This document shows, piece by piece, positions 1-64,000 of a stretch of 64,000 bases of DNA; within the stretch, counting starts at the first letter, position 1, and each line of letters opens with the position of its first letter. The stretch is taken from IMG/VR virus record IMGVR_UViG_3300009495_000012; one strand, written 5' to 3'. A model generated the notes under the pieces. That model did no database searches. It was not told where the DNA came from and worked only from the letters and a program-made list of their open reading frames with translations. The position numbers and the translations under genes were made by a program. This DNA is from a virus.

Positions 1-40
1 TTTATTTATATGTTTTAGAAACTGGAACTGAGGAATATAT

Positions 41-739
41 CTATTCTTCTGAACTTATTTCTTCTAATATGTCTTCACGTAATGCTTCGGATAGACTGTC
101 TGTGCTGAATGTGAAAGATACTGTAACTCTCCAACAGTCTGTCTTGGCAGTATGGTACATTAATCTTTCTGGTTCACCATAGTGTCCAAAATATGCCGCC
201 TTACATTGCCACCCTTTCTTATCTGGCATTTCAACTATTTCTTTAGTTATGGGATCCAGATAGTTAAACTGCCCAGTACCTTCTTCTGACCATGTAAATA
301 TTAAATTGTATGCCGCTGCATTAGCATTGTTATGCCATGATATGAAACCGCCTGGTGGGTAGTATGCAGTCAATGCACACGTCCTTACACCTAACCATTC
401 CATAATTTCTGTTTGCATCACACCTAACTCAGAAGTTCTTTCTAATCGTTTAGTTGGATGACACTCGTCACTAAAGAATTGATGTTCCCTTCTACTAACA
501 GTTAACTCATAACCATACATTTGATCTGGGAATCCTTCGTGCCTTTCTCCTTGTTCTACGATCTCATTTAAGTGACCTTCTCCTGTAAGGAAATGCCTCT
601 GATCTTTATAGTCTTGACAGGTACGATGAAAATCATTTTGAAACGATTCTTTATCTTCTGTTAGAAAACGAGTATACCTATTCAGTATATTCAACAATTC
701 CTTGTTCTTGACTTCTACATCTATCATGTGTTTGCTCAT
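41..739 (-). CDS. Putative Fe(II)-dependent dioxygenase-like (double-stranded beta-helix) protein
   Basis: 232-aa ORF; YYPPGGFISWHNN...MYHTA...RVTVSF resembles the Hx(D/N)...H...R layout of 2OG-Fe(II) oxygenases; start overlaps the stop of the upstream GT. Confidence 0.5.
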   Translation of the reverse strand: MSKHMIDVEVKNKELLNILNRYTRFLTEDKESFQNDFHRTCQDYKDQRHFLTGEGHLNEIVEQGERHEGFPDQMYGYELTVSRREHQFFSDECHPTKRLERTSELGVMQTEIMEWLGVRTCALTAYYPPGGFISWHNNANAAAYNLIFTWSEEGTGQFNYLDPITKEIVEMPDKKGWQCKAAYFGHYGEPERLMYHTAKTDCWRVTVSFTFSTDSLSEALREDILEEISSEE

Positions 740-1515
740 ATTATATGCCCATCCTTATCTAAACCACAAGAATAGTGCCGAATAATTATCTCACCCTCTG
801 GACGTGGGCCTCTTGCCCAGTTCAGTGCGTTATAATAATTCCATCTAAGATCATCATTAATAATTCCATACTTGAGGTCTTTGTATTTTTCTTCCTTTTC
901 AGTTAACCACCACAATGAGAACTGATCCCATGACTGTAAGGATTTATTATATCCTTCGGGCCACCATCGACCATCCATTTGGTCTTTAGTTAACTGATCC
1001 CAGTCTTTCATAAACTCTTGAACTAAAGGTACGGTATTGTCGTATAGACAAATGCCACCGCATAACACAAACTTTTTTCGTCCTTCGGGTGTATCAAACT
1101 CTCGTTCTGCATAAACATATGATCTATCATCTGTTAGTTCAGAGAAGAGAACATCGTGTTCACTTTTTTCTAACTCATCAAAACAAATCTTAATGTCTTC
1201 ATGTTCGCATTCCATGTCCACATCGAGGTACATCGTCAAGTCATACGGTGACTTCCACATACCTTCCAGTTTAGCACGGTAATGAGAAGAGCAATCGTGG
1301 ATCTCATCAAAGAGATCTTTGTCTTGTTCTTCTAACATCCAAGGTTCACAAAACAGGGTAATCTTGGCATCCTCATAATAATCAATAATGGATTCTGCCA
1401 GATTAATAGCATATTTGTAGAAGTTGATCTTATTAGATGCAACTAAAACATATCCTTTACTTTTTTCACTCACTTGAGTCATCTCCAATTGGTTCTGCCT
1501 TTGCCTCTTCTGCAA
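736..1515 (-). CDS. Glycosyltransferase, GT-A fold (GT8-like)
   Basis: 259 aa; YLDVD DxD motif, GGICLY, WDQFSLWWL, RWNY and C-terminal IRHY typical of nucleotide-diphospho-sugar transferases. Confidence 0.7.
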   Translation of the reverse strand: MQKRQRQNQLEMTQVSEKSKGYVLVASNKINFYKYAINLAESIIDYYEDAKITLFCEPWMLEEQDKDLFDEIHDCSSHYRAKLEGMWKSPYDLTMYLDVDMECEHEDIKICFDELEKSEHDVLFSELTDDRSYVYAEREFDTPEGRKKFVLCGGICLYDNTVPLVQEFMKDWDQLTKDQMDGRWWPEGYNKSLQSWDQFSLWWLTEKEEKYKDLKYGIINDDLRWNYYNALNWARGPRPEGEIIIRHYSCGLDKDGHII

Positions 1516-1954
1516 GATCTAACTCATACTGAAACAACATAATTGCATATAAGTTAACTTCAACCTTAGACTTAGCACGTCTTAGTTTTGCCTTCAGTGC
1601 TCTATTCTTAGAGTTTTTAATTTGTTCTGTTTCAAAGACTTCAAGTTTGTAATTGAAAAGTTCTTCTAACTTACGTGCACGTGCGTGTTCTGTATCACGT
1701 TGCTTGTCTTCTTCCTTTTCTGCTTTCTTACGAACCTTACGGTCTTCGGTATTTTTATCAATTGAATCTGTACCAAGTGCTTCGATAACTTCATTAAAGA
1801 GTTCATTCTCTTTACCGTCCTTATCTAACCTACTAAGTAACATCACCTGTCGTGTTTGACGATTTACATCATCTTCCATCTCAAGTATACAATTCAGTTT
1901 TTCTTTCTCTTCGGTTTCCCAAAAAGCATTATCCATCCATCGTTTAAATGCCAT
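1466..1954 (-). CDS. Hypothetical protein, charged and helical
   Basis: 162-aa ORF with RBS (AGGAG), directly downstream of a consensus sigma70-type promoter. Confidence 0.75.
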   Translation of the reverse strand: MAFKRWMDNAFWETEEKEKLNCILEMEDDVNRQTRQVMLLSRLDKDGKENELFNEVIEALGTDSIDKNTEDRKVRKKAEKEEDKQRDTEHARARKLEELFNYKLEVFETEQIKNSKNRALKAKLRRAKSKVEVNLYAIMLFQYELDLAEEAKAEPIGDDSSE

Positions 1955-1980
1955 GATTAAGTTCTCCTGTTAACATCTAT

Positions 1981-2014
1981 ATTATATATCATTTTATTAA
2001 ATATGTCAAGCGTT
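1981..2014 (-). promoter_or_regulatory. Sigma70-type (early) promoter AACGC-TTGACA-N17-TATAAT
   Basis: Perfect -35/-10 consensus with 17-nt spacer, abutting the stop codon of the 2147-aa gene. Confidence 0.85.
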
Positions 2015-5000
2015 TATGCTACTCTTACATATAATGTATAGGTATCGATTACTTCGGTACCCGAATTTAGGGTTGTCCCCACATAGTTACCAACAAAGTT
2101 ACGTGAGTAATTACCCACGAAGTTTCTTGCATAGTCACCCGCAAATGTTCTTGAATAGTTTCCTATAAAGTCTCCAACGTATTCACCTGCAAATGTTCTT
2201 GAATAGTTTCCTGTAAAGTCACGGGCATAGTCACCTACAAATCCTCTTGTATAATCCCCAGTAAAATCTCCTACAAAATCTGTTTCCCTGTTTCTTGTAT
2301 AGTTAGCAGAGAATGCAGAAATTCTTGTACGTGAGTATATAGACACACGGGTACGAGCAGATATACGAGTTGAGTTACGAGAGTAATTACCTACAAATGT
2401 TCTTGAATAGTTACCCACATAGGAAGATATTCTGGTACGTGTTGATATACGTGAATATTCTCCTGCAAATGCACGAGAGTAATTACCTGTGAAGTCCCCA
2501 ATGAATGCCGAGATACGAGTACGTAACGAGGTTCTGGTATACTCTCCAAGGAAGTTACGAGTATAGTTACCAACGTATGAAGATACTCTGGTACGTGTTG
2601 ATACCCGTGTGTACTCTCCTGCAAAATCTCTTGTGTAGTTACCAATAAAGTTACCTAAGAAGTTTGAGTTACGTACACGAGTTGATGTGCGTGTGTATTC
2701 TCCAAGGAATCCACGAGTGTAATCACCAGTGAAGTTACCTGCATAATTGGATACACGAGTTCTTAATGATGTTCTGGTATAATTACCCACAAATGTGCGT
2801 GTGTAGTTTCCAGTAAATTCACCTGCATAACTTGATACTCTGGTACGGGTAGAGTTTCTTGTGTACTCTCCCACAAATCCACGGGCATAATTACCTATGT
2901 AATCTCCTGCGAATCCTCTGGCATAGTTACCAACAAATCCTCTTGCAAAGTTTCCTACGTAATCTCCTACGTAATCGGTAACACGTGTTCTGGAATACTC
3001 ACCTGCAAATGCACGAGAGTAGTTACCTACGAATGTACGAGAATAGTTTCCTGTGTAGTTACCTGCAAATGGTCGAGTGTATTCTCCAGATGTAGCAATC
3101 ATCTCTGCAACGGTAGGTATATCTGCATGAGTAGTGTCATCTACACGAGGTTCCCAGAACTGTTGATGTGTATTGGTATCAGTTGAGTAATACAAATAAC
3201 AACGATGTCTTGCTGTGGTATTATTCGATTTCCATATGTAATCGAGGTAAACATCTTGAATTTTCTCACCTGCTATATTGTATATACCAGATTCAGCATC
3301 CATAGCACCAGACTCAACTGTTGTTCCATATGGCCATACATGACCTACCAACAAGAACCATTCGTCATGATGTCCATTTTCGAAAATGTTTTTACCATAC
3401 CAGAAGTATGGGTTTCCAGCCGGCCCGTAGGCACCACTGACATTTTTTCTATCTACACCATCACCATTAGCATTTAAACCAAAATATGCATCTCCGTTAC
3501 CGAGAGTCTTACGTTTTACCCACACAGAGAACCTATATTTTTTAGTCTTGTCTATATTAAAATAATCACCATTCCAACCACCGTCTGCGTTTGAGTCAGC
3601 ATCTTGTTGATCAATATCCCAGACAACATCTTGACCTTTCGGAGACTCATCTACCAAACGTGAGTTACCATCACCATTCTGAGGATAACCTGTAGTGGAT
3701 CCAGTACCTACTGCCCACTTTGGGAATCCAGAGTTGTTGGCAGGGGATAATTGATTAGAACGATCACTGTAACGAGTTCCAGTTGTACCTATAAATGTTA
3801 CTAAACTATCACGTGTTGATGTTCTGCTATAGTTACCTACGAAGTCTCTGGAATAGTTTCCAATATAGTCTCCTGCAAATCCTCTTGCATAGTTACCAAT
3901 AAAGGTTCTTGAATAGTTTCCTGCATATGTTGATACACGTGCACGTGTTGAGTTACGAGAGTAATCTCCTACAAAGTTTCTTGAGTAGTTGCCAAGGAAG
4001 TTTCCTGCAAAGTTTGTTACACGATCTCTTGCATATGCAGATACACGGTTTCTTGAATATGCAGATACACGGTTACGAGTGTATGCACTATAACGTGTAC
4101 GTGCTGATATTCTGGTATAGTCACCAGTAAAGTTACCTAAGTAATCCCCTGCGAATAATCGTGTATAATCTCCAGTGAAGTTACCTGCATATATGCGTGA
4201 ATAGTTACCAACATAATTAGACACACGAGTTCTTGTGCTGATACGTGTGTATGCAGAACTTCTTGTTCTGGTTGATGTACGATTATATGTACTTATTCTA
4301 TTACGTGCGAATGTTGAAGACCTTCCACGTGTGTATGCAGAACTTCGAGATCTCGTTGATATACGAGCATAGGCACTATACCTATTTTGAATACGCAATC
4401 TGGTATATGCCGAACTACGAACCCTTGTAGACGTACGGGCATACGCACTATACCTATTCGCAATACGTAGTCGTGTGTAAGCACTTATTCTATTACGTGT
4501 ACTTATTCTTGTTGAGTCACGAAAATATGCTGATACTCTATTTTGAATGCGTAATCTTGTGTAAGAACTTATTCTGTTACGAGAGTAGTTACCAATAAAG
4601 TTACGTGAATAGTTACCAATAAAGTTACCAGTATAGTAACCTATACGTGTAAAGTAATTTGTTCTGGTACTTGTAGCAATACGCAATCTAGTATAGTTGC
4701 CAAGGAAGTTACCACCAAATGCAATGATACGAGTAAATGCATTAGACCTTGTACTGGTTGCGATACGTAATCTGGTATAGTTACCAGTGAAGTTTCCTGC
4801 GTAGTTACGTGCATAGTTACCAGTGTAATATAGTGTACGAGTATAGTCACCGATATAATATAGTGTACGAGTATAGTTACCTGTGTAGTTACCAGTGTAG
4901 TATAACGTACGGGAATAGTTACCAAGATAGTTACCGATATAACTTGCAATACGGTTACGTGTATAGTTACCGAGGAAGTTACCGATATAACTTGCGATAC

Positions 5001-8000
5001 GAAGTCTGGTGTAGGTACCAGTACCAGTACCTATATTAATACGAAGTCTGGTGTATATACCAGTCGGTGTACTTGTTCTTGTTGATATACGAGTGTAGTA
5101 TCCAGTACGAGTATAGTTGCCAGTAAAATATCTTAGATAGTTACCAAGGAAGTTACCAGTATAGTAAGCGGGGCCTAAGAAGTCAATTGGTTCTCCACTC
5201 TTGGCACCAATACGAACGTAAAATTGTTCTCCCACACTGACACGTGTAGATATACGTGTATAGGCGGGTGTGCTGGATCTTGTATAATACAAAGTACGTG
5301 TGTAGTTACCAGTGAAGTTACCTGCATAATACAAAGTACGTGAATAGTTACCAAGATAGTTACCAGTATAATACAGAGTACGAGTATAGTTACCAAGATA
5401 AGATCCAATACGGTTCGCAATACGTAGTCGTGTATAGTTGCCGAGATAACCCGTAATACGGTTTACAAGACGCAATCTTGTGTAGATACCAGTATTAGTA
5501 CTAATGGCAATACGTAATCTTGTGTAGATACCAGTATTAGTACTAATGGCAATACGTAATCTTGTGTAGTCACCAGTTGCAGTACGTGTTCTGTTATATG
5601 TTCCCGTAGCAGTTCGAATACGAATATATGCACTACTACGAGTACGTGTTGATATACGGGTATAGTTGCCTAAGTAGTTACCAATATAGGAATCAATACG
5701 GGCATAGTAATGCGTTGAGTTACGAGTACGTGTTGATAAACGGGTGTAGTTGCCTAAGTAGTTACCAGTATAGTAATCAGTACGTGTGTATGCATCTATT
5801 CGTGTGGATGCACGGGTAGAGTCACGTGTGTATGCACGGTTAGATGTTCTGGCATAGTTACCAAGGAATCCACGTGTATAGTTACCCGTATAGTTACCTA
5901 CAAACGTACGTACATAGTTACCTAAATAATTACCAAGGTAGTTTCCTGCGAATCCACGTGCATAGTTACCCGTATAGTTACCAGTAAATAAACGTGAATA
6001 GTTGCCTACGTAATCACCTGCATAGTTTCTTGCATAGTTTCCTGTATAGTTACCGACAAACAGTCTGGAATAGTTACCTGTATAGTTTCCTGCAAACGCA
6101 CGAGCATAGTTACCAGTGAATATACGTGCGTAGTTTCCTGCGAATCCACGTGCATAGTTTCCTACAAAGTCCCCTGCATAGTTTCTTGCATAGTTACCTG
6201 TATAGTTTCCTGCAAAACTCTGCTGTGTTGTACGGGTATATGCACTACTTCTATTTCTTGTTGATAGTCTTGTATAGTTAGAAGTCCTTGCTCTGGTAGA
6301 CGTACGTATGGATATACGTGTGTAGTTACCTGTATAGTTTCCTGCAAACGCACGAGCATAGTTACCTACAAAGGTTCTACTATAGTTACCTACAAACGTA
6401 CGTGCATAGTTACCAATAAAGTTACCCGCAAAGTTTGTTACTCTATCACGAGTGTATGCTGATACACGAGTCCTTGAATAGTTTCCTATAAAGTCACCCG
6501 TGAATGTACGTGATGATGTACGTGTGTAAGTACTATTTCTTGTTCTGGCATATGTTGATATACGGTTACGTGTGGAGTTACGTGAATATGCACTTACCCT
6601 TGTACGGACATAGTCACCAATATAATCACCTGCATAACCAGTAACATCATCACGTGTGTATGAACTGTTTCGTGTACGTGTTGATACACGAGAGTATGCA
6701 CTGCCTCTGTTACGTGAGTATGCACTAATACGAGTACGGGCATAATCCCCAACAAAGTTCCCCAGATAGTTTCCTGCGAAGTTTGTGGCATATGTGCTGA
6801 TACGTGTTCTGGCATATGTTGATATACGAGTACGTGTCGAATTACGTGAGTATGTGCTAATACGAGTACGAGCATAATCCCCAATATAATCCCCTGCGAA
6901 ATCTCTTGTACTTGTTCTTGCAGACAATCTGGTATATGCTGATACTCTATCACGTGTGTAATCACCTACATAATCACCCGCAAAATCTCTTGTTGACGTA
7001 CGTGTAGATAATCTGGTATAATTTGATATACGAGTTCTTGTGTAGTTACCTACATAGTCACCTGCATACGCAGACACACGGGTACGAAGAGAATCACGAG
7101 TATACGCAGACACACGAGTACGTGCATAGTCTCCAGTGTAGTCTCCTGCGAAGTTTCTTGTTGATGTTCTGGTATATGCTGATACACGAGTACGGGTATA
7201 ATTACCTAAATAGTTTCCACCATAAGCAGAGTTACGAGTACGAAGAGAATTACGAGTGTATGCCGATATGCGAATCCTTGCATAGTTTCCAGTGTATTCT
7301 CCCGCAAATGATTGTTGTGTTGTGCGAGTGTATGCTGATACTCTATTACGTACGTATTCTCCAATGAAGTCACCACCGTATTCTCCTGCAAACCCACGAG
7401 TATATTCTCCTACAAAACCTCTGTTGTAGTTACCAACATAGTCCCCTGCGAAATCCCCAGTAAATGTCTGTAAACTATTTCTTGTATAGTTGGATACACG
7501 AGTCCTATTGTAGACACTGTTTCTAATAACAACATAGTTCGAACTACGGGTTCTACTGAATGTCTCTAAACGGTTACGGGTAAATTCTCTTGTGCTTGTA
7601 CGTGCATAGTTAGATCCACGGGTACGTGAATATGATGAGACACGTGTACGTGCATACGCAACTTCAGAGGTTGTTCTTTTTGTGTTGGTGGCAGTACCAC
7701 GTGCCGCCCAAGTACCTGCATCTGTTGGACTACCTTGAGTGGCAGATCTTAATTGATATGATCCAATGTTTCCACCAATAGCACGTTGAGTTTTAACATG
7801 TTGTCCCAATGAGTATTTAATTTGTGCATCACCCATTTCAGTGATACCAGAGAATGCTCCTGCACTATCAACATTAAGACCATTCAAAGATACAGGTTGC
7901 ACCGTAGTGGGTGCGGTCATTGTCTGTCTTTCATATAGATTAGTAACAGTAGATGTACCGTTACCTAAAGTATCTGTGAAAATGTTTGCGGTATGCTCTG

Positions 8001-8457
8001 CCCAGTCTGCACTTGGAGCAGATGTACCCATACGGAATGCGCCTGGATATTCAGATGTTTCGATACGAGATAATAAACGATTGGATAATGTTGCCATATC
8101 ACTATCGTTCATCTCATAGAAATCACCATTATGGAATCCTATAGGTCTACGATAATGACTTTGAGTAGTATCTGCCGCTCCGTTTCTTATTTGACGAAGG
8201 TTGTATGAGGTTTGACCAGACGTAATTGCTGTTACTGGGTGAGTACCATCTGCTTCGTTGTAGTAAGTATCAACAAATGTACCAATAAGAGTACCACCAT
8301 TATCACCTGCTTTTAACGTACCTGCGGAGTTTACACCTGCCGCCGCTAATCGCAGACCTGCTTGATACGCCAGATAGTTTTCTTCTGTAGGAGACATCTC
8401 CTTCAGATCACCGTTGGTGCCTTCTAACTTTAGCGGTATATTAGATTTCGTTGCCAC
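2014..8457 (-). CDS. Giant self-complementary tetrapeptide-repeat virion fibre protein (2147 aa) with inserted carbohydrate-binding-like domain
   Basis: About 265-aa N-terminal domain and C-terminal TYTLYVRxA shared with 8527..11946; about 1600 aa of Y/F-x-G-N/D/E, Y-x-R-x and R/S-x-S/R-x units; late promoter upstream; located at the end of the baseplate/fibre module. Confidence 0.8.
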   Translation of the reverse strand: MATKSNIPLKLEGTNGDLKEMSPTEENYLAYQAGLRLAAAGVNSAGTLKAGDNGGTLIGTFVDTYYNEADGTHPVTAITSGQTSYNLRQIRNGAADTTQSHYRRPIGFHNGDFYEMNDSDMATLSNRLLSRIETSEYPGAFRMGTSAPSADWAEHTANIFTDTLGNGTSTVTNLYERQTMTAPTTVQPVSLNGLNVDSAGAFSGITEMGDAQIKYSLGQHVKTQRAIGGNIGSYQLRSATQGSPTDAGTWAARGTATNTKRTTSEVAYARTRVSSYSRTRGSNYARTSTREFTRNRLETFSRTRSSNYVVIRNSVYNRTRVSNYTRNSLQTFTGDFAGDYVGNYNRGFVGEYTRGFAGEYGGDFIGEYVRNRVSAYTRTTQQSFAGEYTGNYARIRISAYTRNSLRTRNSAYGGNYLGNYTRTRVSAYTRTSTRNFAGDYTGDYARTRVSAYTRDSLRTRVSAYAGDYVGNYTRTRISNYTRLSTRTSTRDFAGDYVGDYTRDRVSAYTRLSARTSTRDFAGDYIGDYARTRISTYSRNSTRTRISTYARTRISTYATNFAGNYLGNFVGDYARTRISAYSRNRGSAYSRVSTRTRNSSYTRDDVTGYAGDYIGDYVRTRVSAYSRNSTRNRISTYARTRNSTYTRTSSRTFTGDFIGNYSRTRVSAYTRDRVTNFAGNFIGNYARTFVGNYSRTFVGNYARAFAGNYTGNYTRISIRTSTRARTSNYTRLSTRNRSSAYTRTTQQSFAGNYTGNYARNYAGDFVGNYARGFAGNYARIFTGNYARAFAGNYTGNYSRLFVGNYTGNYARNYAGDYVGNYSRLFTGNYTGNYARGFAGNYLGNYLGNYVRTFVGNYTGNYTRGFLGNYARTSNRAYTRDSTRASTRIDAYTRTDYYTGNYLGNYTRLSTRTRNSTHYYARIDSYIGNYLGNYTRISTRTRSSAYIRIRTATGTYNRTRTATGDYTRLRIAISTNTGIYTRLRIAISTNTGIYTRLRLVNRITGYLGNYTRLRIANRIGSYLGNYTRTLYYTGNYLGNYSRTLYYAGNFTGNYTRTLYYTRSSTPAYTRISTRVSVGEQFYVRIGAKSGEPIDFLGPAYYTGNFLGNYLRYFTGNYTRTGYYTRISTRTSTPTGIYTRLRINIGTGTGTYTRLRIASYIGNFLGNYTRNRIASYIGNYLGNYSRTLYYTGNYTGNYTRTLYYIGDYTRTLYYTGNYARNYAGNFTGNYTRLRIATSTRSNAFTRIIAFGGNFLGNYTRLRIATSTRTNYFTRIGYYTGNFIGNYSRNFIGNYSRNRISSYTRLRIQNRVSAYFRDSTRISTRNRISAYTRLRIANRYSAYARTSTRVRSSAYTRLRIQNRYSAYARISTRSRSSAYTRGRSSTFARNRISTYNRTSTRTRSSAYTRISTRTRVSNYVGNYSRIYAGNFTGDYTRLFAGDYLGNFTGDYTRISARTRYSAYTRNRVSAYSRNRVSAYARDRVTNFAGNFLGNYSRNFVGDYSRNSTRARVSTYAGNYSRTFIGNYARGFAGDYIGNYSRDFVGNYSRTSTRDSLVTFIGTTGTRYSDRSNQLSPANNSGFPKWAVGTGSTTGYPQNGDGNSRLVDESPKGQDVVWDIDQQDADSNADGGWNGDYFNIDKTKKYRFSVWVKRKTLGNGDAYFGLNANGDGVDRKNVSGAYGPAGNPYFWYGKNIFENGHHDEWFLLVGHVWPYGTTVESGAMDAESGIYNIAGEKIQDVYLDYIWKSNNTTARHRCYLYYSTDTNTHQQFWEPRVDDTTHADIPTVAEMIATSGEYTRPFAGNYTGNYSRTFVGNYSRAFAGEYSRTRVTDYVGDYVGNFARGFVGNYARGFAGDYIGNYARGFVGEYTRNSTRTRVSSYAGEFTGNYTRTFVGNYTRTSLRTRVSNYAGNFTGDYTRGFLGEYTRTSTRVRNSNFLGNFIGNYTRDFAGEYTRVSTRTRVSSYVGNYTRNFLGEYTRTSLRTRISAFIGDFTGNYSRAFAGEYSRISTRTRISSYVGNYSRTFVGNYSRNSTRISARTRVSIYSRTRISAFSANYTRNRETDFVGDFTGDYTRGFVGDYARDFTGNYSRTFAGEYVGDFIGNYSRTFAGDYARNFVGNYSRNFVGNYVGTTLNSGTEVIDTYTLYVRVA
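3082..3783 (-). other. Inserted globular domain (CBM/beta-sandwich-like) within the repeat fibre
   Basis: Non-repetitive, aromatic-rich 234 aa: DGGWN..NIDKTKKYRFSVWVK..YFGL..NPYFW..DEWFLLVGHV..HRCYLYY..FWEPRVD, resembling carbohydrate-binding-like modules of phage tail proteins. Confidence 0.55.
5474..5569. repeat. Exact 42-bp tandem duplication (2.3 copies; YTRLRIAISTNTGI x2)
   Basis: aatcttgtgtagataccagtattagtactaatggcaatacgt starts at 5474 and 5516, with a partial copy at 5558. Confidence 0.95.
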
Positions 8458-8499
8458 AAATTCACTTCTCTTATAATAGATTTAATAAAAACTTATCTC

Positions 8500-8507
8500 T
8501 ATTTATA
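8500..8507 (-). promoter_or_regulatory. T4-type late promoter TATAAATA
   Basis: Exact gp55 consensus 43 nt upstream of the 2147-aa gene start. Confidence 0.8.
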
Positions 8508-8526
8508 AGTTTTTGACGGGCAGAAT

Positions 8527-11500
8527 CTAAGCAGTCCTTACATATAGTGTATAAGTCTCTACGTTAAATACTGTGTTACCAATAGTTTGTCCCACGTAAC
8601 TACTTACTCTGGTACGGTGATATGCTGATCCCCTTGATCTTGAGTAGTTTCCTACATAATCACCCGCATAGTTTGATCCACGGGTTCTTTGAGAGTTACG
8701 GGTAAATGCTCTTGTACTTGTACGTCCATATGAACTATTTCTGGTTCGTGAAAATACTTCGTCCCTTTCTCTTGTGTAATCCCCAACACGAGTACGATTA
8801 AAGTTTCTTGAGTAAACACCAGTATATATATCCGAATATGCTTGGGAGAAAATTGATGATCTGCCTCTAGTATAGTTGGACACACGAGTTCTACTATAAG
8901 AACTTACACGAGCACGAGTAAAACTAGAACCACGGTTTCTTGTATAGTTACCAAGGAAGTCACCTGTATAATTACCCACAAACGAACGTGTGTAATTAGA
9001 TACACGAGTACGAGCATATGAACTAACACGAGTCGGTATACTTGTACGTGTTGATGTACGTGTGTAGTTACCCAGATAGTTTCCTGCAAACGCACGAGTG
9101 TAATCACCAACGTAGTTACCTGCGAAGTTTCTAAAATAGTTACCTAAGTAGTTACCCACAAAATTACGACTAAAGTTACCAACAAAAACACCTTCCCCTG
9201 CAATTATTGATGCACCAGTACCTTGAGCACCTGCATAGTTACCTGCAAAATTTCTTGTTGATGTACGAGTATATGATGATACTCTATTACGTGTATAGTT
9301 ACGTGAATAACCACGTGCATACTCACCAACAAAAACACCTTCCTCTGCAATTATTGATGCACCAGTACCTTGAGCACCAGTATAATTACCAAGGAATGTT
9401 GATATCCTTGTACGTGTACTTGTTACAGAATTTCTAAGTCTGGTGTATGCGACTGTAGAATCTCTTAGGTAATTACGAGTACTCGATCTTGTGTATGCGA
9501 CTGTAGACTGTCTTGTATACTGATCAACTATTGTTCTGGTGTATGGAAATGCGGGGTTTCCACTTGAAGATCTTGTATATGCTCTGTTACTAGTTCTTGT
9601 AAACTGTCTGGAGAATCCAACACCAAAGTTACGTGAATAACTTGTACCAGCGAAGAAACGAGAAAAATTCATTGTGAAGTTACCAAAGTAATCACCAGTA
9701 AAGTTTGTTGGGCCAGTGTAATATTGGAACACACCTGCTTTGGGTGCAAATCGAACAAATGCCATTTCACCAATATAGTTACCAGTGAAGTTTTTGCTCG
9801 TGTCGGCGGCATAGTTACTTACACGTCCACCACGTGTATAGTGTTGAGCATTGTATGTACTCACTCGGAATTGCTGACTACTCCTCGTATAACTTTGGAA
9901 GTACGTAGTTACATAATTTACTTGAGTTGCTAGAGAATCTGTTTCATTCGTAAAGAACACGATACTGTCCATACGAGCAGATTCAATATTAGCACTTCTT
10001 GTAAACCCACGAGTATAGTCTCCAGTGTAGTCTCTTAATAGTATGTTTCTGCTATAAGTGTCTGCATATTCCCTTACATAGTTACCTGTAAAGTTCTCGA
10101 TACGAGTTATAGTATAGTTTCTGTAATATGATGATATTCTATTACGTGTATAGTTACCAACAAAAACATTTTCTCCATTTACTACCGAAGCACCAGTACC
10201 TTGAGCACCTGTATAGTTACCTGCGAAGTTACGTGAATAGTTACCAACAAAAACATTTTGGTCACTTACAACCGAAGCACCTGTGCCTTGAGCACCAGTA
10301 TAATTACCTGCAAATGCCGTGATAAAGTTACCTGCATAACTTTCAGACCTACTGCGAGTGTATGCTGTTGTAGAGTTACGACTAAAGTTGCGGAAAAACT
10401 GACGAGAATAATTACCAACAAACATACCCTCACCATCAATTATTGATGCACCAGTACCTTGAGCACCTGCATAGTTACCAGTGTAGTTTCGAGCACTTGT
10501 TCGAGTATAACCTCTTGAGTAATAATTTAGGTAATTAGAATTTCTATTCTGAATACGTAGTCGAGTATACGAAGACTCTCTGGTTCTTGTAGATGTACGG
10601 GTATATGCACTGACCCTTGTTCTTGCAGAAAGTCTTGTGTATTCTCCAACATAGTTACCTGCATAGTTACCCACGAAGTTACGTGAATAGTTACCCACGA
10701 AGCCTCTTGTATAATTCTCAAGACGGGTACGAGTAAATGCTGTGTCCCTTTCTCTCGTATAGTTTCCTGCAAACGCACGAGCATAGTTTCCTACAAAGGT
10801 TCTGCTATACTCACCTACAAAATTACGAGTGAAATCACCAGTGAAGATTCTGGTATAATTACCTACATAGTTACCTACATATTCTCCTACGTATTCACGT
10901 GCATAGTCACCAACAAAGTTACGTGTATAGTTACCTAAGTAGTCACCAGTATATTCACCCACAAATTGACGAGAGTAGTTCCCTGCATAATTACGTGAAT
11001 AGTTACCAGTGTAGTCTCCTGCGAAGTTTCTTGTTGATGTTCTGGTATAGTTATCGGAGTAATTACCTACAAATACTCTGGCATAGTCTCCTGCGAAACT
11101 ACGAGTATAACTTTGTTCATCAACAAGTCGAATAGTGTTTGTTGCGGATCCCTTTGCAGTCCAAGTTTGACCAGATACGTTTGGTGCTCCCTGCGAAGAT
11201 GTTCTTAAATCGTATGATCCAACATTACCTTGAATGGCACGTCTTGTCTTAGCACGTTGACCAATAGATTGTGTAATCTGTCTGTCTGTTAATTTCTCGA
11301 CACCTTGATATGTTCCAGTTGCACCAGAAGACCTCTTAATACCCATGATAGATGATATACCACCAACATCATTAAGGATATTAGTTGGAGCAGACATATT
11401 AGTCCTTCTCCAGATAGAATAGTCATTTACAGTATATGGATTACCAGAAGAATCAGCACGTTGATCTGTAAGAATACTTGGAACTAAAATAGTATAATCA

Positions 11501-11946
11501 CCACTTGGTGCAGTAGCAGAAAGTTTTAAAGATCCTGCATAATCAGATGTTGCAATACGTCCATTGATTTCATCTACAAATGAATTTACATCTGTATCAT
11601 TCTGCTCATATATGTTTGTGTCATAATGTGCAATTGGTTTACGTACGTCAGAATCTGCTAATGAAGCAGTTCCGTTTATCTGATATAAGTTCTTTGATGT
11701 GGCAGTAACTGAGGTGGCATCATAAGGGTGAGTACCTACAGGTTCTGGATAGTATGTGTCTTCTAGTGTACCTATTAATCGATTACCAGAAGCAGTAGTC
11801 GTAAGCAGTCCTACATCCGAACTGTCCGCTTGGGCAGTATGTATACCTGCAAGATATGCAATATAATTTTTATCACTTGCATTTATCTGTTGGAGATTAC
11901 CATCACTGTCTTTTAACTTTAACGGTAATGCCTTATTATTCGACAT
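8527..11946 (-). CDS. Paralogous self-complementary tetrapeptide-repeat fibre protein (1139 aa)
   Basis: N-terminus PLKL..GNLQQ..NYIAY.AG and C-terminus ETYTLYVRTA homologous to the 2147-aa protein; same repeat classes; five AQGTGAS inserts. Confidence 0.8.
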   Translation of the reverse strand: MSNNKALPLKLKDSDGNLQQINASDKNYIAYLAGIHTAQADSSDVGLLTTTASGNRLIGTLEDTYYPEPVGTHPYDATSVTATSKNLYQINGTASLADSDVRKPIAHYDTNIYEQNDTDVNSFVDEINGRIATSDYAGSLKLSATAPSGDYTILVPSILTDQRADSSGNPYTVNDYSIWRRTNMSAPTNILNDVGGISSIMGIKRSSGATGTYQGVEKLTDRQITQSIGQRAKTRRAIQGNVGSYDLRTSSQGAPNVSGQTWTAKGSATNTIRLVDEQSYTRSFAGDYARVFVGNYSDNYTRTSTRNFAGDYTGNYSRNYAGNYSRQFVGEYTGDYLGNYTRNFVGDYAREYVGEYVGNYVGNYTRIFTGDFTRNFVGEYSRTFVGNYARAFAGNYTRERDTAFTRTRLENYTRGFVGNYSRNFVGNYAGNYVGEYTRLSARTRVSAYTRTSTRTRESSYTRLRIQNRNSNYLNYYSRGYTRTSARNYTGNYAGAQGTGASIIDGEGMFVGNYSRQFFRNFSRNSTTAYTRSRSESYAGNFITAFAGNYTGAQGTGASVVSDQNVFVGNYSRNFAGNYTGAQGTGASVVNGENVFVGNYTRNRISSYYRNYTITRIENFTGNYVREYADTYSRNILLRDYTGDYTRGFTRSANIESARMDSIVFFTNETDSLATQVNYVTTYFQSYTRSSQQFRVSTYNAQHYTRGGRVSNYAADTSKNFTGNYIGEMAFVRFAPKAGVFQYYTGPTNFTGDYFGNFTMNFSRFFAGTSYSRNFGVGFSRQFTRTSNRAYTRSSSGNPAFPYTRTIVDQYTRQSTVAYTRSSTRNYLRDSTVAYTRLRNSVTSTRTRISTFLGNYTGAQGTGASIIAEEGVFVGEYARGYSRNYTRNRVSSYTRTSTRNFAGNYAGAQGTGASIIAGEGVFVGNFSRNFVGNYLGNYFRNFAGNYVGDYTRAFAGNYLGNYTRTSTRTSIPTRVSSYARTRVSNYTRSFVGNYTGDFLGNYTRNRGSSFTRARVSSYSRTRVSNYTRGRSSIFSQAYSDIYTGVYSRNFNRTRVGDYTRERDEVFSRTRNSSYGRTSTRAFTRNSQRTRGSNYAGDYVGNYSRSRGSAYHRTRVSSYVGQTIGNTVFNVETYTLYVRTA

Positions 11947-11957
11947 TATACTTCCTA

Positions 11958-14900
11958 TTAATTTAGAAGGGTACCGTTCTCATCATAGATTAAGACAGTC
12001 CTTCTTGCCAATTCGTTTATTGCGTTTACTATACTATCATTATTTATACTTGCTGTGGTGAAGAAGTTTCCGTCTGTGTCACTATCAAGACTTGTAAGTG
12101 CTCCAATTCTTGTACTTAATTCGGCAATATCTGTATCATTACTCGTGATTCTACCTTCATTCACATTGATCTGCGATACAGCAGAATCTAATTGGGTGTG
12201 GATCTCATTAATACTACCTGCAACGTTCTGTGCAGTTGTACCTAAAGCACTGTCCAACCATAAAGCATGGTTAGGAAGTCTGATATTACTTGCATCTATA
12301 TCCAGTGCTTTTATAGCACCAGAGTATATATCTAACTGGTTGCTACTGTTCTGGAATCGACCAAACTGAACACCATTGTCTTTTAGATATACGTCACCAC
12401 CATTTGCATCAAGAACAATATCTCCATTCACATCTAATGTGTAAGTAGAAGGGGCGGCAATCTTATATGTTGCATCATCTGCAAGAGTATGCGTTACTGT
12501 ATCGGCACCTCCACCATTCTTAAATATGATGTCATTGCCGTCTGCATCGAGAGTAATATCTCCAGAAGCATCAATTAATGCGTCACCTGTTACTGTAGCA
12601 GTTAATGCACCAGTTGTCAATGATACTGCATTTGAATTACTGATTGTATCAGCAATAATGTTGAAGTTACCAATGTCTGCACTATCTGCAACGAGGTCAT
12701 CTGTAGTTACAGTACCATCGAAGAATGCATGTTTCCATTGAAGTGTAGATGAACCTAAGTTGTAAGTATCGTCTGCATCTGGTATAATATTAGTATCAAC
12801 TCTACCAATAATAGAGATGTTATCTGTGTTAGCATTACCTAAGTCAACATGACCATTTAAGTCTGTAGCACCATCTACGTTTAGAGTGCCATCAAGATCT
12901 GTGCTACCAAGAACTTGTAAGTTGCCTTCTGCTCTTTGATTAGCACCTGTCCATGATACTGCTTTAGTTGTACCAGAGTATAATGTGACATTTGTTCCAC
13001 TATCTCTTAACTTACCCCATTGCGTACCTGCATGTTTGAGTATGATGTCATTTCCATCTGGATCAAGAATGATGTCCGTGGATGCATCAATTGTTGCAGT
13101 ACCTGTTACGGTTGCTTTCCAGTTACCACCAGATACGAGGTTCTGTGCACCAGTAGCAGTGAGTGTCATAGGGCCAGTGGTATCAATATTAATACCGTCT
13201 GTTGCACTTATATCACGTGTGCCATTTGCACTGTCGGATTGATTACCTTGAACAGTATATGTTCTGTTTCCAGTTGTTGTTTGAGTTAGGTTACCAGTAG
13301 TCGCAATAGTTGTTGTGGCACCTAATGTATATTCTTGTCGAGTGGATCCACCATCTTTCAGACGGATATTATCACCACCTGCATCAAGATTAATATCACC
13401 AGAAGCATCTACTGTGAAATTGCCAGTCACATTATGCGTTTGATTTCCACCAGATGTTGTGGTCAAAGTACCTAAAGTAGTACTTGACATATTCCCAGAA
13501 GATGTTATACTATATGTACCATTAGCAGAGTCAGCATAGTTACCACCAACTGTACGAGTAAGGGCACCGTTAACATCTAATGTGTTTGTTGCACCCAATC
13601 CATAAGAGAATCTTGCAGTTCCACCGTCTTTAAAGTCAATGTTTCCGAGGTCTGCATCTAATACTATATCACCAGAAATGTCTAATGTCAAGTTTCCTGT
13701 ACGAGAAACTACACCGTCTGTTTTAAAGTTGTATTCAGTAGAAGCACCATCTTTGAATGTGATATCTCCACCGTCTGCATCAAGGACGATATCCCCGACA
13801 GCATCTACTGTGTAAGTAGAAGGTGCTGTGATTGTATATGCACCACCATCTGCAAGTGTATGAGTAACAGTTTTATTACCTGCACCGTTTTTGAATAGAA
13901 TATCATTGCCATCGGCATCGAGAGTGATATCCCCAGAGGCATCTACTTCGAAATTGCCTGTTACATTATGCGTTTGTGAATCAGATGTAGTTTGGAACGT
14001 CCCCATTGTGGTAATATCTGCATTACCAGATGCACCGATATGATATGTACCAGATGCACTATCAGACTTATTACCTGCAACTGTCTGTGTTAAGTTACCA
14101 CTTGTTACGATTGTGTTTGTTGCACCCAGAGTGTATACGTGACGATCTGTACCTGCGTGAGCAAATTCAATGTTATCACCGTCAACATCTATTTTTAAAT
14201 CCCCTGTTACATCAACGATATAATCTGCGGGTGTAGCAATAGTATATTGTGCATTGTCTGCAAGTGTATGTGTAACAGTGTCTCCACCTGCACCATTTTT
14301 GAATATAATATCATTACCGTCTGCATCTAATGTAATGTCACCAACCGCATCCACAGTAACACTGGCAGGTGCATCTATTTCATAGTTTGCATTGTCTGAT
14401 AGAATATGTTTTACTTGATCTCCACCCGCACCATTCTTTATTATAACATCATTACCGTCTGCGTCAAGAGTAATATCTCCGACTGCATCGATAATAACAT
14501 GACTTGGGGCAGTTACAGTGTAAGTACCGTTATCATTAATGTTATGTGTAACAGTGTCTCCACCTGCACCGTTTTTAAAGATGATATCGTTACCATCTGC
14601 GTCCAGTGTAATGTCACCAGAGAAATCTAAGTTAAGGGATGTACCCTCTTGTGTTTGAGATCCAGTAGTTGTAAGTGTAGAGTTACCTGCAATATCTGCA
14701 TCAAGGTTGTTTGATATGTTAAGATCAAGGATACCAGTAACTGCTAATTGGTTTGTTGCACCTAATGTGAAATTAAATCGTGCGACAGAGTCATCAAGGA
14801 AGTTGATGTTTGCTCCACCTGCATCGAGGTTGATATCACCCACTGCATCAAGATTAATATCTAATCCTGCATTCAGTGTAATATCCGTACCACTATTTTG

Positions 14901-15137
14901 TGCAGTACTAATTAATAGTCGAGTCTGAGTCTCCCCCTGTAAAGCATTACCAGTAGGATATAAAATCTCACCTGCCGAGGCATCGAAGACCCGTTCTATC
15001 TCATTAATTGCCATGACAACATCACTGTCACCATTGGTCAGTAAGTTAACTGGATCACCGACATTATAAGAAACAGTATTGAGATTGTCTCTTAATATTT
15101 TGAAGGAGTCTGTTAGTAATGTATACGGACGTGCCAT
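11958..15137 (-). CDS. Long repeat-containing fibre/whisker-like structural protein (1059 aa)
   Basis: About 10 copies of DAxGDITLDADGNDIxFKxG; G/T/D/N-rich; C-terminal heptad-like segment ending SIVNAINEL; syntenic with fibre/wac position. Confidence 0.65.
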   Translation of the reverse strand: MARPYTLLTDSFKILRDNLNTVSYNVGDPVNLLTNGDSDVVMAINEIERVFDASAGEILYPTGNALQGETQTRLLISTAQNSGTDITLNAGLDINLDAVGDINLDAGGANINFLDDSVARFNFTLGATNQLAVTGILDLNISNNLDADIAGNSTLTTTGSQTQEGTSLNLDFSGDITLDADGNDIIFKNGAGGDTVTHNINDNGTYTVTAPSHVIIDAVGDITLDADGNDVIIKNGAGGDQVKHILSDNANYEIDAPASVTVDAVGDITLDADGNDIIFKNGAGGDTVTHTLADNAQYTIATPADYIVDVTGDLKIDVDGDNIEFAHAGTDRHVYTLGATNTIVTSGNLTQTVAGNKSDSASGTYHIGASGNADITTMGTFQTTSDSQTHNVTGNFEVDASGDITLDADGNDILFKNGAGNKTVTHTLADGGAYTITAPSTYTVDAVGDIVLDADGGDITFKDGASTEYNFKTDGVVSRTGNLTLDISGDIVLDADLGNIDFKDGGTARFSYGLGATNTLDVNGALTRTVGGNYADSANGTYSITSSGNMSSTTLGTLTTTSGGNQTHNVTGNFTVDASGDINLDAGGDNIRLKDGGSTRQEYTLGATTTIATTGNLTQTTTGNRTYTVQGNQSDSANGTRDISATDGINIDTTGPMTLTATGAQNLVSGGNWKATVTGTATIDASTDIILDPDGNDIILKHAGTQWGKLRDSGTNVTLYSGTTKAVSWTGANQRAEGNLQVLGSTDLDGTLNVDGATDLNGHVDLGNANTDNISIIGRVDTNIIPDADDTYNLGSSTLQWKHAFFDGTVTTDDLVADSADIGNFNIIADTISNSNAVSLTTGALTATVTGDALIDASGDITLDADGNDIIFKNGGGADTVTHTLADDATYKIAAPSTYTLDVNGDIVLDANGGDVYLKDNGVQFGRFQNSSNQLDIYSGAIKALDIDASNIRLPNHALWLDSALGTTAQNVAGSINEIHTQLDSAVSQINVNEGRITSNDTDIAELSTRIGALTSLDSDTDGNFFTTASINNDSIVNAINELARRTVLIYDENGTLLN
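12041..12048 (-). promoter_or_regulatory. T4-type late promoter TATAAATA
   Basis: Exact consensus inside the 3' end of the 1059-aa gene, about 95 nt upstream of the 1139-aa gene. Confidence 0.6.
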
Positions 15138-15365
15138 TTATAATTTCTCTACTATTGCGGAAAGCATCGTTTTGATATCATTAATGTCGGTCTTTAATGA
15201 TTCAACCTCTACTCTCAATTGTTTATCTTCTGCTTGTTTTTGCAGGCGTATCTTCTTTTGTTCTCGTGCTTTTTGTATTGCACTTCTATTTATATTAATA
15301 ATGGCACCAGACTCTGGATCTCTCGCAAAATCTGGTTCATCTTTTACTGTCACATATTTGGTCAT
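15138..15365 (-). CDS. Small conserved hypothetical protein with coiled-coil C-terminus
   Basis: 75 aa; FARDPESGAIIN followed by heptads; abuts both neighbours. Confidence 0.75.
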   Translation of the reverse strand: MTKYVTVKDEPDFARDPESGAIININRSAIQKAREQKKIRLQKQAEDKQLRVEVESLKTDINDIKTMLSAIVEKL

Positions 15366-15366
15366 A

Positions 15367-18300
15367 TTATATTGCCAGTGCTATTACTCGTAAATCACGG
15401 AACGTTGGTACTTGTGCTGAGTTAGTACTACGCATAACAATCTTAGTTTGGAACTTAGTGAATGGTGGTAATGCACCACCTTCACCACCTACCAAGTATC
15501 GATACTCACGGAAAGTATTCTTGTTAGTATCTGGTGGTAAAGTGTTCTCTGGAGTTACCAGTGTCCACAAGTTCTGTTCAAGGTCAACACTCGCATCACC
15601 ACATCTCCAATATACTTGGAAGTCTGCTTCTGGTGGACGGTTAGCGGCAAGTAGAATTTTAAGTCCAACTGCTTCTTCTGTTAACGTAGTAATCTTAGTT
15701 ATGTGTTTCGCAGATTCACTACCAAACATTGGGTGAGTTTCACTAATATATGTTAATGGTACATTGAATCCAGATGTAGCGGCAGAGTCTTGTTTCGAAA
15801 TTAAGTTATGCATCGTCATAACCTTTGCACGTTCTAAATCGACAATTGGAGACAAGTACGGTGAAGTAGACTTCAGTGTTATCTGCATCTCAAGAGATCT
15901 TGCACCACTTAACTTACCAGCGGTAGAAAGGTTCTCTGTTGATCTATTATAGATTGCACGTGGTGTATTATAATAAATGTTCTTTTCATTCTCCACTATC
16001 TGGAATTTATTTTCTTTATTAAACCTTGTCTGACTACCCGCAAGTGATTGCTGTGAAGTAGTTTTCATAGACAATGTTACGTTAGTCTGAGAAGGTTGAG
16101 TGATATCAATACTTGGACGTAGTACTTCAAAGTTTAAATTTTGTGATGAAGTTACAGACGAACCACCGAACCACGTACGAGAAGTTGCCGAAGCACCTGC
16201 TGTATATGTGTATCCAGAGTTATCGTAATCAACGACAGTTCTTAAACCATTAACGTTAGCACCCGTCAGTCCGTTTCCGAAGTTTGTTGCCGAGTCAATA
16301 CCACGAATAATTGTCTTATCACCAGTACGTAGACCGTGATTTGCAAATGCTACTCGTACAGTATTAGATCCAGAATCTACAACTAATGGATCCCTACTTA
16401 GTGCTTCTGGATCTACGTTAGCATTCTGAAGAATGATATTACCCGAAGAAACAAAGTTAGCAACGTTAATTTTATATGTTAAGTCAGAACCAGATGCAGG
16501 TTCCCAAGTCTTACCATTCTGAGACTTGAAGAATGCACCTAATGTTGCTTGTTGTGTCACACGTGCTTCTTGAGATCCTAATTGGAACTCACCTACTTTA
16601 GCGGCATATGCATTATAGTCTGGAGAGTTATCGCCAGGAACTAATACTAATGCATAATCCCCTGTAGGACAGAAGACTGGTGTATCAAATACAAATTTAG
16701 TTGATTGCTGTAACATTGCTTTGTTATTAGACCCAGTAGTTACCGTAGTAACCTGTGAGGGAGATAACTTCTTACTTGCTAAAATAACGTCTGAGTGCGG
16801 AATGCCATTTACTGTAGGTCTTAACTCACAGAATACTGGGGCAGTACTTGACTTAGTAGCAAAGTAAACTTCCATAGACGTAATAAATAATCCACCTGCT
16901 TCTAATACTTGGAAAGTCTGAGCAATTGGATCTCTGAACCTACGTCCACGTCTTCGTCCACGACCTCTCCTTTCTTGTACTGGAATACGAACCAACGTTG
17001 GAGTATTTGGTCTTGTTGCCGCTGGGGGCACCGTTGGTGTAGTGGCAGGTGGTACAGGTGTAATACGTGGACGAGGAACAAACTCCGTTGTGGATGTTTC
17101 GTTCTCTCTTGTTGTTTCCCTATTACCTGTAACAACAGTCACTGTACTGCTCGATTTAACATCTACAGCAGGTTCGGTTGTAACGACAGTATCTGTCCAT
17201 ACAGTACTATCTGCTGTAGTGTTTTGCTCTACAGATACATCCGAAGTACCAGTTATTTTTAGTGTACGAGTTACATGAATGTTATGTTCAAACTTCTCAA
17301 GAGTACCTGCTGATTGGAAGAGAGTCTTAGCAAATGACATTGCACCATCTTCGTTAGCAGTGTTAACATCAATTAACATGAACTCACGTTTACCAGTATG
17401 GAATCTCATAGATGCATTGTTTGGTACAATGAATGAACCTGTTACTGTACCCTCTGCATCTGATACGAGATTTGTTTTACCTTGGTTATGTTCTTGACTT
17501 GTTTTAACAACAAAGTGGTTGTCTTTAATACCACCACCCAAACGAGTGTTCAACCAACGTAGACGGTTACTGTACTTAAATGATGATTCTGTTCTACAGA
17601 ACTGAGACACATTGGTGTTATCAAAGAATGGGAAGTATTGTGTATTTGGTCGCAATCCTTCTGCTTTGAATCTAATCTCTACCGAACGCATGAATGGTAT
17701 TACTGATACATCGATAACTCTCTTGCCTACGATATCACGAATACTTGATTCACTTGCAACACGGTTTACTGTATTGGAAGTTGAAGTTGTCGTGGTAGTT
17801 TCTGTAGTTTGTTCGAATCTATTCTCTTCAGTAATAGTTTTAGTAGTTTCGAATGTTGATGTATTTGTACTACGAATCTTTGAACGAGTTTCTGTTGTTA
17901 CAACATCCCAGTTATCAGTAGTAACATTTTCACCGACTCTTACACCAACGTTTCTCCAACCAAAGTTTCTGAATGTACCACCACCAGATCCTGCAAGTCC
18001 AAAGTTACCACCTGCCCATATGCTACCACCACCGATATTGTTAGTAAAACCAGTAAAACGGGAGCGGTTCCATTGTGCATCAATAGCAGATCTGGATGTT
18101 TCTTCTTGTCGTTCTCTATTAACTTCTACTGTAGATGTTGATAATGTTTCGTTATTAGTAACAGTACCTGTCTTGACCCACTCTCCTAACTCTTCTTGAG
18201 TTGACGTGCCTACGAGCACAGGGTCTTGTGTGTTTTGAACTACTGAAGTTGAGGTTCCAGATACAAAAGACTTGGCAGTATCACCCACATCCAACGATGT

Positions 18301-21279
18301 AGGGTCAACCCCAAACCAAGCGTTATTCGAGTTATTCCAGTTAAGTGCTTCACGTAAATCAAACTCTGTTGAATTACCTACAACACTCTCACCAACTTTT
18401 TGGGTTTCTTTCCAAGTGTCAGTTTCTGGAGAAATTGTTAATCTACCAATAGTAAATGGTACGTGGAAAGGTAGAAGGTTTTCTGTGCTTGAAGCAAGTT
18501 CTTGTGCATCATACGGTACTTCCGTATGTTGAAGCATCATCATATCACCATGTAATTGTACACGCAAGTTACCAGTTACATCCGAGTCATAGAATAATGA
18601 AGACTCTTCTTCTGGTGCACGTGGACGCAACATCTTAGCAATTTTATCAATTGCGGATTTAGCACCCTCTTTACTACGTGTGTGCGTGTGTGCATGATTA
18701 GAGAAGTTATCTACAAAGAAACCAGACTTAGCACGGTCAGCACCACCAGAATCCAATACGGACATTACCTTTGTATTCAACTCAAGTAGTGACAATGAAG
18801 TCATCTCTTGTAGTTTGTCAATCTTTTCTTCTAACTTATTGATATCCTGCATGGTATAACCCTTACGAGGAATCAATGTAGATTTCATATCTTGAGTGTG
18901 AAGAGTATTAGGATTCATACGGATATTATATAAATCCATACAATCTTCTGGAACTTCTGGGAACTTAGGATTTAATGAAGAAGATCCTCTAACCAATCGT
19001 AATTCACTGTTCTTAGAGATAACCAATTTATCATTACGTGGTAAGTAGTATTCTGCATCCGCAGTAAGAGTATCAGATGGAATAGGCAAAGGGGGTACAG
19101 ATGTAAATACACCAGAACCATTCGTTGAAGGACGTAGATCAATAACGTCTCTTAATGATACCTTTCCTCCATCTGGAAGTGCTTGTGCAGGAACATCTAA
19201 GTAATCCAATTCACCAGAATAAGAATTAACTGCATAGAATGAACCATTAGCAGTTGGAGCAAAATGTTTCATTCTAACAAATATATTTTGACTATTACTG
19301 GTTAAACCACCACCAGTGTATATTAACTTAGAATCTGCTTGGTGACTTACTTCATTATTAGGTTGGAATACGAAGTATGGGAATAAATCATAACCACTAC
19401 TATCAGTAGCACGTATACGGTCAACACTATAAACATCTGATTTACCGAGGTTTATATATTGAACACCAAATCCATCTGAGTCCAGAGTAGAAGTGACAGT
19501 ATGGTCTGTAAGTTCTTTAGACTTTATTGTCGCATTTGTTTTCTTAACTTGTCCAATTACTTCGTATGACTTACCGTTTGTTAATCCACCACAAGTAATT
19601 TTCTTATTACCCGTGCCACCAATAACAGTAGTCAAACCAGATTTTGCAAAGGATGATGCTCCATCTCCTTGTGAAATTATAATGTCTGTTTGGTTTACAA
19701 ATGATTCGCCCACATCCTCGAGGACGATTTCATGACTTGTCCCAGATGCAGTAAAGTTAAACTTCTGCATGGTTGTGATTGTCGCAGGACTATTAGCATC
19801 CTGTGCAAAACCTTTTGGTCTACGCAATGGTGTGTCAAATATTAATGCATCTTCTCTTTGATCTACGAGTAAACTGCCCTTGTTTCCAATACGAGGAACA
19901 AGGTTAACCAAGTGAGCATCTGTTCCAGATTTAATAGACAATGCATCTGCCAAACTAAAATCTAAATTAGTTAGTTTAACATTAAATAAATGTGCTTTGT
20001 AAGATGGGACACGTTGATACTGTTGTCCACCCGCAAGTGTTTGTGTGCTACCTTCTGTGATTGCACGAACATTTGCAGTACCGATATTAGTACCCGTACC
20101 ACCATATCCAGTGAATAGGTTTACTGATTCACATGTATCAATATTAAGCATACCAACACCACTATCAAAATGATAGTAGTTTCCGTAAGTAATACCAATC
20201 TGCTCATCTTCTCTTACAATAGTATCCGTAGCACGAGGTAATAATAGTTGTTGTGGAATGTTAGTGGCAATACGTTTACCATCAAAATATGCTACGCCAG
20301 GGTCTACATTAAGTATGAAATTGGTTTCAATGCTTTCACCGTCTGGACGAACACGTAGTTTCCAGTACTGTTTAATGAAGTCACCGTTAATTTCTTTGAT
20401 ACGTTTGTTTACATAGTCAAAGTTTTGAGACTCTGTTTTAGTAGAGACGTATTCTTTACCGTCAATGATTCGACCATAGAATACGAAAGTGTCACCAATA
20501 TTAACATCATCACGAGATGCCAATATTAAACGAATACGTAATCTATCAGCACCAGGCGATGATCTATTCGGTGTGGCATTCTGGTTATCATACAATGCAT
20601 CTGTATCAGATACAGTAACAATATCTTGAACAACTTTAAAACCAATATCAACTGTTTCACCAGTATCATATTTGTTTAAAAAGAGTTGCTGTTGTGGCAC
20701 ATAAACAAAGTGACCATTAATATAAAACTCTGATTGACCTACTTCAACCTTAGAACCAAATCCAATATTAGTAGAAATATTAGATACAGTAAGGTTTACG
20801 TTAGATCCATTACTTAGTATCTCATTAGACACTACAGTAGGTGCAGATTCTTGTACAGTTGTAGATGTTACAGTTGTTGGGTTATCTAAGTACTGGACAT
20901 AGATTGTATCTGGATCTGATCCAGTTGCCGCTATTGCTTCCAGAACCCTTACTTTTATTGAAGATACGGATCCAGTTAGAACTTGACCTTTAAGTGCAGA
21001 TACATCTGTGAATGAGTTATTCTGGTCATTAGAAATTTTAATGTATGGATGTCCATCATTGACCGACAGTCCACCTTGAACAACCGCAACACCATCTTTG
21101 CCATAAACGTTGTTAGCAAAACGAGTAATCTCAGACTGAATAATAGTCTGCATCTGAGTAAGTTCACGTGCTTGTAACGCACGACCTGCATTAAACAGAA
21201 TACGATGATAGTTATCACTATCGTGATAATCATCTTTGTAAGTTGAACGTAATGTTTGTTCTGTAAAAGTGTTTGGCAT
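15367..21279 (-). CDS. Large virion structural protein (DUF4815/VrlC-like)
   Basis: 1970 aa; YKDDY..NYHRILFNAGRALQARELTQMQTI N-terminus, GFFVDNF, DPIAQTF and FQTKIVMRS..VPTFRDLRVIAL are characteristic of this family in marine T4-like phages. Confidence 0.8.
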   Translation of the reverse strand: MPNTFTEQTLRSTYKDDYHDSDNYHRILFNAGRALQARELTQMQTIIQSEITRFANNVYGKDGVAVVQGGLSVNDGHPYIKISNDQNNSFTDVSALKGQVLTGSVSSIKVRVLEAIAATGSDPDTIYVQYLDNPTTVTSTTVQESAPTVVSNEILSNGSNVNLTVSNISTNIGFGSKVEVGQSEFYINGHFVYVPQQQLFLNKYDTGETVDIGFKVVQDIVTVSDTDALYDNQNATPNRSSPGADRLRIRLILASRDDVNIGDTFVFYGRIIDGKEYVSTKTESQNFDYVNKRIKEINGDFIKQYWKLRVRPDGESIETNFILNVDPGVAYFDGKRIATNIPQQLLLPRATDTIVREDEQIGITYGNYYHFDSGVGMLNIDTCESVNLFTGYGGTGTNIGTANVRAITEGSTQTLAGGQQYQRVPSYKAHLFNVKLTNLDFSLADALSIKSGTDAHLVNLVPRIGNKGSLLVDQREDALIFDTPLRRPKGFAQDANSPATITTMQKFNFTASGTSHEIVLEDVGESFVNQTDIIISQGDGASSFAKSGLTTVIGGTGNKKITCGGLTNGKSYEVIGQVKKTNATIKSKELTDHTVTSTLDSDGFGVQYINLGKSDVYSVDRIRATDSSGYDLFPYFVFQPNNEVSHQADSKLIYTGGGLTSNSQNIFVRMKHFAPTANGSFYAVNSYSGELDYLDVPAQALPDGGKVSLRDVIDLRPSTNGSGVFTSVPPLPIPSDTLTADAEYYLPRNDKLVISKNSELRLVRGSSSLNPKFPEVPEDCMDLYNIRMNPNTLHTQDMKSTLIPRKGYTMQDINKLEEKIDKLQEMTSLSLLELNTKVMSVLDSGGADRAKSGFFVDNFSNHAHTHTRSKEGAKSAIDKIAKMLRPRAPEEESSLFYDSDVTGNLRVQLHGDMMMLQHTEVPYDAQELASSTENLLPFHVPFTIGRLTISPETDTWKETQKVGESVVGNSTEFDLREALNWNNSNNAWFGVDPTSLDVGDTAKSFVSGTSTSVVQNTQDPVLVGTSTQEELGEWVKTGTVTNNETLSTSTVEVNRERQEETSRSAIDAQWNRSRFTGFTNNIGGGSIWAGGNFGLAGSGGGTFRNFGWRNVGVRVGENVTTDNWDVVTTETRSKIRSTNTSTFETTKTITEENRFEQTTETTTTTSTSNTVNRVASESSIRDIVGKRVIDVSVIPFMRSVEIRFKAEGLRPNTQYFPFFDNTNVSQFCRTESSFKYSNRLRWLNTRLGGGIKDNHFVVKTSQEHNQGKTNLVSDAEGTVTGSFIVPNNASMRFHTGKREFMLIDVNTANEDGAMSFAKTLFQSAGTLEKFEHNIHVTRTLKITGTSDVSVEQNTTADSTVWTDTVVTTEPAVDVKSSSTVTVVTGNRETTRENETSTTEFVPRPRITPVPPATTPTVPPAATRPNTPTLVRIPVQERRGRGRRRGRRFRDPIAQTFQVLEAGGLFITSMEVYFATKSSTAPVFCELRPTVNGIPHSDVILASKKLSPSQVTTVTTGSNNKAMLQQSTKFVFDTPVFCPTGDYALVLVPGDNSPDYNAYAAKVGEFQLGSQEARVTQQATLGAFFKSQNGKTWEPASGSDLTYKINVANFVSSGNIILQNANVDPEALSRDPLVVDSGSNTVRVAFANHGLRTGDKTIIRGIDSATNFGNGLTGANVNGLRTVVDYDNSGYTYTAGASATSRTWFGGSSVTSSQNLNFEVLRPSIDITQPSQTNVTLSMKTTSQQSLAGSQTRFNKENKFQIVENEKNIYYNTPRAIYNRSTENLSTAGKLSGARSLEMQITLKSTSPYLSPIVDLERAKVMTMHNLISKQDSAATSGFNVPLTYISETHPMFGSESAKHITKITTLTEEAVGLKILLAANRPPEADFQVYWRCGDASVDLEQNLWTLVTPENTLPPDTNKNTFREYRYLVGGEGGALPPFTKFQTKIVMRSTNSAQVPTFRDLRVIALAI

Positions 21280-21288
21280 TTCCTATTC

Positions 21289-22665
21289 CTAAATGGTAAT
21301 TACTATTTTCAAGTCTTCAATCTGGTCGTTCGATCTGGTTACTGAGGATCTATTATCTATGTATACTAAATCTCCAGTATATGGATTGAACTCTCCACCA
21401 AGTAACTTGGTTACTGTTCCTACAATACTACTGTTGCCTACTATCGATACTTGTTCACCAGAGTCAAAGGTTTTAAACCCTGTTGATTCTGTTTGGTGAT
21501 AAAAAAGACCGTTACCAGAATCACTTACATCATCGATGATTGCGATTGCTCCAGACACTGATCCTTGTACTTTACTTTTTTGTACAACAGACTTGACAAA
21601 GTTTGTTTCGGATGTTACAATCTTATTTAGTGCAAACCCAGTAGTAGATGTAAGAGAAGTACCCCCTGCACTATCTACTTTTGGATTTCTCATCAACATT
21701 ACTTGACGGAAAATATTATCACCTGTGATAAAGTCTCCACCTTCACTATATGTTGGTTTGGTATTAAACATCATACCTTGTGACTTTAAGTCAACAACTG
21801 GATTTGATCCAATACCATTAGGTTGTCCTATAATAGCACGAGCAGTACATGAGTCACCACCCCCACCAGTAATAACTACGTTAGCATAGTCATATCCAGT
21901 TCCGTAGTAAGATGCACTTGAGTTACCAGAACTATCTGCCTTTACTTTGATGTCAACAATAGTCTCACCTGCACGTACCGCAAAGGCAGTAGCATTTGAA
22001 CCATTACCGACAATAGTAACATCTGGGTTTGAAGTATATCCAGATCCACCATTGACTATCTTATATCCAACGATCTGACCCTTTACCGCATTATTCTGTA
22101 CAATATTTTGCTGTAGGTCTTCGGCAGGTGAGTCTGAGTCAACTGCTGTAACAAATGTTACTGGCATGAACGCAGAAGATAGGAACTTATCGGCACGTAA
22201 CGCACCAATTGAGTACAAGAACTTCCACGTATAACCATCCGAAGTACGGAATGGAGTACCATTAGTATTACCTGTAGGTTGAATTGTTGATAGTTCAGAA
22301 GTACCATCTGTCTTCTTACCTTGCTCTAATACAATATAGATCTCATTATTAGAGTTAATAGCATAGAATGGATTCTCTGGGAAACCTACATCCGCATCAT
22401 CGTATGCATCATAGATTAAGTTAGCAACCCAACTTCTACGTGGTAATACATATGATGCATCTTGAATTAGTTTAAGTGACTGAAGTCCTCCACGTGCAAG
22501 ACGTGCTTCACGAAGATTATTCGTAGGAACAGTAGCAATATCAGAGTCATTCCAATCTTCGGAACGACCAATACCCGCATAATACCTATTACTGGCAGAG
22601 TCATTGAAGTCTTGAAGAAGATCATCAAGTACTTGTTTTTTAAATTTGTCTGTTATTACTGGCAT
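21289..22665 (-). CDS. gp8: Baseplate wedge subunit gp8-like
   Basis: YYAGIGRSEDW, SDGYTWKFLY, FRQVMLMRNP, GDLVYIDNR..RSNDQIEDLKIVI; synteny. Confidence 0.8.
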   Translation of the reverse strand: MPVITDKFKKQVLDDLLQDFNDSASNRYYAGIGRSEDWNDSDIATVPTNNLREARLARGGLQSLKLIQDASYVLPRRSWVANLIYDAYDDADVGFPENPFYAINSNNEIYIVLEQGKKTDGTSELSTIQPTGNTNGTPFRTSDGYTWKFLYSIGALRADKFLSSAFMPVTFVTAVDSDSPAEDLQQNIVQNNAVKGQIVGYKIVNGGSGYTSNPDVTIVGNGSNATAFAVRAGETIVDIKVKADSSGNSSASYYGTGYDYANVVITGGGGDSCTARAIIGQPNGIGSNPVVDLKSQGMMFNTKPTYSEGGDFITGDNIFRQVMLMRNPKVDSAGGTSLTSTTGFALNKIVTSETNFVKSVVQKSKVQGSVSGAIAIIDDVSDSGNGLFYHQTESTGFKTFDSGEQVSIVGNSSIVGTVTKLLGGEFNPYTGDLVYIDNRSSVTRSNDQIEDLKIVITI

Positions 22666-22674
22666 TTTCTATTC

Positions 22675-23676
22675 CTATGTATTTAGTGTGCAACCAACAT
22701 TGCTAACTACCACCCACTTATCACCCATCCATATTAGGGAGCATGATGTGTTTGAAGGCATAACAATATTTGCATATGTCGCAAGGTTGCTGTTTGATTC
22801 ATTAATTGTTTGTTGTGCAGTACCTGTGTTTACCAGATAGTGTATTTCACCTTGAAGTCCATTAGTACCACTTGTTAATGTGTGTGTACCGTTAGTACCA
22901 GATGTAAACTTAGTTACTACATATGATGAGTTCGTTGACCCACCAGTTGAACTAATAGCATGTGTCTTCAATGCTACTTTACCGTCTAATTTAACCGCAC
23001 CAGTTCCTGTAGAACGTAGTGATAAGGATGCGTTAGACTGTCCTTCTGCCTGTACGATAGCAGGGTTATTAGCAGAAGCATTTGCAATTGTAACATGGTT
23101 AACCGCAGACGCAGAATCTCTGAAGTGAATCAGTTCGTTTGTTGAACTATCAAGAATGGCAGTACCAATCTTAGGAGAGTTAATCTGCGGTGCTTGTAGT
23201 GTCTTATTAGATAATGTCTGAGCATGACCATTAAATGTAAACTCATCATTAGTCGTAAGCAAAGGTAAAGTTACTGTACGATCTGCAACCAGTTCACTTA
23301 CGGCAAACACATATTGATGGTTTGCACTTGTGTCATTGATCTGAGGAGTTGTCAATACTGGACTGGTCAAAGTCTTATTTGTAAGAGTCTGAGTGTTAGT
23401 GTCCATAGTAAGAATACCAGTGTGATCTGGAATAGTTACTGTACGAGTCCCTGTGGGATTAGTCACACGCAGTGTTGTCTTGTGAGCATTTGCAGTTGTT
23501 CCATCAAATATCATACCACTTGAATCAAACTCGATCAGTGGCATAAGAGACGAACCGTCTCCTAATTTGTTGTAAATTTCTGCGAAGTTTTGCTCAATCT
23601 TCAACGCAGTAGTACGGAGAGTATCTCCTGTACCATCGTTTGCGACTGTTCCTCTATTTAATACTTGTCTTGTCAT
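22675..23676 (-). CDS. gp9: Baseplate wedge/tail fibre connector, gp9/gp10-like N-terminus
   Basis: MTRQVLNRGTVANDGTGDTLRTTALKIEQNFAEIY is the gp9/gp10 N-terminal signature; QTLTNKTL fibre repeats. Confidence 0.7.
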   Translation of the reverse strand: MTRQVLNRGTVANDGTGDTLRTTALKIEQNFAEIYNKLGDGSSLMPLIEFDSSGMIFDGTTANAHKTTLRVTNPTGTRTVTIPDHTGILTMDTNTQTLTNKTLTSPVLTTPQINDTSANHQYVFAVSELVADRTVTLPLLTTNDEFTFNGHAQTLSNKTLQAPQINSPKIGTAILDSSTNELIHFRDSASAVNHVTIANASANNPAIVQAEGQSNASLSLRSTGTGAVKLDGKVALKTHAISSTGGSTNSSYVVTKFTSGTNGTHTLTSGTNGLQGEIHYLVNTGTAQQTINESNSNLATYANIVMPSNTSCSLIWMGDKWVVVSNVGCTLNT

Positions 23677-23702
23677 CTCTTTTACCTAAAGATTGTTACA
23701 TC

Positions 23703-23710
23703 TATTTATA
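23703..23710 (-). promoter_or_regulatory. T4-type late promoter TATAAATA
   Basis: Exact consensus upstream of the gp9-like gene. Confidence 0.75.
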
Positions 23711-24841
23711 CTATAAATTTCTATTTATTGCTTCTCTTAAACTTATTTCTGAGTCTGAATCACCAACTTGTCGTGCATTACCGTCCGAATCAAGCAATTG
23801 GTTATTGTCTCCATCCACTCTATCAGTACGCATGTTCCAAGTGAATCGTTCTTGGTCAATAGTTTCTGTACTGGATATATCAAATCCAGAGTATGTTGTT
23901 GTACCATCACTATCATCATCCAACGTTGGAGAATCTGGTGTAAGGTATTCACCCAAACTTGAGTACAAGTTATCGAGGTTCTCTACTGTAAGATCCTGTA
24001 CGTCATTAAGGTCATTACCACCTTTGTCGATTGCATCCGCTGCGTTACCCATGTTTGTTCTAAATAGCAATGTTCTGCCTCCTGCCGAATCTTCTCCGAG
24101 ACGTGTACTTAAACCAAAATCGAATAGTGCGGTGTTCTGCTCGAATGCTAAAGGAGTTAGTGTACCTTCACCTTCCAATACGATTGGTGGTTTGATTGCT
24201 ACGCCAGGGTCATACTGTAACTGATCTAAACTGGCATTACCTACTATCTGAGTAAGACCACCAAGGTACATACCTGCGGGGTGTGCCATTAACTTATACG
24301 CATCTCTCCACTGCTCAACCGATAGTTCTGATCTAATCTCAACAGCAAACGTTTGATATAGTTTGTTGTCTGTCAAATACCTTGCTGATTGTGCACCAAT
24401 TTTAGATTCATTCAACTTAAATATATATTGTTTTGTATAAACCACATCTGGTTCAATACCAAAGAACGTCTTAAAGAACTGTCGTATAGAATACCTTGTT
24501 CCTTTTGCACGATACAAATAACTTGAATATTTTACTGCTGTTCTTTTATCAGTAAACCCTTGAAAGTAGTTCTGACCTAATAGGTACTCATCTTCGAAGT
24601 ATTCAAGCAGTTTTAAATCTGTTGAAGTAACATCTCTTGTATCAAAAATATTATCTAAGAATGTTGTAAGAGACTCTTCTCTACTTTCAAAGTCGTAATA
24701 CTTCTTTAAGAAAGTTACAAACTTAGGATAATCACTGAGATAATGTTCTGGTAATACAGATTCAATCTGCGGTTCTCGCAGATTCACATCACGTCTTTGC
24801 GTATCCCTTAATGTTTTGTCAAAAACCGTATGTATGGCCAT
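23711..24841 (-). CDS. gp7: Baseplate wedge subunit gp7-like (short form)
   Basis: LPEH..SDYPKFVTFLKKYY, YRAKGT..SIRQFFKTFFG, KLMAHPAGM; follows gp6. Confidence 0.65.
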   Translation of the reverse strand: MAIHTVFDKTLRDTQRRDVNLREPQIESVLPEHYLSDYPKFVTFLKKYYDFESREESLTTFLDNIFDTRDVTSTDLKLLEYFEDEYLLGQNYFQGFTDKRTAVKYSSYLYRAKGTRYSIRQFFKTFFGIEPDVVYTKQYIFKLNESKIGAQSARYLTDNKLYQTFAVEIRSELSVEQWRDAYKLMAHPAGMYLGGLTQIVGNASLDQLQYDPGVAIKPPIVLEGEGTLTPLAFEQNTALFDFGLSTRLGEDSAGGRTLLFRTNMGNAADAIDKGGNDLNDVQDLTVENLDNLYSSLGEYLTPDSPTLDDDSDGTTTYSGFDISSTETIDQERFTWNMRTDRVDGDNNQLLDSDGNARQVGDSDSEISLREAINRNL

Positions 24842-24850
24842 AGATTACTC

Positions 24851-26722
24851 TTAGTTTGATGCAGTTGTGCGAATGCCTTTTGCACTTAAACGTGTATTAT
24901 CCGATTTAAGGATATACTCACGTGTAGGTACAATGGCACTTGCATTTGCCGCCAATACACTCAACTTAATTGCATCATTGCTGTTTGCTTTAAATCCTGT
25001 TAATGTTACTGTTCCTGCGGAAGAATTAAAAGACCCTGCATTATCTTTAATGATAGTACCAGTAGAACTTTCAATAACCTGTAGAATATTAGATGATAGT
25101 TTGTTTTCTAATCTACATGTCTTAACAGTCGGTGTTGGGTTAATCACTGCATCGTATTCTGGTAAGAATAAGAATGTGGATGTATTCACGACAGTATTGA
25201 TATCATCTGATACTGCTATAGGCACAGGGAAACTGAATGTAAAGTCTTGCTCTACACCACCAGACGGAGTAAATACTTGTTGCATCTTAGTATCTACACG
25301 AGATGATAAGATAGCAGGACTTACGTCATCTACTAATGCTAACATAGAAGATCTACGATATGCTTGACCAAACTTACCTATATTAGTATCGTAATAGTTT
25401 TGTACAACGGTCTTTACATTCTCCTGTAAAGTGTTGATTGCCAAGTTAGTATAGTCTGGGTTATATTGGAAGAAAACATTTGTTTCAAGGAACGTTGTAA
25501 TCGGATCTGAGAATTTAAGACCAAACGATGCAATTGATAATTGATCGACTAATACTCTAATGTTATCCTTTATTGTATTGCGAAGTGCAGTATTGATATC
25601 AGTTTTAAAATCTACTGATAAAAATGCCATTCCAAATTCTGGTACGACATTATCTTCTCCACCCCATGCGATAATATCATTAATATAACTACCATAACTA
25701 CGTAGAATTAATGTAGAGTAATCAGAGTGGGTTACCATCCTGTTTTGTGATGCGTAACGGAAAGGAGAGTTTCTTCGAATAGAATCAAGTGTTTCTTTTT
25801 GAGCACCACCAACAGATCTGTTTACTGTAGAGACAAGAGGTAGTTGTTCAAGACCAATACCAGAAGGTGGTTCGGTGACTTCTACTGTGGCAAGTGGTTC
25901 GAACAATCTTGCACCGTTGGCATTTTCTCCATCTACGGATAGATACTCAACAGTAATCTTTGCCCCCGCTTTAGGTACTGCACCTAATGTAGAACCATTA
26001 CCGAAAGTTAATTCGTAGTATCCGTTCGGTGCCTCTTTAAGAATATACGCAGGTGTTGTGGCAGTAATATTATTTGCAGTTTCCAGATTAATATATGTTG
26101 TGAAGTCACTTGACGTAGAACTATCGAATACTTTAATTACTGCGGTAGCACGATCAAGACTCACGTCTGGGATAATGTATACTGTTTCTTCGGAATCTTC
26201 ACCCGCAAAGAATGTTTTAGTTTTAGCAATACCCTCTTTAATAGGTATGTCTGTACTTCCGTCCAGTGTCTGTAATTGGAAGAAGTTGTTACCGTCATTG
26301 ATTGCTTCAATAAGTTCTTGAGTTTGAAATGTGTATGATGCATCGTTTACATTTGCAGTAAATTTGTATCCAGATGAGATCTGTAGTTTCTCTGGCACAT
26401 CTGCTTGTGATGTACCAACATTGAAAGACATATTTATCACTGCCTGTGAAGCAGTCTTAGAAGCAGGAATATAACCGAGAGTTTCTGCATGAGACACTAC
26501 ACTCGATCTTAACTGAGCAGTATTCAAAAATGACTCATTCAGTGCCATGTTTGCTGTCAGACCATTAAGGTGTGTGTTATACGCAAGAACATCTAAAAGG
26601 TTACTCAGACCAGATGCATCGAAGTCGTAGTCTTTAAACTCTTTCTGCTGTTGTAAATATGTCTTTAGATTGTTTTTTATTGCATTAAAATCTAAGGAAC
26701 TTGATTGAATTGTTGTTGCCAT
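24851..26722 (-). CDS. gp6: Baseplate wedge subunit gp6
   Basis: LDFNAIKNNLKTYL..FKDYDFDASGLSNLLDVLAYNTH..NESFLNTAQLRSSVVSHAETLGY; QNRMVT..DY. Confidence 0.92.
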   Translation of the reverse strand: MATTIQSSSLDFNAIKNNLKTYLQQQKEFKDYDFDASGLSNLLDVLAYNTHLNGLTANMALNESFLNTAQLRSSVVSHAETLGYIPASKTASQAVINMSFNVGTSQADVPEKLQISSGYKFTANVNDASYTFQTQELIEAINDGNNFFQLQTLDGSTDIPIKEGIAKTKTFFAGEDSEETVYIIPDVSLDRATAVIKVFDSSTSSDFTTYINLETANNITATTPAYILKEAPNGYYELTFGNGSTLGAVPKAGAKITVEYLSVDGENANGARLFEPLATVEVTEPPSGIGLEQLPLVSTVNRSVGGAQKETLDSIRRNSPFRYASQNRMVTHSDYSTLILRSYGSYINDIIAWGGEDNVVPEFGMAFLSVDFKTDINTALRNTIKDNIRVLVDQLSIASFGLKFSDPITTFLETNVFFQYNPDYTNLAINTLQENVKTVVQNYYDTNIGKFGQAYRRSSMLALVDDVSPAILSSRVDTKMQQVFTPSGGVEQDFTFSFPVPIAVSDDINTVVNTSTFLFLPEYDAVINPTPTVKTCRLENKLSSNILQVIESSTGTIIKDNAGSFNSSAGTVTLTGFKANSNDAIKLSVLAANASAIVPTREYILKSDNTRLSAKGIRTTASN

Positions 26723-27171
26723 TATCGTAACCTTGTGAGTCTTGTAGTAAACTCTTCTTCAGTAGCAGAGTTTTGTATGTTAAATATAACCGTGATAGAA
26801 ATACTATTTTGATCTGGATCCATATCAGTGTATACCTTTATAGTCATAGGATTAACTCTTGGTTCAAATGCTCTAATATTTTCTATAATTGCAATTGCCA
26901 TTTGTTGTTCCGTCAAATCATCCGCAAACTCAAATAAATAATCTCTAAGGTTCGCACCAAAGTATGGGTTAAACGGTTTCTCTGTTCTTGCAGTCATCAA
27001 GATATTTCTTAATGCCTGTTTAATAGATCCTACCGATGATTTTTTATATAAGTCACCCGCACCCTTCGCCGCAAACGAAAGATCTAAATCGATAAACTCA
27101 CGGTTACTCGAAGACTTAACTGTTGAAGTCTTATTGAGTCCTCCGTCTTCTACTGAAAATGCTCTTGCCAT
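26722..27171 (-). CDS. gp25: Baseplate wedge subunit gp25
   Basis: FIDLDLSF..IKQALRNILMT..EKPFNPYFG..FEPRV. Confidence 0.9.
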   Translation of the reverse strand: MARAFSVEDGGLNKTSTVKSSSNREFIDLDLSFAAKGAGDLYKKSSVGSIKQALRNILMTARTEKPFNPYFGANLRDYLFEFADDLTEQQMAIAIIENIRAFEPRVNPMTIKVYTDMDPDQNSISITVIFNIQNSATEEEFTTRLTRLR

Positions 27172-27196
27172 TATAGTTTCCTAAATTCTATAAGTC

Positions 27197-27204
27197 TATT
27201 TATA
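27197..27204 (-). promoter_or_regulatory. T4-type late promoter TATAAATA
   Basis: Exact consensus upstream of gp25. Confidence 0.75.
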
Positions 27205-27805
27205 CATCATTTACAACTTCTAATAACTCATTTGCACTTAAAAGTGTACCATTGTAAAATGTTTCTACGTTGTTAGCATATGATATATCGAATGTTTCTG
27301 GTACTGTAGGCACCTCTATTGTTACTTGGGCATTTAATGATCCATCTGGATTCCAATTATCATACTCTAAAATCAACTTATCAAAATTAGCATAGTCTTT
27401 CCAGTATTCTGCGAGATCAAATGTTCTTTCGAAATCAACAGATCCCTTCTCATCAATCATCCTATATGATACCATTTGACCATCTTGTTTCTTAATATTA
27501 TCACCTGCGACTGTCTCCAACGGCCCACCTCTGTAGACACCTTCTACAACTACAAGTCTAACATCTTTGAAGAAGTCTTGATTACCATTGATCATTCGGA
27601 ATAGTTCTGCATGTAGATATAGATTACGAGAAAGTTGCTTACGTGCATCTTGATCGTTCTGGTATTTGCCTATAGTAGATAAACTGCATGGGTTTCCTTT
27701 AGATCCAAGAAACTTAGCAATTGAACATCCAGGCGATAGTTTAGTGCCCGAAGTTATAGTTTCTGCAAAGTTTGGGTTATATTTTTGGTCTGGTACTATA
27801 ATCAT
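27200..27805 (-). CDS. Hypothetical baseplate-region protein, possibly a degenerate peptidase M15-like fold
   Basis: 201 aa; TKLSPGCSIAKFL resembles the N-terminus of M15A-like proteins, but canonical Zn ligands are not recognisable. Confidence 0.4.
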   Translation of the reverse strand: MIIVPDQKYNPNFAETITSGTKLSPGCSIAKFLGSKGNPCSLSTIGKYQNDQDARKQLSRNLYLHAELFRMINGNQDFFKDVRLVVVEGVYRGGPLETVAGDNIKKQDGQMVSYRMIDEKGSVDFERTFDLAEYWKDYANFDKLILEYDNWNPDGSLNAQVTIEVPTVPETFDISYANNVETFYNGTLLSANELLEVVNDV

Positions 27806-28311
27806 ATTTTTTCTACCTCTTCATGTACTTTCATATCGTGAAATATGTCCCAGTTGAATCCTATAATAATCTTAGATCCATGGACAACTGGCGACCTATG
27901 TGGATGCATTGATGGAAACAGAACTACCTGTCCTTCTTTAATAGGTTTATCAAACCCCATAACATCGGTACAATCTCTCTCATCCTCTAATACCAAGTGC
28001 AGGACACCTGCCATATTTGCAAGAGTGTGAGTATGATTAATATACGTCCCACCTTTATTATACACATGATACCACATAGTGTTGAGAGTCCAAGTAGTAC
28101 ATCCCCAAGAAACACAATACTTGTTACATGCTTCATCAATCATACGTTGCACAGTCATGTAGTACGGTTTATTATGAGCAGACCAAGTCCATGGTTTTTC
28201 GTGCACGTCATAATCCCCATAGACAGTTTTGTCAAGCATAGGGATATGAGACATTACTTCACTACGAAGTGTCTCAAAGTTTGGAATGTCGTGTACTTGA
28301 ATATGTTCCAT
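27802..28311 (-). CDS. 2OG-Fe(II) oxygenase (TIGR02466-like)
   Basis: HTHTLANMAGVLHL...EGQVVLFPSMHPH...IIIGFN. Confidence 0.75.
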   Translation of the reverse strand: MEHIQVHDIPNFETLRSEVMSHIPMLDKTVYGDYDVHEKPWTWSAHNKPYYMTVQRMIDEACNKYCVSWGCTTWTLNTMWYHVYNKGGTYINHTHTLANMAGVLHLVLEDERDCTDVMGFDKPIKEGQVVLFPSMHPHRSPVVHGSKIIIGFNWDIFHDMKVHEEVEKI

Positions 28312-29747
28312 TACTTAAATCTCTTGCCTCTATTATCAACTGAGTTACCCAGTGCATTATAACCAAATCTTGGTGACGTTGTGGCAGGTGAGACACGACC
28401 AGTCTTAGGTGGTGTTGGAACTTTCCACTCACCAGATAATATTCCATCTGTCACGAGTAGATCTACCACTGTAGTTCCCTCATCATTTGCGATTGTTCTG
28501 TTTGCAGGATCTCTCAATGTAGAACGTACCTCATCAAGTGTAGGAACTTTCTCATATAATCCTGCGTAGTCATCTCTGAATAGTAATTTGTTACGTAGAT
28601 CATCCTTCGGATCAATTACGATTGGTCTAATTGATAAATGACCTTCTGATAGTATACCTGCAACTGCATCACATATAGGTACTGGTTTCAACGGTGTGAG
28701 GGATTCCATATTTGTAGGTACATCTGGTGCACCACCACTTGGTTGCCCAGGCGACTCTTTCGATGCCTTCTCTGAAGTCTTAGCATTCTCTGCTTTATGT
28801 GCATACTTAGATTTGATTGCTTCAAGTGCTTGTCCGTGGAATGAACCATAGAATGATGCACCACTTGTAAATGGTACTGCACCCTGCGGCCCCATGTATA
28901 CAGGAGATGTCATCTCTACCTGTTCACCACCCATGGCACCTTTCATACCTAATACCGATATTTCAGTGGCAGATATGTTGCCCTGCAATGCAGACATCGC
29001 AAACTCTTCTTCGGCAGATACTTGAAATCTATTGGCAGTAAAGATCTCACACTCTGCACCAATGTTATTCTTCCAGTAACCCTTTACAACATGATCTTCA
29101 TTACCCAATACGGTTCTTGCTTCATGCTCAACTGTTTTAAATACAGCAGAACCCTTTGTTGTATAGTTTGTATTGAGACCTACTTTAGTTGTATTGCTCT
29201 TACGGTAGTTGCTATTAACATCTCCGTTGACGTTGACATTATAGTCACCCCCAACATCTACATTGTAATCTCCTGTAACTTCAAGGTTTAGATTACCATT
29301 ATACACTAATTTTCCGTTACCTTCAACTATTACTGTCTGATCACCACCAGTAACTTCTACTTTATTGTTGACTGCACTGATAACAACGGATCCATCCGCA
29401 CGGACTTCTACACCCGCACCTGTACGATGTTTGAGTAGAATACGTTCTCCGCCAGGCGTATCATCATATGAAATGATATGACCAGAGGTTGTTTCTTTTA
29501 CTTGGTTATGTGGGAACTTAGATGGTTCTTGATCTTCGAGATCTAAATCTGTTCCTATAGATCCTCCACCCAGATAAAGGTTCTCTACCTTTAGTCCACG
29601 GGCAGATTTGTGAATCGAGGATCCATAGTGATATTCCTGTTTAGGATACTCACCAGTAGGATCTTGGAACCCGTCCTGTGGTATTCCCTCTGTGTTTTCA
29701 ATAGAAGGATTTGTACCTATGTCACGTTTTTTAGTTGTTGTTGTCAT
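28311..29747 (-). CDS. gp5: Baseplate hub gp5 C-terminal spike/beta-helix part
   Basis: FQDPTGEYP..FPHNQVKETTSGHIISYDDTPGGERILLKHRTG followed by V/G/N-rich beta-helix repeats. Confidence 0.85.
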   Translation of the reverse strand: MTTTTKKRDIGTNPSIENTEGIPQDGFQDPTGEYPKQEYHYGSSIHKSARGLKVENLYLGGGSIGTDLDLEDQEPSKFPHNQVKETTSGHIISYDDTPGGERILLKHRTGAGVEVRADGSVVISAVNNKVEVTGGDQTVIVEGNGKLVYNGNLNLEVTGDYNVDVGGDYNVNVNGDVNSNYRKSNTTKVGLNTNYTTKGSAVFKTVEHEARTVLGNEDHVVKGYWKNNIGAECEIFTANRFQVSAEEEFAMSALQGNISATEISVLGMKGAMGGEQVEMTSPVYMGPQGAVPFTSGASFYGSFHGQALEAIKSKYAHKAENAKTSEKASKESPGQPSGGAPDVPTNMESLTPLKPVPICDAVAGILSEGHLSIRPIVIDPKDDLRNKLLFRDDYAGLYEKVPTLDEVRSTLRDPANRTIANDEGTTVVDLLVTDGILSGEWKVPTPPKTGRVSPATTSPRFGYNALGNSVDNRGKRFK

Positions 29748-31723
29748 ACTGCACTCGCACTTACCAATTCACTTGGTGATTTAGATTGTTCGGTTAACGT
29801 GTCTTTATATACTGACTTCTTACCGAACTTGTTTTCAACATAAGATTTAATATCCATGTATGGATCTCTTGATGCTTCGTCAATATCATTATGCCCAAGT
29901 ACTTGACCGCCAGGGACTACATGATAGAACGACTGACATATTGCTTCTAATGTTTTCATCTGTGATTGTGTAAAGGATCCAGATGATAGATTAAGTAAAG
30001 GATCTTGTGCTTCGGATGCAACATTAATACCACCAACTAAACATACGTCAATGCAATTAGCACTGTGACCTAATATGTCACTGGCAGTACTTACGGTGTC
30101 CAGAGGTATTCCCCTTTGTAAGGTACCGTTTCTTCGTATAACTAAATGATACTGAATGCCATCGTGACCTGCTTCGTTGTGTCTTATATTAATTTCTTCT
30201 GCACCAATATTAGCATTTGTGAATGATTCACTTGCATGAATTATTAACTCTGATACTGCTCTGACATTACTTTTAAACTCTAAACCAAGTTCTTCTTTAG
30301 AATTGATATATGGAAATTCCTTTGTATCTGCCCCACTATATCTTTTAGCAAGTTCTTTCAGTGCAATATCTTCTGTATAGAATTCACCTGCTTCTGAAAC
30401 AATAGATCCAGAGATAGTACTATCAACCTTATCTAATGCAGATGATATAGAGGTCATTTCTTTATCAAATGCGTCTATCTCTGCTTGAGGTACTCCCTCT
30501 GCTTCTGCAAGGTTCTTGACTTGTTTAGTAAACCCATCAATATTTTCACCATCTGCTTTACTAATAATACTTTTCATTTTAGCAGAAGTATTATCACTTT
30601 TCAATGCAATAGATTTTGCCGCCTTTGTTAAATTAATATCTCCACCTTCCATTACATCTTTAAGTATGGTAGATAGAAAATTCTTGTCGAGGTTAAATCC
30701 ACCCAAGGCACTTTGTAATGCATTACCAACAGAACCAGTTAAATCTTCGAATAAATCTTGTGCAGTACCAAGTCCAGTTTTTATTTGTGCACCAACCGCA
30801 TCAACAAGATCACCAACTGCATTTGAAACTGTGTCAAGTAAACCACCCAATGGTGATTTGTCTTTAGGCAATCCTTCTGTTAATGCACCCGTTGCATCTG
30901 CTACAGCACCATCAAGTGCACTGGAGGCGGCATTTGTGGCATCTGCTACAGCATTAGCGGCATCATTTGCAACACCTTCTACCGAAGATACAGCACTTGC
31001 CATATCACTCATTGCAGTTCCACTCTTAACATCTGCTATTGCTTTATCCAATTCACCTTTCATCGCATCAACACTTGCTGTGAGTTCAGCACCCAGTCCA
31101 CCTGCTTGAGCAGTGGCGGCAGCTGCAACGGCAGAGATCGAACCTAATAGAGATCCTTTTCTTTCGGCAGATACTTCTACTGCACCTACGAGTTCATCAA
31201 GCACTGCACCACCAATAGCAACAATAGTGATTGGTTCTACGGGTGGGACAATACCAGTCAGTGAAGCAGTAAGAGAAGGGAGTGCAGATGCCACATCGGT
31301 TCCAGACATAGAGACGGTGGGGATTGATGCCCCTGCAACCAGAGACTCCGTTCCAATGGTGTCACCTGCACTATCAAACGATAACGTGGATATTTGTTCT
31401 GCCACGTTTGTAACTGTAGCAACACCTGCGGATACTCCTACCGAAAATGCATCTGCATTTGATTTAGGTAGACCACCACCGCCAGGGAGTACTTGTGCTA
31501 ATTGACCTGCACTACTTCCTGCTATGGATTGCTTAATTTTATCTTTGTTATTATCTAAACTTTTAATACCATTTACGGTAGTACCAACATCTGTTCCGAG
31601 TACAGTATTTGTATTTAATACCTGTACGTCTTTTACTTTTGCTACAGACGTAGAAATTTGATCCTTGTAAGAACCTAATTTGGTGTTTGCTTTTAATTTA
31701 CTATTAAGTGTATCTAATGACAT
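29744..31723 (-). CDS. Baseplate-associated protein with A/G/S-rich stalk and C-terminal N-acetylmuramoyl-L-alanine amidase
   Basis: LIIHASE..GIQYHLVIRRNG..DVCLVGG..VLGHND..RDP is an Amidase_2 motif set (H, H, D Zn ligands as in AmpD). Confidence 0.75.
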   Translation of the reverse strand: MSLDTLNSKLKANTKLGSYKDQISTSVAKVKDVQVLNTNTVLGTDVGTTVNGIKSLDNNKDKIKQSIAGSSAGQLAQVLPGGGGLPKSNADAFSVGVSAGVATVTNVAEQISTLSFDSAGDTIGTESLVAGASIPTVSMSGTDVASALPSLTASLTGIVPPVEPITIVAIGGAVLDELVGAVEVSAERKGSLLGSISAVAAAATAQAGGLGAELTASVDAMKGELDKAIADVKSGTAMSDMASAVSSVEGVANDAANAVADATNAASSALDGAVADATGALTEGLPKDKSPLGGLLDTVSNAVGDLVDAVGAQIKTGLGTAQDLFEDLTGSVGNALQSALGGFNLDKNFLSTILKDVMEGGDINLTKAAKSIALKSDNTSAKMKSIISKADGENIDGFTKQVKNLAEAEGVPQAEIDAFDKEMTSISSALDKVDSTISGSIVSEAGEFYTEDIALKELAKRYSGADTKEFPYINSKEELGLEFKSNVRAVSELIIHASESFTNANIGAEEINIRHNEAGHDGIQYHLVIRRNGTLQRGIPLDTVSTASDILGHSANCIDVCLVGGINVASEAQDPLLNLSSGSFTQSQMKTLEAICQSFYHVVPGGQVLGHNDIDEASRDPYMDIKSYVENKFGKKSVYKDTLTEQSKSPSELVSASAV

Positions 31724-31724
31724 C

Positions 31725-32594
31725 CTATACCTTCTTATTCGAATATAGTTCGAACAGTCTTAATGCACCCGCATCATAGTCGTTCTTAATTGGAGCATAG
31801 TGTCTTCCTATGATAGAACCCAGTGCTCTTCCTTTATTTTTATCAATAACATCTGAATTAAGAATACGAATGTTTGCATCTACATGTGAACTATTTAGTT
31901 CAAATAATATGAAGGATAATTGAGTGGAGAAGTGCCACCATGTGTTACTGAATGATTTTAATCTGGCAAATCTTACGTTAGACCAACCACATAGACCTAT
32001 ACCACCATCATTTTCAAATGTAGTGTTAAACTTACTATTGATTGTTTCGATGACACCGACTAATGCGGATGCTTGTTTAATTGTATATCCATTAGATAAG
32101 AAAAACTTGATCGCAACATCTCTTCTATAGAGTGTTGTCTTTCCTGTAGGTTCTTCATCTCTAAGGTCATTATACAAGGCAGAGTCATCTTCGTCAACTC
32201 CAGATGTTGATTGATTATAAAAATCTTGAGTAGCAGTTGTTCTCTCTAATAGGTTGTCATATGCTACTGATTTTTGAATTGGTGTTGGGAACTCTGTTCT
32301 TGGCATAGACCCCATTATAACAGGGACTTGTGATTCTTTGCCATCCATAAACATGCCAAATACTAATGCACCTGCTTGTAATGATGGAGAGAATCCTAAA
32401 CCAGACACACCACCTTCGGTAGTAGGAATAAGACATTGTGCCCACGGAAGATCGTTCTGTGGAATAAATCGAGTGGCAGGATCATGTACACCATGTATTC
32501 TAATCCGCACACGACCCTCATATCCATAAGGTGGAGATGCATCAATGACATCTGCAACAAACCATCGTGTATTGTCACCATAATACTTATTCAT
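31725..32594 (-). CDS. gp5: gp5 N-terminal OB-fold with C-terminal phage-tail-lysozyme-like domain
   Basis: WFVADV..GRVRIRIHGVH..DLPWAQ..VFGMFMDG..QVPVIMGS; C-terminal FFLSNGYT..ASALVG..GIGLCGW..R..L..F..QLSFILFEL. Confidence 0.8.
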   Translation of the reverse strand: MNKYYGDNTRWFVADVIDASPPYGYEGRVRIRIHGVHDPATRFIPQNDLPWAQCLIPTTEGGVSGLGFSPSLQAGALVFGMFMDGKESQVPVIMGSMPRTEFPTPIQKSVAYDNLLERTTATQDFYNQSTSGVDEDDSALYNDLRDEEPTGKTTLYRRDVAIKFFLSNGYTIKQASALVGVIETINSKFNTTFENDGGIGLCGWSNVRFARLKSFSNTWWHFSTQLSFILFELNSSHVDANIRILNSDVIDKNKGRALGSIIGRHYAPIKNDYDAGALRLFELYSNKKV

Positions 32595-33948
32595 TTCTCA
32601 AACCCCTTTCAAGTTTTGCCACAGTCATAGCAACATGATGTGCAGTACCACCAAACTGGTGTCTTGTATTGTAAACAATAAAATCACCACTTCTAAGTTG
32701 ATCTAATCCATTCTCTGGATTGCCTGTTAAATCATCACTGATAACATTGATTCGTATTTTATCACCTACGGATCCACCCGACTTAATGAAGCCTGGGCCT
32801 GGGACTGTTATGTCATACATGTTCTTAAATATCATATTTCGGTAGGATGCACTCTGAATCTTCTTTAAGAACATAGCACTTGTTACCTCATCATGTAGTG
32901 ATTTACTATCACCATATACACCACGTGATACTACGTTATGATATATACACGCATCTGTGTCATGTAGATGTGAACCTTCGATGTTAACATCTTCGAAATC
33001 TGGTGTTTTATAAGATGGATTATATATGTTCTGTTTCTCTTTGTTTATTATACCTGCTTCGTCTGCTTGTGTCAAGAGGTTTTCTATAGAAAAATGTTGT
33101 TCTGTTGTACGACCAGTACTTAAATCAGTGACGGTATATTTCGATCCGATACCACCAGACATTAACTGAGTCAAAGTATTTTGCATCTTTGTTGCTTTCA
33201 TACTTTGTATTTGAAAATACTGTAAATCTGGAGTACCATTCTCTTCTTGCATCTGTACATTAGATGGTGAATAGGTATATGGTATCGAAGCATTCCATGC
33301 AGGTTGTTCTAACATTGTATCTAAACTACCTAACCTCAGATTGTTATCATGCATCGATGCATATAGAAAGAAAGGTGCACCAACATCCGTAGTTGCTTTA
33401 CTGGTTAACCATGTTGCCGCCTCAAGTGGATGCATGTATGGTATAACCCCACGGAAATTACTTTGTACTGTACCTGCCGAATAAGATAGATCAACATCTT
33501 TACCGATTTCGTTCTGACATAATTTTACAATCTCTCTTTGTAGATTGTCCTTGATGGAACGAGATATGTTTTTTGTCTTAGAGATAAATGCGTGTTCGTC
33601 CATCAATGATACAATAACCATTGAAGAATTACCAGCGTTAGATGATTTTTCTATCACCTCAATACCAGTCATGATGAATACTCTATCCATCACAATATTG
33701 TCAGTCTGCCCATCTATTACAAATTCAGATTGCATTTGGATATGTAATCGTTCAGTTCCAGAGAAATTAGTAGAGTCGAATATACCTTGATCATCTGCTA
33801 TACCAATCCTACCAGTAAGAAATGGTTTATCTAATGATTCATATAATACAAGTTCGACTATTAACGGCCGTATGTCTAAATTAAGGTTCGGTAATCTCTC
33901 GCTCGTGATTAATGCCTTTTCATATTTAAACTGCGATTGTCTTTTCAT
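32587..33948 (-). CDS. Putative baseplate hub protein (gp27-like)
   Basis: 453 aa between gp53 and gp5; LYESLDKPFLTGRI..D..G; mostly inferred from synteny. Confidence 0.5.
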   Translation of the reverse strand: MKRQSQFKYEKALITSERLPNLNLDIRPLIVELVLYESLDKPFLTGRIGIADDQGIFDSTNFSGTERLHIQMQSEFVIDGQTDNIVMDRVFIMTGIEVIEKSSNAGNSSMVIVSLMDEHAFISKTKNISRSIKDNLQREIVKLCQNEIGKDVDLSYSAGTVQSNFRGVIPYMHPLEAATWLTSKATTDVGAPFFLYASMHDNNLRLGSLDTMLEQPAWNASIPYTYSPSNVQMQEENGTPDLQYFQIQSMKATKMQNTLTQLMSGGIGSKYTVTDLSTGRTTEQHFSIENLLTQADEAGIINKEKQNIYNPSYKTPDFEDVNIEGSHLHDTDACIYHNVVSRGVYGDSKSLHDEVTSAMFLKKIQSASYRNMIFKNMYDITVPGPGFIKSGGSVGDKIRINVISDDLTGNPENGLDQLRSGDFIVYNTRHQFGGTAHHVAMTVAKLERGLRNE

Positions 33949-35015
33949 TATGTTTGTTCTTGCATTGCTTTATTGAAGTCGGATGCTACACCTGCTACTT
34001 GATTTGGTGCAATTACTTTTATTTGACGTAGTTTCTCATTTTCCTGTCTTAGGTTTTCAAGATAACTAATTGGAATAGCACCACCAAGACTTTGACTCAG
34101 TGGATCTATGTCAACCCAATCACCAGATGCATCCTCATAATGATGCACACCGTTTAATTGAGAAGACTCTGCATGAATAATCATAGATGTAGTTCCACCT
34201 GCGGGGTTAGGATAAATAAGATCTTCCCCTACTCTGAACGTACCATCCGTAGTATTTGAAGTATTGATAATATACGACAGTGTATATGTTGAATTTGGTG
34301 AGAAACCAATAGCAGATATTGTGACTTTTCTTCCAAAAGAATCTATTTTAATATCAATATTGGTGAGTGTTTCACCATCACGTTTTAATGCCCACTGAAG
34401 AGGACGGACAAATGTTTCTGCTTCTGCCACATCTGTTCTTTCCAAAACAAGAACACCATTACTATTTGGTTGCACTGTCTGCTCTGTCACCTCACTCTGA
34501 ACACTGGCATTCAACGTATCAATGATAAACGTACCGTGAGACAAATCTCTTTTAATAATTATACCCACAGTACCAGATACGTTACCCGAAACAACTGTCC
34601 CGACAGGAAAGTTATCTGGAGCAGTACCAATTAATTTTGTACGAGTAATGGGTTTGTTATCAGCATCATAGTAATCAATAACATCTTGGTGTTGCATTTT
34701 ACAAGTTACCATTCTGTGAGGATATCTTTCTATCGCTGCCGTATCAACTTCGTGAAGTGTTAAGGGCCACCCTCTTTCTCTTATGTGGTCATTTGCAAGG
34801 AAGAATGTCCAGTAATGATCAGTTGTACCATATATTTTAAATGATGTTTGGTCTGGTCTTTCATTTACAGGTATGGTATAATCATCTACCATCATAGATG
34901 TAAATTTAACTTGATCTACCATATCTACATAATTTGATATGTCTGTAGCAAGAGTGAAACTTTTCTCGTTTCCAAATCGATATAATGTTGGTTTAAAATT
35001 TTTGAAGTATGACAT
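33948..35015 (-). CDS. gp53: Baseplate wedge subunit gp53
   Basis: MSYFKNF..ERPDQTSFKIYGTTDHYWTFFLAND..WPL..ENEKLRQIKVI. Confidence 0.85.
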   Translation of the reverse strand: MSYFKNFKPTLYRFGNEKSFTLATDISNYVDMVDQVKFTSMMVDDYTIPVNERPDQTSFKIYGTTDHYWTFFLANDHIRERGWPLTLHEVDTAAIERYPHRMVTCKMQHQDVIDYYDADNKPITRTKLIGTAPDNFPVGTVVSGNVSGTVGIIIKRDLSHGTFIIDTLNASVQSEVTEQTVQPNSNGVLVLERTDVAEAETFVRPLQWALKRDGETLTNIDIKIDSFGRKVTISAIGFSPNSTYTLSYIINTSNTTDGTFRVGEDLIYPNPAGGTTSMIIHAESSQLNGVHHYEDASGDWVDIDPLSQSLGGAIPISYLENLRQENEKLRQIKVIAPNQVAGVASDFNKAMQEQT

Positions 35016-36137
35016 TTAGAAACCCTCCATAATATCTTTCTTGGTTAGAGCGGCAGTTTCTTGGAAACGTAGTGTCATATCAACTTCTAAAAAACTACCA
35101 TCTTCGTGCATTGCCATCGATGAAGCATTGAATACAGTATCTACACCTTTAAGGAAACATGGTTTAATCTTTGCGAGATTCTTCATTTCCTTACCATCAT
35201 ATTGAAATGCTAATTGAAATTTGTTCGGGAACTTGTAACCCAATGATATACTTCTATCATCACCAACAGGTAATGTAATATCTTCTGGGTATAGTTCTGT
35301 TCTAAATGTTTTAATAATCTTAGTAATCATTGCCTGTTCTTTCGGTGACTTGGCAATCATTTTAAAGTTAAACGCAAACTCACGTATGTTTGGTTGATCA
35401 AAAACTGCACGTTCGTTCGGGTTGAGAGTAACACCACCAGTGACTTGTGCTACCTGTCCTATTTCAGCACCGAAGGTTGGTATCTTTTTACCCAATTGCA
35501 CAGCGGCAAGTTTTGCTAAATCTCCACCTTGAGAGGGTGCAGAACCATTGAAGTTCTCTAAGAAGGATCCGATACCACTTGTCATTGCTTGTGCCATACC
35601 CATACCAGTTTCCATGGTGGCACCCAGTTGTCCTAACTGAATGTTTCTATATGCTACGTTATCATTAAAGGTTAATCCAAGAGGTAGGTACATGGTAATA
35701 CTATCTCCCGATACTTTGATCTTCCCACCGATCACATCTTTTGCGGTGTTACCTAAATATTGAGAAACTCCATCAACAGCGGTTTTAATTACGTCTGGAA
35801 TATCTTTTTTATCACCACCCTCCTCTGAAACCTTTTCAGTGGCAGACTTTTCAATTGCCTTTTGAGCATTTTCTGATTCCTTTACAATATCAGATAAAAC
35901 TGCTTGATTTTTATAGATCTCTTCGATGATAGTAAAAGACACAGTTGCTTTGTAGTCATCATTGTGCAACGGGTATCGCATATTTTTGATACTACCAAGA
36001 TCAATAGATTCGGTTACCCGACCACCCTTACTCGTAAACTCTTTGGTCTTATCGTCTATTTGATCTGTAAAGTTATCAATGATATCCTTACCTACACGAT
36101 CAACTTTATCTTTTAGTAATTGTTTAAAACTTGGCAT
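35016..36137 (-). CDS. gp48: Baseplate tail-tube cap gp48
   Basis: MRYPL..ITMYLP..LNP..FDQPNIREFAFNFKMIAKS..EQ..I..IIKTFR..VDMTLRFQET..LTK. Confidence 0.85.
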   Translation of the reverse strand: MPSFKQLLKDKVDRVGKDIIDNFTDQIDDKTKEFTSKGGRVTESIDLGSIKNMRYPLHNDDYKATVSFTIIEEIYKNQAVLSDIVKESENAQKAIEKSATEKVSEEGGDKKDIPDVIKTAVDGVSQYLGNTAKDVIGGKIKVSGDSITMYLPLGLTFNDNVAYRNIQLGQLGATMETGMGMAQAMTSGIGSFLENFNGSAPSQGGDLAKLAAVQLGKKIPTFGAEIGQVAQVTGGVTLNPNERAVFDQPNIREFAFNFKMIAKSPKEQAMITKIIKTFRTELYPEDITLPVGDDRSISLGYKFPNKFQLAFQYDGKEMKNLAKIKPCFLKGVDTVFNASSMAMHEDGSFLEVDMTLRFQETAALTKKDIMEGF

Positions 36138-36178
36138 TTAACTGTTCCATAAATAGTAGTTTGTAAATGTTATGAATC

Positions 36179-36186
36179 TATTTATA
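36179..36186 (-). promoter_or_regulatory. T4-type late promoter TATAAATA for the gp48 operon
   Basis: Exact consensus in the divergent gp48/gp4 intergenic region; a CATAAATA variant lies on the + strand at about 36148. Confidence 0.7.
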
Positions 36187-36692
36187 TGAAAACTTACAAG
36201 GGAAAGTATAAAATTAAGAATCCAGACAAATATCTGGGGGATCCATCTAACGTTATTTATCGTTCTGGGTGGGAACTCGCAGTTATGAACTGGGCAGACA
36301 CGTCTCCACAAATAAAAAAGTGGGGCAGTGAAGAAACAGTTATACCTTATATATGCGAAACTGATAGGAAACCGCATAGATACTTCATGGACTTTTCTCT
36401 ACAGTATGACAATGGTAGGGTTGTATTGGTTGAAGTAAAACCCCATCAACAGACATTACCACCAAAAACTGGCAAGGGGGTGTCTCGTAGGAAGGTATTG
36501 AATGAGGGTATCACCTATATCAAGAACCAAAGTAAATGGAAGGCGGCACAGGCATATGCTTTAGATAATGGGTGGCACTTCGAGATATGGACGGAAAATG
36601 AGTTACGTGCCATGGGATTACTACCCAAACCTATGGGTAAGAAACCTTTTAAACCTCTGAAGAAATTGAAACCATATAAGAGAAAGAAATGA
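36186..36692 (+). CDS. gp4: Head completion protein gp4 (TnsA-like nuclease fold)
   Basis: YKGKYKIKNPDKYLGDPSNVIYRSGWE..WGSEE..IPY..HRYFMDF..VEVKP..NQSKWKAA..F.IWTE. Confidence 0.92.
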   Translation: MKTYKGKYKIKNPDKYLGDPSNVIYRSGWELAVMNWADTSPQIKKWGSEETVIPYICETDRKPHRYFMDFSLQYDNGRVVLVEVKPHQQTLPPKTGKGVSRRKVLNEGITYIKNQSKWKAAQAYALDNGWHFEIWTENELRAMGLLPKPMGKKPFKPLKKLKPYKRKK

Positions 36693-36702
36693 TAATAAAA
36701 CG

Positions 36703-36710
36703 TATAAATA
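36703..36710 (+). promoter_or_regulatory. T4-type late promoter TATAAATA
   Basis: Exact consensus upstream of gp2. Confidence 0.75.
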
Positions 36711-36737
36711 ACAATATGGATTTTAGAGAGACACTAT

Positions 36738-37319
36738 ATGTCTAATATTTTTAATAGGTTAGAACGTAATGCATTCCGTGCGGGAATAACTCCCCGTACC
36801 AAAGAATCACGTGCGTGGTTTATGAAGAAGGCAATGAACATGCGTTCTATAAACCGTGAAGCATTAATGTAGGAAGAACCGATCAAGGCAAGATCTAAAC
36901 AGATCATTGGTGGCATGTATATGTTCACGTACGATCCGAAGCATAAAGATACATTGCCCTACTACGATGTCTTTCCTCTTGTTGTTGTTATCGGGCCCGC
37001 AAAGGGTGGGTTCCTTGGATTGAACCTACACTACTTACCACCTAAGTTACGTATGCAGTTCTTTGCAAACCTAATGGATATACAGGGTAGTAACATGGAC
37101 GATGATAGTAAGTTCAAACTGACATATAGGATGTTAAAGAAATCCTCAAGTTTGAGATACTTCAAACCATGTGTAAAGCATTATTTGAATTCTCAAGTTA
37201 CAAGCAAGTTTGCGGAAGTACCTGCACCAGAATGGGAGATTGCTATCTTCCTACCGACTGCACAGTTCCGTAAAGCAAATAGTTACAAAGTACATTACGA
37301 CAGTAGGCAGTTAATCTAA
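36738..37319 (+). CDS. gp2: DNA end protector protein gp2, interrupted by an in-frame TAG at 36870-36872
   Basis: MSNIFNRLERNAFRAGITPRTKESRAWF..ALM*EEPIKARSKQIIGGMYMFTYDPKHKDTLPYYDVFPLV..GLNLHYLP; one frame throughout, codon 45 is TAG. Confidence 0.85.
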
Positions 37320-38056
37320 TGAGTGCAGGATTCGGAGTAGAAGAGTTAAAAGCAACGATAAGCAGTTCTGGTGGCATGGCACAACCGCACCAGTTCATGG
37401 TACAGTTACCGCAATTGGCAAGTATCAATATAGACTCAAGAGATCTGTCTTTGCTCTGTAGTGCTACAGTATTGCCTGGCCGACAGATAACGTCAATTGA
37501 TCAAGCAATGGGAACGGTCAATCGTAAGATTGCTAATGGTTATGCTGTAACCGACATGTCATTAAGTTTCATGGTTATGAACGACCATAAGGTAAGACAA
37601 TACTTTGAAGCATGGCAATATGAAGCACATGATCAAGAAAGTAAGACTGTTGGGTATTATGACAACTATACTTACCCAGTACATATCAGTCATTTAGCAA
37701 GGGGAGCACGTCTTGCTATCGTTAAAAAACAATTAGGGTTCATGGACAAGGTACCAAGTTTCATTAGGAACAGGTTACCTTCGATTGGGCCATTCGACTT
37801 AGCACAAGGTGAAATTGACTTGGGTGCTTCGTTTAGTAAGAAGTCTACATATGTGTGTAGTCTCCTCGACTGCTATCCTACTACGTTGAGTGATCAACAG
37901 TTAGGTAATGCACAAGAGGGTATGATGGAACTCACAGTTCAACTATCATTCAGTGAATGGACATCCAAAAAGGGTGAACACACTGGTAAAGGTGAAAGTT
38001 TTGGACGTGGAGTTATTGCAGGTGGTTTATCAAAACTACTTGGAAAATTTGGTTAA
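37319..38056 (+). CDS. gp54: Tail tube initiator gp54 (gp19 family)
   Basis: GMAQPHQFMVQLP..LLCSATVLPGRQI..MSLSF..ND..VRQYFEAWQ..YYDNY..CYPTTL..TVQLSF. Confidence 0.75.
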   Translation: MSAGFGVEELKATISSSGGMAQPHQFMVQLPQLASINIDSRDLSLLCSATVLPGRQITSIDQAMGTVNRKIANGYAVTDMSLSFMVMNDHKVRQYFEAWQYEAHDQESKTVGYYDNYTYPVHISHLARGARLAIVKKQLGFMDKVPSFIRNRLPSIGPFDLAQGEIDLGASFSKKSTYVCSLLDCYPTTLSDQQLGNAQEGMMELTVQLSFSEWTSKKGEHTGKGESFGRGVIAGGLSKLLGKFG

Positions 38057-38086
38057 TTAATTATTTATATATTATAGGAGAATATA

Positions 38087-38800
38087 ATGGCATTACCTAA
38101 GTTTAACACGGCACCATTCTTTGATGAGAAGGTACCGTCAACTGGAAAACGGATTACATATCGTCCGTATCTTGTAAAAGAAGAAAAGATATTAATGATG
38201 GCATTTGAGTCACAAGATCAAAAGCAAGTTACACGAGCAATCGGTAACACTTTAAATTCTTGTATAAAAGATGACATCGATGTATTCAAGTTAACAACAT
38301 TTGATGTTGAGTACTTGTTTACAAAGATCCGTTCAAGGGCAGTAGGTGAAAGATCTTCTGTTATCATGAATTGTGTTGAATGTAAGACTGGCAACGAAGT
38401 TGATGTAATGATCGACCAGTTAACAGTTGAGGTTGACACAGATGAGAACGGATGTGAGAAGATTGAAGTAACAGATGAGATTACTGTCGAGATGGCATAT
38501 CCATCATTTGGTGATATACTTGATGTGGAAACAACAGGTGAAACGATTGAAGATGGTATCCATATGGTTGCATCATCAATTCAAGCAATCTTAACAGAAG
38601 AAGAAAGGTTTGATAAGAAAGATTTACAACCTGCTGAGATTATGGATTTCATCATGGAACTACCGACAGATAAGTTTAACTTACTGGGTAACTTCCTAAG
38701 ACGTATCCCTAAACTGGAAAAGGAAGTGGAGTTTGACTGCACTAAATGTGGTCACCACAATAACCCTACTCTTTCGGGAATGAAAGATTTTTTAGTGTAA
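38087..38800 (+). CDS. gp26: Baseplate hub assembly protein gp26-like
   Basis: MALPK..ITYRPYLVKEEKILMMA..LTTFDVEYLFTKIRSRAVGE; CxxC at both ends; ends GMKDFLV. Confidence 0.88.
   Translation: MALPKFNTAPFFDEKVPSTGKRITYRPYLVKEEKILMMAFESQDQKQVTRAIGNTLNSCIKDDIDVFKLTTFDVEYLFTKIRSRAVGERSSVIMNCVECKTGNEVDVMIDQLTVEVDTDENGCEKIEVTDEITVEMAYPSFGDILDVETTGETIEDGIHMVASSIQAILTEEERFDKKDLQPAEIMDFIMELPTDKFNLLGNFLRRIPKLEKEVEFDCTKCGHHNNPTLSGMKDFLV
38788..38794 (+). promoter_or_regulatory. Candidate -1 ribosomal frameshift slippery heptamer T TTT TTA
   Basis: X XXY YYZ pattern in the gp26 frame, two codons before its stop, inside the overlap with the gp51 frame. Confidence 0.6.
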
Positions 38801-38982
38801 ACCTTTCCCATGATAATTTGGTCAATCATTATAAGACCAATTTTTCGTTAATGCAACATCATAACTATAGTTTGAGTGATATAGAAATGATGATACCTTG
38901 GGAAAGGGAGATTTATGTTAGCATGTTAGTTGATTATGTAAAGGAAGAGAACGAACGACTAAAGAAAATAAACAATAGGTAA
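38791..38982 (+). CDS. gp51: gp51-like baseplate hub assembly segment, absent from the ORF track; probably a -1 frameshift extension of gp26
   Basis: FSVNLSHDNLVNHYKTNFSLMQHHNYSLSDIEMMIPWEREIYVSMLVDYVKEENERLKKINNR*; first ATG only at 38851. Confidence 0.8.
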   Translation, partial: FSVNLSHDNLVNHYKTNFSLMQHHNYSLSDIEMMIPWEREIYVSMLVDYVKEENERLKKINNR

Positions 38983-38986
38983 CACT

Positions 38987-41362
38987 ATGGCAGATGACAA
39001 TCAAAGACAGTATTTCGCAGAGGTAATCGAAAGGTTACGCCGTGAAGGTGATCTTGGCAGAAATGGTAAGAACTCCTTTAAGTCTGTGAAGGACACTCTC
39101 AAAGAAGAGTCCATGAATGCTCGTAGACAGAGTCAAATGGATACTAATATCGCAAGTAGTGAACGTAGAGAGTTAATCAATACGTTCAGTGGTATTGTTA
39201 AAAACGAAGATGGTGAGATTACTGTTACTGATTACTCTGGTCAACTAACTGTAATTATAGAAAAGATGGATGGTCTTATAACAGGAATCGAAGATTTCAG
39301 TAAGACTATTATACAAGAAAACGGAAACTTCCTAAACTCTGGTAAACTTGATGGTGCTGAAAACAAACGTGAAAGTAAAGCACAAGCAAAAAATCAATTA
39401 AAAGTACTTCAGCAAATACAGAAGAATACTGCCGCTGGTGGTAAAGGTGGACTTGGTGGTTCACTGAAAGGTCTTGGTGATATGGGTAAAGGTATTGGTG
39501 CAGGTGCTAAAGACATACTTGAAGGTGTTGGTACTGGCATTGGTGCTGTCTTTATGGGTATGGGTAAAGGTATTCTGTTAGCGAGTGCGGGTATTGCCGC
39601 CATAGCACTTTCTGTTGTTGCTGTCATGAGATCATTCGATGAGATGGCAGAAGGTCTCCAGAAACTAAATGAACTTGAGTTAGATCCAGAGGTCTTTAAC
39701 TCTATAGGTAATGCAATTGGATCCTTGGTAAAAGAACTTGGTATGGGTAATGCCATTGGTTTGAAAATACTATCGGGGGTTGCATTTGATGATCTTGGAG
39801 CAGGACTCGAAAAACTAAACAACCTAAAGTTTAATCCAGAAGGTATTGAAAACCTTGGATTGACTCTTAGTGCACTCGGTGATAATACTGGTATCTTTGA
39901 CTCTAAAGGTATTCAGATGCTTGGTGATGTTGACTTCGATGCGATTGCAGATGGAATAACAAGATTAAATGGCATGGCATCTTCTGTATCACCAGAAGAG
40001 TTTGGTTTAATCGGTGAAGCAATCAATAACTTACTGTCTCCATTATCAGCAGGTGATATTGGTGAAGCACAAGTTCTTAGCATGGTGGCAGATAAGGTAA
40101 CACCAGAGTTTGCTGAATCTATTCGTCTACTCGGACAACTTGGAACAGATGAGAAGTTCGAAGATGAGATGTCATCACTTGGTAAAGGTCTTAACAATCT
40201 AATCTCACCATTCGGACTATTAGACACAGATAACATGTTAGTTATCAATTCTTTGGCAAAGGGGTTACCAACTCTTGCACAAGGTGTATCTGGATTTACT
40301 GGATTTGATGCAGAAGTATTTAAGAAAAATGCAACTATTGTTGGTGAAGGTCTACAAGGATTATTAGACGGTACGGATGACCTGTTCGGTGCAGGTGGTC
40401 TACAAATGATTGACGATAACATCCGTCCACTGGCAACTGCTGTATCTGCATTCACAGGTTTAGTTGATGATACTACCGCAGAATCATTTAGAAAGTCATC
40501 TAAAATAGTCGGTGATGGTTTACAGGATCTACTCGATGGCACAGACGATCTATTCGGTGCTGTTGGTTTACAAGCAATTGACGATAACATTCTACCACTT
40601 GCAGAAGGTGTTAAGAAGTTTACTGATATCGTTACTGACCCTATGGCAGAATCATTTAGAAAATCATCTAAGATATTAGGTCAAGGATTCCAAGATCTAC
40701 TCGATGGTACAGATGACTTATTTGGTGCTACTGGATTACAGGCAATTGATGACAATCTAATGCCATTTGCCGATGGTGTATCTGCAATCAATACAGCAGG
40801 TGCAAATTTAGATCTTGCAAACTTTACTCAGATAGGGTTAGCAATTGATGAAGTAAACAAACTATCAGATGCATTGAAAGAAGTAGATTTCTCTCCTATG
40901 GAAGAGGTTGAGTTGCCTGTACGAAAACTACACGCATTCGCATCTGATCTACAAACTCTTATGAAAGGTATTGCGTTTGGTGGAGAGCATGACTTCGAGG
41001 GACTTGGAATGATGGGGTTCAATGATGACTTGGACTTTGGTGAAGGATTCCTTAAAGCAGATCTTCAAGTAGACAATGTATTGAGTAAAGTACAAAAGAT
41101 TCATGAAGCAATCAGTGCAGTACAAGGAATATCATCTGAGCAAGTAGAGAAACCTATTACACCTGCCAAACAACAACAGGGTGAGGAACTCGAAAAGACT
41201 AATAGAGAAGTAGCAGAGAACAAGTCAGAAGGTAGCAATGTCGTATCAACTGTTGCCGTTGGTGGATCCACCACAAACAACAACTCTCAGACAGTCGCAT
41301 TGACAAATAACAATCATGCAACCCAAGATGGCAACGATAGATCGTGGTCACTCTTTGGATAA
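38987..41362 (+). CDS. Tape-measure/baseplate hub gp29-like protein
   Basis: 791 aa, G/A/L-rich helical, central hydrophobic stretch, three 56-aa repeats; follows gp26/gp51. Confidence 0.55.
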   Translation: MADDNQRQYFAEVIERLRREGDLGRNGKNSFKSVKDTLKEESMNARRQSQMDTNIASSERRELINTFSGIVKNEDGEITVTDYSGQLTVIIEKMDGLITGIEDFSKTIIQENGNFLNSGKLDGAENKRESKAQAKNQLKVLQQIQKNTAAGGKGGLGGSLKGLGDMGKGIGAGAKDILEGVGTGIGAVFMGMGKGILLASAGIAAIALSVVAVMRSFDEMAEGLQKLNELELDPEVFNSIGNAIGSLVKELGMGNAIGLKILSGVAFDDLGAGLEKLNNLKFNPEGIENLGLTLSALGDNTGIFDSKGIQMLGDVDFDAIADGITRLNGMASSVSPEEFGLIGEAINNLLSPLSAGDIGEAQVLSMVADKVTPEFAESIRLLGQLGTDEKFEDEMSSLGKGLNNLISPFGLLDTDNMLVINSLAKGLPTLAQGVSGFTGFDAEVFKKNATIVGEGLQGLLDGTDDLFGAGGLQMIDDNIRPLATAVSAFTGLVDDTTAESFRKSSKIVGDGLQDLLDGTDDLFGAVGLQAIDDNILPLAEGVKKFTDIVTDPMAESFRKSSKILGQGFQDLLDGTDDLFGATGLQAIDDNLMPFADGVSAINTAGANLDLANFTQIGLAIDEVNKLSDALKEVDFSPMEEVELPVRKLHAFASDLQTLMKGIAFGGEHDFEGLGMMGFNDDLDFGEGFLKADLQVDNVLSKVQKIHEAISAVQGISSEQVEKPITPAKQQQGEELEKTNREVAENKSEGSNVVSTVAVGGSTTNNNSQTVALTNNNHATQDGNDRSWSLFG

Positions 41363-41448
41363 GTACTTAGTCACATACAGAACCCTACTCATACTATGGT
41401 GCAGTCTTGGACTGAACGTAGGGTTTCTTATCGCACTTTTGTTTCTAT

Positions 41449-41476
41449 AAAAAAAAGGGAACCCCGAAGGGTTCCC
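41449..41476 (-). terminator. Rho-independent terminator with UUCG tetraloop, downstream of gp32
   Basis: Minus strand GGGAACCC-TTCG-GGGTTCCC followed by T8. Confidence 0.9.
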
Positions 41477-41554
41477 ATAAAGAAGGTAGGTTATTTCAGC
41501 AGAAGTAGGTTCGAAACCAGTATTCTGTGATCCTACTCTTATTTTCTCCTGTGG

Positions 41555-42472
41555 TTATTCTGCCTGTGCCATCTGTGCAAAGTAAGACAATGTGTCATCC
41601 TCGTCAGCAGTTGCCGATGCAGTTTCGGGTGCAGAAACAATCTCTGGTTCTGGGGCAGATCTTCCAACCTGTTGTTCCGCAGTCTCAGTGAGTGCTTCAT
41701 TCTTTTGAGTCACGTTTGCACCTACAGCAGTACCAAGTACTAACTCTAGACGTGATTCGAGATCTTGATAAGACTTGAAGTTCTCTGGATCAACAAACTC
41801 ACCTAAGTCAAATTGTTGATTGTAAGTTGCTTCGAGTTTAGTCTCATCTGCATCAAATAATGCAGAAGTAGATTTAAACTCTGACTTATCATAGTTACGA
41901 TACCCTGCAACGTTTCTGATCTTCAGTTCGAAGTCAGCACCCGACCAGAAGTCGAATGGGTTAACAGGTTCTTCGCCAGGGAATTGAGGTTGCATCAAAT
42001 CCATTACTTTATCAAAGATCTTCTTACCATATTCATAGTAAAAGACTTTACCATTATTAATAGGGTTAGATGGATCATTAACAACCAAGATGTTAGAGAC
42101 ATAGTGCAATCTACGTTTCTGCCTACGGGCAGTCTCTTTGTCATCTTCGATACCCGAATTCCATAGGCGTGAATTCAGTTCGGATACAGGATCCTTCTGA
42201 CCGATGGTAGTCAACGATTTCTCGATGTACCATTGACCCGCAGGGCCTTTAAATCCGTGATCCCAATAACGTACCCAAGGCATATCTTGACCTTCCATAG
42301 CAGGAAGGAAACGAATGACTGCGTAACCGTTTCCGTTATCATCAACGGTTGGTTTCCACTGACGTTCGTCTGTGTATTTATTGGTTTTTTTAGTAGATCC
42401 CGATGCTTCTTGGGCAGCGGTTACTAATTTTGAAATGTCGCTGGTGCGACTCTTTAGGTTTGCAAAAGACAT
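41555..42472 (-). CDS. gp32: Single-stranded DNA-binding protein gp32
   Basis: DERQWKPTVD..GNGYAVIRFLP..HGFKGP.GQWYIEKSLTT..GKKIFDK..NPFDFWSGADF.LKI..GYRNYDKSEF; acidic tail. Confidence 0.97.
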   Translation of the reverse strand: MSFANLKSRTSDISKLVTAAQEASGSTKKTNKYTDERQWKPTVDDNGNGYAVIRFLPAMEGQDMPWVRYWDHGFKGPAGQWYIEKSLTTIGQKDPVSELNSRLWNSGIEDDKETARRQKRRLHYVSNILVVNDPSNPINNGKVFYYEYGKKIFDKVMDLMQPQFPGEEPVNPFDFWSGADFELKIRNVAGYRNYDKSEFKSTSALFDADETKLEATYNQQFDLGEFVDPENFKSYQDLESRLELVLGTAVGANVTQKNEALTETAEQQVGRSAPEPEIVSAPETASATADEDDTLSYFAQMAQAE

Positions 42473-42548
42473 ATATTTTCTCCAGTATGTGCATTGTGTG
42501 CAGTTTATATTACAATTGTTTTCAGTGTATTTTCACTTCAACATAATC

Positions 42549-42582
42549 AGTATAACCTATTTATACGCATAAGTCAAGCGTT
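42549..42582 (-). promoter_or_regulatory. Nested early (AACGC-TTGACT-N17-TATACT) and late (TATAAATA, 42558-42565) promoters for gp32
   Basis: Both consensus elements are directly readable. Confidence 0.75.
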
Positions 42583-42584
42583 TT

Positions 42585-42857
42585 CTAAACATTTAGAGTA
42601 TTATTTTTCTCTAAAAAGTTTAAACTCATTGCCTCGAATTCCAGATGTTCGATAATACTTTTCTCAAGATACTTTTTTACGTCCTCAATTTCCATATTGT
42701 TTTTTTCGCACATGTGGACTATCGAGTCCATATAGTTAAGACCAGAGGTCTTTACCGTCATCTCCACCATCTTCGAGAACTTCTTCTTGTTCATGAATGG
42801 TGTTTCTTCCGCCTTTTGGTTTTCGGTAGTGGTCGGTACCGTAAATTCTATCGTCAA
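42585..42857 (-). CDS. gp33: Late transcription coactivator gp33 (likely start 42794)
   Basis: KKFSKMVE..YMDSIVHMCEKNNMEIEDVKKYL..IIEHLEFEAMSLNFL; directly upstream of gp32. Confidence 0.85.
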   Translation of the reverse strand: MTIEFTVPTTTENQKAEETPFMNKKKFSKMVEMTVKTSGLNYMDSIVHMCEKNNMEIEDVKKYLEKSIIEHLEFEAMSLNFLEKNNTLNV

Positions 42858-43347
42858 CTTCTTTCATCTCCTCGGTGTATTCACCTACATCTTTATAAAA
42901 ATGACCGATAGTTCTCTTGGGTCTCCCACTTGGATAGTATGCCATAGCATACACTACTGTACGCATTTTACCTTCCATGTGTCTACCATACCTATGGTCA
43001 TGCCATTCCCCAGAGGTTAAGTATCTCTTCAGATTACCTAAGTAAACTTGAAGTGTCTGATACTGTTGCCTCTCGGACGAGACTTTAGAATCACGTAATG
43101 CTTTCTTGGCACTCAGTTCCCCAGTTATCTCTTTTACCCATACACGGACTTTCTTCCAATGTATAGGACTGTCTTCTGGATATAACTCCAGATCAAGTAA
43201 CGATGGGTGCACAGATTTAGATCCGTCATGTCCTCTTGCCTCACGTGCTTTCGCAAGACGTTCGGATGCCGCTTTCTTCTGTGCATCTGTCATGGTGCGT
43301 TTCTTAGCACCAGTCTTAGTTACTTTATACCCCACGACTATACTCAA
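42736..43347 (-). CDS. Conserved hypothetical T4-like phage protein
   Basis: 203 aa; MTDAQKKAASERLAKAREARG..YL.NLKRYL..GEW.D..YG. Confidence 0.6.
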   Translation of the reverse strand: MSIVVGYKVTKTGAKKRTMTDAQKKAASERLAKAREARGHDGSKSVHPSLLDLELYPEDSPIHWKKVRVWVKEITGELSAKKALRDSKVSSERQQYQTLQVYLGNLKRYLTSGEWHDHRYGRHMEGKMRTVVYAMAYYPSGRPKRTIGHFYKDVGEYTEEMKEVDDRIYGTDHYRKPKGGRNTIHEQEEVLEDGGDDGKDLWS

Positions 43348-43597
43348 CTAAGTTTTCAGTACGGAATGATCTCCAGTCCTGTACTTCTGTGTCGAACAAC
43401 ACAACAAGGTTTTCAGTTTCCTTACGTTCCTTGCCTTCCTGTGGGTGCTTCTCTGCGGGAATAAGATCCCTGTTCAAAGTGCCAATCATATTGCGTAAGT
43501 CACCGTTCACCTTCTTAAACTGTAGGTGTACGATACCTTGACGCAACTCATCAACTATTCCTTGCTTCTTCGATTCTATCTGCTTCGGTGTCATCAT
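43325..43597 (-). CDS. SH3-like/WYL_2 (DUF2693) family protein
   Basis: LRQGIVHLQFKKVNGDLRNMIGTL..LVVLFDTEVQDWRSFR. Confidence 0.75.
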   Translation of the reverse strand: MMTPKQIESKKQGIVDELRQGIVHLQFKKVNGDLRNMIGTLNRDLIPAEKHPQEGKERKETENLVVLFDTEVQDWRSFRTENLVEYSRGV

Positions 43598-43856
43598 CTT
43601 CTACTAACTCCCCTTCTTCAGTGTTTGCGTTTGCTTCATCGTGTAGTTTTTTAACCCACTCATCCGTTTGCATAAAAAAGACAATCATCCTTTCGGTTGC
43701 TAAGATAATTTCTTCTATCTGTTTTAACTCACTTTCTTCAGCATTATCTTTCATGCGTTCCTGCACATAGACAATGTTGTTGATGTAAGTTTCCTTCAGT
43801 ACTTCTACTGCACCTTCGACTGCTGTGTCGAATTCTTCTTTACTTTTAAATCCCAT
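43551..43856 (-). CDS. Hypothetical acidic protein
   Basis: 101-aa ORF with AGGAG RBS. Confidence 0.65.
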   Translation of the reverse strand: MGFKSKEEFDTAVEGAVEVLKETYINNIVYVQERMKDNAEESELKQIEEIILATERMIVFFMQTDEWVKKLHDEANANTEEGELVEDDDTEADRIEEARNS

Positions 43857-43972
43857 AGTGGGTCATCTCCTTCTACTTTATTTAATTCACGTTGAAACAA
43901 TGCTTCTTGTGCTCTCGCACGTTTCTTCATATTCAACTTCTCTTGAGAACTTCTTAGTTTAAGATATCTCAT
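43805..43972 (-). CDS. Possible small basic hypothetical protein
   Basis: ATG just downstream of the promoter at 43983-44016; overlaps the next gene by 52 nt. Confidence 0.3.
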   Translation of the reverse strand: MRYLKLRSSQEKLNMKKRARAQEALFQRELNKVEGDDPLWDLKVKKNSTQQSKVQ

Positions 43973-43982
43973 TGTTGTACCC

Positions 43983-44016
43983 ATTATAACAAACTCCTTT
44001 GGTTTTGTCAAGCGTT
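43983..44016 (-). promoter_or_regulatory. Sigma70-type promoter AACGC-TTGACA-N17-TATAAT
   Basis: Perfect consensus. Confidence 0.85.
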
Positions 44017-44135
44017 AATTATAACACGGCATTCTTTCATTCTACGAATACTACTTAGTACTCCGTATAAATCGTCTTCCGAAGACTGACTGAAAGATAA
44101 CCATATGATTAGCACTAAACGTGCTAAGTTCATTC

Positions 44136-44690
44136 TCACTCAGAAAACCAATACGGTTCTTCACGAGTAGTCCACTTTGCGAAGTACTTCTTCTCTTCAC
44201 GATAGTAGTTACGGTATCCTTCTTGTACGTCATCACGTTTGCAATGGTCTGGCATACACTGTGGTATCTCAGTCGCACGTAAGGTTTGATCGATACTCTT
44301 AGGTGCGAACCATAGGTATCCATTTAATTTGTCATAGGTAGCATGAACACGTCCGTAACGGTACTCATACTCTTTTGCGGTTGCAACAAAGTGTTTGTAC
44401 ATCCAACGGTAGTTCTTATCGTTCTCACGTACCCATATGTTTGATGGGTGATTGACGTGCGATGCCTTGTACAGATCTCTCTGCTGTGCATCACCTTTCA
44501 GTTTCCAACGTTTGATCTTGGCACCCGACCTAGTCTTGTCGTACCACAACTCACCGTCTAATACACGATGGGCAGTACTTAGCAATTGTCCGTATTCGGT
44601 AACCATTTTGACCACGTGTTTATCGCACATCATCTGTGCAGATATAACGGGATCTTTATCTAATGCGAATATGTTCATCACTGTCTCCAT
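44136..44690 (-). CDS. Pyrimidine-dimer DNA glycosylase/DenV-superfamily protein
   Basis: MNIFALD.DPV.SAQMMCDKHVVKM..E..QLLSTAHR..HVNHPSNIW..EY.YRYG..H..YRNYY. Confidence 0.8.
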   Translation of the reverse strand: METVMNIFALDKDPVISAQMMCDKHVVKMVTEYGQLLSTAHRVLDGELWYDKTRSGAKIKRWKLKGDAQQRDLYKASHVNHPSNIWVRENDKNYRWMYKHFVATAKEYEYRYGRVHATYDKLNGYLWFAPKSIDQTLRATEIPQCMPDHCKRDDVQEGYRNYYREEKKYFAKWTTREEPYWFSE

Positions 44691-44820
44691 AATATGATTT
44701 GGGGTTCTTCTTCTCTTCTTTCTTGCGGTCAGTCATCACCACAGACTTGTTGAAACGTTTACCGAACTTGGCAACAGGGTTGCTAGTTTTACCGAGACCT
44801 AGTTTCTTCTTATTACTCAT
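44656..44820 (-). CDS. Small basic hypothetical protein (54 aa), absent from the ORF track
   Basis: MSNKKKLGLGKTSNPVAKFGKRFNKSVVMTDRKK...; fills the gap between flanking genes. Confidence 0.55.
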   Translation of the reverse strand: MSNKKKLGLGKTSNPVAKFGKRFNKSVVMTDRKKEEKKNPKSYYGDSDEHIRIR

Positions 44821-45064
44821 CTTTTATACCTGCATCCCAATCACCAAATATTTCGGGGGCCTGATCAGCGACTTGTTCCATGTAGTACTCGCCTGGATAA
44901 TGTTTCAAACAACGATACGCTTCCTTGCGTACTGAACTTGGTACACGAGGAGTCTTCTTAGGATCCATTAGATCGACTAGGAACTGTCTCGTATTGTCCA
45001 CCGCCCACCGGCGTTCGTTTGGCATAGTCATTATTCGTCCCCCATCCCCTTTATCACGATCCAT
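44813..45064 (-). CDS. Conserved hypothetical protein (likely start MTMPNER)
   Basis: MTMPNERRWAVDNTRQFLVDLMDPKKTPRVPSSVRKEAYRCLKHYP. Confidence 0.7.
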   Translation of the reverse strand: MDRDKGDGGRIMTMPNERRWAVDNTRQFLVDLMDPKKTPRVPSSVRKEAYRCLKHYPGEYYMEQVADQAPEIFGDWDAGIKDE

Positions 45065-45073
45065 ACAACCATA

Positions 45074-45102
45074 AGTATAACACCTATGAGTAGCATTGTC
45101 AA
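45074..45102 (-). promoter_or_regulatory. Sigma70-type promoter TTGACA-N17-TATACT
   Basis: Near-consensus with 17-nt spacer. Confidence 0.75.
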
Positions 45103-45115
45103 ATCAAGTAAAATA

Positions 45116-45487
45116 CTATTCGTCATCATCGGTAGATGCTCTCTTCTTTCCATAGTAAGTCTTACGCCAGATTCTATAGGCAGTCTTTTCTTTACACACA
45201 TAGACTTCTTTGAGTCCACCATTGAAACCTATCTGAACCTTAGAGTCCATAGTGATGACCTTGTCATCCAACATGATGTTAAGGATCAAGTCATACTTGA
45301 GTCCCTCATCAGAGGACATTAGATCACTTACGAGATGTTTCTTCTTGGATCGATTGACTTCTTTCTCAACCATTGGGGTTTCACCTAAACTACACTCGGT
45401 CTTTAGGTTAGCAAGATCTAAACCATTCCATAGTGTGAATGAACCAGTGATGCCAGTAGTTGCTTGTGCTGTGTATCTATTAAACAT
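45116..45487 (-). CDS. Hypothetical protein
   Basis: 123-aa ORF downstream of a promoter, with RBS. Confidence 0.6.
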   Translation of the reverse strand: MFNRYTAQATTGITGSFTLWNGLDLANLKTECSLGETPMVEKEVNRSKKKHLVSDLMSSDEGLKYDLILNIMLDDKVITMDSKVQIGFNGGLKEVYVCKEKTAYRIWRKTYYGKKRASTDDDE

Positions 45488-45523
45488 AATATATTTTCCT
45501 TTATCGTTTCAATTATAAGTGTA

Positions 45524-45557
45524 ATTATACACGAAGATGTGTATATAGTCAAGCGTT
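45524..45557 (-). promoter_or_regulatory. Sigma70-type promoter AACGC-TTGACT-N17-TATAAT
   Basis: Near-perfect consensus. Confidence 0.8.
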
Positions 45558-46184
45558 ATTTTCAAATATTTTAATCTTTCTTAGAACCTTTTGGAATAAC
45601 TGTGAGTAATAACCATGCATTTTCATTGGTTCGGCAGTGTAGACACACGCATACAATCCACGTGGAGCATTGCTTCGGTTCTCGTGTGACGCATGAATCG
45701 TTGATCCATTGATAGCAACCACATCTCCTGCATTGGGTAATACAGTTTCCCATTCATCTGTATCTTGACTCTTGATAAACAATGCACCATTATCTCTGGT
45801 GAAGTCATCTATAGCAATACTTAGATTGACTGTGTGTATATGGTTACTCTTGTTTTGAGAAGAATACTGGTTATCATAATGAGGGACAAAGTCCATCCTG
45901 TCGTGCGGTAACTTGTATACCATCTGATCATTAAACAAATGCGGTGTACCCAGTATCTGTGTCGCAAGGTCTTTCATTATAACAGATGTATAGATCTCTG
46001 TCAATGGTTCTGAGAACTTACCTGCACACGGAACACCTTTCCATGTACTGTGCTTGTCCCATTCAATTCTCATATTATAACCCCAATCGGACATAATGTC
46101 AAGGTCTTCTTTTGAAAATACGTTTGGTATAACTGCCCAACCTTTTAGTTGGTAGTGTTCTATCATAGTCCGATAAGACCCCAT
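45549..46184 (-). CDS. Phytanoyl-CoA dioxygenase (PhyH)-like 2OG-Fe(II) oxygenase (likely start 46166)
   Basis: GWAVIPNVFS..VYKLP..FVPHYDNQY..IAIDDFTRDNGAL..GDVVAINGSTIHASHENRSNAPR. Confidence 0.85.
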   Translation of the reverse strand: MGSYRTMIEHYQLKGWAVIPNVFSKEDLDIMSDWGYNMRIEWDKHSTWKGVPCAGKFSEPLTEIYTSVIMKDLATQILGTPHLFNDQMVYKLPHDRMDFVPHYDNQYSSQNKSNHIHTVNLSIAIDDFTRDNGALFIKSQDTDEWETVLPNAGDVVAINGSTIHASHENRSNAPRGLYACVYTAEPMKMHGYYSQLFQKVLRKIKIFENNA

Positions 46185-46342
46185 CCATGATTAGCAATAG
46201 CATTCAGTATAATAAAGATACATGTTGCCATATGAGTAAACCACCATACAGTTCGTATGACTGCAATACTGTCTGCCTGTTGATCTGTTTCTCCTACCTT
46301 CTCACCCAGACTCTTTGCCCAGAGTCTCCACAACTTACTCAT
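46163..46342 (-). CDS. Small membrane protein (59 aa), absent from the ORF track
   Basis: MSKLWRLWAKSLGEKVGETDQQADSIAVIRTVWWFTHMATCIFIILNAIANHGW; ATGA overlaps at both ends. Confidence 0.7.
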   Translation of the reverse strand: MSKLWRLWAKSLGEKVGETDQQADSIAVIRTVWWFTHMATCIFIILNAIANHGWGLIGL

Positions 46343-46509
46343 ATCCAGTCCTTAACAATGTTGAATATAATTATCCAACCACATAGTAGATTGGTAAACA
46401 CGATAAACGTCCTAATCAATGAGATTCCATTCTCATTAACTGGGTCGTACCCGTCTTCCTCATCGAAAGCTCCGAGTGCGTGTTTCCAGATCTTCCACCA
46501 TTTATCCAC
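46339..46509 (-). CDS. Small membrane protein (56 aa, GTG start), related to the neighbour
   Basis: MDKWWKIWKHALGAFDEEDGYDPVNENGISLIRTFIVFTNLLCGWIIIFNIVKDWI. Confidence 0.65.
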   Translation of the reverse strand: MDKWWKIWKHALGAFDEEDGYDPVNENGISLIRTFIVFTNLLCGWIIIFNIVKDWI

Positions 46510-46681
46510 GTAACACCTGCCGTTGACCCAGATGGTTTTCTAGTGCCAAACGCAGATAGAAGATATTTGGATCATCTTTGTACATCTGTTCAAAGTCTTC
46601 TCGTATCTGGGAATTCTCTGACATAGGTCTATAGTCACAGAACTCTTTAATTGTTGATTTTATTTCGTTATTTGGATTCAT
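46502..46681 (-). CDS. Small hypothetical protein (59 aa)
   Basis: MNPNNEIKSTIKEFCDYRP...; GGAG RBS; overlaps the next gene start. Confidence 0.55.
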   Translation of the reverse strand: MNPNNEIKSTIKEFCDYRPMSENSQIREDFEQMYKDDPNIFYLRLALENHLGQRQVLRG

Positions 46682-46710
46682 CTTTTTTCTCCAGTTAATA
46701 CCCTAATATA

Positions 46711-46718
46711 TATAAATA
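46711..46718 (+). promoter_or_regulatory. T4-type late promoter TATAAATA
   Basis: Exact consensus upstream of the + strand gene pair. Confidence 0.7.
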
Positions 46719-46751
46719 GAATAAGAAGAAACAAACCATACAGGTATAAAT

Positions 46752-47015
46752 ATGAGTGAAGAACTATTTGATTTTGGGTTCACTATTGTTGATGCAGATG
46801 AACTGGATGTTGTGCAAGAAGCACAAACTAAGGTTGTAGAAGCATCATCAAGTGTAGACTCAACAACAGAACGATTAGATAAGTTATACAATGCGATACA
46901 ACCATTGTTAAACAATCTTAAACAGAATCCAGAAAAGGATTACATATTGTGGCCCAAACGACTTGATAAGATCGAGCAGTTCGAGACCCACATACAAAAC
47001 ATTTACAAGGGATAA
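46752..47015 (+). CDS. Conserved hypothetical protein
   Basis: FDFGFTIVDADEL..LDKLYNAIQPLLNNLKQNPEKDYILWP.R. Confidence 0.75.
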   Translation: MSEELFDFGFTIVDADELDVVQEAQTKVVEASSSVDSTTERLDKLYNAIQPLLNNLKQNPEKDYILWPKRLDKIEQFETHIQNIYKG

Positions 47016-47017
47016 CC

Positions 47018-47923
47018 ATGATCTATAGAGCAGTCAATGAATTGGTTGCGAATGGTCTACGAAGAGGCAAGACTTCTCAAAGTAGATACATTCATAACGA
47101 AACCAAGAAGAATCAGTGGGGTAAGTTAAACTACCTACTTGGTGCAGAGCAACGTAAAAATGATATTGACGTTCAATGGGAAGATGGACATTCACACGTA
47201 GTAAGTGAAGTGTTCAACTACGTGCCCATGTTAATGAATTATATCACTCTCCGTGGATACAGAAAGATCCTATTCGTAGGACACTTTAACACAGCACAGA
47301 AGAACTGGTCTTTCCCACGTGGATCTGATAGGGATTTGTTTCTCACTCCATCATATAAGTCTATTGCAGAAACAATGACTGATCCTAATATATGGGTTCA
47401 GTTCTTACCTGTAGTGTTTATGGCATATAAGTATTGGAAACCACAAGGATACTTTACTGAGATGCATACTGCTGTGCCACCAGAGTCACGTCATCGTGGT
47501 ATAATGAATGCTGTTTATAGAAGATATGAGATGTCTCTGGTTCCAATGAGTGGACAATACAAACACGGTGATAATTCTGTTAGTATAGAGACACCACCAG
47601 ACACTAGTTATGATTGTGTTATATTTGCAGGTGTTCCCAAGAAAACCGAAGATACCGAAGTAACACATCACCACATTAGAAGTACGTTTGCACCATACTG
47701 TAAGAACGGATTTGATATTATTGATTTGAACTACCAGAGTCATGATCACACCAAACACATTGGTGGAGTAGTGCACGAAAACCAAGAATGGTTAAACGAA
47801 GTGTTTGCTATGCGTAATATTTGGGATGATCACTTCAGAGGTTTGTCCGAAGAAGATAAGGCAATTGAATATGCTATACTGGATAATATGATTAGTACTT
47901 ACAGTACTCGTAAGTTCAATTAA
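47018..47923 (+). CDS. Hypothetical protein (301 aa)
   Basis: Long ORF co-oriented with the late promoter; no family recognised. Confidence 0.7.
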   Translation: MIYRAVNELVANGLRRGKTSQSRYIHNETKKNQWGKLNYLLGAEQRKNDIDVQWEDGHSHVVSEVFNYVPMLMNYITLRGYRKILFVGHFNTAQKNWSFPRGSDRDLFLTPSYKSIAETMTDPNIWVQFLPVVFMAYKYWKPQGYFTEMHTAVPPESRHRGIMNAVYRRYEMSLVPMSGQYKHGDNSVSIETPPDTSYDCVIFAGVPKKTEDTEVTHHHIRSTFAPYCKNGFDIIDLNYQSHDHTKHIGGVVHENQEWLNEVFAMRNIWDDHFRGLSEEDKAIEYAILDNMISTYSTRKFN

Positions 47924-48792
47924 TCCCAGTCTACGTTCTTAGGTACATAACCCTTAATTTTACGTCTGACATCTTTATCTAACTGATCGATAGAGGTAGG
48001 TGGTTTGCCCTGCTTCTTGACGTAGAAGTAATTCGCATCTTTAACGTACGAACCGCCCTTACCAGATGTTGCAAGGTTAGCATCAACACCAACCTTGTTG
48101 AATGCGAATACGATATCCCCATCCATATACTTCTTGAGTTTATTACCCATGTTGATGATATCACCCATGGTATTAGCGGCACCACGGTGTGTGTTGATTA
48201 GAATCTCTGAAGGAACTCTACGTGCACGTTTAGCATTCTGTGCTTGTGCAACTTCGATGTCGTTCACTACCCATACGATATGGATGTTCTTCTTGTCGTA
48301 ACCCAACTTAGATGCATCATTGGCAACCTTCTCAAGTTTGCTTAACTCTTTAAAGGTCATATCAAAGATGATGTTTGGTTTACGATCAGCAGGTGACGTG
48401 AGAATAGAACGGTAGAACATACGTTCCTTACCTTTATCTGCTCCAAGAAAGTTTGCGATGATATCGTGTAGTTTAGATACGTTCTCTGGATTCTTTAGAT
48501 CTTTACCAAGTGCTTCGATGTCAACACCAAGTTCTTTCTTTACTCTCTTTTTGATAGAGGGTGTTTTAGATGCAAGTCTCTTCAACTCGTCAACGTCAAA
48601 CACCTTCCCCTCTACACCAACCAACTTGTTAAGAACAAACCCTTTACCAGATCCCGCACCACCTGCCATTACGACAATGTTACCGAACTTAGGATATGCT
48701 TTACCACCGAACGTGATAAGTTTCTCCATCAAGTCTTCGGCAGTATTCTGCATTAGTTCTTGTTCTGTTATAAAATGGTTGAACTTCTTCAT
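47920..48792 (-). CDS. P-loop NTPase/kinase (zeta-toxin/AAA_33-like)
   Basis: VVMAGGAGSGKGFV Walker A, FDVDEL, NIIFDMT, AQAQNAKRARRVP. Confidence 0.75.
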   Translation of the reverse strand: MKKFNHFITEQELMQNTAEDLMEKLITFGGKAYPKFGNIVVMAGGAGSGKGFVLNKLVGVEGKVFDVDELKRLASKTPSIKKRVKKELGVDIEALGKDLKNPENVSKLHDIIANFLGADKGKERMFYRSILTSPADRKPNIIFDMTFKELSKLEKVANDASKLGYDKKNIHIVWVVNDIEVAQAQNAKRARRVPSEILINTHRGAANTMGDIINMGNKLKKYMDGDIVFAFNKVGVDANLATSGKGGSYVKDANYFYVKKQGKPPTSIDQLDKDVRRKIKGYVPKNVDWD

Positions 48793-48826
48793 CGAGAATA
48801 AGTCTCTGTTGTTAGTTTGATACTCT

Positions 48827-48834
48827 TATTTATA
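48827..48834 (-). promoter_or_regulatory. T4-type late promoter TATAAATA
   Basis: Exact consensus upstream of the P-loop gene. Confidence 0.7.
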
Positions 48835-49015
48835 CAAATAGAGCAATCAAGATCAAGACTAATGCAGAATAAATTACCCTTGGGTAAACCATATGTGCAC
48901 TCTTAATATCTTTACAGGTCAACAGTACTTCCTCGTACAACCATGAAAGGACATCTATTGCTGAGTCTCTTACATCTTCCCATCTGATTGATTTAATTTT
49001 ATTTAATATTTTCAT
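48830..49015 (-). CDS. Small membrane protein
   Basis: 61 aa with hydrophobic C-terminus. Confidence 0.55.
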   Translation of the reverse strand: MKILNKIKSIRWEDVRDSAIDVLSWLYEEVLLTCKDIKSAHMVYPRVIYSALVLILIALFV

Positions 49016-49641
49016 TACTTCTCCACTTTAATAGTTACGTTATTACCGATAGGAAATTTGATCCTATCATGACTATGATACAGGAAAAACTCCGTCTTGT
49101 CAAATTCTTCGAACAATCCAGTCCAAACGGGTCTCCAATTGTTTGCGAGACGAAAGGTGTTTTCATTACTACGGTCTGATTCGAGTAGTAGGTCTGTATA
49201 ACTTCTTAAAGTGGTATCGAACATAGAGTCGAAACCATATATGTGCACCTCAGTCGCACCCTTTGCACGACATGCATAATCAACTGCCATATGACCGCAA
49301 CTATAGTTAGTTGCCGCTTGATTGGCATTTTGCCCTTGTAGTTGTGCATACTCTGGTACGTGCGTATGCATTGCTTTAATCTTCTGTGCATACTTCATGT
49401 AGAATGCAGGATTCATTTCCATCCAGTGTCTTGGACGTGTACCAAGGATCCAGTCGTACATATCTAACTGAATCTTACCTTCTGCTAATGCACCCATCAT
49501 TTTATAGTCTACCATACAGGTAGCAAAGACTTCGGTGTTAGGTACCTCGAAAGGGGGCATGTTACATATTAATAACTTACCCTCAGTTCCTCTTTTAAAT
49601 TGATACGCATGATCACCATTGCCGAGCACATTCCATCTCAT
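49015..49641 (-). CDS. Hypothetical protein, possibly a sialyltransferase/MAF-like sugar transferase fold
   Basis: NVLGNG N-terminus, YSCGHMAVDYA..ATEVHIYGFDS. Confidence 0.45.
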   Translation of the reverse strand: MRWNVLGNGDHAYQFKRGTEGKLLICNMPPFEVPNTEVFATCMVDYKMMGALAEGKIQLDMYDWILGTRPRHWMEMNPAFYMKYAQKIKAMHTHVPEYAQLQGQNANQAATNYSCGHMAVDYACRAKGATEVHIYGFDSMFDTTLRSYTDLLLESDRSNENTFRLANNWRPVWTGLFEEFDKTEFFLYHSHDRIKFPIGNNVTIKVEK

Positions 49642-49655
49642 AATCTAATCCTTAA

Positions 49656-50111
49656 TTAAATATATGGGTTTACTTCTGGATCAGTTGGATCCACATTTAA
49701 TCGTTCACTTAAAACAACTCTGTTACTTAGGTGTTCTGCTTCTACGTCATCTTTAGACTGACCATGGTATGCCACTGCCAAACCATCACGAATCATGATA
49801 TCATTCACAGTCATCTGTGTATCACTGACACCATCATATACTAAGAATTGTCCGAGGATCCGTCCATACTTTCCCGACTTGTCCTTGTGAGTTCTGAGTA
49901 CGCACTCTTCTCCGAGTTTGTCCGATAGGAACTTCCCTGCCATCTTCCCGAAATACTTTTCAATAGGATCTCTCGTCCTCGATTCGGGAGTATCAATACC
50001 GTATAGACGAATACGCTGGTTAGCATAGACAATACCGAAACCACAATCAATATCGACATCCACAGTATCACCGTCAACAACTCTGCGGATTTTACAATTA
50101 TATTCATACAT
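49656..50111 (-). CDS. Thermonuclease (SNase) family endonuclease
   Basis: RVVDGDTVDVDID..RIRLYGIDTPESRT..GKYGRILG. Confidence 0.92.
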   Translation of the reverse strand: MYEYNCKIRRVVDGDTVDVDIDCGFGIVYANQRIRLYGIDTPESRTRDPIEKYFGKMAGKFLSDKLGEECVLRTHKDKSGKYGRILGQFLVYDGVSDTQMTVNDIMIRDGLAVAYHGQSKDDVEAEHLSNRVVLSERLNVDPTDPEVNPYI

Positions 50112-50533
50112 TACTTACCTTCCTTTTCTTCTTCTATCGGTTCTGGAACTTCATCCTCGTTCATTGTACGATAGTATACAACAACTTCCTTTAATTGATT
50201 TATATATCGTTTGATCTCTTGCATGTTGTAGGACATCAATTCATAGTCTCCTACAGACATTGCAACAAACACTAAGTCACCTGCGTGACGTTTTCTAATG
50301 TCTGTCTGAAATGTATCGATATTCTTTTCTGACACAACATACCACTGCGGTACCTTTAGATCTATTTGCCTTGGTAGTTCTGGGTGAATGATGGGGATCT
50401 TAACCTCAACAGTTTTAATCTCTACAGGGATTGGAGCAGGTGGTTTACCAAAACTCATACCCAAAGTAGAGCAACCACTAATCGTCAATAGTGTCAATGA
50501 TAGCAGTATCGTCTTCGATGCTCTTAAATACAT
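50111..50533 (-). CDS. Outer-membrane lipoprotein, o-spanin (Rz1-like)
   Basis: Lipobox LTISGC after a signal peptide; Pro-rich; overlaps the end of the i-spanin gene. Confidence 0.7.
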   Translation of the reverse strand: MYLRASKTILLSLTLLTISGCSTLGMSFGKPPAPIPVEIKTVEVKIPIIHPELPRQIDLKVPQWYVVSEKNIDTFQTDIRKRHAGDLVFVAMSVGDYELMSYNMQEIKRYINQLKEVVVYYRTMNEDEVPEPIEEEKEGK

Positions 50534-50882
50534 TTGCAGTCCCCTTGTTAATTCTTGTTTCTATTAGACCAGGCTTTGCACTTGCAAGTCGTGCCAGATC
50601 GTGACGTGCAAAGATGCTGAGATACCTTTTGTTCTCATTCTCTATCTCTGCGTTCCTCGTGTTGAGAGTACCAAGTGCTTCGGTAGTCTTTTTTAAGTTG
50701 TTTTCCATTGCCTCAATAGTTCTTGCTTGTTCTGCTTCTCTTGTTTCGAAAGCAACAAGTAAAGAACCTTGGGTTGCAATAGTCGCATTCAACTCTGCGA
50801 TTGTTCGGTCTGTTGTCATCTTATACGTGAATCCCATGATCCCCATTATAAGAATCAGACCCATTAGTAATTTACTAAACAT
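50478..50882 (-). CDS. Inner-membrane i-spanin (Rz-like)
   Basis: N-terminal TM helix then coiled coil; LASAKPGLIETRINKGT. Confidence 0.7.
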   Translation of the reverse strand: MFSKLLMGLILIMGIMGFTYKMTTDRTIAELNATIATQGSLLVAFETREAEQARTIEAMENNLKKTTEALGTLNTRNAEIENENKRYLSIFARHDLARLASAKPGLIETRINKGTANVFKSIEDDTAIIDTIDD

Positions 50883-51588
50883 CGTGCCAATTCTCCTTTA
50901 TATATTTTAAATATTCCAACTCATGTGGTTTTGGTTTGCCACCACAATCTACTATCTTACATTCAGATGGTAGGTAAGACGGGAACTTCCATGCTCCCAA
51001 TATCTTCTCACCGAGATGAAATTTTAAGTTTAATTTCAGACTGGGATTACTTTCATCCATATACCAAACGTCTGATATACCACCAGGCCACCATTCTTCA
51101 AGTAACCTGCCAACCCAGACTTGATCACCACCATCATAATCAAATAGTCTCCATGATTCTAAATTGAAGAGGTCATGCACATCTTTCATCTCACCCCTCT
51201 TCAATACCATCATTGAACTACTATATTTATTGTTTTTCCAACCTATAGCATCTGAGATACATGCAACTTTATAGTTTTTTTGGTTTAACTTATCCATTGC
51301 CTCTTGTATCTCATCATCAAAGTTCTTGATCAATACTGTATCAATGTCCAGATAGACTGCAAACTCATCTTTATAAAACGAGTCATATACTTTGATCTTG
51401 TTCCACCAACCCTTACCTGCACCATACGGTGGTTCTACAGTAACGGCAATGTCATTAATCTCATCTGGTCTATCAGTAATACAATAAGCATTCACCTCAA
51501 ACTCTGATAGTTCTTTGAATCGTGTAATCAATTTACGAGCATACGTCATTGGATATGCGTCTGTACATACTGTAATAAGTGATATCAT
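50875..51588 (-). CDS. Glycosyltransferase, GT-A fold
   Basis: GWWNKI..VYLDIDTVL..YSSSMM..GGDQVWV..GGKPKPH. Confidence 0.8.
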   Translation of the reverse strand: MISLITVCTDAYPMTYARKLITRFKELSEFEVNAYCITDRPDEINDIAVTVEPPYGAGKGWWNKIKVYDSFYKDEFAVYLDIDTVLIKNFDDEIQEAMDKLNQKNYKVACISDAIGWKNNKYSSSMMVLKRGEMKDVHDLFNLESWRLFDYDGGDQVWVGRLLEEWWPGGISDVWYMDESNPSLKLNLKFHLGEKILGAWKFPSYLPSECKIVDCGGKPKPHELEYLKYIKENWHDV

Positions 51589-51589
51589 A

Positions 51590-52255
51590 TTATGCCTCTA
51601 ATATAAGATACTTCCCAACCTTTTGATCTATACCATGCTTTGCATGACATCCTTCATGTGTCTGTACTGTAGAGAAAGTATCTTCTACTTCGACTATCCA
51701 TGGATAGTGCTCTTCAAGAAACGGGAAGTTGTCCCTATTCAAATAAACATCTGTTGGTTCACTGTTTGTTCTAACTTTATCGATTAGCATCTCTGCACCA
51801 AGAGGTGATACAATGTATGCATGTGCACCCCCAAAATATCTCTTATGTACTAACAGTTGAGTACCCAGAGTTTCTGGTGTATTGTAAGTACCGTAACTTG
51901 GTTTGCCAATAGTCACACACCTATCAAACGGAATGTTTCTTACAGTATCCGTAAATATAGCATCATGCTCAAGTATCATTGTATTACATTTGTTCTCTAC
52001 AGCATATTGCCATAATGACATATGTGATAGAAAACATGCCAGAGCATTCTCTGGTCGAGAGTAACCCGTAGAAAATGCCTCTATATTAAGACCCGTGTTT
52101 TCTACCATGTCCTCGAACCCTTCAGTTCTTGGAGTAATAGCAGGGAACCGAGTCACTGACATATTTCTTTTTCGTGCACTATCAATACATCTCTGCGATG
52201 CTTCCACAGAGTCTTTATTGTCCATTATAGTGATTACGAAATTAGTTGGTGTCAC
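51590..52255 (-). CDS. Glycosyltransferase family 25-like
   Basis: RFPAITP..ACFLSHMSLW..MILEHDA..GAHAYIVSP.GA. Confidence 0.85.
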   Translation of the reverse strand: MTPTNFVITIMDNKDSVEASQRCIDSARKRNMSVTRFPAITPRTEGFEDMVENTGLNIEAFSTGYSRPENALACFLSHMSLWQYAVENKCNTMILEHDAIFTDTVRNIPFDRCVTIGKPSYGTYNTPETLGTQLLVHKRYFGGAHAYIVSPLGAEMLIDKVRTNSEPTDVYLNRDNFPFLEEHYPWIVEVEDTFSTVQTHEGCHAKHGIDQKVGKYLILEA

Positions 52256-52527
52256 TTTGCGATTACCATCTTGACATGTTCGATGTCAATAACCGCACAC
52301 TTCAGTCCGTCAACTTCTACTGGCATTGACTTAGACCAATCCAAGTATACAGTGTCACGTGCTTTTAGTGTTTCTTTATATTCGTTTGCCACTGCAAGAC
52401 TTACTGCGAGTACAGTTGCGGGTTTGTGTCCAGAGGTAATACTTTCGGTTAACAGAATACCACCTGCACTGGTACTTTCTTTTTCTGTGTTCTCAGTTAC
52501 AAGGATGTTGTTGTGTAATAAATTCAT
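52252..52527 (-). CDS. groES: Co-chaperonin GroES-like protein
   Basis: LLHNNILV..ESTSAGGILL (mobile loop)..ATVLAV. Confidence 0.75.
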   Translation of the reverse strand: MNLLHNNILVTENTEKESTSAGGILLTESITSGHKPATVLAVSLAVANEYKETLKARDTVYLDWSKSMPVEVDGLKCAVIDIEHVKMVIAK

Positions 52528-52534
52528 AATGTTC

Positions 52535-53257
52535 TCAATTAACAGTGGTACTCTTCACACCACTTACTTTAGTAAAATATGGATACGCAGTGCGGATCCA
52601 CGGAAATAGTTCTTTGCACATAAATGCATCGTTTGGATACATCCCGTACTCTTTTGCTCCCTCTAATAGTTTCTTTGCACCTACTGGAGTTATATAGTAG
52701 GCACTGTTACCTGCCAATCCATGTGGTACTGGTGGTTCTCCTACTGCCGATAGATTAGGAACTGGGTGAATTGTTTCTTGTGTTTCGGAATGTCTGGAAC
52801 TCACTTGTCCATGGAAACTAAGTGCTCTACGAGTTGCACCCCTTGGATCATTCAATCCAATTATATCTGCTTTGGGTTTACCGTCTGCACCAGTCAAATG
52901 ATGCGGTTGTAGTTCACGTGTTAGAATAGCATCTGACTCAAATATATACATTGGTCTTCCATAGTCAACACACTCTTGCCATGCTCTCATGTGACTTACC
53001 GAACACGCAATCTTCTTCTGCTGATCTTGTGCTTGATAGGTAAACTTATATAGTCCTGTTTTCATATCAAGACCATCTTGCTGAGAGTGCATGGGCCATG
53101 TCCACTTAAACCACGGGAACTGTTTAGTATCTTCCTTGATAGTATCTGGTGATGTCGCACGAAAAGATTCAGTGTAAACCCTTGAATTGTGCTTCTCAAT
53201 ACTTCTCTGCAACTCATCAAAATACTGTCCTTTTAATTGTATAACTAATGCTCTCAT
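52535..53257 (-). CDS. Glycosyltransferase family 25-like
   Basis: IACSVSHMRAW..IFESDA..GNSAYYITPVGAKKLL..PND. Confidence 0.8.
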   Translation of the reverse strand: MRALVIQLKGQYFDELQRSIEKHNSRVYTESFRATSPDTIKEDTKQFPWFKWTWPMHSQQDGLDMKTGLYKFTYQAQDQQKKIACSVSHMRAWQECVDYGRPMYIFESDAILTRELQPHHLTGADGKPKADIIGLNDPRGATRRALSFHGQVSSRHSETQETIHPVPNLSAVGEPPVPHGLAGNSAYYITPVGAKKLLEGAKEYGMYPNDAFMCKELFPWIRTAYPYFTKVSGVKSTTVN

Positions 53258-54042
53258 ATCGAACTCATCAACCCCTCAACATTCTCCCCTCGTTCTGGTA
53301 ACAAGTCTTTAAGGAAGAAGTGAATGAAGTGACATTCATCTAACTTAGTGTTGGCACCATATAATCCATTCCATTCATGACTCATGTGTTTAACATTAAC
53401 TGGATACTTCTTGATAAAGTAGTTCAGTAATGTCTGATCAGTAGACCACTTCCATGCTCCCTTACCATCGATAAAGTCTCTGAACTGTGGACGCATCAAG
53501 AACTCTTTGGCACTGTGATCTGCCAACCAAGTCTTAAACGTTCTGTTCATTACAATCATACCCATGTTAGCAAACTCAAATCCACGACTGTTAGGTTTGA
53601 AGTCTGCATTATTGCTGTGTAGAGAATGATATTGCATCTGTGAGTAGTTCTTGATCTTTGCCAGATAAGGTTCGGTGATAGGCATCTCACGTTCGAACAC
53701 TACACCCATATCACAATCATCACCAAACTCATCGAAGATATTGGGTGCGGTTGGTCTTATGTAGATGTCACTATCTATGATTGCCACTTGATCATAATTA
53801 TCAAGTAAGTCAAACGCATTCTCTTTCTCATAGATAGGAAGATATCCACCGTGCTTTTCATAACTATCAGTACTACGATTGCTACTGAATATATCGGGTT
53901 TGATCTTCAGTATAGGTTGGGTTTGTACGATATGTTCGATGTGATACTTCTCACAATAGTCTGCAACAGACTTGATACAGTGTTTATATAATTTACTGTT
54001 AGACGCTTCACCCAAGCACACTTGGTATATCATTCTTTTCAT
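53254..54042 (-). CDS. Glycosyltransferase, GT-A fold
   Basis: EKENAF..YDQVAIIDSDIYI..NMGMIVMN..TDQTLLNY..WN..HFIHFF. Confidence 0.85.
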   Translation of the reverse strand: MKRMIYQVCLGEASNSKLYKHCIKSVADYCEKYHIEHIVQTQPILKIKPDIFSSNRSTDSYEKHGGYLPIYEKENAFDLLDNYDQVAIIDSDIYIRPTAPNIFDEFGDDCDMGVVFEREMPITEPYLAKIKNYSQMQYHSLHSNNADFKPNSRGFEFANMGMIVMNRTFKTWLADHSAKEFLMRPQFRDFIDGKGAWKWSTDQTLLNYFIKKYPVNVKHMSHEWNGLYGANTKLDECHFIHFFLKDLLPERGENVEGLMSSI

Positions 54043-54044
54043 AA

Positions 54045-54278
54045 TTAATACTTCTTCACTATCCTAAAGTCGAATGGTTCTGTTGTTTTAATTTCAAGTT
54101 GTCTTCCAAGAAGATCAGTCGCAACAAAATGCTTTTGTGTTTTCTTGTGGATCTTCTTTACCTTATAGGTTTTCTTTACTGGTAGAGGTTGGAACTGATC
54201 AGTAGAAGGAAACCAGAAGGTAACTTCATACTCTTCCTTTAACCATGTCAACCATACCTCTTTTAATTTATTATACAT
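54045..54278 (-). CDS. Hypothetical protein
   Basis: 77-aa ORF packed between neighbours. Confidence 0.6.
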   Translation of the reverse strand: MYNKLKEVWLTWLKEEYEVTFWFPSTDQFQPLPVKKTYKVKKIHKKTQKHFVATDLLGRQLEIKTTEPFDFRIVKKY

Positions 54279-55254
54279 CTCTATAATCCTCCAAAGAGAA
54301 TGACGTGCCGATCATTTTTTGTTCTGCACGATTGTTATTAGTATACACTAAAGTTTCGGGTGCGTCAAGTAAAAAGTCACAATCTCTGCAATAATCTGTA
54401 TAAGTCTTATCCCTATGCGATTGTCTCAGTGCGGAATACTCCTCACCCCTAATGATCTCTTCAATAGTGTTCTCGGATGTGTGACCAAGTACTGCTTCTT
54501 CATCTCTACCAAGTACTTGACAACACGGGTGGACGGCACCACGTTTACCTTCTAATCCACCTGCACGTATTACTACGTCTGGAGAGAAAGGTCTACCACA
54601 TGATTTGGTCTCACCTTTACGTGCGTTTGTCTCTCCGATATCATATGCACCAGACCAGTTATGCATCTTCCAGATCTCGGTCTTACAACCCAGTTCTTCT
54701 ACTAATGCTTTGTACTGCTCCAGTTCTTGCTCAAGATTATCGTTGTCTGTAATAAGGTGGTATGTCTCTACAACACAATCCGATCCCGTTTCTTTAACGT
54801 AATCCATCATCTCTTTCACGTGTTTCTTAATTAACTCGTATGAAGATCCACGAGTATTGTTCATCCACTTGTCGTATAGTTCTGGTGTAGGGCCGATGAA
54901 CGAGAACCTAAAGAAGTCTAATCCTGCATCAACACAATCTCTCATGTACTGACCGTGCATACGGAAACCATTAGAGAAGATGACTGCCTTGGCATCATAC
55001 TTCTTAACGATCTTAATATATTCTGGTAGATTATTATTTAATGTTGCTTCCCCAGATCCATCCAGATTCACTACATTCATTCCATGCTGTTTACAGTCAG
55101 CAACGTTATCTTCGAAGTCGAGTAGATTCATCTTACGAAGAAAACCCTTATGTCTTCCTCCAGTCCTCTTATCTTGCGGACACATAGTACAGTCAAAATT
55201 ACAGGCACCCTGTATCTCTATGACTGCTCTGTCAATTTTAATCTCTGACTTCAT
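54271..55254 (-). CDS. Radical SAM enzyme with SPASM/twitch domain
   Basis: CNFDCTMC (CxxxCxxC), GSGEATL, FSNG; C-terminal C..PF..VI..G.VHPCC..LG..CRDC. Confidence 0.9.
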   Translation of the reverse strand: MKSEIKIDRAVIEIQGACNFDCTMCPQDKRTGGRHKGFLRKMNLLDFEDNVADCKQHGMNVVNLDGSGEATLNNNLPEYIKIVKKYDAKAVIFSNGFRMHGQYMRDCVDAGLDFFRFSFIGPTPELYDKWMNNTRGSSYELIKKHVKEMMDYVKETGSDCVVETYHLITDNDNLEQELEQYKALVEELGCKTEIWKMHNWSGAYDIGETNARKGETKSCGRPFSPDVVIRAGGLEGKRGAVHPCCQVLGRDEEAVLGHTSENTIEEIIRGEEYSALRQSHRDKTYTDYCRDCDFLLDAPETLVYTNNNRAEQKMIGTSFSLEDYRDV

Positions 55255-56116
55255 AATATTTCTTACTCCTTTCTTGATACTCTATTGCTTGTTTTCGTGG
55301 TATGCCCAGAAACTCTTTTATGTCTTTTAGGTACCACCATATGTTATAATTATCTTCTTTCAAACCAGATGCCGTTACTGCGTGTGGTGTGTGATACTTA
55401 GTTACTCCATCTTTACTTATAACTATCATAGGTACACTAAAGTTTCTTGCTATATAATGCCACATACCATCATAACATAATACTAATCTACATGTAGATA
55501 TCTCATAGAATGCTTCTGATACTGGTGTTCTATAGGTGAGTTCAACTACATTGAATCCCTGCCCACGCAACATACTTATTATATCATCCCATTCAACATT
55601 TGTCAACCCTCTTTTCCAAGTTCTTGGTATCTCTGCATTGAAGGTTGGTCTCCAGATAACTATCTTCATTTGACTACGAGGATGAACAATGTCATCACGA
55701 AACACCCAGTTGTTGTCTGGTATCTTTCCACCTATCTCATCTGAATACTTACCACTATCGAAATAGAACCTTGCCTTTTCTCCACGTGAATGCTTTGCTA
55801 CTTGTCTTGCATTACCATCTTCGTCTTTAATGATATCGTCTTTATACTTCCAGTGTTGGTATCTACTGACTGCATTGAAGACATGTACAACCTCAACATC
55901 ATCTTTCCTATGATAGAAATTATGTATGAATGCCATTCGTTCTATAATGGTCTCTTCCTCATCTGGATGATGTATATAATCCTCATCATGTTCCCAGTGC
56001 ATCTCTAAGATGGCAGTAGTTTTTTCTGCCCAACAGAAATTGTGGGCAGAATTAAGTGCCCACATAAAATCACCGACTCCCGGCGTACCACGCCAAGTAA
56101 TGAGTTCTGGTTGCAT
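55238..56116 (-). CDS. Putative glycosyltransferase (GT-B, GT9-like)
   Basis: PGVGDFMWAL N-terminus; KR.LTNVEW; YDGMWHYIA..VPMIVI echoes the DSG..HIA motif of GT9. Confidence 0.5.
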   Translation of the reverse strand: MQPELITWRGTPGVGDFMWALNSAHNFCWAEKTTAILEMHWEHDEDYIHHPDEEETIIERMAFIHNFYHRKDDVEVVHVFNAVSRYQHWKYKDDIIKDEDGNARQVAKHSRGEKARFYFDSGKYSDEIGGKIPDNNWVFRDDIVHPRSQMKIVIWRPTFNAEIPRTWKRGLTNVEWDDIISMLRGQGFNVVELTYRTPVSEAFYEISTCRLVLCYDGMWHYIARNFSVPMIVISKDGVTKYHTPHAVTASGLKEDNYNIWWYLKDIKEFLGIPRKQAIEYQERSKKYYEVRD

Positions 56117-56463
56117 TATTTTTTGCTTGTTATGGCATCTTTCGCATAGAAGGCGGCAACGATTGCGGCGACTGATACAAAGTATGTCGGTGCCATGTCA
56201 CCAAGGGTTTTAGATGCTTGATCAATACCAAACACTACACATAGTATTACCATTGCGGGATATAACAACATACCATACAATGAGAACCATGCCATCTTAC
56301 GTTGTGCATCACGCATTGCATCTGCGTCTTCCAACTCTTTACGTTTAAACTCAAGGTGCATTGACAGTTCTGATTCACTTACATGACCGTCTCCGTTGAT
56401 ATCTGCCCCTGCTAAACTACCATCTGAATCAACGGTAATCTGTTTCTTTTTTTCTTCTGCCAT
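56116..56463 (-). CDS. Two-TM membrane protein, possibly holin-like
   Basis: DINGDG EF-like segment; QRKMAWFSL..; YFVSVAAIVAAFY. Confidence 0.55.
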   Translation of the reverse strand: MAEEKKKQITVDSDGSLAGADINGDGHVSESELSMHLEFKRKELEDADAMRDAQRKMAWFSLYGMLLYPAMVILCVVFGIDQASKTLGDMAPTYFVSVAAIVAAFYAKDAITSKK

Positions 56464-56472
56464 TTTTATCTC

Positions 56473-57036
56473 CTAACCTCTTAGACCATCTGAATGTGCT
56501 TTACTTCCAGATATATTAAAATTAAACCCTATTACGATCTTGTGTCCATCAAAAACGTAGGGACTCTTGTGTGGTAACATTGCGGGAAAAATGCAACAGT
56601 CACCTTCTTCTAATGCTAAATCTCCATGATTCATCAAGTATGTTGCGTTTTCTTTGTGGTCTAATACGAGTTGTACTACACCAGACATATTGCAACCTTC
56701 GTGACTATGGTAATCAAAGTCTGCACCATCACGGTATTCCGCAAACCAAACATTCTGCATATCATACACTTCACAATGCCATTCATCCATGTAATCTTTT
56801 ATACAGGGTTCTATCATTCTCATTAAATTTTTATGGTACGGAACTCGTTGTTCTTTTCTTGCAACTTTATAATCGGATGCAGTCATCTTAGCAAATTGAG
56901 TATCTGCTTCATCTTTAATCATCTCAATTGCCATCAAGATATTATCTCGTTCTTCTTCGAAGATGTCCTCTTCGATCCTATATTTTTTTACCCACTTATA
57001 CATTAAAATACCTTTACCCCATATTTCTGTTCCCAC
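56473..57036 (-). CDS. 2OG-Fe(II) oxygenase (TIGR02466-like)
   Basis: YHSHEGCNMSGVVQL..EGDCCIFPAMLPH..IVIGFN; paralogous to 27802..28311. Confidence 0.8.
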   Translation of the reverse strand: MGTEIWGKGILMYKWVKKYRIEEDIFEEERDNILMAIEMIKDEADTQFAKMTASDYKVARKEQRVPYHKNLMRMIEPCIKDYMDEWHCEVYDMQNVWFAEYRDGADFDYHSHEGCNMSGVVQLVLDHKENATYLMNHGDLALEEGDCCIFPAMLPHKSPYVFDGHKIVIGFNFNISGSKAHSDGLRG

Positions 57037-58373
57037 AGATGTGCATCATGATGATCATTAACCATTGGTCTACCTCGGATATTTAGTGAAGTATTAAGTA
57101 GCATCGGAACACCTGTTTTCTCATAGTACTCCTCTATCACTTTACGGAACACTGACTCACAGTCTTTCTTCACTACCTGTACACGTGCAGTCCCGTCTAC
57201 GTGTGTTACAGACGAATAGTCATGCTTTGCTTTACAGGTAAACTGCATGTATTCATTAGTCACACCCTCAAAGTATTCGTCAACAAACTCTTCGAGGATT
57301 GCGGGAGCAAACGGTCTGTACTTCTGTCTCTGTTTAATTGTATTGACTGTGTCCTTTACATCATATCGTACATCTGCAATCAGAGATCTATTACCCAGTG
57401 CACGAGGGCCGAACTCTGCTTTACCATTGGCAATACCACATACTTTTTTTGATAACAAGTGATCTACTACTTCGGATGGATTAATTTTCTTCTGTATGTC
57501 ATACCCCCTATAAGGAGTCCAGATAAGTTTATCAATGCCTGTAGCGACCTCCTGTGCGTACCCAGCGCACCCCAGAGACGATCCTGCGTCTGTTGGTGAT
57601 ATAGAGATGTGTACGTCATCGAATACGTCCCATAGAAGAGTATTGATAACTACGTTCTGAGCACACCCACCACCATATACAAGTTTGGATCCGTGCTTAC
57701 GTGCTTCGTGCATAATCTGCATAATACCGTATTGAGCAAATGCTTGAACAGATGACGCAACGTCTGCATCATCGTATTTCTCTACCCATGACTGCATCAT
57801 GTTCTTCATGTCGGAGTTTGCACCCCCATCATCCCACCACTGAGTTAACCAGTCTACAATATCGGGTACGGCAATGCCGTATGAACTTAGACCCATAACA
57901 ACATATTCATCCTCAAGTGGACGTAACCCCAACTGAACGGTGCATGTTGTGTAGACTAATCCAACTGATTTTGGTGCGAGGTATTCTTTAATTAGATTGA
58001 AGTTGCTGTCAAGAATAACAGCAGATTGTTTTTCACCTACACCATCAATAGAGACCATGACTGTTGTGTCACGATCATCCCATGGACGTGTGTAGAATGC
58101 AGTCGCACAATGCGACTTATGATGGTTAAAGGTTGAGTCGTACTTAGGATCATTCGAATGCTCGTAGAATGCCATGTGCATATGATCCCTATCAAAAGAT
58201 AGTAGATCTTTGCAACTTGCTTCCCACAAGGACGGATGAATTATTTTGTCGTTTTTCTTTTTAGAGTATCGTTCGGAATGGGACGCAAAGGTCACCACTC
58301 CATCTTCGATAACTGATAAGGCGGCATCGTGATAATTCTCACTGACTCCAACATATATCATAGTATACCTCAC
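57003..58373 (-). CDS. Carbamoyltransferase (NodU/CmcH family)
   Basis: YHDAALS..HSERYSKKKND..HHKSH..DGVGE..EYVVMGLSSYG..DAGSSLG..EFGPRALGNRSL..RPFAP..HVDGTARVQ..LLNTSLN. Confidence 0.93.
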   Translation of the reverse strand: MRYTMIYVGVSENYHDAALSVIEDGVVTFASHSERYSKKKNDKIIHPSLWEASCKDLLSFDRDHMHMAFYEHSNDPKYDSTFNHHKSHCATAFYTRPWDDRDTTVMVSIDGVGEKQSAVILDSNFNLIKEYLAPKSVGLVYTTCTVQLGLRPLEDEYVVMGLSSYGIAVPDIVDWLTQWWDDGGANSDMKNMMQSWVEKYDDADVASSVQAFAQYGIMQIMHEARKHGSKLVYGGGCAQNVVINTLLWDVFDDVHISISPTDAGSSLGCAGYAQEVATGIDKLIWTPYRGYDIQKKINPSEVVDHLLSKKVCGIANGKAEFGPRALGNRSLIADVRYDVKDTVNTIKQRQKYRPFAPAILEEFVDEYFEGVTNEYMQFTCKAKHDYSSVTHVDGTARVQVVKKDCESVFRKVIEEYYEKTGVPMLLNTSLNIRGRPMVNDHHDAHLWEQKYGVKVF

Positions 58374-58408
58374 ATAATAGTTATGTAAGTATATATGGGA
58401 TTCTTATC

Positions 58409-58996
58409 TTAGATTCCTACAATATGCTCGTAGAGATCTTTCCACGTTGGGAAGTTAGGGAACTCTTCGTTGCTCATGTTGTGACCATGCTTGATCATCA
58501 AAGACTCAAGTCCCATCTCAGCACCAACTCTGGCATTCTCTGGTTTGTCTTCAATCCAGTATGCTCCAGTGTCTTTGTACTTAGCAAGGGTTTCATCTTT
58601 ATCAGCACCACAGTCAAGGCAGATCAATTTCTCGAACACACCCTCACCGAACAACTTCTCAAGGTTCATCATTCTTAGTTTATAAGCATGGGGATCTTCA
58701 CTCAAAGAAGTAATACAGTGGAACACATATCCGTGTTCTTCATGTAACTTTCTCACATACTTAATGGCATCTCTAAGAGGGGGAAGGAATCCTATCGCCG
58801 CACTCTCGTTGAAAGTTCTTACGCAGTTCTTACTAACTGCGCTCTCAATACCATACTGGTGACCAACATCATACTGAAGTTGTGCACCTAATTGTCTCTT
58901 ATAACCGTGAGTATCCATCCAAACGTGGAAGGCATACTCCCAGTTGAGTAGAACACCGTCACAGTCGGTCAAAATTACTTTATCTAAATCGTTCAT
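58409..58996 (-). CDS. HAD-family 5'(3')-deoxyribonucleotidase-like
   Basis: ILTDCDGVLLNW motif I; WIEDKPENA motif IV. Confidence 0.85.
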   Translation of the reverse strand: MNDLDKVILTDCDGVLLNWEYAFHVWMDTHGYKRQLGAQLQYDVGHQYGIESAVSKNCVRTFNESAAIGFLPPLRDAIKYVRKLHEEHGYVFHCITSLSEDPHAYKLRMMNLEKLFGEGVFEKLICLDCGADKDETLAKYKDTGAYWIEDKPENARVGAEMGLESLMIKHGHNMSNEEFPNFPTWKDLYEHIVGI

Positions 58997-59022
58997 TGTT
59001 ACCTCATTTCGAATACATACGT

Positions 59023-59056
59023 ATTATAACACTATATGGTTATGGTGTCAAGCGTT
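59023..59056 (-). promoter_or_regulatory. Sigma70-type promoter AACGC-TTGACA-N17-TATAAT
   Basis: Perfect consensus. Confidence 0.85.
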
Positions 59057-59059
59057 TAT

Positions 59060-59878
59060 TTAAAGAAATCTACCTTCTTTTTCGTGCTTGAGCATATCGA
59101 GTTTCCACTCTCCACCAGTGTAATGACAGAAGTTTGCCTTCTCGAAGAACTCCTCATCACTACTATAATGGGGTGAGTCGTTCCACTTCTGGTCTAAGTG
59201 ACCTATCTCCATGTCATGGTACAAGAACTGTCCAGACAGATATGGTTGATCATTCATAATAGACATATGATATTGAGGTTCTGCATAGAACCATTCTTTC
59301 CAGTCCATAAAGTGCTTACGTGCAAATAGACGTGCTTCACGTTCCCACACAACTACACCTGTATTCATGATGGTTAACTTAGATGGACTTTGAGGTGGTA
59401 AAGATGGAACAATAGGAATATTGTGCATATTGAATTTTGAAACAAAGTTTAATAGTGTTTGTTTCTTGAAGTCCCAAGAATTATATCCACCACCATTAGG
59501 TGTTCGAATGTCACTTTCAAGTACACCATACACATCTGCACCTTCACACTGATCGAATATATTCTCTTCGGTGTTGACACCTATATCAGTATCTGCGAAT
59601 AGCACTTTGTCGTATTGATCGAACATAGGATCGTAGATGACCCTAAGACATTCGAATAAAAGTGCTGTACTGTCTGTGGTGTCAATGAACTTGAGTTCGT
59701 CCGAGTAGTGGTAGTCCGCACCAATCTTCTCCGCATACTTTTCGAAAGAGTTTTTAGATACCTGTGCTACATCTTTGTATAACTGAGATCTATTATGCCC
59801 ATTAATTTCACCACGATCATCGACTTCTGGTGTAACTACCATGTATTGAAATATCGCATTTTTCATTATCTTCTCCAT
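59060..59878 (-). CDS. Glycosyltransferase, GT-A fold
   Basis: YDKVLFADTDI..NTGVVVW..NDQPYL..WN..FCHY. Confidence 0.85.
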   Translation of the reverse strand: MEKIMKNAIFQYMVVTPEVDDRGEINGHNRSQLYKDVAQVSKNSFEKYAEKIGADYHYSDELKFIDTTDSTALLFECLRVIYDPMFDQYDKVLFADTDIGVNTEENIFDQCEGADVYGVLESDIRTPNGGGYNSWDFKKQTLLNFVSKFNMHNIPIVPSLPPQSPSKLTIMNTGVVVWEREARLFARKHFMDWKEWFYAEPQYHMSIMNDQPYLSGQFLYHDMEIGHLDQKWNDSPHYSSDEEFFEKANFCHYTGGEWKLDMLKHEKEGRFL

Positions 59879-59987
59879 TTGTAGGTTTCCCGACTTTCTT
59901 GATTCGGGTTCCCTTGTTCATCTCATAATACGATTTATGTCGATTACGTTTCTTATTTGAATTGTCATGACGTGCGTACTTAGACAC
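59808..59987 (-). CDS. Small basic hypothetical protein (59 aa, GTG start)
   Basis: MSKYARHDNSNKKRNRHK...; GAGG RBS. Confidence 0.45.
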
Positions 59988-60002
59988 AGTCCTGTCCTCA
60001 TT

Positions 60003-60212
60003 TTAAAAATGTTTGTTCAGTGTTTCCAGTTTATCTTCGTACTCAGCAATCTTACCAAGTTCCTGTTCGAAGTTCTCCATAACATCTGGGTGTTCTGCAA
60101 CACCAACTTGATTATATAGCATGATCTCTAAGTTTACTTTATGGAGTTCGATCTTACCTTCTAAAGACTTCCTTGTCGCCTCTATGATCCTTTCATTTAA
60201 ACTACGAGACAT
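60003..60212 (-). CDS. Conserved hypothetical protein
   Basis: GKIELHKVNLEIML.NQVGVAEHPD.ME..E.EL.KIAEYEDKL. Confidence 0.75.
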   Translation of the reverse strand: MSRSLNERIIEATRKSLEGKIELHKVNLEIMLYNQVGVAEHPDVMENFEQELGKIAEYEDKLETLNKHF

Positions 60213-60675
60213 TTTCTAATCTTACCATTAATCGTTCTGCACGATTCGTTACTTGCTTGTGCCAACGTGAATCACGTCCTTCGACTGCGGCGGTTTTCCA
60301 ATCACCATCAATTAATGCACTGTTCATCTTCTTGAACTTACTCAAACGAGTACGTCCCATGTTGAACATCATGTTAACCAAGATCTGCTGTACTTCGTCT
60401 GGAAATGCTTCAAATGTCCCTGTTTCGTATAGAGCACAACATTCAAGGATTGAGGTTTGGAGATCTCTTTCGAACACTTCCCAAACTCTATCTTTCGTAA
60501 CTTCGAATCCAACTTCTTCCCCATACTCTGGGTCTGAAGGGATAACCAAGTGCCCAACCCCAAAGGTTGGTAAACCGAGGTGATCGTGGTACACTTCATA
60601 CTTGACTCCTTCGTCAATTTTTAATTGTTCAAATACTGCTTCTTTATTCAATTCTATTCTCCTTTCAGATCCCAA
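60202..60675 (-). CDS. e: Endolysin, T4 lysozyme-like (GH24)
   Basis: EQLKIDEG..Y.DHLGLPTFGVGHL (E...D...T triad); VNMMFNMG..SRWHKQVTNRA.RL. Confidence 0.92.
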   Translation of the reverse strand: MGSERRIELNKEAVFEQLKIDEGVKYEVYHDHLGLPTFGVGHLVIPSDPEYGEEVGFEVTKDRVWEVFERDLQTSILECCALYETGTFEAFPDEVQQILVNMMFNMGRTRLSKFKKMNSALIDGDWKTAAVEGRDSRWHKQVTNRAERLMVRLENVS

Positions 60676-61250
60676 AGTAGGATCTCGTTATATTTTCGGG
60701 TAGGATCCTGTGGATCGTCCCATGTGTAATAAGGTTCACTCCTTAGAACCTCTTCTAATTTGTTCTGATCATCCCAACCAGATCTATTCTTGTAGTTTTT
60801 AAAACAAGGGAACGTAGTTAAAATCTGACCACCCTCGTTTAGACTATCTTTAATATTATCAATAACGGTTGCGTCTAACAACCCTTCAGTAAAAACACCA
60901 CATAATATTATAAAATCATACTTCTGTGGTAACGGTTTCTTTACTATATCCAATATAGTTACAGAATTATAGTATGGTTTTGATAACTCACACATCTTCC
61001 ATGATATGTCGTATCCATCCCAATCAGATCCACCGTGTTGTTTTGATAACAACCCAGAACCTATACCTATTTCTGCAACTGTCTTACCTTCTAAAGTAAT
61101 ATGTTTATTTATAAATTCACTAACGTGAGTAGGCAAACTCCAGTTCCAAGAGAGCATGTCTTCTTCGTATTTTGCCCATCTATTATATTTTTCTTCAATG
61201 AGATACGATAGATTAAATTCTCTTCTATCTGGATGCAATGACTTACCCAA
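60654..61250 (-). CDS. Class I SAM-dependent methyltransferase
   Basis: VAEIGIGSG..DGYDIS..YDFIILCG. Confidence 0.8.
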   Translation of the reverse strand: MGKSLHPDRREFNLSYLIEEKYNRWAKYEEDMLSWNWSLPTHVSEFINKHITLEGKTVAEIGIGSGLLSKQHGGSDWDGYDISWKMCELSKPYYNSVTILDIVKKPLPQKYDFIILCGVFTEGLLDATVIDNIKDSLNEGGQILTTFPCFKNYKNRSGWDDQNKLEEVLRSEPYYTWDDPQDPTRKYNEILLWDLKGE

Positions 61251-61431
61251 CTATTCCTCTACTGACTAATTCGTTACGGATCTTCTGTCTTTTCTTAGGT
61301 GCTAAGTGTGCACCTTCAAGTGCTTTCTGCAACTCTTCAGTCGGTGTTGACTTCATATAGAAGTGTTGTACTGTCTTCTTATTCGAACCCTTTGCTCGAA
61401 TCGTCTGACTCTCTTTAAATTTAACTGGCAT
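61243..61431 (-). CDS. Small conserved hypothetical protein
   Basis: MPVKFKESQ..HFYMKST..PKKRQKIRNELV.RG. Confidence 0.7.
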   Translation of the reverse strand: MPVKFKESQTIRAKGSNKKTVQHFYMKSTPTEELQKALEGAHLAPKKRQKIRNELVSRGIVG

Positions 61432-62125
61432 GTTTTTCTCCTATCATGTCTTTGGTCATTATGTAATCACGAACAAAGTCGGATCGAACAATATCTGCCC
61501 AAGTGAATTCCACTGTGGTGAAGTTCTTCATCAGTTCGAGAATGCCCATGAATTTCATGATACCTCGTTTGTCTCCTTCTTTGACAAAGTCTGATTGATA
61601 ATAATCTCCACAGAATATTATTTTACAGTTATGACCTACTCGTGTAATTATCGAGTCCAACTCGTGAAATGTCAAGTTCTGCATCTCATCTACAATAACC
61701 ACAGCATCGTTGATAGTAGTACCACGAATGTGACTTGTAGATATAAATTGTATCTGTCCGTTCTCACTTAGTTTAGAGTATGCTTCTTTATCTTCGAACA
61801 ACTCTGTACATATAGAAACGTATGGTGCAGTATATGCCTCCAACTTCTCTTCAAGTGAGCCTGGCAGAAATCCTATCTCCCTTGTAGGTACAATTGACCT
61901 ACAAATAACAACCGATTCCATGTTGTTACTTTTATCTAGTACTTCTTCTAGTGCGAGATAGAGTGCACTGAATGTTTTACCTGTACCTGCGGATCCAGAT
62001 AACACTAAGTGTGATCCAGATTTGTATGCTTCAAATACTACCTCTTGACCTTGAGTCATAGGATCAACGGTCACGAGATGTCCCGCATCTAATTTGCGAG
62101 GTTTTACTGGGTTTACTTTACGCAT
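61421..62125 (-). CDS. phoH: PhoH family ATPase
   Basis: GSAGTGKTF..RSIVPTREIGFLPG..RGTT..IVDEMQN..ITRVG..FCGD..QSD. Confidence 0.95.
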   Translation of the reverse strand: MRKVNPVKPRKLDAGHLVTVDPMTQGQEVVFEAYKSGSHLVLSGSAGTGKTFSALYLALEEVLDKSNNMESVVICRSIVPTREIGFLPGSLEEKLEAYTAPYVSICTELFEDKEAYSKLSENGQIQFISTSHIRGTTINDAVVIVDEMQNLTFHELDSIITRVGHNCKIIFCGDYYQSDFVKEGDKRGIMKFMGILELMKNFTTVEFTWADIVRSDFVRDYIMTKDMIGEKHAS

Positions 62126-62128
62126 AGA

Positions 62129-62365
62129 TTAAGTCTTAATAGTGTTGTTTTTGCCAGCGCCTGCTTTCATTCGTTTCAGATGGTCATTCCAATCTGATCC
62201 TGCAATCTGTCGTGCACTCTTGTGTCCCGAAGTTAATGCAGGTGCAACAGTATACACCCGTTTCATATTCGGATTGTCGTTTAGGTACTGATCGTATTCT
62301 GAGATTTTAAGCATCACATCGTGCACTTCATTGGTCTCATTATCTTTAAATTCATATATAGGCAT
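62129..62365 (-). CDS. FmdB-like small protein
   Basis: MPIYEFKD..T.E..MLKISE.DQYL..NP..W..HLKRMK. Confidence 0.7.
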   Translation of the reverse strand: MPIYEFKDNETNEVHDVMLKISEYDQYLNDNPNMKRVYTVAPALTSGHKSARQIAGSDWNDHLKRMKAGAGKNNTIKT

Positions 62366-62393
62366 AATTTATTTTCCGTTCCATTCCATACGA

Positions 62394-62413
62394 CATCCCT
62401 CCGAAGAGGGATG
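62394..62413 (-). other. UUCG-tetraloop hairpin without a U-tract
   Basis: Minus strand CATCCCTC-TTCG-GAGGGATG in the intergenic region. Confidence 0.6.
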
Positions 62414-62433
62414 AAGAGATATGGTCACCTTCC

Positions 62434-62595
62434 TTATTGAGTCATTTGTTGTTCAACAATGGTTTGATTTAAGTAGACCTGCTTCTTTGCTAATTTATAA
62501 GCAAGGTCTGCTTTACCTTTCTTTTTCATTCGCCGGATATAGAAATCTAATTCTTTACTATCCTGCTTCAACCGTTCCAATTGTTTTTCTGACAT
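62434..62595 (-). CDS. Small hypothetical protein (53 aa), absent from the ORF track
   Basis: MSEKQLERLKQDSKELDFYIRRMKKKGK...; GAGG RBS. Confidence 0.6.
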   Translation of the reverse strand: MSEKQLERLKQDSKELDFYIRRMKKKGKADLAYKLAKKQVYLNQTIVEQQMTQ

Positions 62596-62648
62596 CAACA
62601 CCTCTCTTTGTTAGTGGGTTTATTTAAGGGTTAAGGATCATATAGTTT

Positions 62649-63080
62649 TTACTTCACTATTAGGGTGGGGAAAATCTCCTCTGTTAGTTTTTTGGTTAAG
62701 AATTTCACTGGTGGTTCTTTATTCACCATGGACAAAACAATGACCGCATCTTGGGGATGAATGCTCTCCAACATACGAATGAATATGTTCTCACGTTTAT
62801 ACTGTGGGACATCCGCACCACCTTTCACAAAGTACCCGAATTCTTTATGCTTCTTCAGCAGTGAACTTGGGGTGGACTCTGGAATGTTTGGTTTGTACGG
62901 GGGTTTTCCTTTAGGTAAAAGGAATTCAAGAGAGTCATCGAACGTGCCTCTCAAGATGTCTTTAAGTGCGGGTACGTTTTGGTATTTAAGCAATACCTCT
63001 TTCCGACCTGCTTTGTTCTTCTGTTTTTCGAACTCTTCTAAAATCTCGAAGACCTCTGGTTGCTTGGGTTCATAATTCAT
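62649..63080 (-). CDS. Conserved hypothetical T4-like phage protein
   Basis: FLLPKGKPPYKPN..YFVKGG..KRENIFIRMLESIHP.DA. Confidence 0.75.
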   Translation of the reverse strand: MNYEPKQPEVFEILEEFEKQKNKAGRKEVLLKYQNVPALKDILRGTFDDSLEFLLPKGKPPYKPNIPESTPSSLLKKHKEFGYFVKGGADVPQYKRENIFIRMLESIHPQDAVIVLSMVNKEPPVKFLTKKLTEEIFPTLIVK

Positions 63081-63150
63081 AATTTATTATTCCTTCTACT
63101 CTATTATATAGGGTTATTAAGTTCTTGATACGAGTACTTATATCAAAAAT

Positions 63151-63180
63151 AATGTAAAACAATCCCCTCCGAAGAGGGGA
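63151..63180 (-). terminator. Rho-independent terminator with UUCG tetraloop
   Basis: Minus strand TCCCCTC-TTCG-GAGGGGA followed by a T-rich run. Confidence 0.75.
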
Positions 63181-63239
63181 CGAAAGGGGGATTATTCACT
63201 TAGGAATCATTACCAATTTTCGGATTTTTCCCCCGAACT

Positions 63240-63755
63240 TTAAGCAGCGGCAAACAATTCTGTTGCCTTCTGCTTGTAATTCTCGATTACATCACTGAAG
63301 TCTTTTGTCTCACCAGTACAAACGTAAGGTTTGTTGTAAGAACCAACGTTGATATCAACGTAGTGACTTCTGTGGAAGTAATCAGTCATTGGATCATCTT
63401 CACAGTAGAAGTCTTCACCTTCCATTGCAGACTTGAGTTCTTCAAGGAACTTAACAACAGTCGGGTTAGAACCGTAGTTATCTTCGATCCAGTAAGTGTT
63501 AACGTCAACATAGTTGTCTTGCAATCTATTAGCAAGTGACTGACAATCATAAGGATTGTACTGAGTGTCGTAATGTCTGCTATTCACCATGCTTTCATTC
63601 TTCGCACCGATGATATCAAGAGCACCCTCTTTGATGTTACACACCAAACTTGAATGGTGTCTGACTGCTAAAGTACCTTTCATGTTGTACTTCTTGAGGA
63701 CTGCTTTGATTGCAGGGGTTAATTTCTTCTTATCTTCTTGGGATACATATGCCAT
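63240..63755 (-). CDS. Early hypothetical protein
   Basis: MAYVSQEDKKKL.PAIKAVLKKYNMKG..DYF..SHYVDINVG. Confidence 0.75.
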   Translation of the reverse strand: MAYVSQEDKKKLTPAIKAVLKKYNMKGTLAVRHHSSLVCNIKEGALDIIGAKNESMVNSRHYDTQYNPYDCQSLANRLQDNYVDVNTYWIEDNYGSNPTVVKFLEELKSAMEGEDFYCEDDPMTDYFHRSHYVDINVGSYNKPYVCTGETKDFSDVIENYKQKATELFAAA

Positions 63756-63806
63756 AATTTAATTCTCTCTCAATTTGTTGCGGGTTAATTCCCAATCAAC
63801 GTACCT

Positions 63807-63840
63807 ATTATCTCATAGGTAGATGCATTTGTCAAGCGTT
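63807..63840 (-). promoter_or_regulatory. Sigma70-type promoter AACGC-TTGACA-N17-GATAAT
   Basis: Near-perfect consensus. Confidence 0.8.
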
Positions 63841-63864
63841 TTCTTGAAATAAATGCAAGTTTTT

Positions 63865-63999
63865 TTAGAAATAAGGGTTCTCCAGTTCGATTTTGCTACT
63901 ACCCAGAGTACCGAATGGTTGCTCTGCAATAGACTCAATTGCACACTGGTTGTCGTATTTCTCTCTCTGAGAGTGGCACAGTGCTATTGCCTTTCTCTC
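63865..63999 (-). CDS. 3' end of a gene running off the window
   Basis: Open frame ...AIESIAEQPFGTLGSSKIELENPYF*. Confidence 0.4.
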   Translation of the reverse strand, partial: ERKAIALCHSQREKYDNQCAIESIAEQPFGTLGSSKIELENPYF

Positions 64000-64000
64000 T

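Follow-up and report, generated by a model that had tools for sequence, protein, structure and literature searches.

A phage fibre protein with mirror-complementary, covarying arms that very probably folds as one giant antiparallel hairpin

The protein P0001, encoded by the 64,000-nucleotide stretch of viral DNA analysed here (the window), carries two long repeat arms which are complementary to each other in mirror order, covary across homologues in an antiparallel register and are closed at their base in two structure predictions. We consider it very probable that the protein is one giant antiparallel hairpin fibre, which extends from the third repeat of its anchor domain and has its register set by a residue-pairing code. 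The gene product is a fibre protein in the virion of a T4-like (Kyanoviridae-like) phage; it belongs to a large unnamed family and may act in host recognition. The open reading frame list and translation give a protein of 2147 aa with a GTG start, and its N-terminus lines up with those of homologues, among them the GTG-started protein of phage C48C1. The gene lies inside a T4-like baseplate/tail module and its neighbourhood is kept in relatives. A gp5-like beta-helix protein is encoded two genes away. The three small genes downstream (Table 1) share 46-66% identity with the trio behind the C48C1 homologue and 38-50% with their counterparts behind the contig L004 homologue (BLASTP). They accompany the fibre gene in relatives and are, on this comparison, candidate assembly or modification factors; a Pfam search of all three returned matches that were too weak for use.

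Table 1. Layout of the P0001 gene and its neighbours, in window coordinates
Feature	Position	Strand	Basis
Whole gene P0001, uncharacterized phage fibre-like family	2014..8457	-	ORF list, translation, homologue alignment
Anchor domain, residues 1-267	7657..8457	-	three homologous alpha/beta repeats, hhalign
N-arm, residues 268-1075, tetrapeptide units heading outward from the anchor	5233..7656	-	parse and mirror alignment
Apex (turn), residues 1076-1098, symmetry centre	5164..5232	-	pairing reaches its edge
C-arm inner part, residues 1099-1558	3784..5163	-	ungapped stem, score 103, with N 604-1045
Globular insert in C-arm, residues 1559-1792	3082..3783	-	stems abut there
C-arm outer part, residues 1793-2128	2074..3081	-	ungapped stem, score 68, with N 272-615
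C-terminal tail, residues 2129-2147, including the TYTLYVR strand	2017..2073	-	invariant columns, predicted interface
42-bp tandem duplication in N-arm near tip	5485..5568	-	Tandem Repeats Finder; copies identical
Tandem paralogue P0098, 1139 aa, same architecture, opposite G/P polarity	8527..11946	-	anchored complement score
Three small downstream genes, 162 / 259 / 232 aa	41..1954	-	BLASTP to relatives' genes

The arms were parsed automatically into tetrapeptide units of three classes, namely A ([YFW]xRx), G ([YFW]xGx) and P (non-aromatic first residue), and, under a code that pairs A with A and G with P, the N-arm classes were aligned globally to the C-arm classes taken in reverse order. 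The code was obeyed in 182 of 209 alignment columns, with a score of 151.5, and the self-complementarity over about 800 residues per arm put forward in the original prediction was thus recovered with z = 7 to 19. The recoding and reverse-order self-comparison against shuffles that it had proposed was failed by every control: forward orientation and an identity code each scored -12.5, and three types of shuffle gave -0.7, 43.6 and 26.9 (z = 19, 11 and 15). Local shuffles gave z = 7 to 12; since shuffling within 3-block windows lowered the score to 81 ± 10 (z = 7), the match holds at the level of single units, as a coarse gradient in composition would not. When the alignment was anchored at the ends, 156 of 169 unit pairs fitted the code. 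The longest unbroken run, of 52, is the same as that reported earlier from a hand count of 184 in 194 pairs, from which our counts differ slightly because the parse was automatic. A finer rule holds inside the G:P pairs, where FxGx is found with RxSx and YxGx with SxRx. The order of units along the arms is irregular (AP, AGG, APP, AGGG and others), and no DNA-level inverted repeat linking the two arms was found.

The arms pair without gaps in two stems, one between N 272-615 and C 1781-2124 and the other between N 604-1045 and C 1119-1558, and since these abut at the globular insert, the insert is a pure bulge in the C-arm which leaves the register undisturbed. Pairing continues to the edge of the apex, at RVSV(1072):YTGN(1099). 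P0001 shares the apex motif with P0098 and P0003 only, and the 23-residue apex is conserved in the paralogue as well. Two-residue register shifts, said to be mirrored on the opposite arm, proved real (for example [hy]:[gy], [ds]:[ny], [da]:[ia] and [dy]:[na]). So did the tandem duplication, in which 42 bp at 5485-5526 recur exactly at 5527-5568, giving 14 aa twice, without a counterpart in the C-arm.

A search with the paralogue P0098 as query yielded 577 sequence clusters, with complete members of 404 to 4046 aa. Homologues of the anchor domain (about 260 aa) matched down to E 2e-190, and the C48C1 protein is 44% identical to P0001 over residues 1-327. In 98 complete members a C-terminal strand, TYTLYV(R), follows the last unit at a constant distance; in P0001 the motif occupies residues 2139-2145, of which T2139, Y2140, L2142 and Y2143 are invariant columns. 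P0001 carries all three marks of the family, that is, the homologous anchor, the TYTLYVR tail and the mirror-complementary arms. We found no Pfam model and no solved structure for this family. P0001 had no Pfam match at E <= 1 and no match in a PDB sequence search at E <= 10, a Foldseek search with a model of family member P0102 gave none in PDB or BFVD at E <= 0.001, and the literature searched gave no account of the family, or of such a co-evolving residue-pairing code for any protein.

Complementarity, with other orders of units, was also observed in other members, many metagenomic relatives among them, with anchored complement scores of 36 for P0098 (shuffles 14 ± 3.6 and 4 ± 3.3), 23 for P0004 (shuffle means 4-13) and 88 for phage C48C1 (shuffle means 36-46). 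The G/P polarity differs among these three; P0098 and P0004 begin G-rich, and P0001 begins P-rich. Between the close relatives P0099 and P0003, compensated swaps from P:G to G:P were seen at units 2 and 4. A scoring matrix trained on P0001 alone gave z > 3 for 33 of 97 other members and z > 5 for 18 of 97, with z = 13.4 for P0098. About two thirds of the family members do not score under this P0001-specific code, distant subfamilies showed no significant complementarity under the three-class code, and some subfamilies tolerate G:G and A:G pairs.

In an ungapped, anchor-based comparison of cognate and swapped arms (65 distinct patterns, 11 positions each), a protein's own arms fitted the code at 7.15 of 11 positions, and arms exchanged between proteins at 4.48 ± 1.94. 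In 20000 arm-swap permutations the observed value was never reached, a permutation statistic that is inflated by relatedness among the homologues. The original prediction had asked whether changes are compensated in homologues, and among those compared here they are: unit orders differ, complementarity is kept, and own arms fit better than swapped ones. At the level of residues, covariation peaked on one antiparallel same-face register, i+j = 2395, where the corrected mutual information was 0.101 against a permuted null of 0.006 ± 0.007, and it was near zero at even offsets (opposite parity). Such sharp covariation on a single diagonal, with the opposite parity near zero, is the signature of same-face cross-strand neighbours. 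Extra couplings were also present at neighbouring unit offsets. As judged from these alignments, the pairing code co-evolves between the arms much as in an RNA stem.

The anchor domain consists of three repeats, in each of which an 'xEMxD' helix precedes a beta-hairpin. Comparison of sub-alignments with hhalign related repeat 2 to repeat 3 (probability 91%, E 1e-6) and repeat 1 to repeat 2 (51%, E 1.5e-4). The return strand of repeat 2 has a homologue in the tail strand; the C-terminal strand of the protein is the return strand of the anchor's third repeat, and the fibre is the hairpin of that repeat, stretched. A Pfam search of the anchor gave no match. It gave weak matches to the MABP / MACPF-C-terminal beta-prism fold (VIA-align Z 5.7-6.0 over 113-124 residues), at a level which the tool itself places in the range of chance matches. 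The globular insert, residues 1559-1792, had no Pfam match at E <= 0.1, to CBM_4_9 or any other model, and no PDB sequence match. Its look-alikes in a language-model atlas are hypothetical proteins of viruses; a CBM_4_9 cluster (0.93) stands at rank 18, and as a lead for further work the insert is possibly carbohydrate-binding.

Closure of the base was observed in two predictions, both of which rest on alignments made in this analysis and are not independent of the covariation signal. AlphaFold2 modelled the 436-aa P0102 from a 72-sequence alignment with pLDDT 77 and pTM 0.70; the equivalent of the anchor domain exceeded pLDDT 90, two long strands (260-292 and 400-434) were confident near the base, and residues 292-402 fell below pLDDT 50. 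An ESMFold2 split-chain prediction of P0001 residues 1-399 with 1997-2147 scored 0.84 (runs 0.84, 0.87 and 0.84) against 0.02 for the best control, with a partner pLDDT of 41-48 and 42-55% of contacts common to the runs. When the tool was calibrated, the mark was passed by 58 of 80 solved complexes, compared with 2 of 110 mismatched pairs, counts which apply only roughly here because alignments built in this analysis were used. In both predictions the C-terminal strand docks, in antiparallel orientation, on the strand just ahead of the N-arm. The confident split-chain interface joins residues 2122-2147 to 229-270, stopping at 270 and 2122, and its antiparallel contacts, at i+j of about 2395-2396, extrapolate onto the pair of first and last units within one residue; the contact list is equally compatible with 2395 and 2396. 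In three dimensions, the predicted pairing reaches no further than the two to four units of each arm that lie nearest the base. Of the structural expectations raised earlier, antiparallel docking of the base strands was thus obtained, and the tip region, modelled by single-sequence AlphaFold2, was not, its pLDDT being only 28.7.

The proposal that one chain forms an antiparallel hairpin, with its register set by Tyr/Arg and Gly/(Arg,Ser) pairing, is thus supported by the complementarity that persists where unit orders differ, the arm-swap comparison, the covariation, the base predictions and the origin of the tail strand in the third anchor repeat. In the fold we propose, the chain would leave the third anchor repeat, run outwards for about 800 residues as the N-arm, turn at the apex and return antiparallel for about 800 residues as the C-arm, with the 234-residue globular domain bulging out, until TYTLYVR, its last strand, rejoins the anchor domain. 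Since such a chain goes out and back, the far end of the fibre would sit in the middle of the sequence. Both arms would be beta-strands with a four-residue unit in which positions 1 and 3 share one face, position 1 of the N-arm lying opposite position 3 of the C-arm and position 3 opposite position 1. The allowed rungs would be Tyr:Arg, Phe:Ser, Gly:Arg and Gly:Ser; read as units, YxRx would face YxRx, and (F/Y)xGx would face (R/S)x(S/R)x. Together, such rungs probably make up an unbroken aromatic-guanidinium ladder, a putative cation-pi ladder, which fixes the register, and beta-ribbon pairing may extend along the whole length of the arms. The face with unit positions 2 and 4 holds small residues. 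Arginine makes up 15% and histidine 0.1% of the 1604 arm residues, and the net charge of the arms is near +180. We know of no precedent for a ribbon of two strands that runs for about 800 residues and carries such a charge, and it may need partners.

Phage fibres are usually trimers, and the needle or tip of T4 gp37 (PDB 2XGF) is an obligate trimer of out-and-back chains with about 70 residues per leg and His-x-His iron sites. P0001 resembles it in being a phage fibre with antiparallel legs and a tip internal in the sequence, features that in P0001 are deduced from complementarity, covariation and base closure. It is possible but rather unlikely that P0001 is likewise a trimeric needle, in which three out-and-back hairpin chains build a six-stranded antiparallel tube, extended and gp37-like, and the code reflects six-strand packing. 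The couplings at neighbouring unit offsets could then reflect a second, inter-chain neighbour, and the small residues at positions 2 and 4 could line a narrow core. However, the anchor is itself pseudo-threefold, so a single chain could fill a threefold site; given its three repeats, a monomer is no less plausible than a trimer. The arms, rich in arginine and nearly devoid of histidine, also lack the HxH repeats that bind iron in gp37. Unlike gp37, P0001 has legs of about 800 residues each (about 60 to 1900 across the family), its family shows no detectable sequence or fold similarity to gp37 in Pfam, PDB and Foldseek searches, its register would be set by covarying pairs (Tyr:Arg, Phe:Ser and Gly with Arg or Ser), and the hairpin would make up the whole fibre. 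We also considered the triple-stranded beta-helix of the T4 gp5C / gp12 type, which is likewise a phage tail structure with a short-period, Gly-containing repeat. Its 8-residue VxGxxxxx repeat has a fixed length and its chains are parallel and in register; the irregular unit order of P0001 and its mirror-only complementarity (forward -12.5 against 151.5) contradict such a constant parallel repeat, and we rejected it.

Direct contact along the arms is a deduction, and their very high net positive charge would suit arms that run antiparallel within a larger bundle, separated by other strands or proteins; the complementarity would then arise because every axial level must hold one aromatic residue and one Arg. 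We regard this as very improbable, since covariation is sharp on one residue-level diagonal and near zero at the opposite parity, the finer rule sets F with S and Y with R within pairs, and the predictions pair both strands directly at the base. Less probable again is an intermolecular duplex, in which the arms of two antiparallel chains pair to give a rod with an anchor at each end. Mirror complementarity and covariation alone fit this duplex and the hairpin equally; however, a fibre requires one attached and one free end, pairing reaches a short conserved apex, the single-chain P0102 model closes the base within one chain, and the tail strand completes the third repeat of its own chain. An artefact of repeat composition, of inverted duplication in the DNA or of chance can be dismissed: the arms are of low complexity and their A-x-A-x rhythm gives partial matches (a shuffle with A fixed still scores 44), but the observed score exceeds every control, including the three-block-window shuffles, forward and identity codes fail, the DNA inverted repeat is absent, and the pattern returns in homologues with different unit orders.

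The single-chain hairpin shares with several known motifs (tryptophan zippers, aromatic-Gly 'rescue' pairs, cation-pi pairs and the single-layer beta-sheet of OspA) two antiparallel strands with side-chain pairs on one face and no conventional hydrophobic core. Those motifs span 12 to about 50 residues in designed or globular proteins, and to our knowledge none combines compensatory evolution with a class-complementary code that repeats across hundreds of residues. The RNA stem-loop, an analogue and not a homologue, likewise has mirror-complementary halves, pairing conserved over sequence and compensated substitutions. P0001 further resembles it in tolerating bulges (the globular domain and the 14-aa duplication) and mirrored small insertions, and in the ambiguity between hairpin and duplex. 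Unlike RNA, its units are tetrapeptides or residue pairs, class A pairs with itself, and pairing is looser, with G:G and A:G admitted in some subfamilies.

The arms would evolve, as an RNA stem does, through compensated swaps and duplications, so that the length of the fibre could vary about ten-fold across the family. We lean, if only slightly, towards the wider view that this family represents, among natural proteins, a counterpart of the nucleic-acid stem: one chain folded as a beta-ribbon of two strands, its arms between roughly 60 and 1900 residues long and its register programmed by a one-face pairing alphabet (Tyr:Arg, Phe:Ser, Gly:Arg/Ser). Its evolution would proceed by compensatory swaps and by duplications matched between the arms, and bulged cargo domains would be tolerated. 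If this is true, phages could tune the length of their fibres and position receptor-binding modules freely along them.

P0001, the fibre-like protein under study, is encoded by a single ORF, and its layout and the neighbouring features are listed in the table. In the original prediction, its two arms were proposed to be mirror-complementary when read as tetrapeptide units of three classes, A, G and P, with A facing A and G facing P. The classes are defined here as A ([YFW]xRx), G ([YFW]xGx) and P (non-aromatic first residue). The arms (window 2074-7656) contain 15% Arg, 14% Thr, 13% Tyr, 10% Gly, 10% Ser and 9% Asn, are devoid of Lys, Cys, Trp and Met, and have almost no His. Arg stands at 15% against 4% for Asp and Glu together, and each chain carries a net charge of about +180. 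The globular insert returned nothing usable when compared with Pfam and PDB sequences.

Features of P0001 and of the adjoining genes
Feature	Residues	Window	Strand	Remarks
P0001 gene	1-2147	2014-8457	-	single ORF, GTG start, 2147 aa
Anchor domain	1-267	7657-8457	-	
N-arm	268-1075		-	tetrapeptide units
42-bp tandem duplication in the N-arm		5485-5568	-	
Apex	1076-1098		-	non-repeat
C-arm	1099-1558 and 1793-2128		-	
Globular insert	1559-1792		-	
C-terminal tail	2129-2147		-	
Paralogue		8527-11946	-	1139 aa, upstream of the P0001 gene on the same strand
87-bp tandem repeats in the paralogue		10142-10332	-	
Three small genes		41-1954	-	162, 259 and 232 aa, downstream of the fibre gene

The arms were parsed into A/G/P units by dynamic programming, automatically and with zero hand editing, and the N-arm was aligned to the reversed C-arm under the predicted code. 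The alignment scored 151.5, with 182 of 209 columns obeying, and exceeded every control. The same code with the C-arm forward, and an identity code with the C-arm reversed, each scored -12.5, and all shuffles fell far below the observed value, whether all units (-0.7 +/- 8), only the G/P labels (43.6 +/- 9.7) or A-led blocks (26.9 +/- 8.5) were shuffled. Even when blocks were shuffled only inside windows of 3, 5 and 10 blocks, scores fell to 81, 79 and 55 (z = 7 to 12), so the arms match unit by unit and not as a coarse gradient. When the alignment was anchored at both ends, 156 of 169 unit pairs obeyed the code, and the unbroken run of 52 pairs that had been counted by hand was recovered. Two ungapped stems, N 272-615 with C 1781-2124 and N 604-1045 with C 1119-1558, meet precisely at the insert, a pure bulge, and the pairing extends up to the apex. 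The insert sits 84 units from the base, some 40% of the way out, where a side knob would be expected.

The finer claims of the original prediction were also borne out. Register shifts of 2 residues are mirrored on the opposite arm, as where N-arm 908-931, "P P [hy] A [ds] G G", faces C-arm 1259-1282, which reads backwards "G G [gy] A [ny] P P". The 14-aa tandem duplication in one arm corresponds to 42-bp copies that are exact and have no partner on the C-arm; the duplication has the appearance of very recent slippage, and illustrates arm length changing on one arm at a time. An origin of the mirror pattern in the DNA itself was rejected, since the DNA contains no inverted repeat beyond five short inverted matches (70-83%), and since reverse-complemented codons do not convert a class into its partner class.

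Querying 5.8 billion proteins yielded 96 relatives, and a full HMMER scan with the paralogue as query matched 577 clusters. The sole match among 50,697 deposited phage genomes was a 3347-aa "hypothetical protein" of phage C48C1 (Kyanoviridae). All 98 complete sequences, which range from 404 to 4046 aa, have the anchor domain and a C-terminal TYTLYVR strand; all are unnamed, and their arms fall in no Pfam family. The mirror code was well above shuffles in each of the paralogue, the homologue P0004 and C48C1, and the start of the N-arm is G-rich in the paralogue and P0004 and P-rich in P0001. The 87-bp repeats of the paralogue encode a module of about 15 residues (AQGTGAS..GE..F) without the period of four, which is set three times in its N-arm and twice in its C-arm; these modules may be small side knobs.

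Since the distances from the arm ends to conserved motifs are fixed, the kth unit past the anchor could be matched to the kth unit ahead of the tail with gaps disallowed. In 65 distinct patterns, arms from the same protein obeyed the code at 7.15 of 11 positions, vs 4.48 +/- 1.94 for arms swapped between proteins; none of 20000 permutations reached the observed mean, and an earlier set of 19 patterns agrees. Single positions alternate among P:G, G:P and A:A with few exceptions, and the close relatives P0099 and P0003 show paired swaps at units 2 and 4. Class changes are compensated in such cases, and complementarity is conserved across relatives where unit order is not. Corrected mutual information (81 sequences) peaks on one antidiagonal, where paired residue numbers sum to i+j = 2395 in P0001 numbering (0.101 vs a permuted null of 0.006 +/- 0.007). 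Neighbouring odd offsets carry less signal, and even ones are about zero, which is the pattern that would be expected for same-face neighbours across two antiparallel strands. The most frequent residue pairs are Tyr:Arg, Arg:Tyr, Ser:Phe, Arg:Gly and Ser:Gly, plus Tyr:Gly. Inside G:P pairs RxSx lies opposite Phe-units and SxRx opposite Tyr-units, so that by residue Arg faces Tyr and Ser faces Phe.

The code in this form covers part of the family. A log-odds matrix trained on P0001 alone gave z > 3 for 33 of the 97 other members and z > 5 for 18 of them; the remaining members probably follow other pair rules, or have a frame that is missed by the fixed anchor, as in C48C1. For the groups of P0009 (Lys/Thr-rich), P0022 (acidic) and P0021, the three-class code reached z of only ~0-3 in local or anchored alignment. 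The arms of P0022, P0026 and P0032 (2503-3756 aa) are strongly acidic, being built of Tyr/Asp/Glu/Gly units, and are not Arg-rich. The pairing rules of the acidic and Lys/Thr-rich subfamilies, if any, differ from the P0001 code.

Profile comparison divided the anchor domain into three repeats that are homologous to one another (repeat 2 vs repeat 3, probability 91%, E 1e-6; repeat 1 vs repeat 2, probability 51%, E 1.5e-4). In each, an "xEMxD" helix leads into a beta-hairpin. The profile alignment covers the outgoing hairpin strand directly; on our reading of it, the return strand of repeat 2 (family consensus YNIYxR) would match the C-terminal TYTLYVR in position and form. The fibre is thus the hairpin of the third repeat, extended, and across the family this hairpin is lengthened by roughly 140 to 3800 residues. 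The anchor has pseudo-threefold symmetry inside one chain, and its fold matches are beta-prism-like and weak (Z ~6). In the homologue P0002 (1798 aa), FG-GAP-like repeats and a Laminin_G_3 domain (PF14312, PF13385) are inserted within the anchor, which therefore tolerates cargo too.

The whole-protein MAFFT alignment led by P0001 was heavily gapped in the arms, and part-alignments (A3, A4) were used in its place. AlphaFold2 on the tip region 940-1240 as a single sequence was uninformative (pLDDT 28.7). For the 436-aa homologue P0102, with a 72-sequence alignment, it gave a pLDDT of 77 and a pTM of 0.70, with the anchor above 90. Two long strands, 260-292 and 400-434, were modelled, with blocks at 90-98 near the base fading by the third or fourth unit, and the region between them was left unmodelled. 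These strands agree with the covariation register. A branched, cloverleaf-like pairing in P0102 was discarded, the numbers being too small and the AlphaFold2 strands suiting the simple end-anchored register. In an ESMFold2 split-chain test, P0001 residues 1-399 and 1997-2147, each with its own alignment, scored 0.84 (runs 0.84, 0.87, 0.84) vs 0.02 for the best control; the partner pLDDT was 41-48 and 42-55% of contacts were shared between runs. When the tool was calibrated, 58 of 80 solved complexes passed the mark, as did 2 of 110 mismatched pairs; these counts are a rough guide here owing to the custom alignments. The confident interface joins residues 2122-2147 to 229-270, antiparallel, at i+j ~2395-2396, and its contacts extrapolate to the first-unit/last-unit pair within one residue. 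Each of the two predictions speaks for a hairpin closed at the base, the arms being modelled no further. Foldseek with the P0102 model found no match in PDB or BFVD, and in AFDB and Atlas the fold search returned only uncharacterized family members.

Based on these observations, it is very likely that the chain folds back on itself with the arms as antiparallel partners in the i+j = 2395 register. We lean slightly towards a fuller picture, in which the arms would form an unbroken two-stranded ribbon; Tyr, Phe, Arg, Gly and Ser at positions 1 and 3 would all lie on one face, where aromatic and guanidinium groups would alternate as a ladder, and the code would avoid Arg opposite Arg or a rung with neither an aromatic residue nor Arg. 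The fibre may comprise one such chain or three. The nearest known system is the out-and-back needle of T4 gp37, a trimeric, iron-bound structure with roughly one tenth of the length and an unrelated sequence. Given the pseudo-threefold anchor and the very high positive charge, a trimer is less certain here than was originally assumed. A beta-helix of fixed period is disfavoured by the irregular unit order. To our knowledge cross-strand zippers are known in short peptides only, and our literature searches turned up neither the family nor such a pairing code. We rate the structural principle of the proposed fold-back hairpin as new and its functional class as familiar.

Also upstream on the same strand lie genes for a 1059-aa gp5-like beta-helix protein and a 1970-aa DUF4815 protein, together with T4-type genes for the baseplate wedge and hub, which identifies the locus as the tail module of a T4-like phage. 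The metagenomic contig L004 has a matching arrangement, in which a tandem pair of family members (1412 and 1198 aa; L004:5761-13597) lies between a DUF4815 giant protein and T4 gp13/gp14 neck genes. The order of the three small downstream genes is kept behind the homologous fibre genes of C48C1 (46-66% identity) and L004 (38-50%). They have no usable match in Pfam, the 162-aa product is highly charged and helix-like, and they may encode fibre assembly or modification factors. The gene context suggests that host recognition would occur via the apex and the bulged domain.

If true, the fold-back hairpin would be both a new virus fibre architecture and a new protein folding principle, in which long-range strand register is encoded in a simple complementary code, legible in sequence and verifiable by covariation as in RNA. 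It would offer a natural rule set for programmable beta-ribbon design, and is directly testable on the 436-residue family member. It would also explain the build of hundreds of "hypothetical" giant proteins in marine T4-like phages, with gene length predicting fibre length over a ten-fold range. The fibre would measure about 0.2-0.33 nm per arm residue, the lower figure being an estimate based on the gp37 needle, and the receptor-binding parts would lie mid-sequence and not at the C-terminus, a point of importance for host prediction.

Follow-up and report, generated by a model that had tools for sequence, protein, structure and literature searches.

The locus considered here raises the question of whether a T4-like phage obtains two tail assembly chaperones from a single gene, i.e., whether translation of gene 26 is partly continued into gene 51 by a programmed -1 frameshift. 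The DNA belongs to the IMG/VR record IMGVR_UViG_3300009495_000012 of an uncultured marine T4-like phage, and the term window is used for the whole stretch that was analyzed (64 kb, 39% GC). In a review of the T4 tail, gp26 and gp51 are described as hub assembly chaperones, and both have classically been regarded as baseplate-hub assembly factors (PMC3004832). For the tail assembly chaperone genes, with gpG/gpGT of lambda as the example, a conserved -1 frameshift is credited to Xu, Hendrix and Duda (Mol Cell 2004, as cited in PMC12859696). According to the original prediction, gp26 and gp51 of the window form the equivalent of this G/GT pair.

Two later publications refer to Vladimirov, Gautam and Davidson (Virology 2022;566:9-15) for the identification of chaperone genes in T4-like phages (PMC10885494, PMC12846349). 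The PRFect paper cites this work for some T4-like phages which feature a short chaperone gene and a longer fusion gene and no frameshift (PMC10885494), and in the other one it is the source given for TAC-N genes of T4-like phages that contain poly-T slippery sequences (PMC12846349). Judged from these citing papers, the frameshift arrangement in T4-like phages was already described in 2022 and the novelty of the present case is low. The locus shares with the described TAC-N/TAC-NC pairs the protein family (PF12322 plus the C-terminal tail of gp51) as well as the 3'-terminal poly-T run of the short gene. Nothing essential differs from these pairs; the case at hand is an uncultured marine relative with the heptamer variant T TTT TTA. 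Since the idea is in the literature, the window adds a well-documented example and not a discovery.

Organization of the locus

The features of the region are the following, with positions referring to the window:

37319..38056, plus strand: tail-tube-family gene (gp54/gp48-like tube initiator) directly 5' of the chaperone gene; assigned by phrog_45 and synteny
38076..38080, plus strand: Shine-Dalgarno sequence AGGAG of gene 26; anti-SD duplex of -7.3 kcal/mol, the strongest among the tested starts of the region
38087..38800, plus strand: gene 26, putative short chaperone form (TAC-N) of 237 aa in frame 0; PF12322 and phrog_150
38761..38763, plus strand: last -1-frame stop (TAA) upstream of the site, setting the 5' limit for a shift; from the translation
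38776..38779, plus strand: weak SD-like GGGA about 9 nt 5' of the heptamer, candidate dnaX-type stimulator; from anti-SD pairing
38788..38794, plus strand: slippery heptamer T TTT TTA (X XXY YYZ), candidate -1 shift site; canonical and in the correct register
38791..38982, plus strand: -1 extension including its stop, corresponding to the C-terminal module of gp51; from phrog_634, the T4 gp51 alignment and collinear one-ORF forms
38798..38800, plus strand: frame-0 stop TAA, one codon past the heptamer; from the sequence
38810..38840, plus strand: pairings proposed earlier as a pseudoknot; unsupported as a stimulator
38987..41362, plus strand: tape-measure-like gene of 791 aa in the gp29 position; from position, synteny, composition and a language-model look-alike

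The reading frame at 38087-38800 is clearly placed in the T4 gene 26 family by its profile matches. Residues 15-236 of the product correspond to PF12322 (T4_baseplate; Pfam, E 6.2e-53), and among the PHROG profiles the protein matches phrog_150, "baseplate hub" (E 3e-52). By homology, the frame-0 product corresponds to T4 gp26. Its gene ends with GAT TTT TTA GTG TAA, and from 38764 on no stop interrupts the -1 frame until 38980-38982. Reading in this frame from the heptamer yields a peptide of 64 residues, FFSVNLSHDNLVNHYKTNFSLMQHH...IPWEREIY, and gp26 together with the extension gives a predicted long form of 298 aa (TAC-NC). The junction peptide of this long form would be DFFSVNLSHDNLVNHYK in the case of a P-site slip and DFLSVNLSHDNLVNHYK in the case of a tandem slip. 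The first possible starts of the -1 frame, TTG 38818 and ATG 38851, are both located 3' of the conserved residues LSHD. The end of gp26, the position of the heptamer, the open -1 frame from 38764 and the terminal IPWEREIY had all been read from the sequence in the original prediction, and they are reproduced here. Within the 64-kb window, no second copy of the gp26 domain or of the tail was found.

Directly upstream, a match to phrog_45, "tail tube" (E 9.8e-32), was obtained for the product of the ORF at 37319-38056, and tail tube or tube initiator is also the annotation given to the syntenic genes of relatives. Further upstream on the same strand lie gp2 and a gp4-like head completion gene, and gp32 is encoded on the opposite strand after the 791-aa ORF. 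The gene of gp2, the DNA end protector, appears divided into two ORFs (36738-36872 and 36915-37319); for the latter, the match to phrog_429 does not begin before profile position 68. The 791-aa ORF occupies the slot in which relatives carry an annotated tape measure, and the language-model look-alike clusters of its product include PF25671, T4_Tape_measure (score 0.91). Searches in Pfam, PHROG and NCBIfam gave no match for this protein, and a BLASTP comparison with T4 gp29 was not significant. Besides, the protein features a near-duplicate segment of about 35 residues between residues ~452 and 542 (G-E/D-GLQ-x-LLDGTDDLFGA-x-GLQ-x-IDDNI-x-PLA) and, at residues ~184-215, a Gly/Ala-rich hydrophobic stretch that was seen in the alignment with T4 gp29. 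The gene order of tube-family gene, chaperone pair and tape-measure-position gene holds, with the last assignment being the weakest. Accordingly, the order claimed at the outset gained in its upstream part by the phrog_45 match of the tube-family gene, whereas the tape measure could be assigned only by position, composition and look-alike.

Conservation of the slippery heptamer

A scan of IMG/VR provided 80 loci with gp26 relatives of 98-38% identity, 79 of which were analysable. Seven annotated phages of several families were added, i.e., the cyanophages S-WAM2 and S-RSM4, Vibrio phage K567, Sinorhizobium phage phiN3, Caulobacter phage Cr30, Pseudomonas phage pf16 and Rhizobium phage RL2RES, together with two further loci. 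The alignment of the junctions revealed a conserved slippery heptamer and the -1 relation throughout the relatives. In 86/86 related loci, which span 98% to about 25% protein identity, the T run keeps its register, the tail follows in the -1 relation and the -1 frame is open; the frame relation at the junction, whose possible variation among relatives had been raised alongside the original prediction, is thus constant. In all analysable loci, the T run comprises 6-8 T with a heptamer of the form T TTT TT(T/C/A/G), and an open -1 ORF of 58-69 codons is present. Of 57 junctions, 25 have the frame-0 stop directly behind the heptamer, 31 have one codon in between and a single one has two.

The 56 distinct junctions, corresponding to about 31 clusters with less than 75% identity at the nucleotide level, feature T at heptamer positions 1-6 without exception (56/56, zero entropy), with position 7 being variable (T 30, C 18, A 7, G 1). 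Two of the invariant positions, 1 and 4, are wobble sites of frame 0, i.e., synonymous sites, with nearby wobble sites reaching 1.3-2.0 bits. In the remainder of these genes, TTT accounts for 62% of the Phe codons, and 66% of the codons for Asp, Asn and Ser (AGY) end with T. The neutral probability that both synonymous T are kept is 7e-13, a rough and approximate value for which the ~31 clusters were taken as independent. A run of six T is not rare as such, as 29 runs of at least six T occur in the 64-kb window. Moreover, the dipeptide FF is conserved and also present in T4 gp26, which accounts for a part of the T-run conservation. The heptamer is conserved far beyond chance.

The same data bear on the trivial explanation that the frame change is a sequencing or assembly indel in the homopolymer, or marks a decaying gene, with the true gene being one in-frame ORF. 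Homopolymers are error-prone, and the relative P0050, found on a long-read contig polished with pilon, is apparently in-frame at the junction but otherwise broken. Its gene is split elsewhere, the apparent fusion probably reflects an indel error, and P0050 was left out; for P0153, another apparent in-frame fusion, there is no contig on record. Against an indel stands that the frame relation is identical in 86 independent loci and recurs in finished phage genomes, which come from many laboratories and platforms. Furthermore, seven near-identical relatives (81-98% identity) all contain exactly T6, which is therefore not a sequencing error. This explanation is effectively refuted by the comparative data, and the probability left to it is negligible.

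Transcriptional slippage, by which RNA polymerase would add one U on the T run, deserves more weight. A fraction of the mRNAs would then carry both parts in one frame, and the same long protein would result. The homopolymer of 6-8 T in all relatives is in line with such a process, as are the T7-T8 runs in 30/56 junctions and the fact that a downstream stimulatory structure is not conserved. Efficient slippage by bacterial RNA polymerases, however, needs roughly nine T, and the window as well as ~45% of the junctions feature only six. The pattern of six invariant positions and a free seventh in a fixed register corresponds, in addition, to X XXY YYZ. Because of the short run of six T and this pattern of conservation, transcriptional slippage is rated lower than a ribosomal slip and is considered unlikely.

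Selection on the tail from the probable slip site onward

Upstream of the site, the entropy at the three codon positions of frame 0 is 1.36/1.06/1.68. In frame -1, values of 0.65/0.50/1.29 were obtained at +15..+62, i.e., 5' of the first conserved ATG, and 0.79/0.63/1.37 farther downstream. The codon periodicity follows frame 0 up to the heptamer and frame -1 after it. The motif LSHDxLVNHYKTNF is conserved upstream of any usable start, including the first conserved ATG (+60/+63). Selection at the protein level acts on the -1 peptide from the slip site on, 5' of any start codon. Family-like residues 5' of the first ATG had already been noticed in the window, and the frame -1 entropy at +15..+62 bears out this observation. 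In ~15 related loci, a -1-frame stop abuts the heptamer, so that a change of frame is possible there only on the T run.

These results have to be weighed against the assumption that no recoding occurs at all, that the tail of gp51 is made as a small protein of its own, initiated at TTG 38818 or ATG 38851, and that the T run merely encodes Phe-Phe. Such a reading matches the current annotation of cyanophages, e.g., g51 of S-RSM4 is a 44-aa ORF starting from the conserved ATG. An ATG at +60/+63 is found in 47/57 junctions, and in some distant lineages an ATG overlaps the stop of gene 26. The 16-20 codons 5' of the conserved ATG are, however, as protein-constrained as those 3' of it, and two loci contain no ATG, GTG or TTG until +102. 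The candidate internal starts of the window lack a Shine-Dalgarno sequence, with +0.6 and -1.5 kcal/mol vs. -7.3 kcal/mol for gene 26. A free-standing tail is likewise at odds with the invariance of the two synonymous T and with the one-ORF forms described below. An independent start of gp51 as the only source of the tail is thus very unlikely, and recoding at the T run is very probably the way in which the long form is made. Most of this probability falls to a slip of the ribosome.

Relationship to T4 gp26 and gp51

The 64-aa tail matches phrog_634, "baseplate hub assembly catalyst", i.e., gp51 (E 2.2e-26), and also the C-terminal tail of the phrog_150 profile. BLASTP aligns it with residues 200-244 of T4 gp51 at 33% identity (E 3e-6). 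Searches of NCBIfam and of a Pfam copy without PF28602 (Gp51_C) gave no family match for the tail. Residues 1-201 of T4 gp51 (249 aa) match PF12322 (E 4e-52), and T4 gp26 matches the same model. T4 gp51 consists of a gp26-type domain plus the same tail, and therefore the 298-aa product predicted here would be the counterpart of full-length T4 gp51. Genes 26 and 51 of T4 are two separate, divergently transcribed genes with no overlap to bridge, and T4 gp26 has lost the heptamer, its Phe-Phe being spelled TTC TTT.

A syntenic metagenomic lineage (L090-L093) likewise features separate T4_baseplate genes of 234 and 270 aa, with the tail in-frame in the 270-aa gene, P0076 (L090:3154-5324). P0076 maps on the window as two segments with the frame switch exactly at Phe-Phe. 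Together with the gp51 proteins of T4 and Aeromonas phage, it aligns with the predicted fusion without any gap across the junction, and all natural one-ORF forms carry the tail joined to a gp26-type domain. The short gene of L090 ends with GAT TTT TTC TGA, by which the heptamer T TTT TTC is still present. Between the two paralogues of L090, a 196-aa ORF with a weak homing-endonuclease match is located (phrog_314, E 0.0015). In a maximum-likelihood tree, the paralogues of the L090 lineage are sisters (99/96); they are nested among sequences of the frameshift type and separate from the T4/Aeromonas gp51 clade (100/99). Therefore, the two-gene state probably arose at least twice, a conclusion drawn from this tree that is provisional given its long branches.

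In Vibrio phage K567 (L084:1500-1520), phiN3 (L085), Cr30 (L086) and RL2RES (L088), the heptamer is kept, and the gp26 stop shares bases with an ATG of the tail frame (TAATG/TGATG). This ATG serves in databases as the start of gene 51 of these four phages. A free tail of ~55 aa may be produced by translational coupling in these Vibrio, rhizobial and Caulobacter phages, alongside the frameshift.

Candidate stimulators of the shift

In dnaX of E. coli, a -1 frameshift takes place on A AAA AAG with an upstream Shine-Dalgarno sequence and a downstream hairpin. The locus resembles dnaX by its homopolymeric heptamer and by a purine-rich GG element, which is found ~9-10 nt 5' of the heptamer in most relatives. 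Across 54 junctions, the upstream pairing with the anti-SD sequence amounts to -6.17 kcal/mol, compared to -4.90 kcal/mol after synonymous resampling and -2.10 kcal/mol elsewhere in the gene. This excess (Wilcoxon 7e-6) was calculated from sequences that are not independent, and the value of the window itself is weak (-4.3 kcal/mol). Besides, the conserved residues (E/K/R)-G largely dictate the SD-like element.

The locus differs from dnaX downstream of the slip site, as neither the fold statistics nor RNAalifold indicated a conserved hairpin or a stem-loop 5-9 nt from the heptamer. The original prediction had suggested a weak pseudoknot formed by atgat/atcat (38810-14/38825-29) and ttggtc/gaccaa (38818-23/38835-40). 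Both pairings exist as described, but their role as a stimulator did not withstand the comparison. The fold of 38795-38875 is no better than that of shuffled sequences (z-score -0.41, single sequence), and RNAalifold returned 0 pairs for 24 diverse junctions. The proposed pairs hold in 76.9% of the cells vs. 71.6% after shuffling, with some wobble covariation at one pair. The pseudoknot was rejected as a stimulator, since both arms lie in conserved His-Asp/Asn-His codons and start 15 nt from the heptamer, too far for the ribosome entry channel. By analogy to known bacterial cases, the adjacent stop and the weak upstream SD-like element are plausible candidates for stimulating the shift, rather than a downstream structure. 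As no significant or conserved RNA structure was found downstream, the efficiency may be low.

Predicted fold of the probable chaperone domain

AlphaFold predicted gp26 of the window with a pLDDT of 90.0 and a pTM of 0.84, and P0076 with 95.9 and 0.90, respectively. An exhaustive VIA-align search of the gp26 model against 48,161 PDB chains placed 3fgx_B (Z 7.4), 2ob9_B (Z 7.2) and YqbN (3klu_A, Z 6.8), the XkdN-type prophage chaperone, at the top of the list, the next value being 4.8. The match to 2ob9_B, the HK97 tail assembly chaperone, comprises residues 1-90 of the model with 85 of 104 residues aligned at an rmsd of 4.2. The three top matches cover 85-87 residues of chains of ~100 residues, and the same trio heads the list for the 270-aa P0076 model. 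Foldseek gave no match in the PDB at E <= 0.001, and the chaperone fold was found only by the exhaustive search. The Z values of 6.8-7.4 are modest, lying below 8, a level at which a chance sharing of the arrangement is conceivable, and the match is therefore taken as supportive and not as conclusive. In the model, the N-terminal ~90 residues of gp26 thus appear to resemble the tail assembly chaperone fold.

The rest of the gp26 model is beta-rich and includes a motif of four cysteines (C96, C99, C218, C221). They are encoded as CxxC...CxxC at 38372-38383 and 38738-38749, with C96, C218 and C221 being invariant and C99 nearly invariant in the family. The four cysteines converge in the model, and the element weakly resembles zinc ribbons. 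A zinc-ribbon-like element is not known in lambda-type chaperones, and the T4-type protein differs from lambda G by its larger size, the added beta-rich part and this four-Cys motif. The tail is predicted to be helical (residues 207-269 of P0076).

The likeness to lambda G/GT is found at several levels, i.e., two overlapping ORFs flanked by the tube-family gene and by the gene in the putative tape-measure position, an X XXY YYZ heptamer shortly before the first ORF ends, a downstream -1 ORF without its own start, a long form which would include the whole short form, and an N-terminal part whose predicted fold appears similar to that of the HK97 chaperone. In profile searches, no similarity to lambda G or to the tail-assembly-chaperone families of Pfam and PHROG was found, and only T4_baseplate and "baseplate hub" were matched. 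The kinship with lambda G is hence functional and structural and not detectable by profiles.

Proposed mechanism

Taken from sequence comparison, it is likely that gene 26 yields two chaperone forms by a ribosomal -1 slip on the T run. Most ribosomes would translate frame 0 up to the stop at 38798-800 and release the 237-aa short form, i.e., TAC-N, the equivalent of T4 gp26. A minority would slip back by one base on U UUU UUA (38788-94) and continue in the -1 frame to 38980-82. The resulting long form of 298 aa would comprise the whole gp26 domain and a helical tail of ~60 residues, and would correspond to TAC-NC and T4 gp51. In analogy to lambda G/GT, the common N-terminal chaperone domain may hold the tape-measure protein encoded just downstream, and the tail may recruit tube or hub subunits. 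We infer the ribosomal nature of the slip, its efficiency, the stimulators and the binding partners. The idea of gp26/gp51 as the G/GT equivalent is supported by the conservation of the shift site, the selection on the tail, the homology to T4 gp51 and the chaperone-like fold.

With somewhat less than even confidence, a broader picture can be sketched, in which the frameshift site acts as an evolutionary toggle that was replaced by gene duplication more than once, some phages possibly produce a free tail, and the stop and the SD-like element serve as stimulators.

Implications for annotation and tail assembly

In cyanophages, gene 51 is unannotated or present as a 44-aa ORF (e.g., KU686211.1 5690-5869; NC_013085.1 g51). 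Likewise, metagenomic calls of gene 51 range from 44 to ~100 aa with arbitrary starts, which amounts to a systematic annotation gap. The predicted long form is missing from most public records of cyanophages, pelagiphages and metagenomes, in which gene 51 is either absent from the annotation or entered as an ORF of 44-80 aa with an arbitrary start, and a correct annotation would join gene 51 to gene 26 at the T run. Regarding the biology of these phages, the logic of a short and a long chaperone known from lambda would reach T4-type tails, and gp51, the "hub assembly catalyst" of T4, would represent the long chaperone form.
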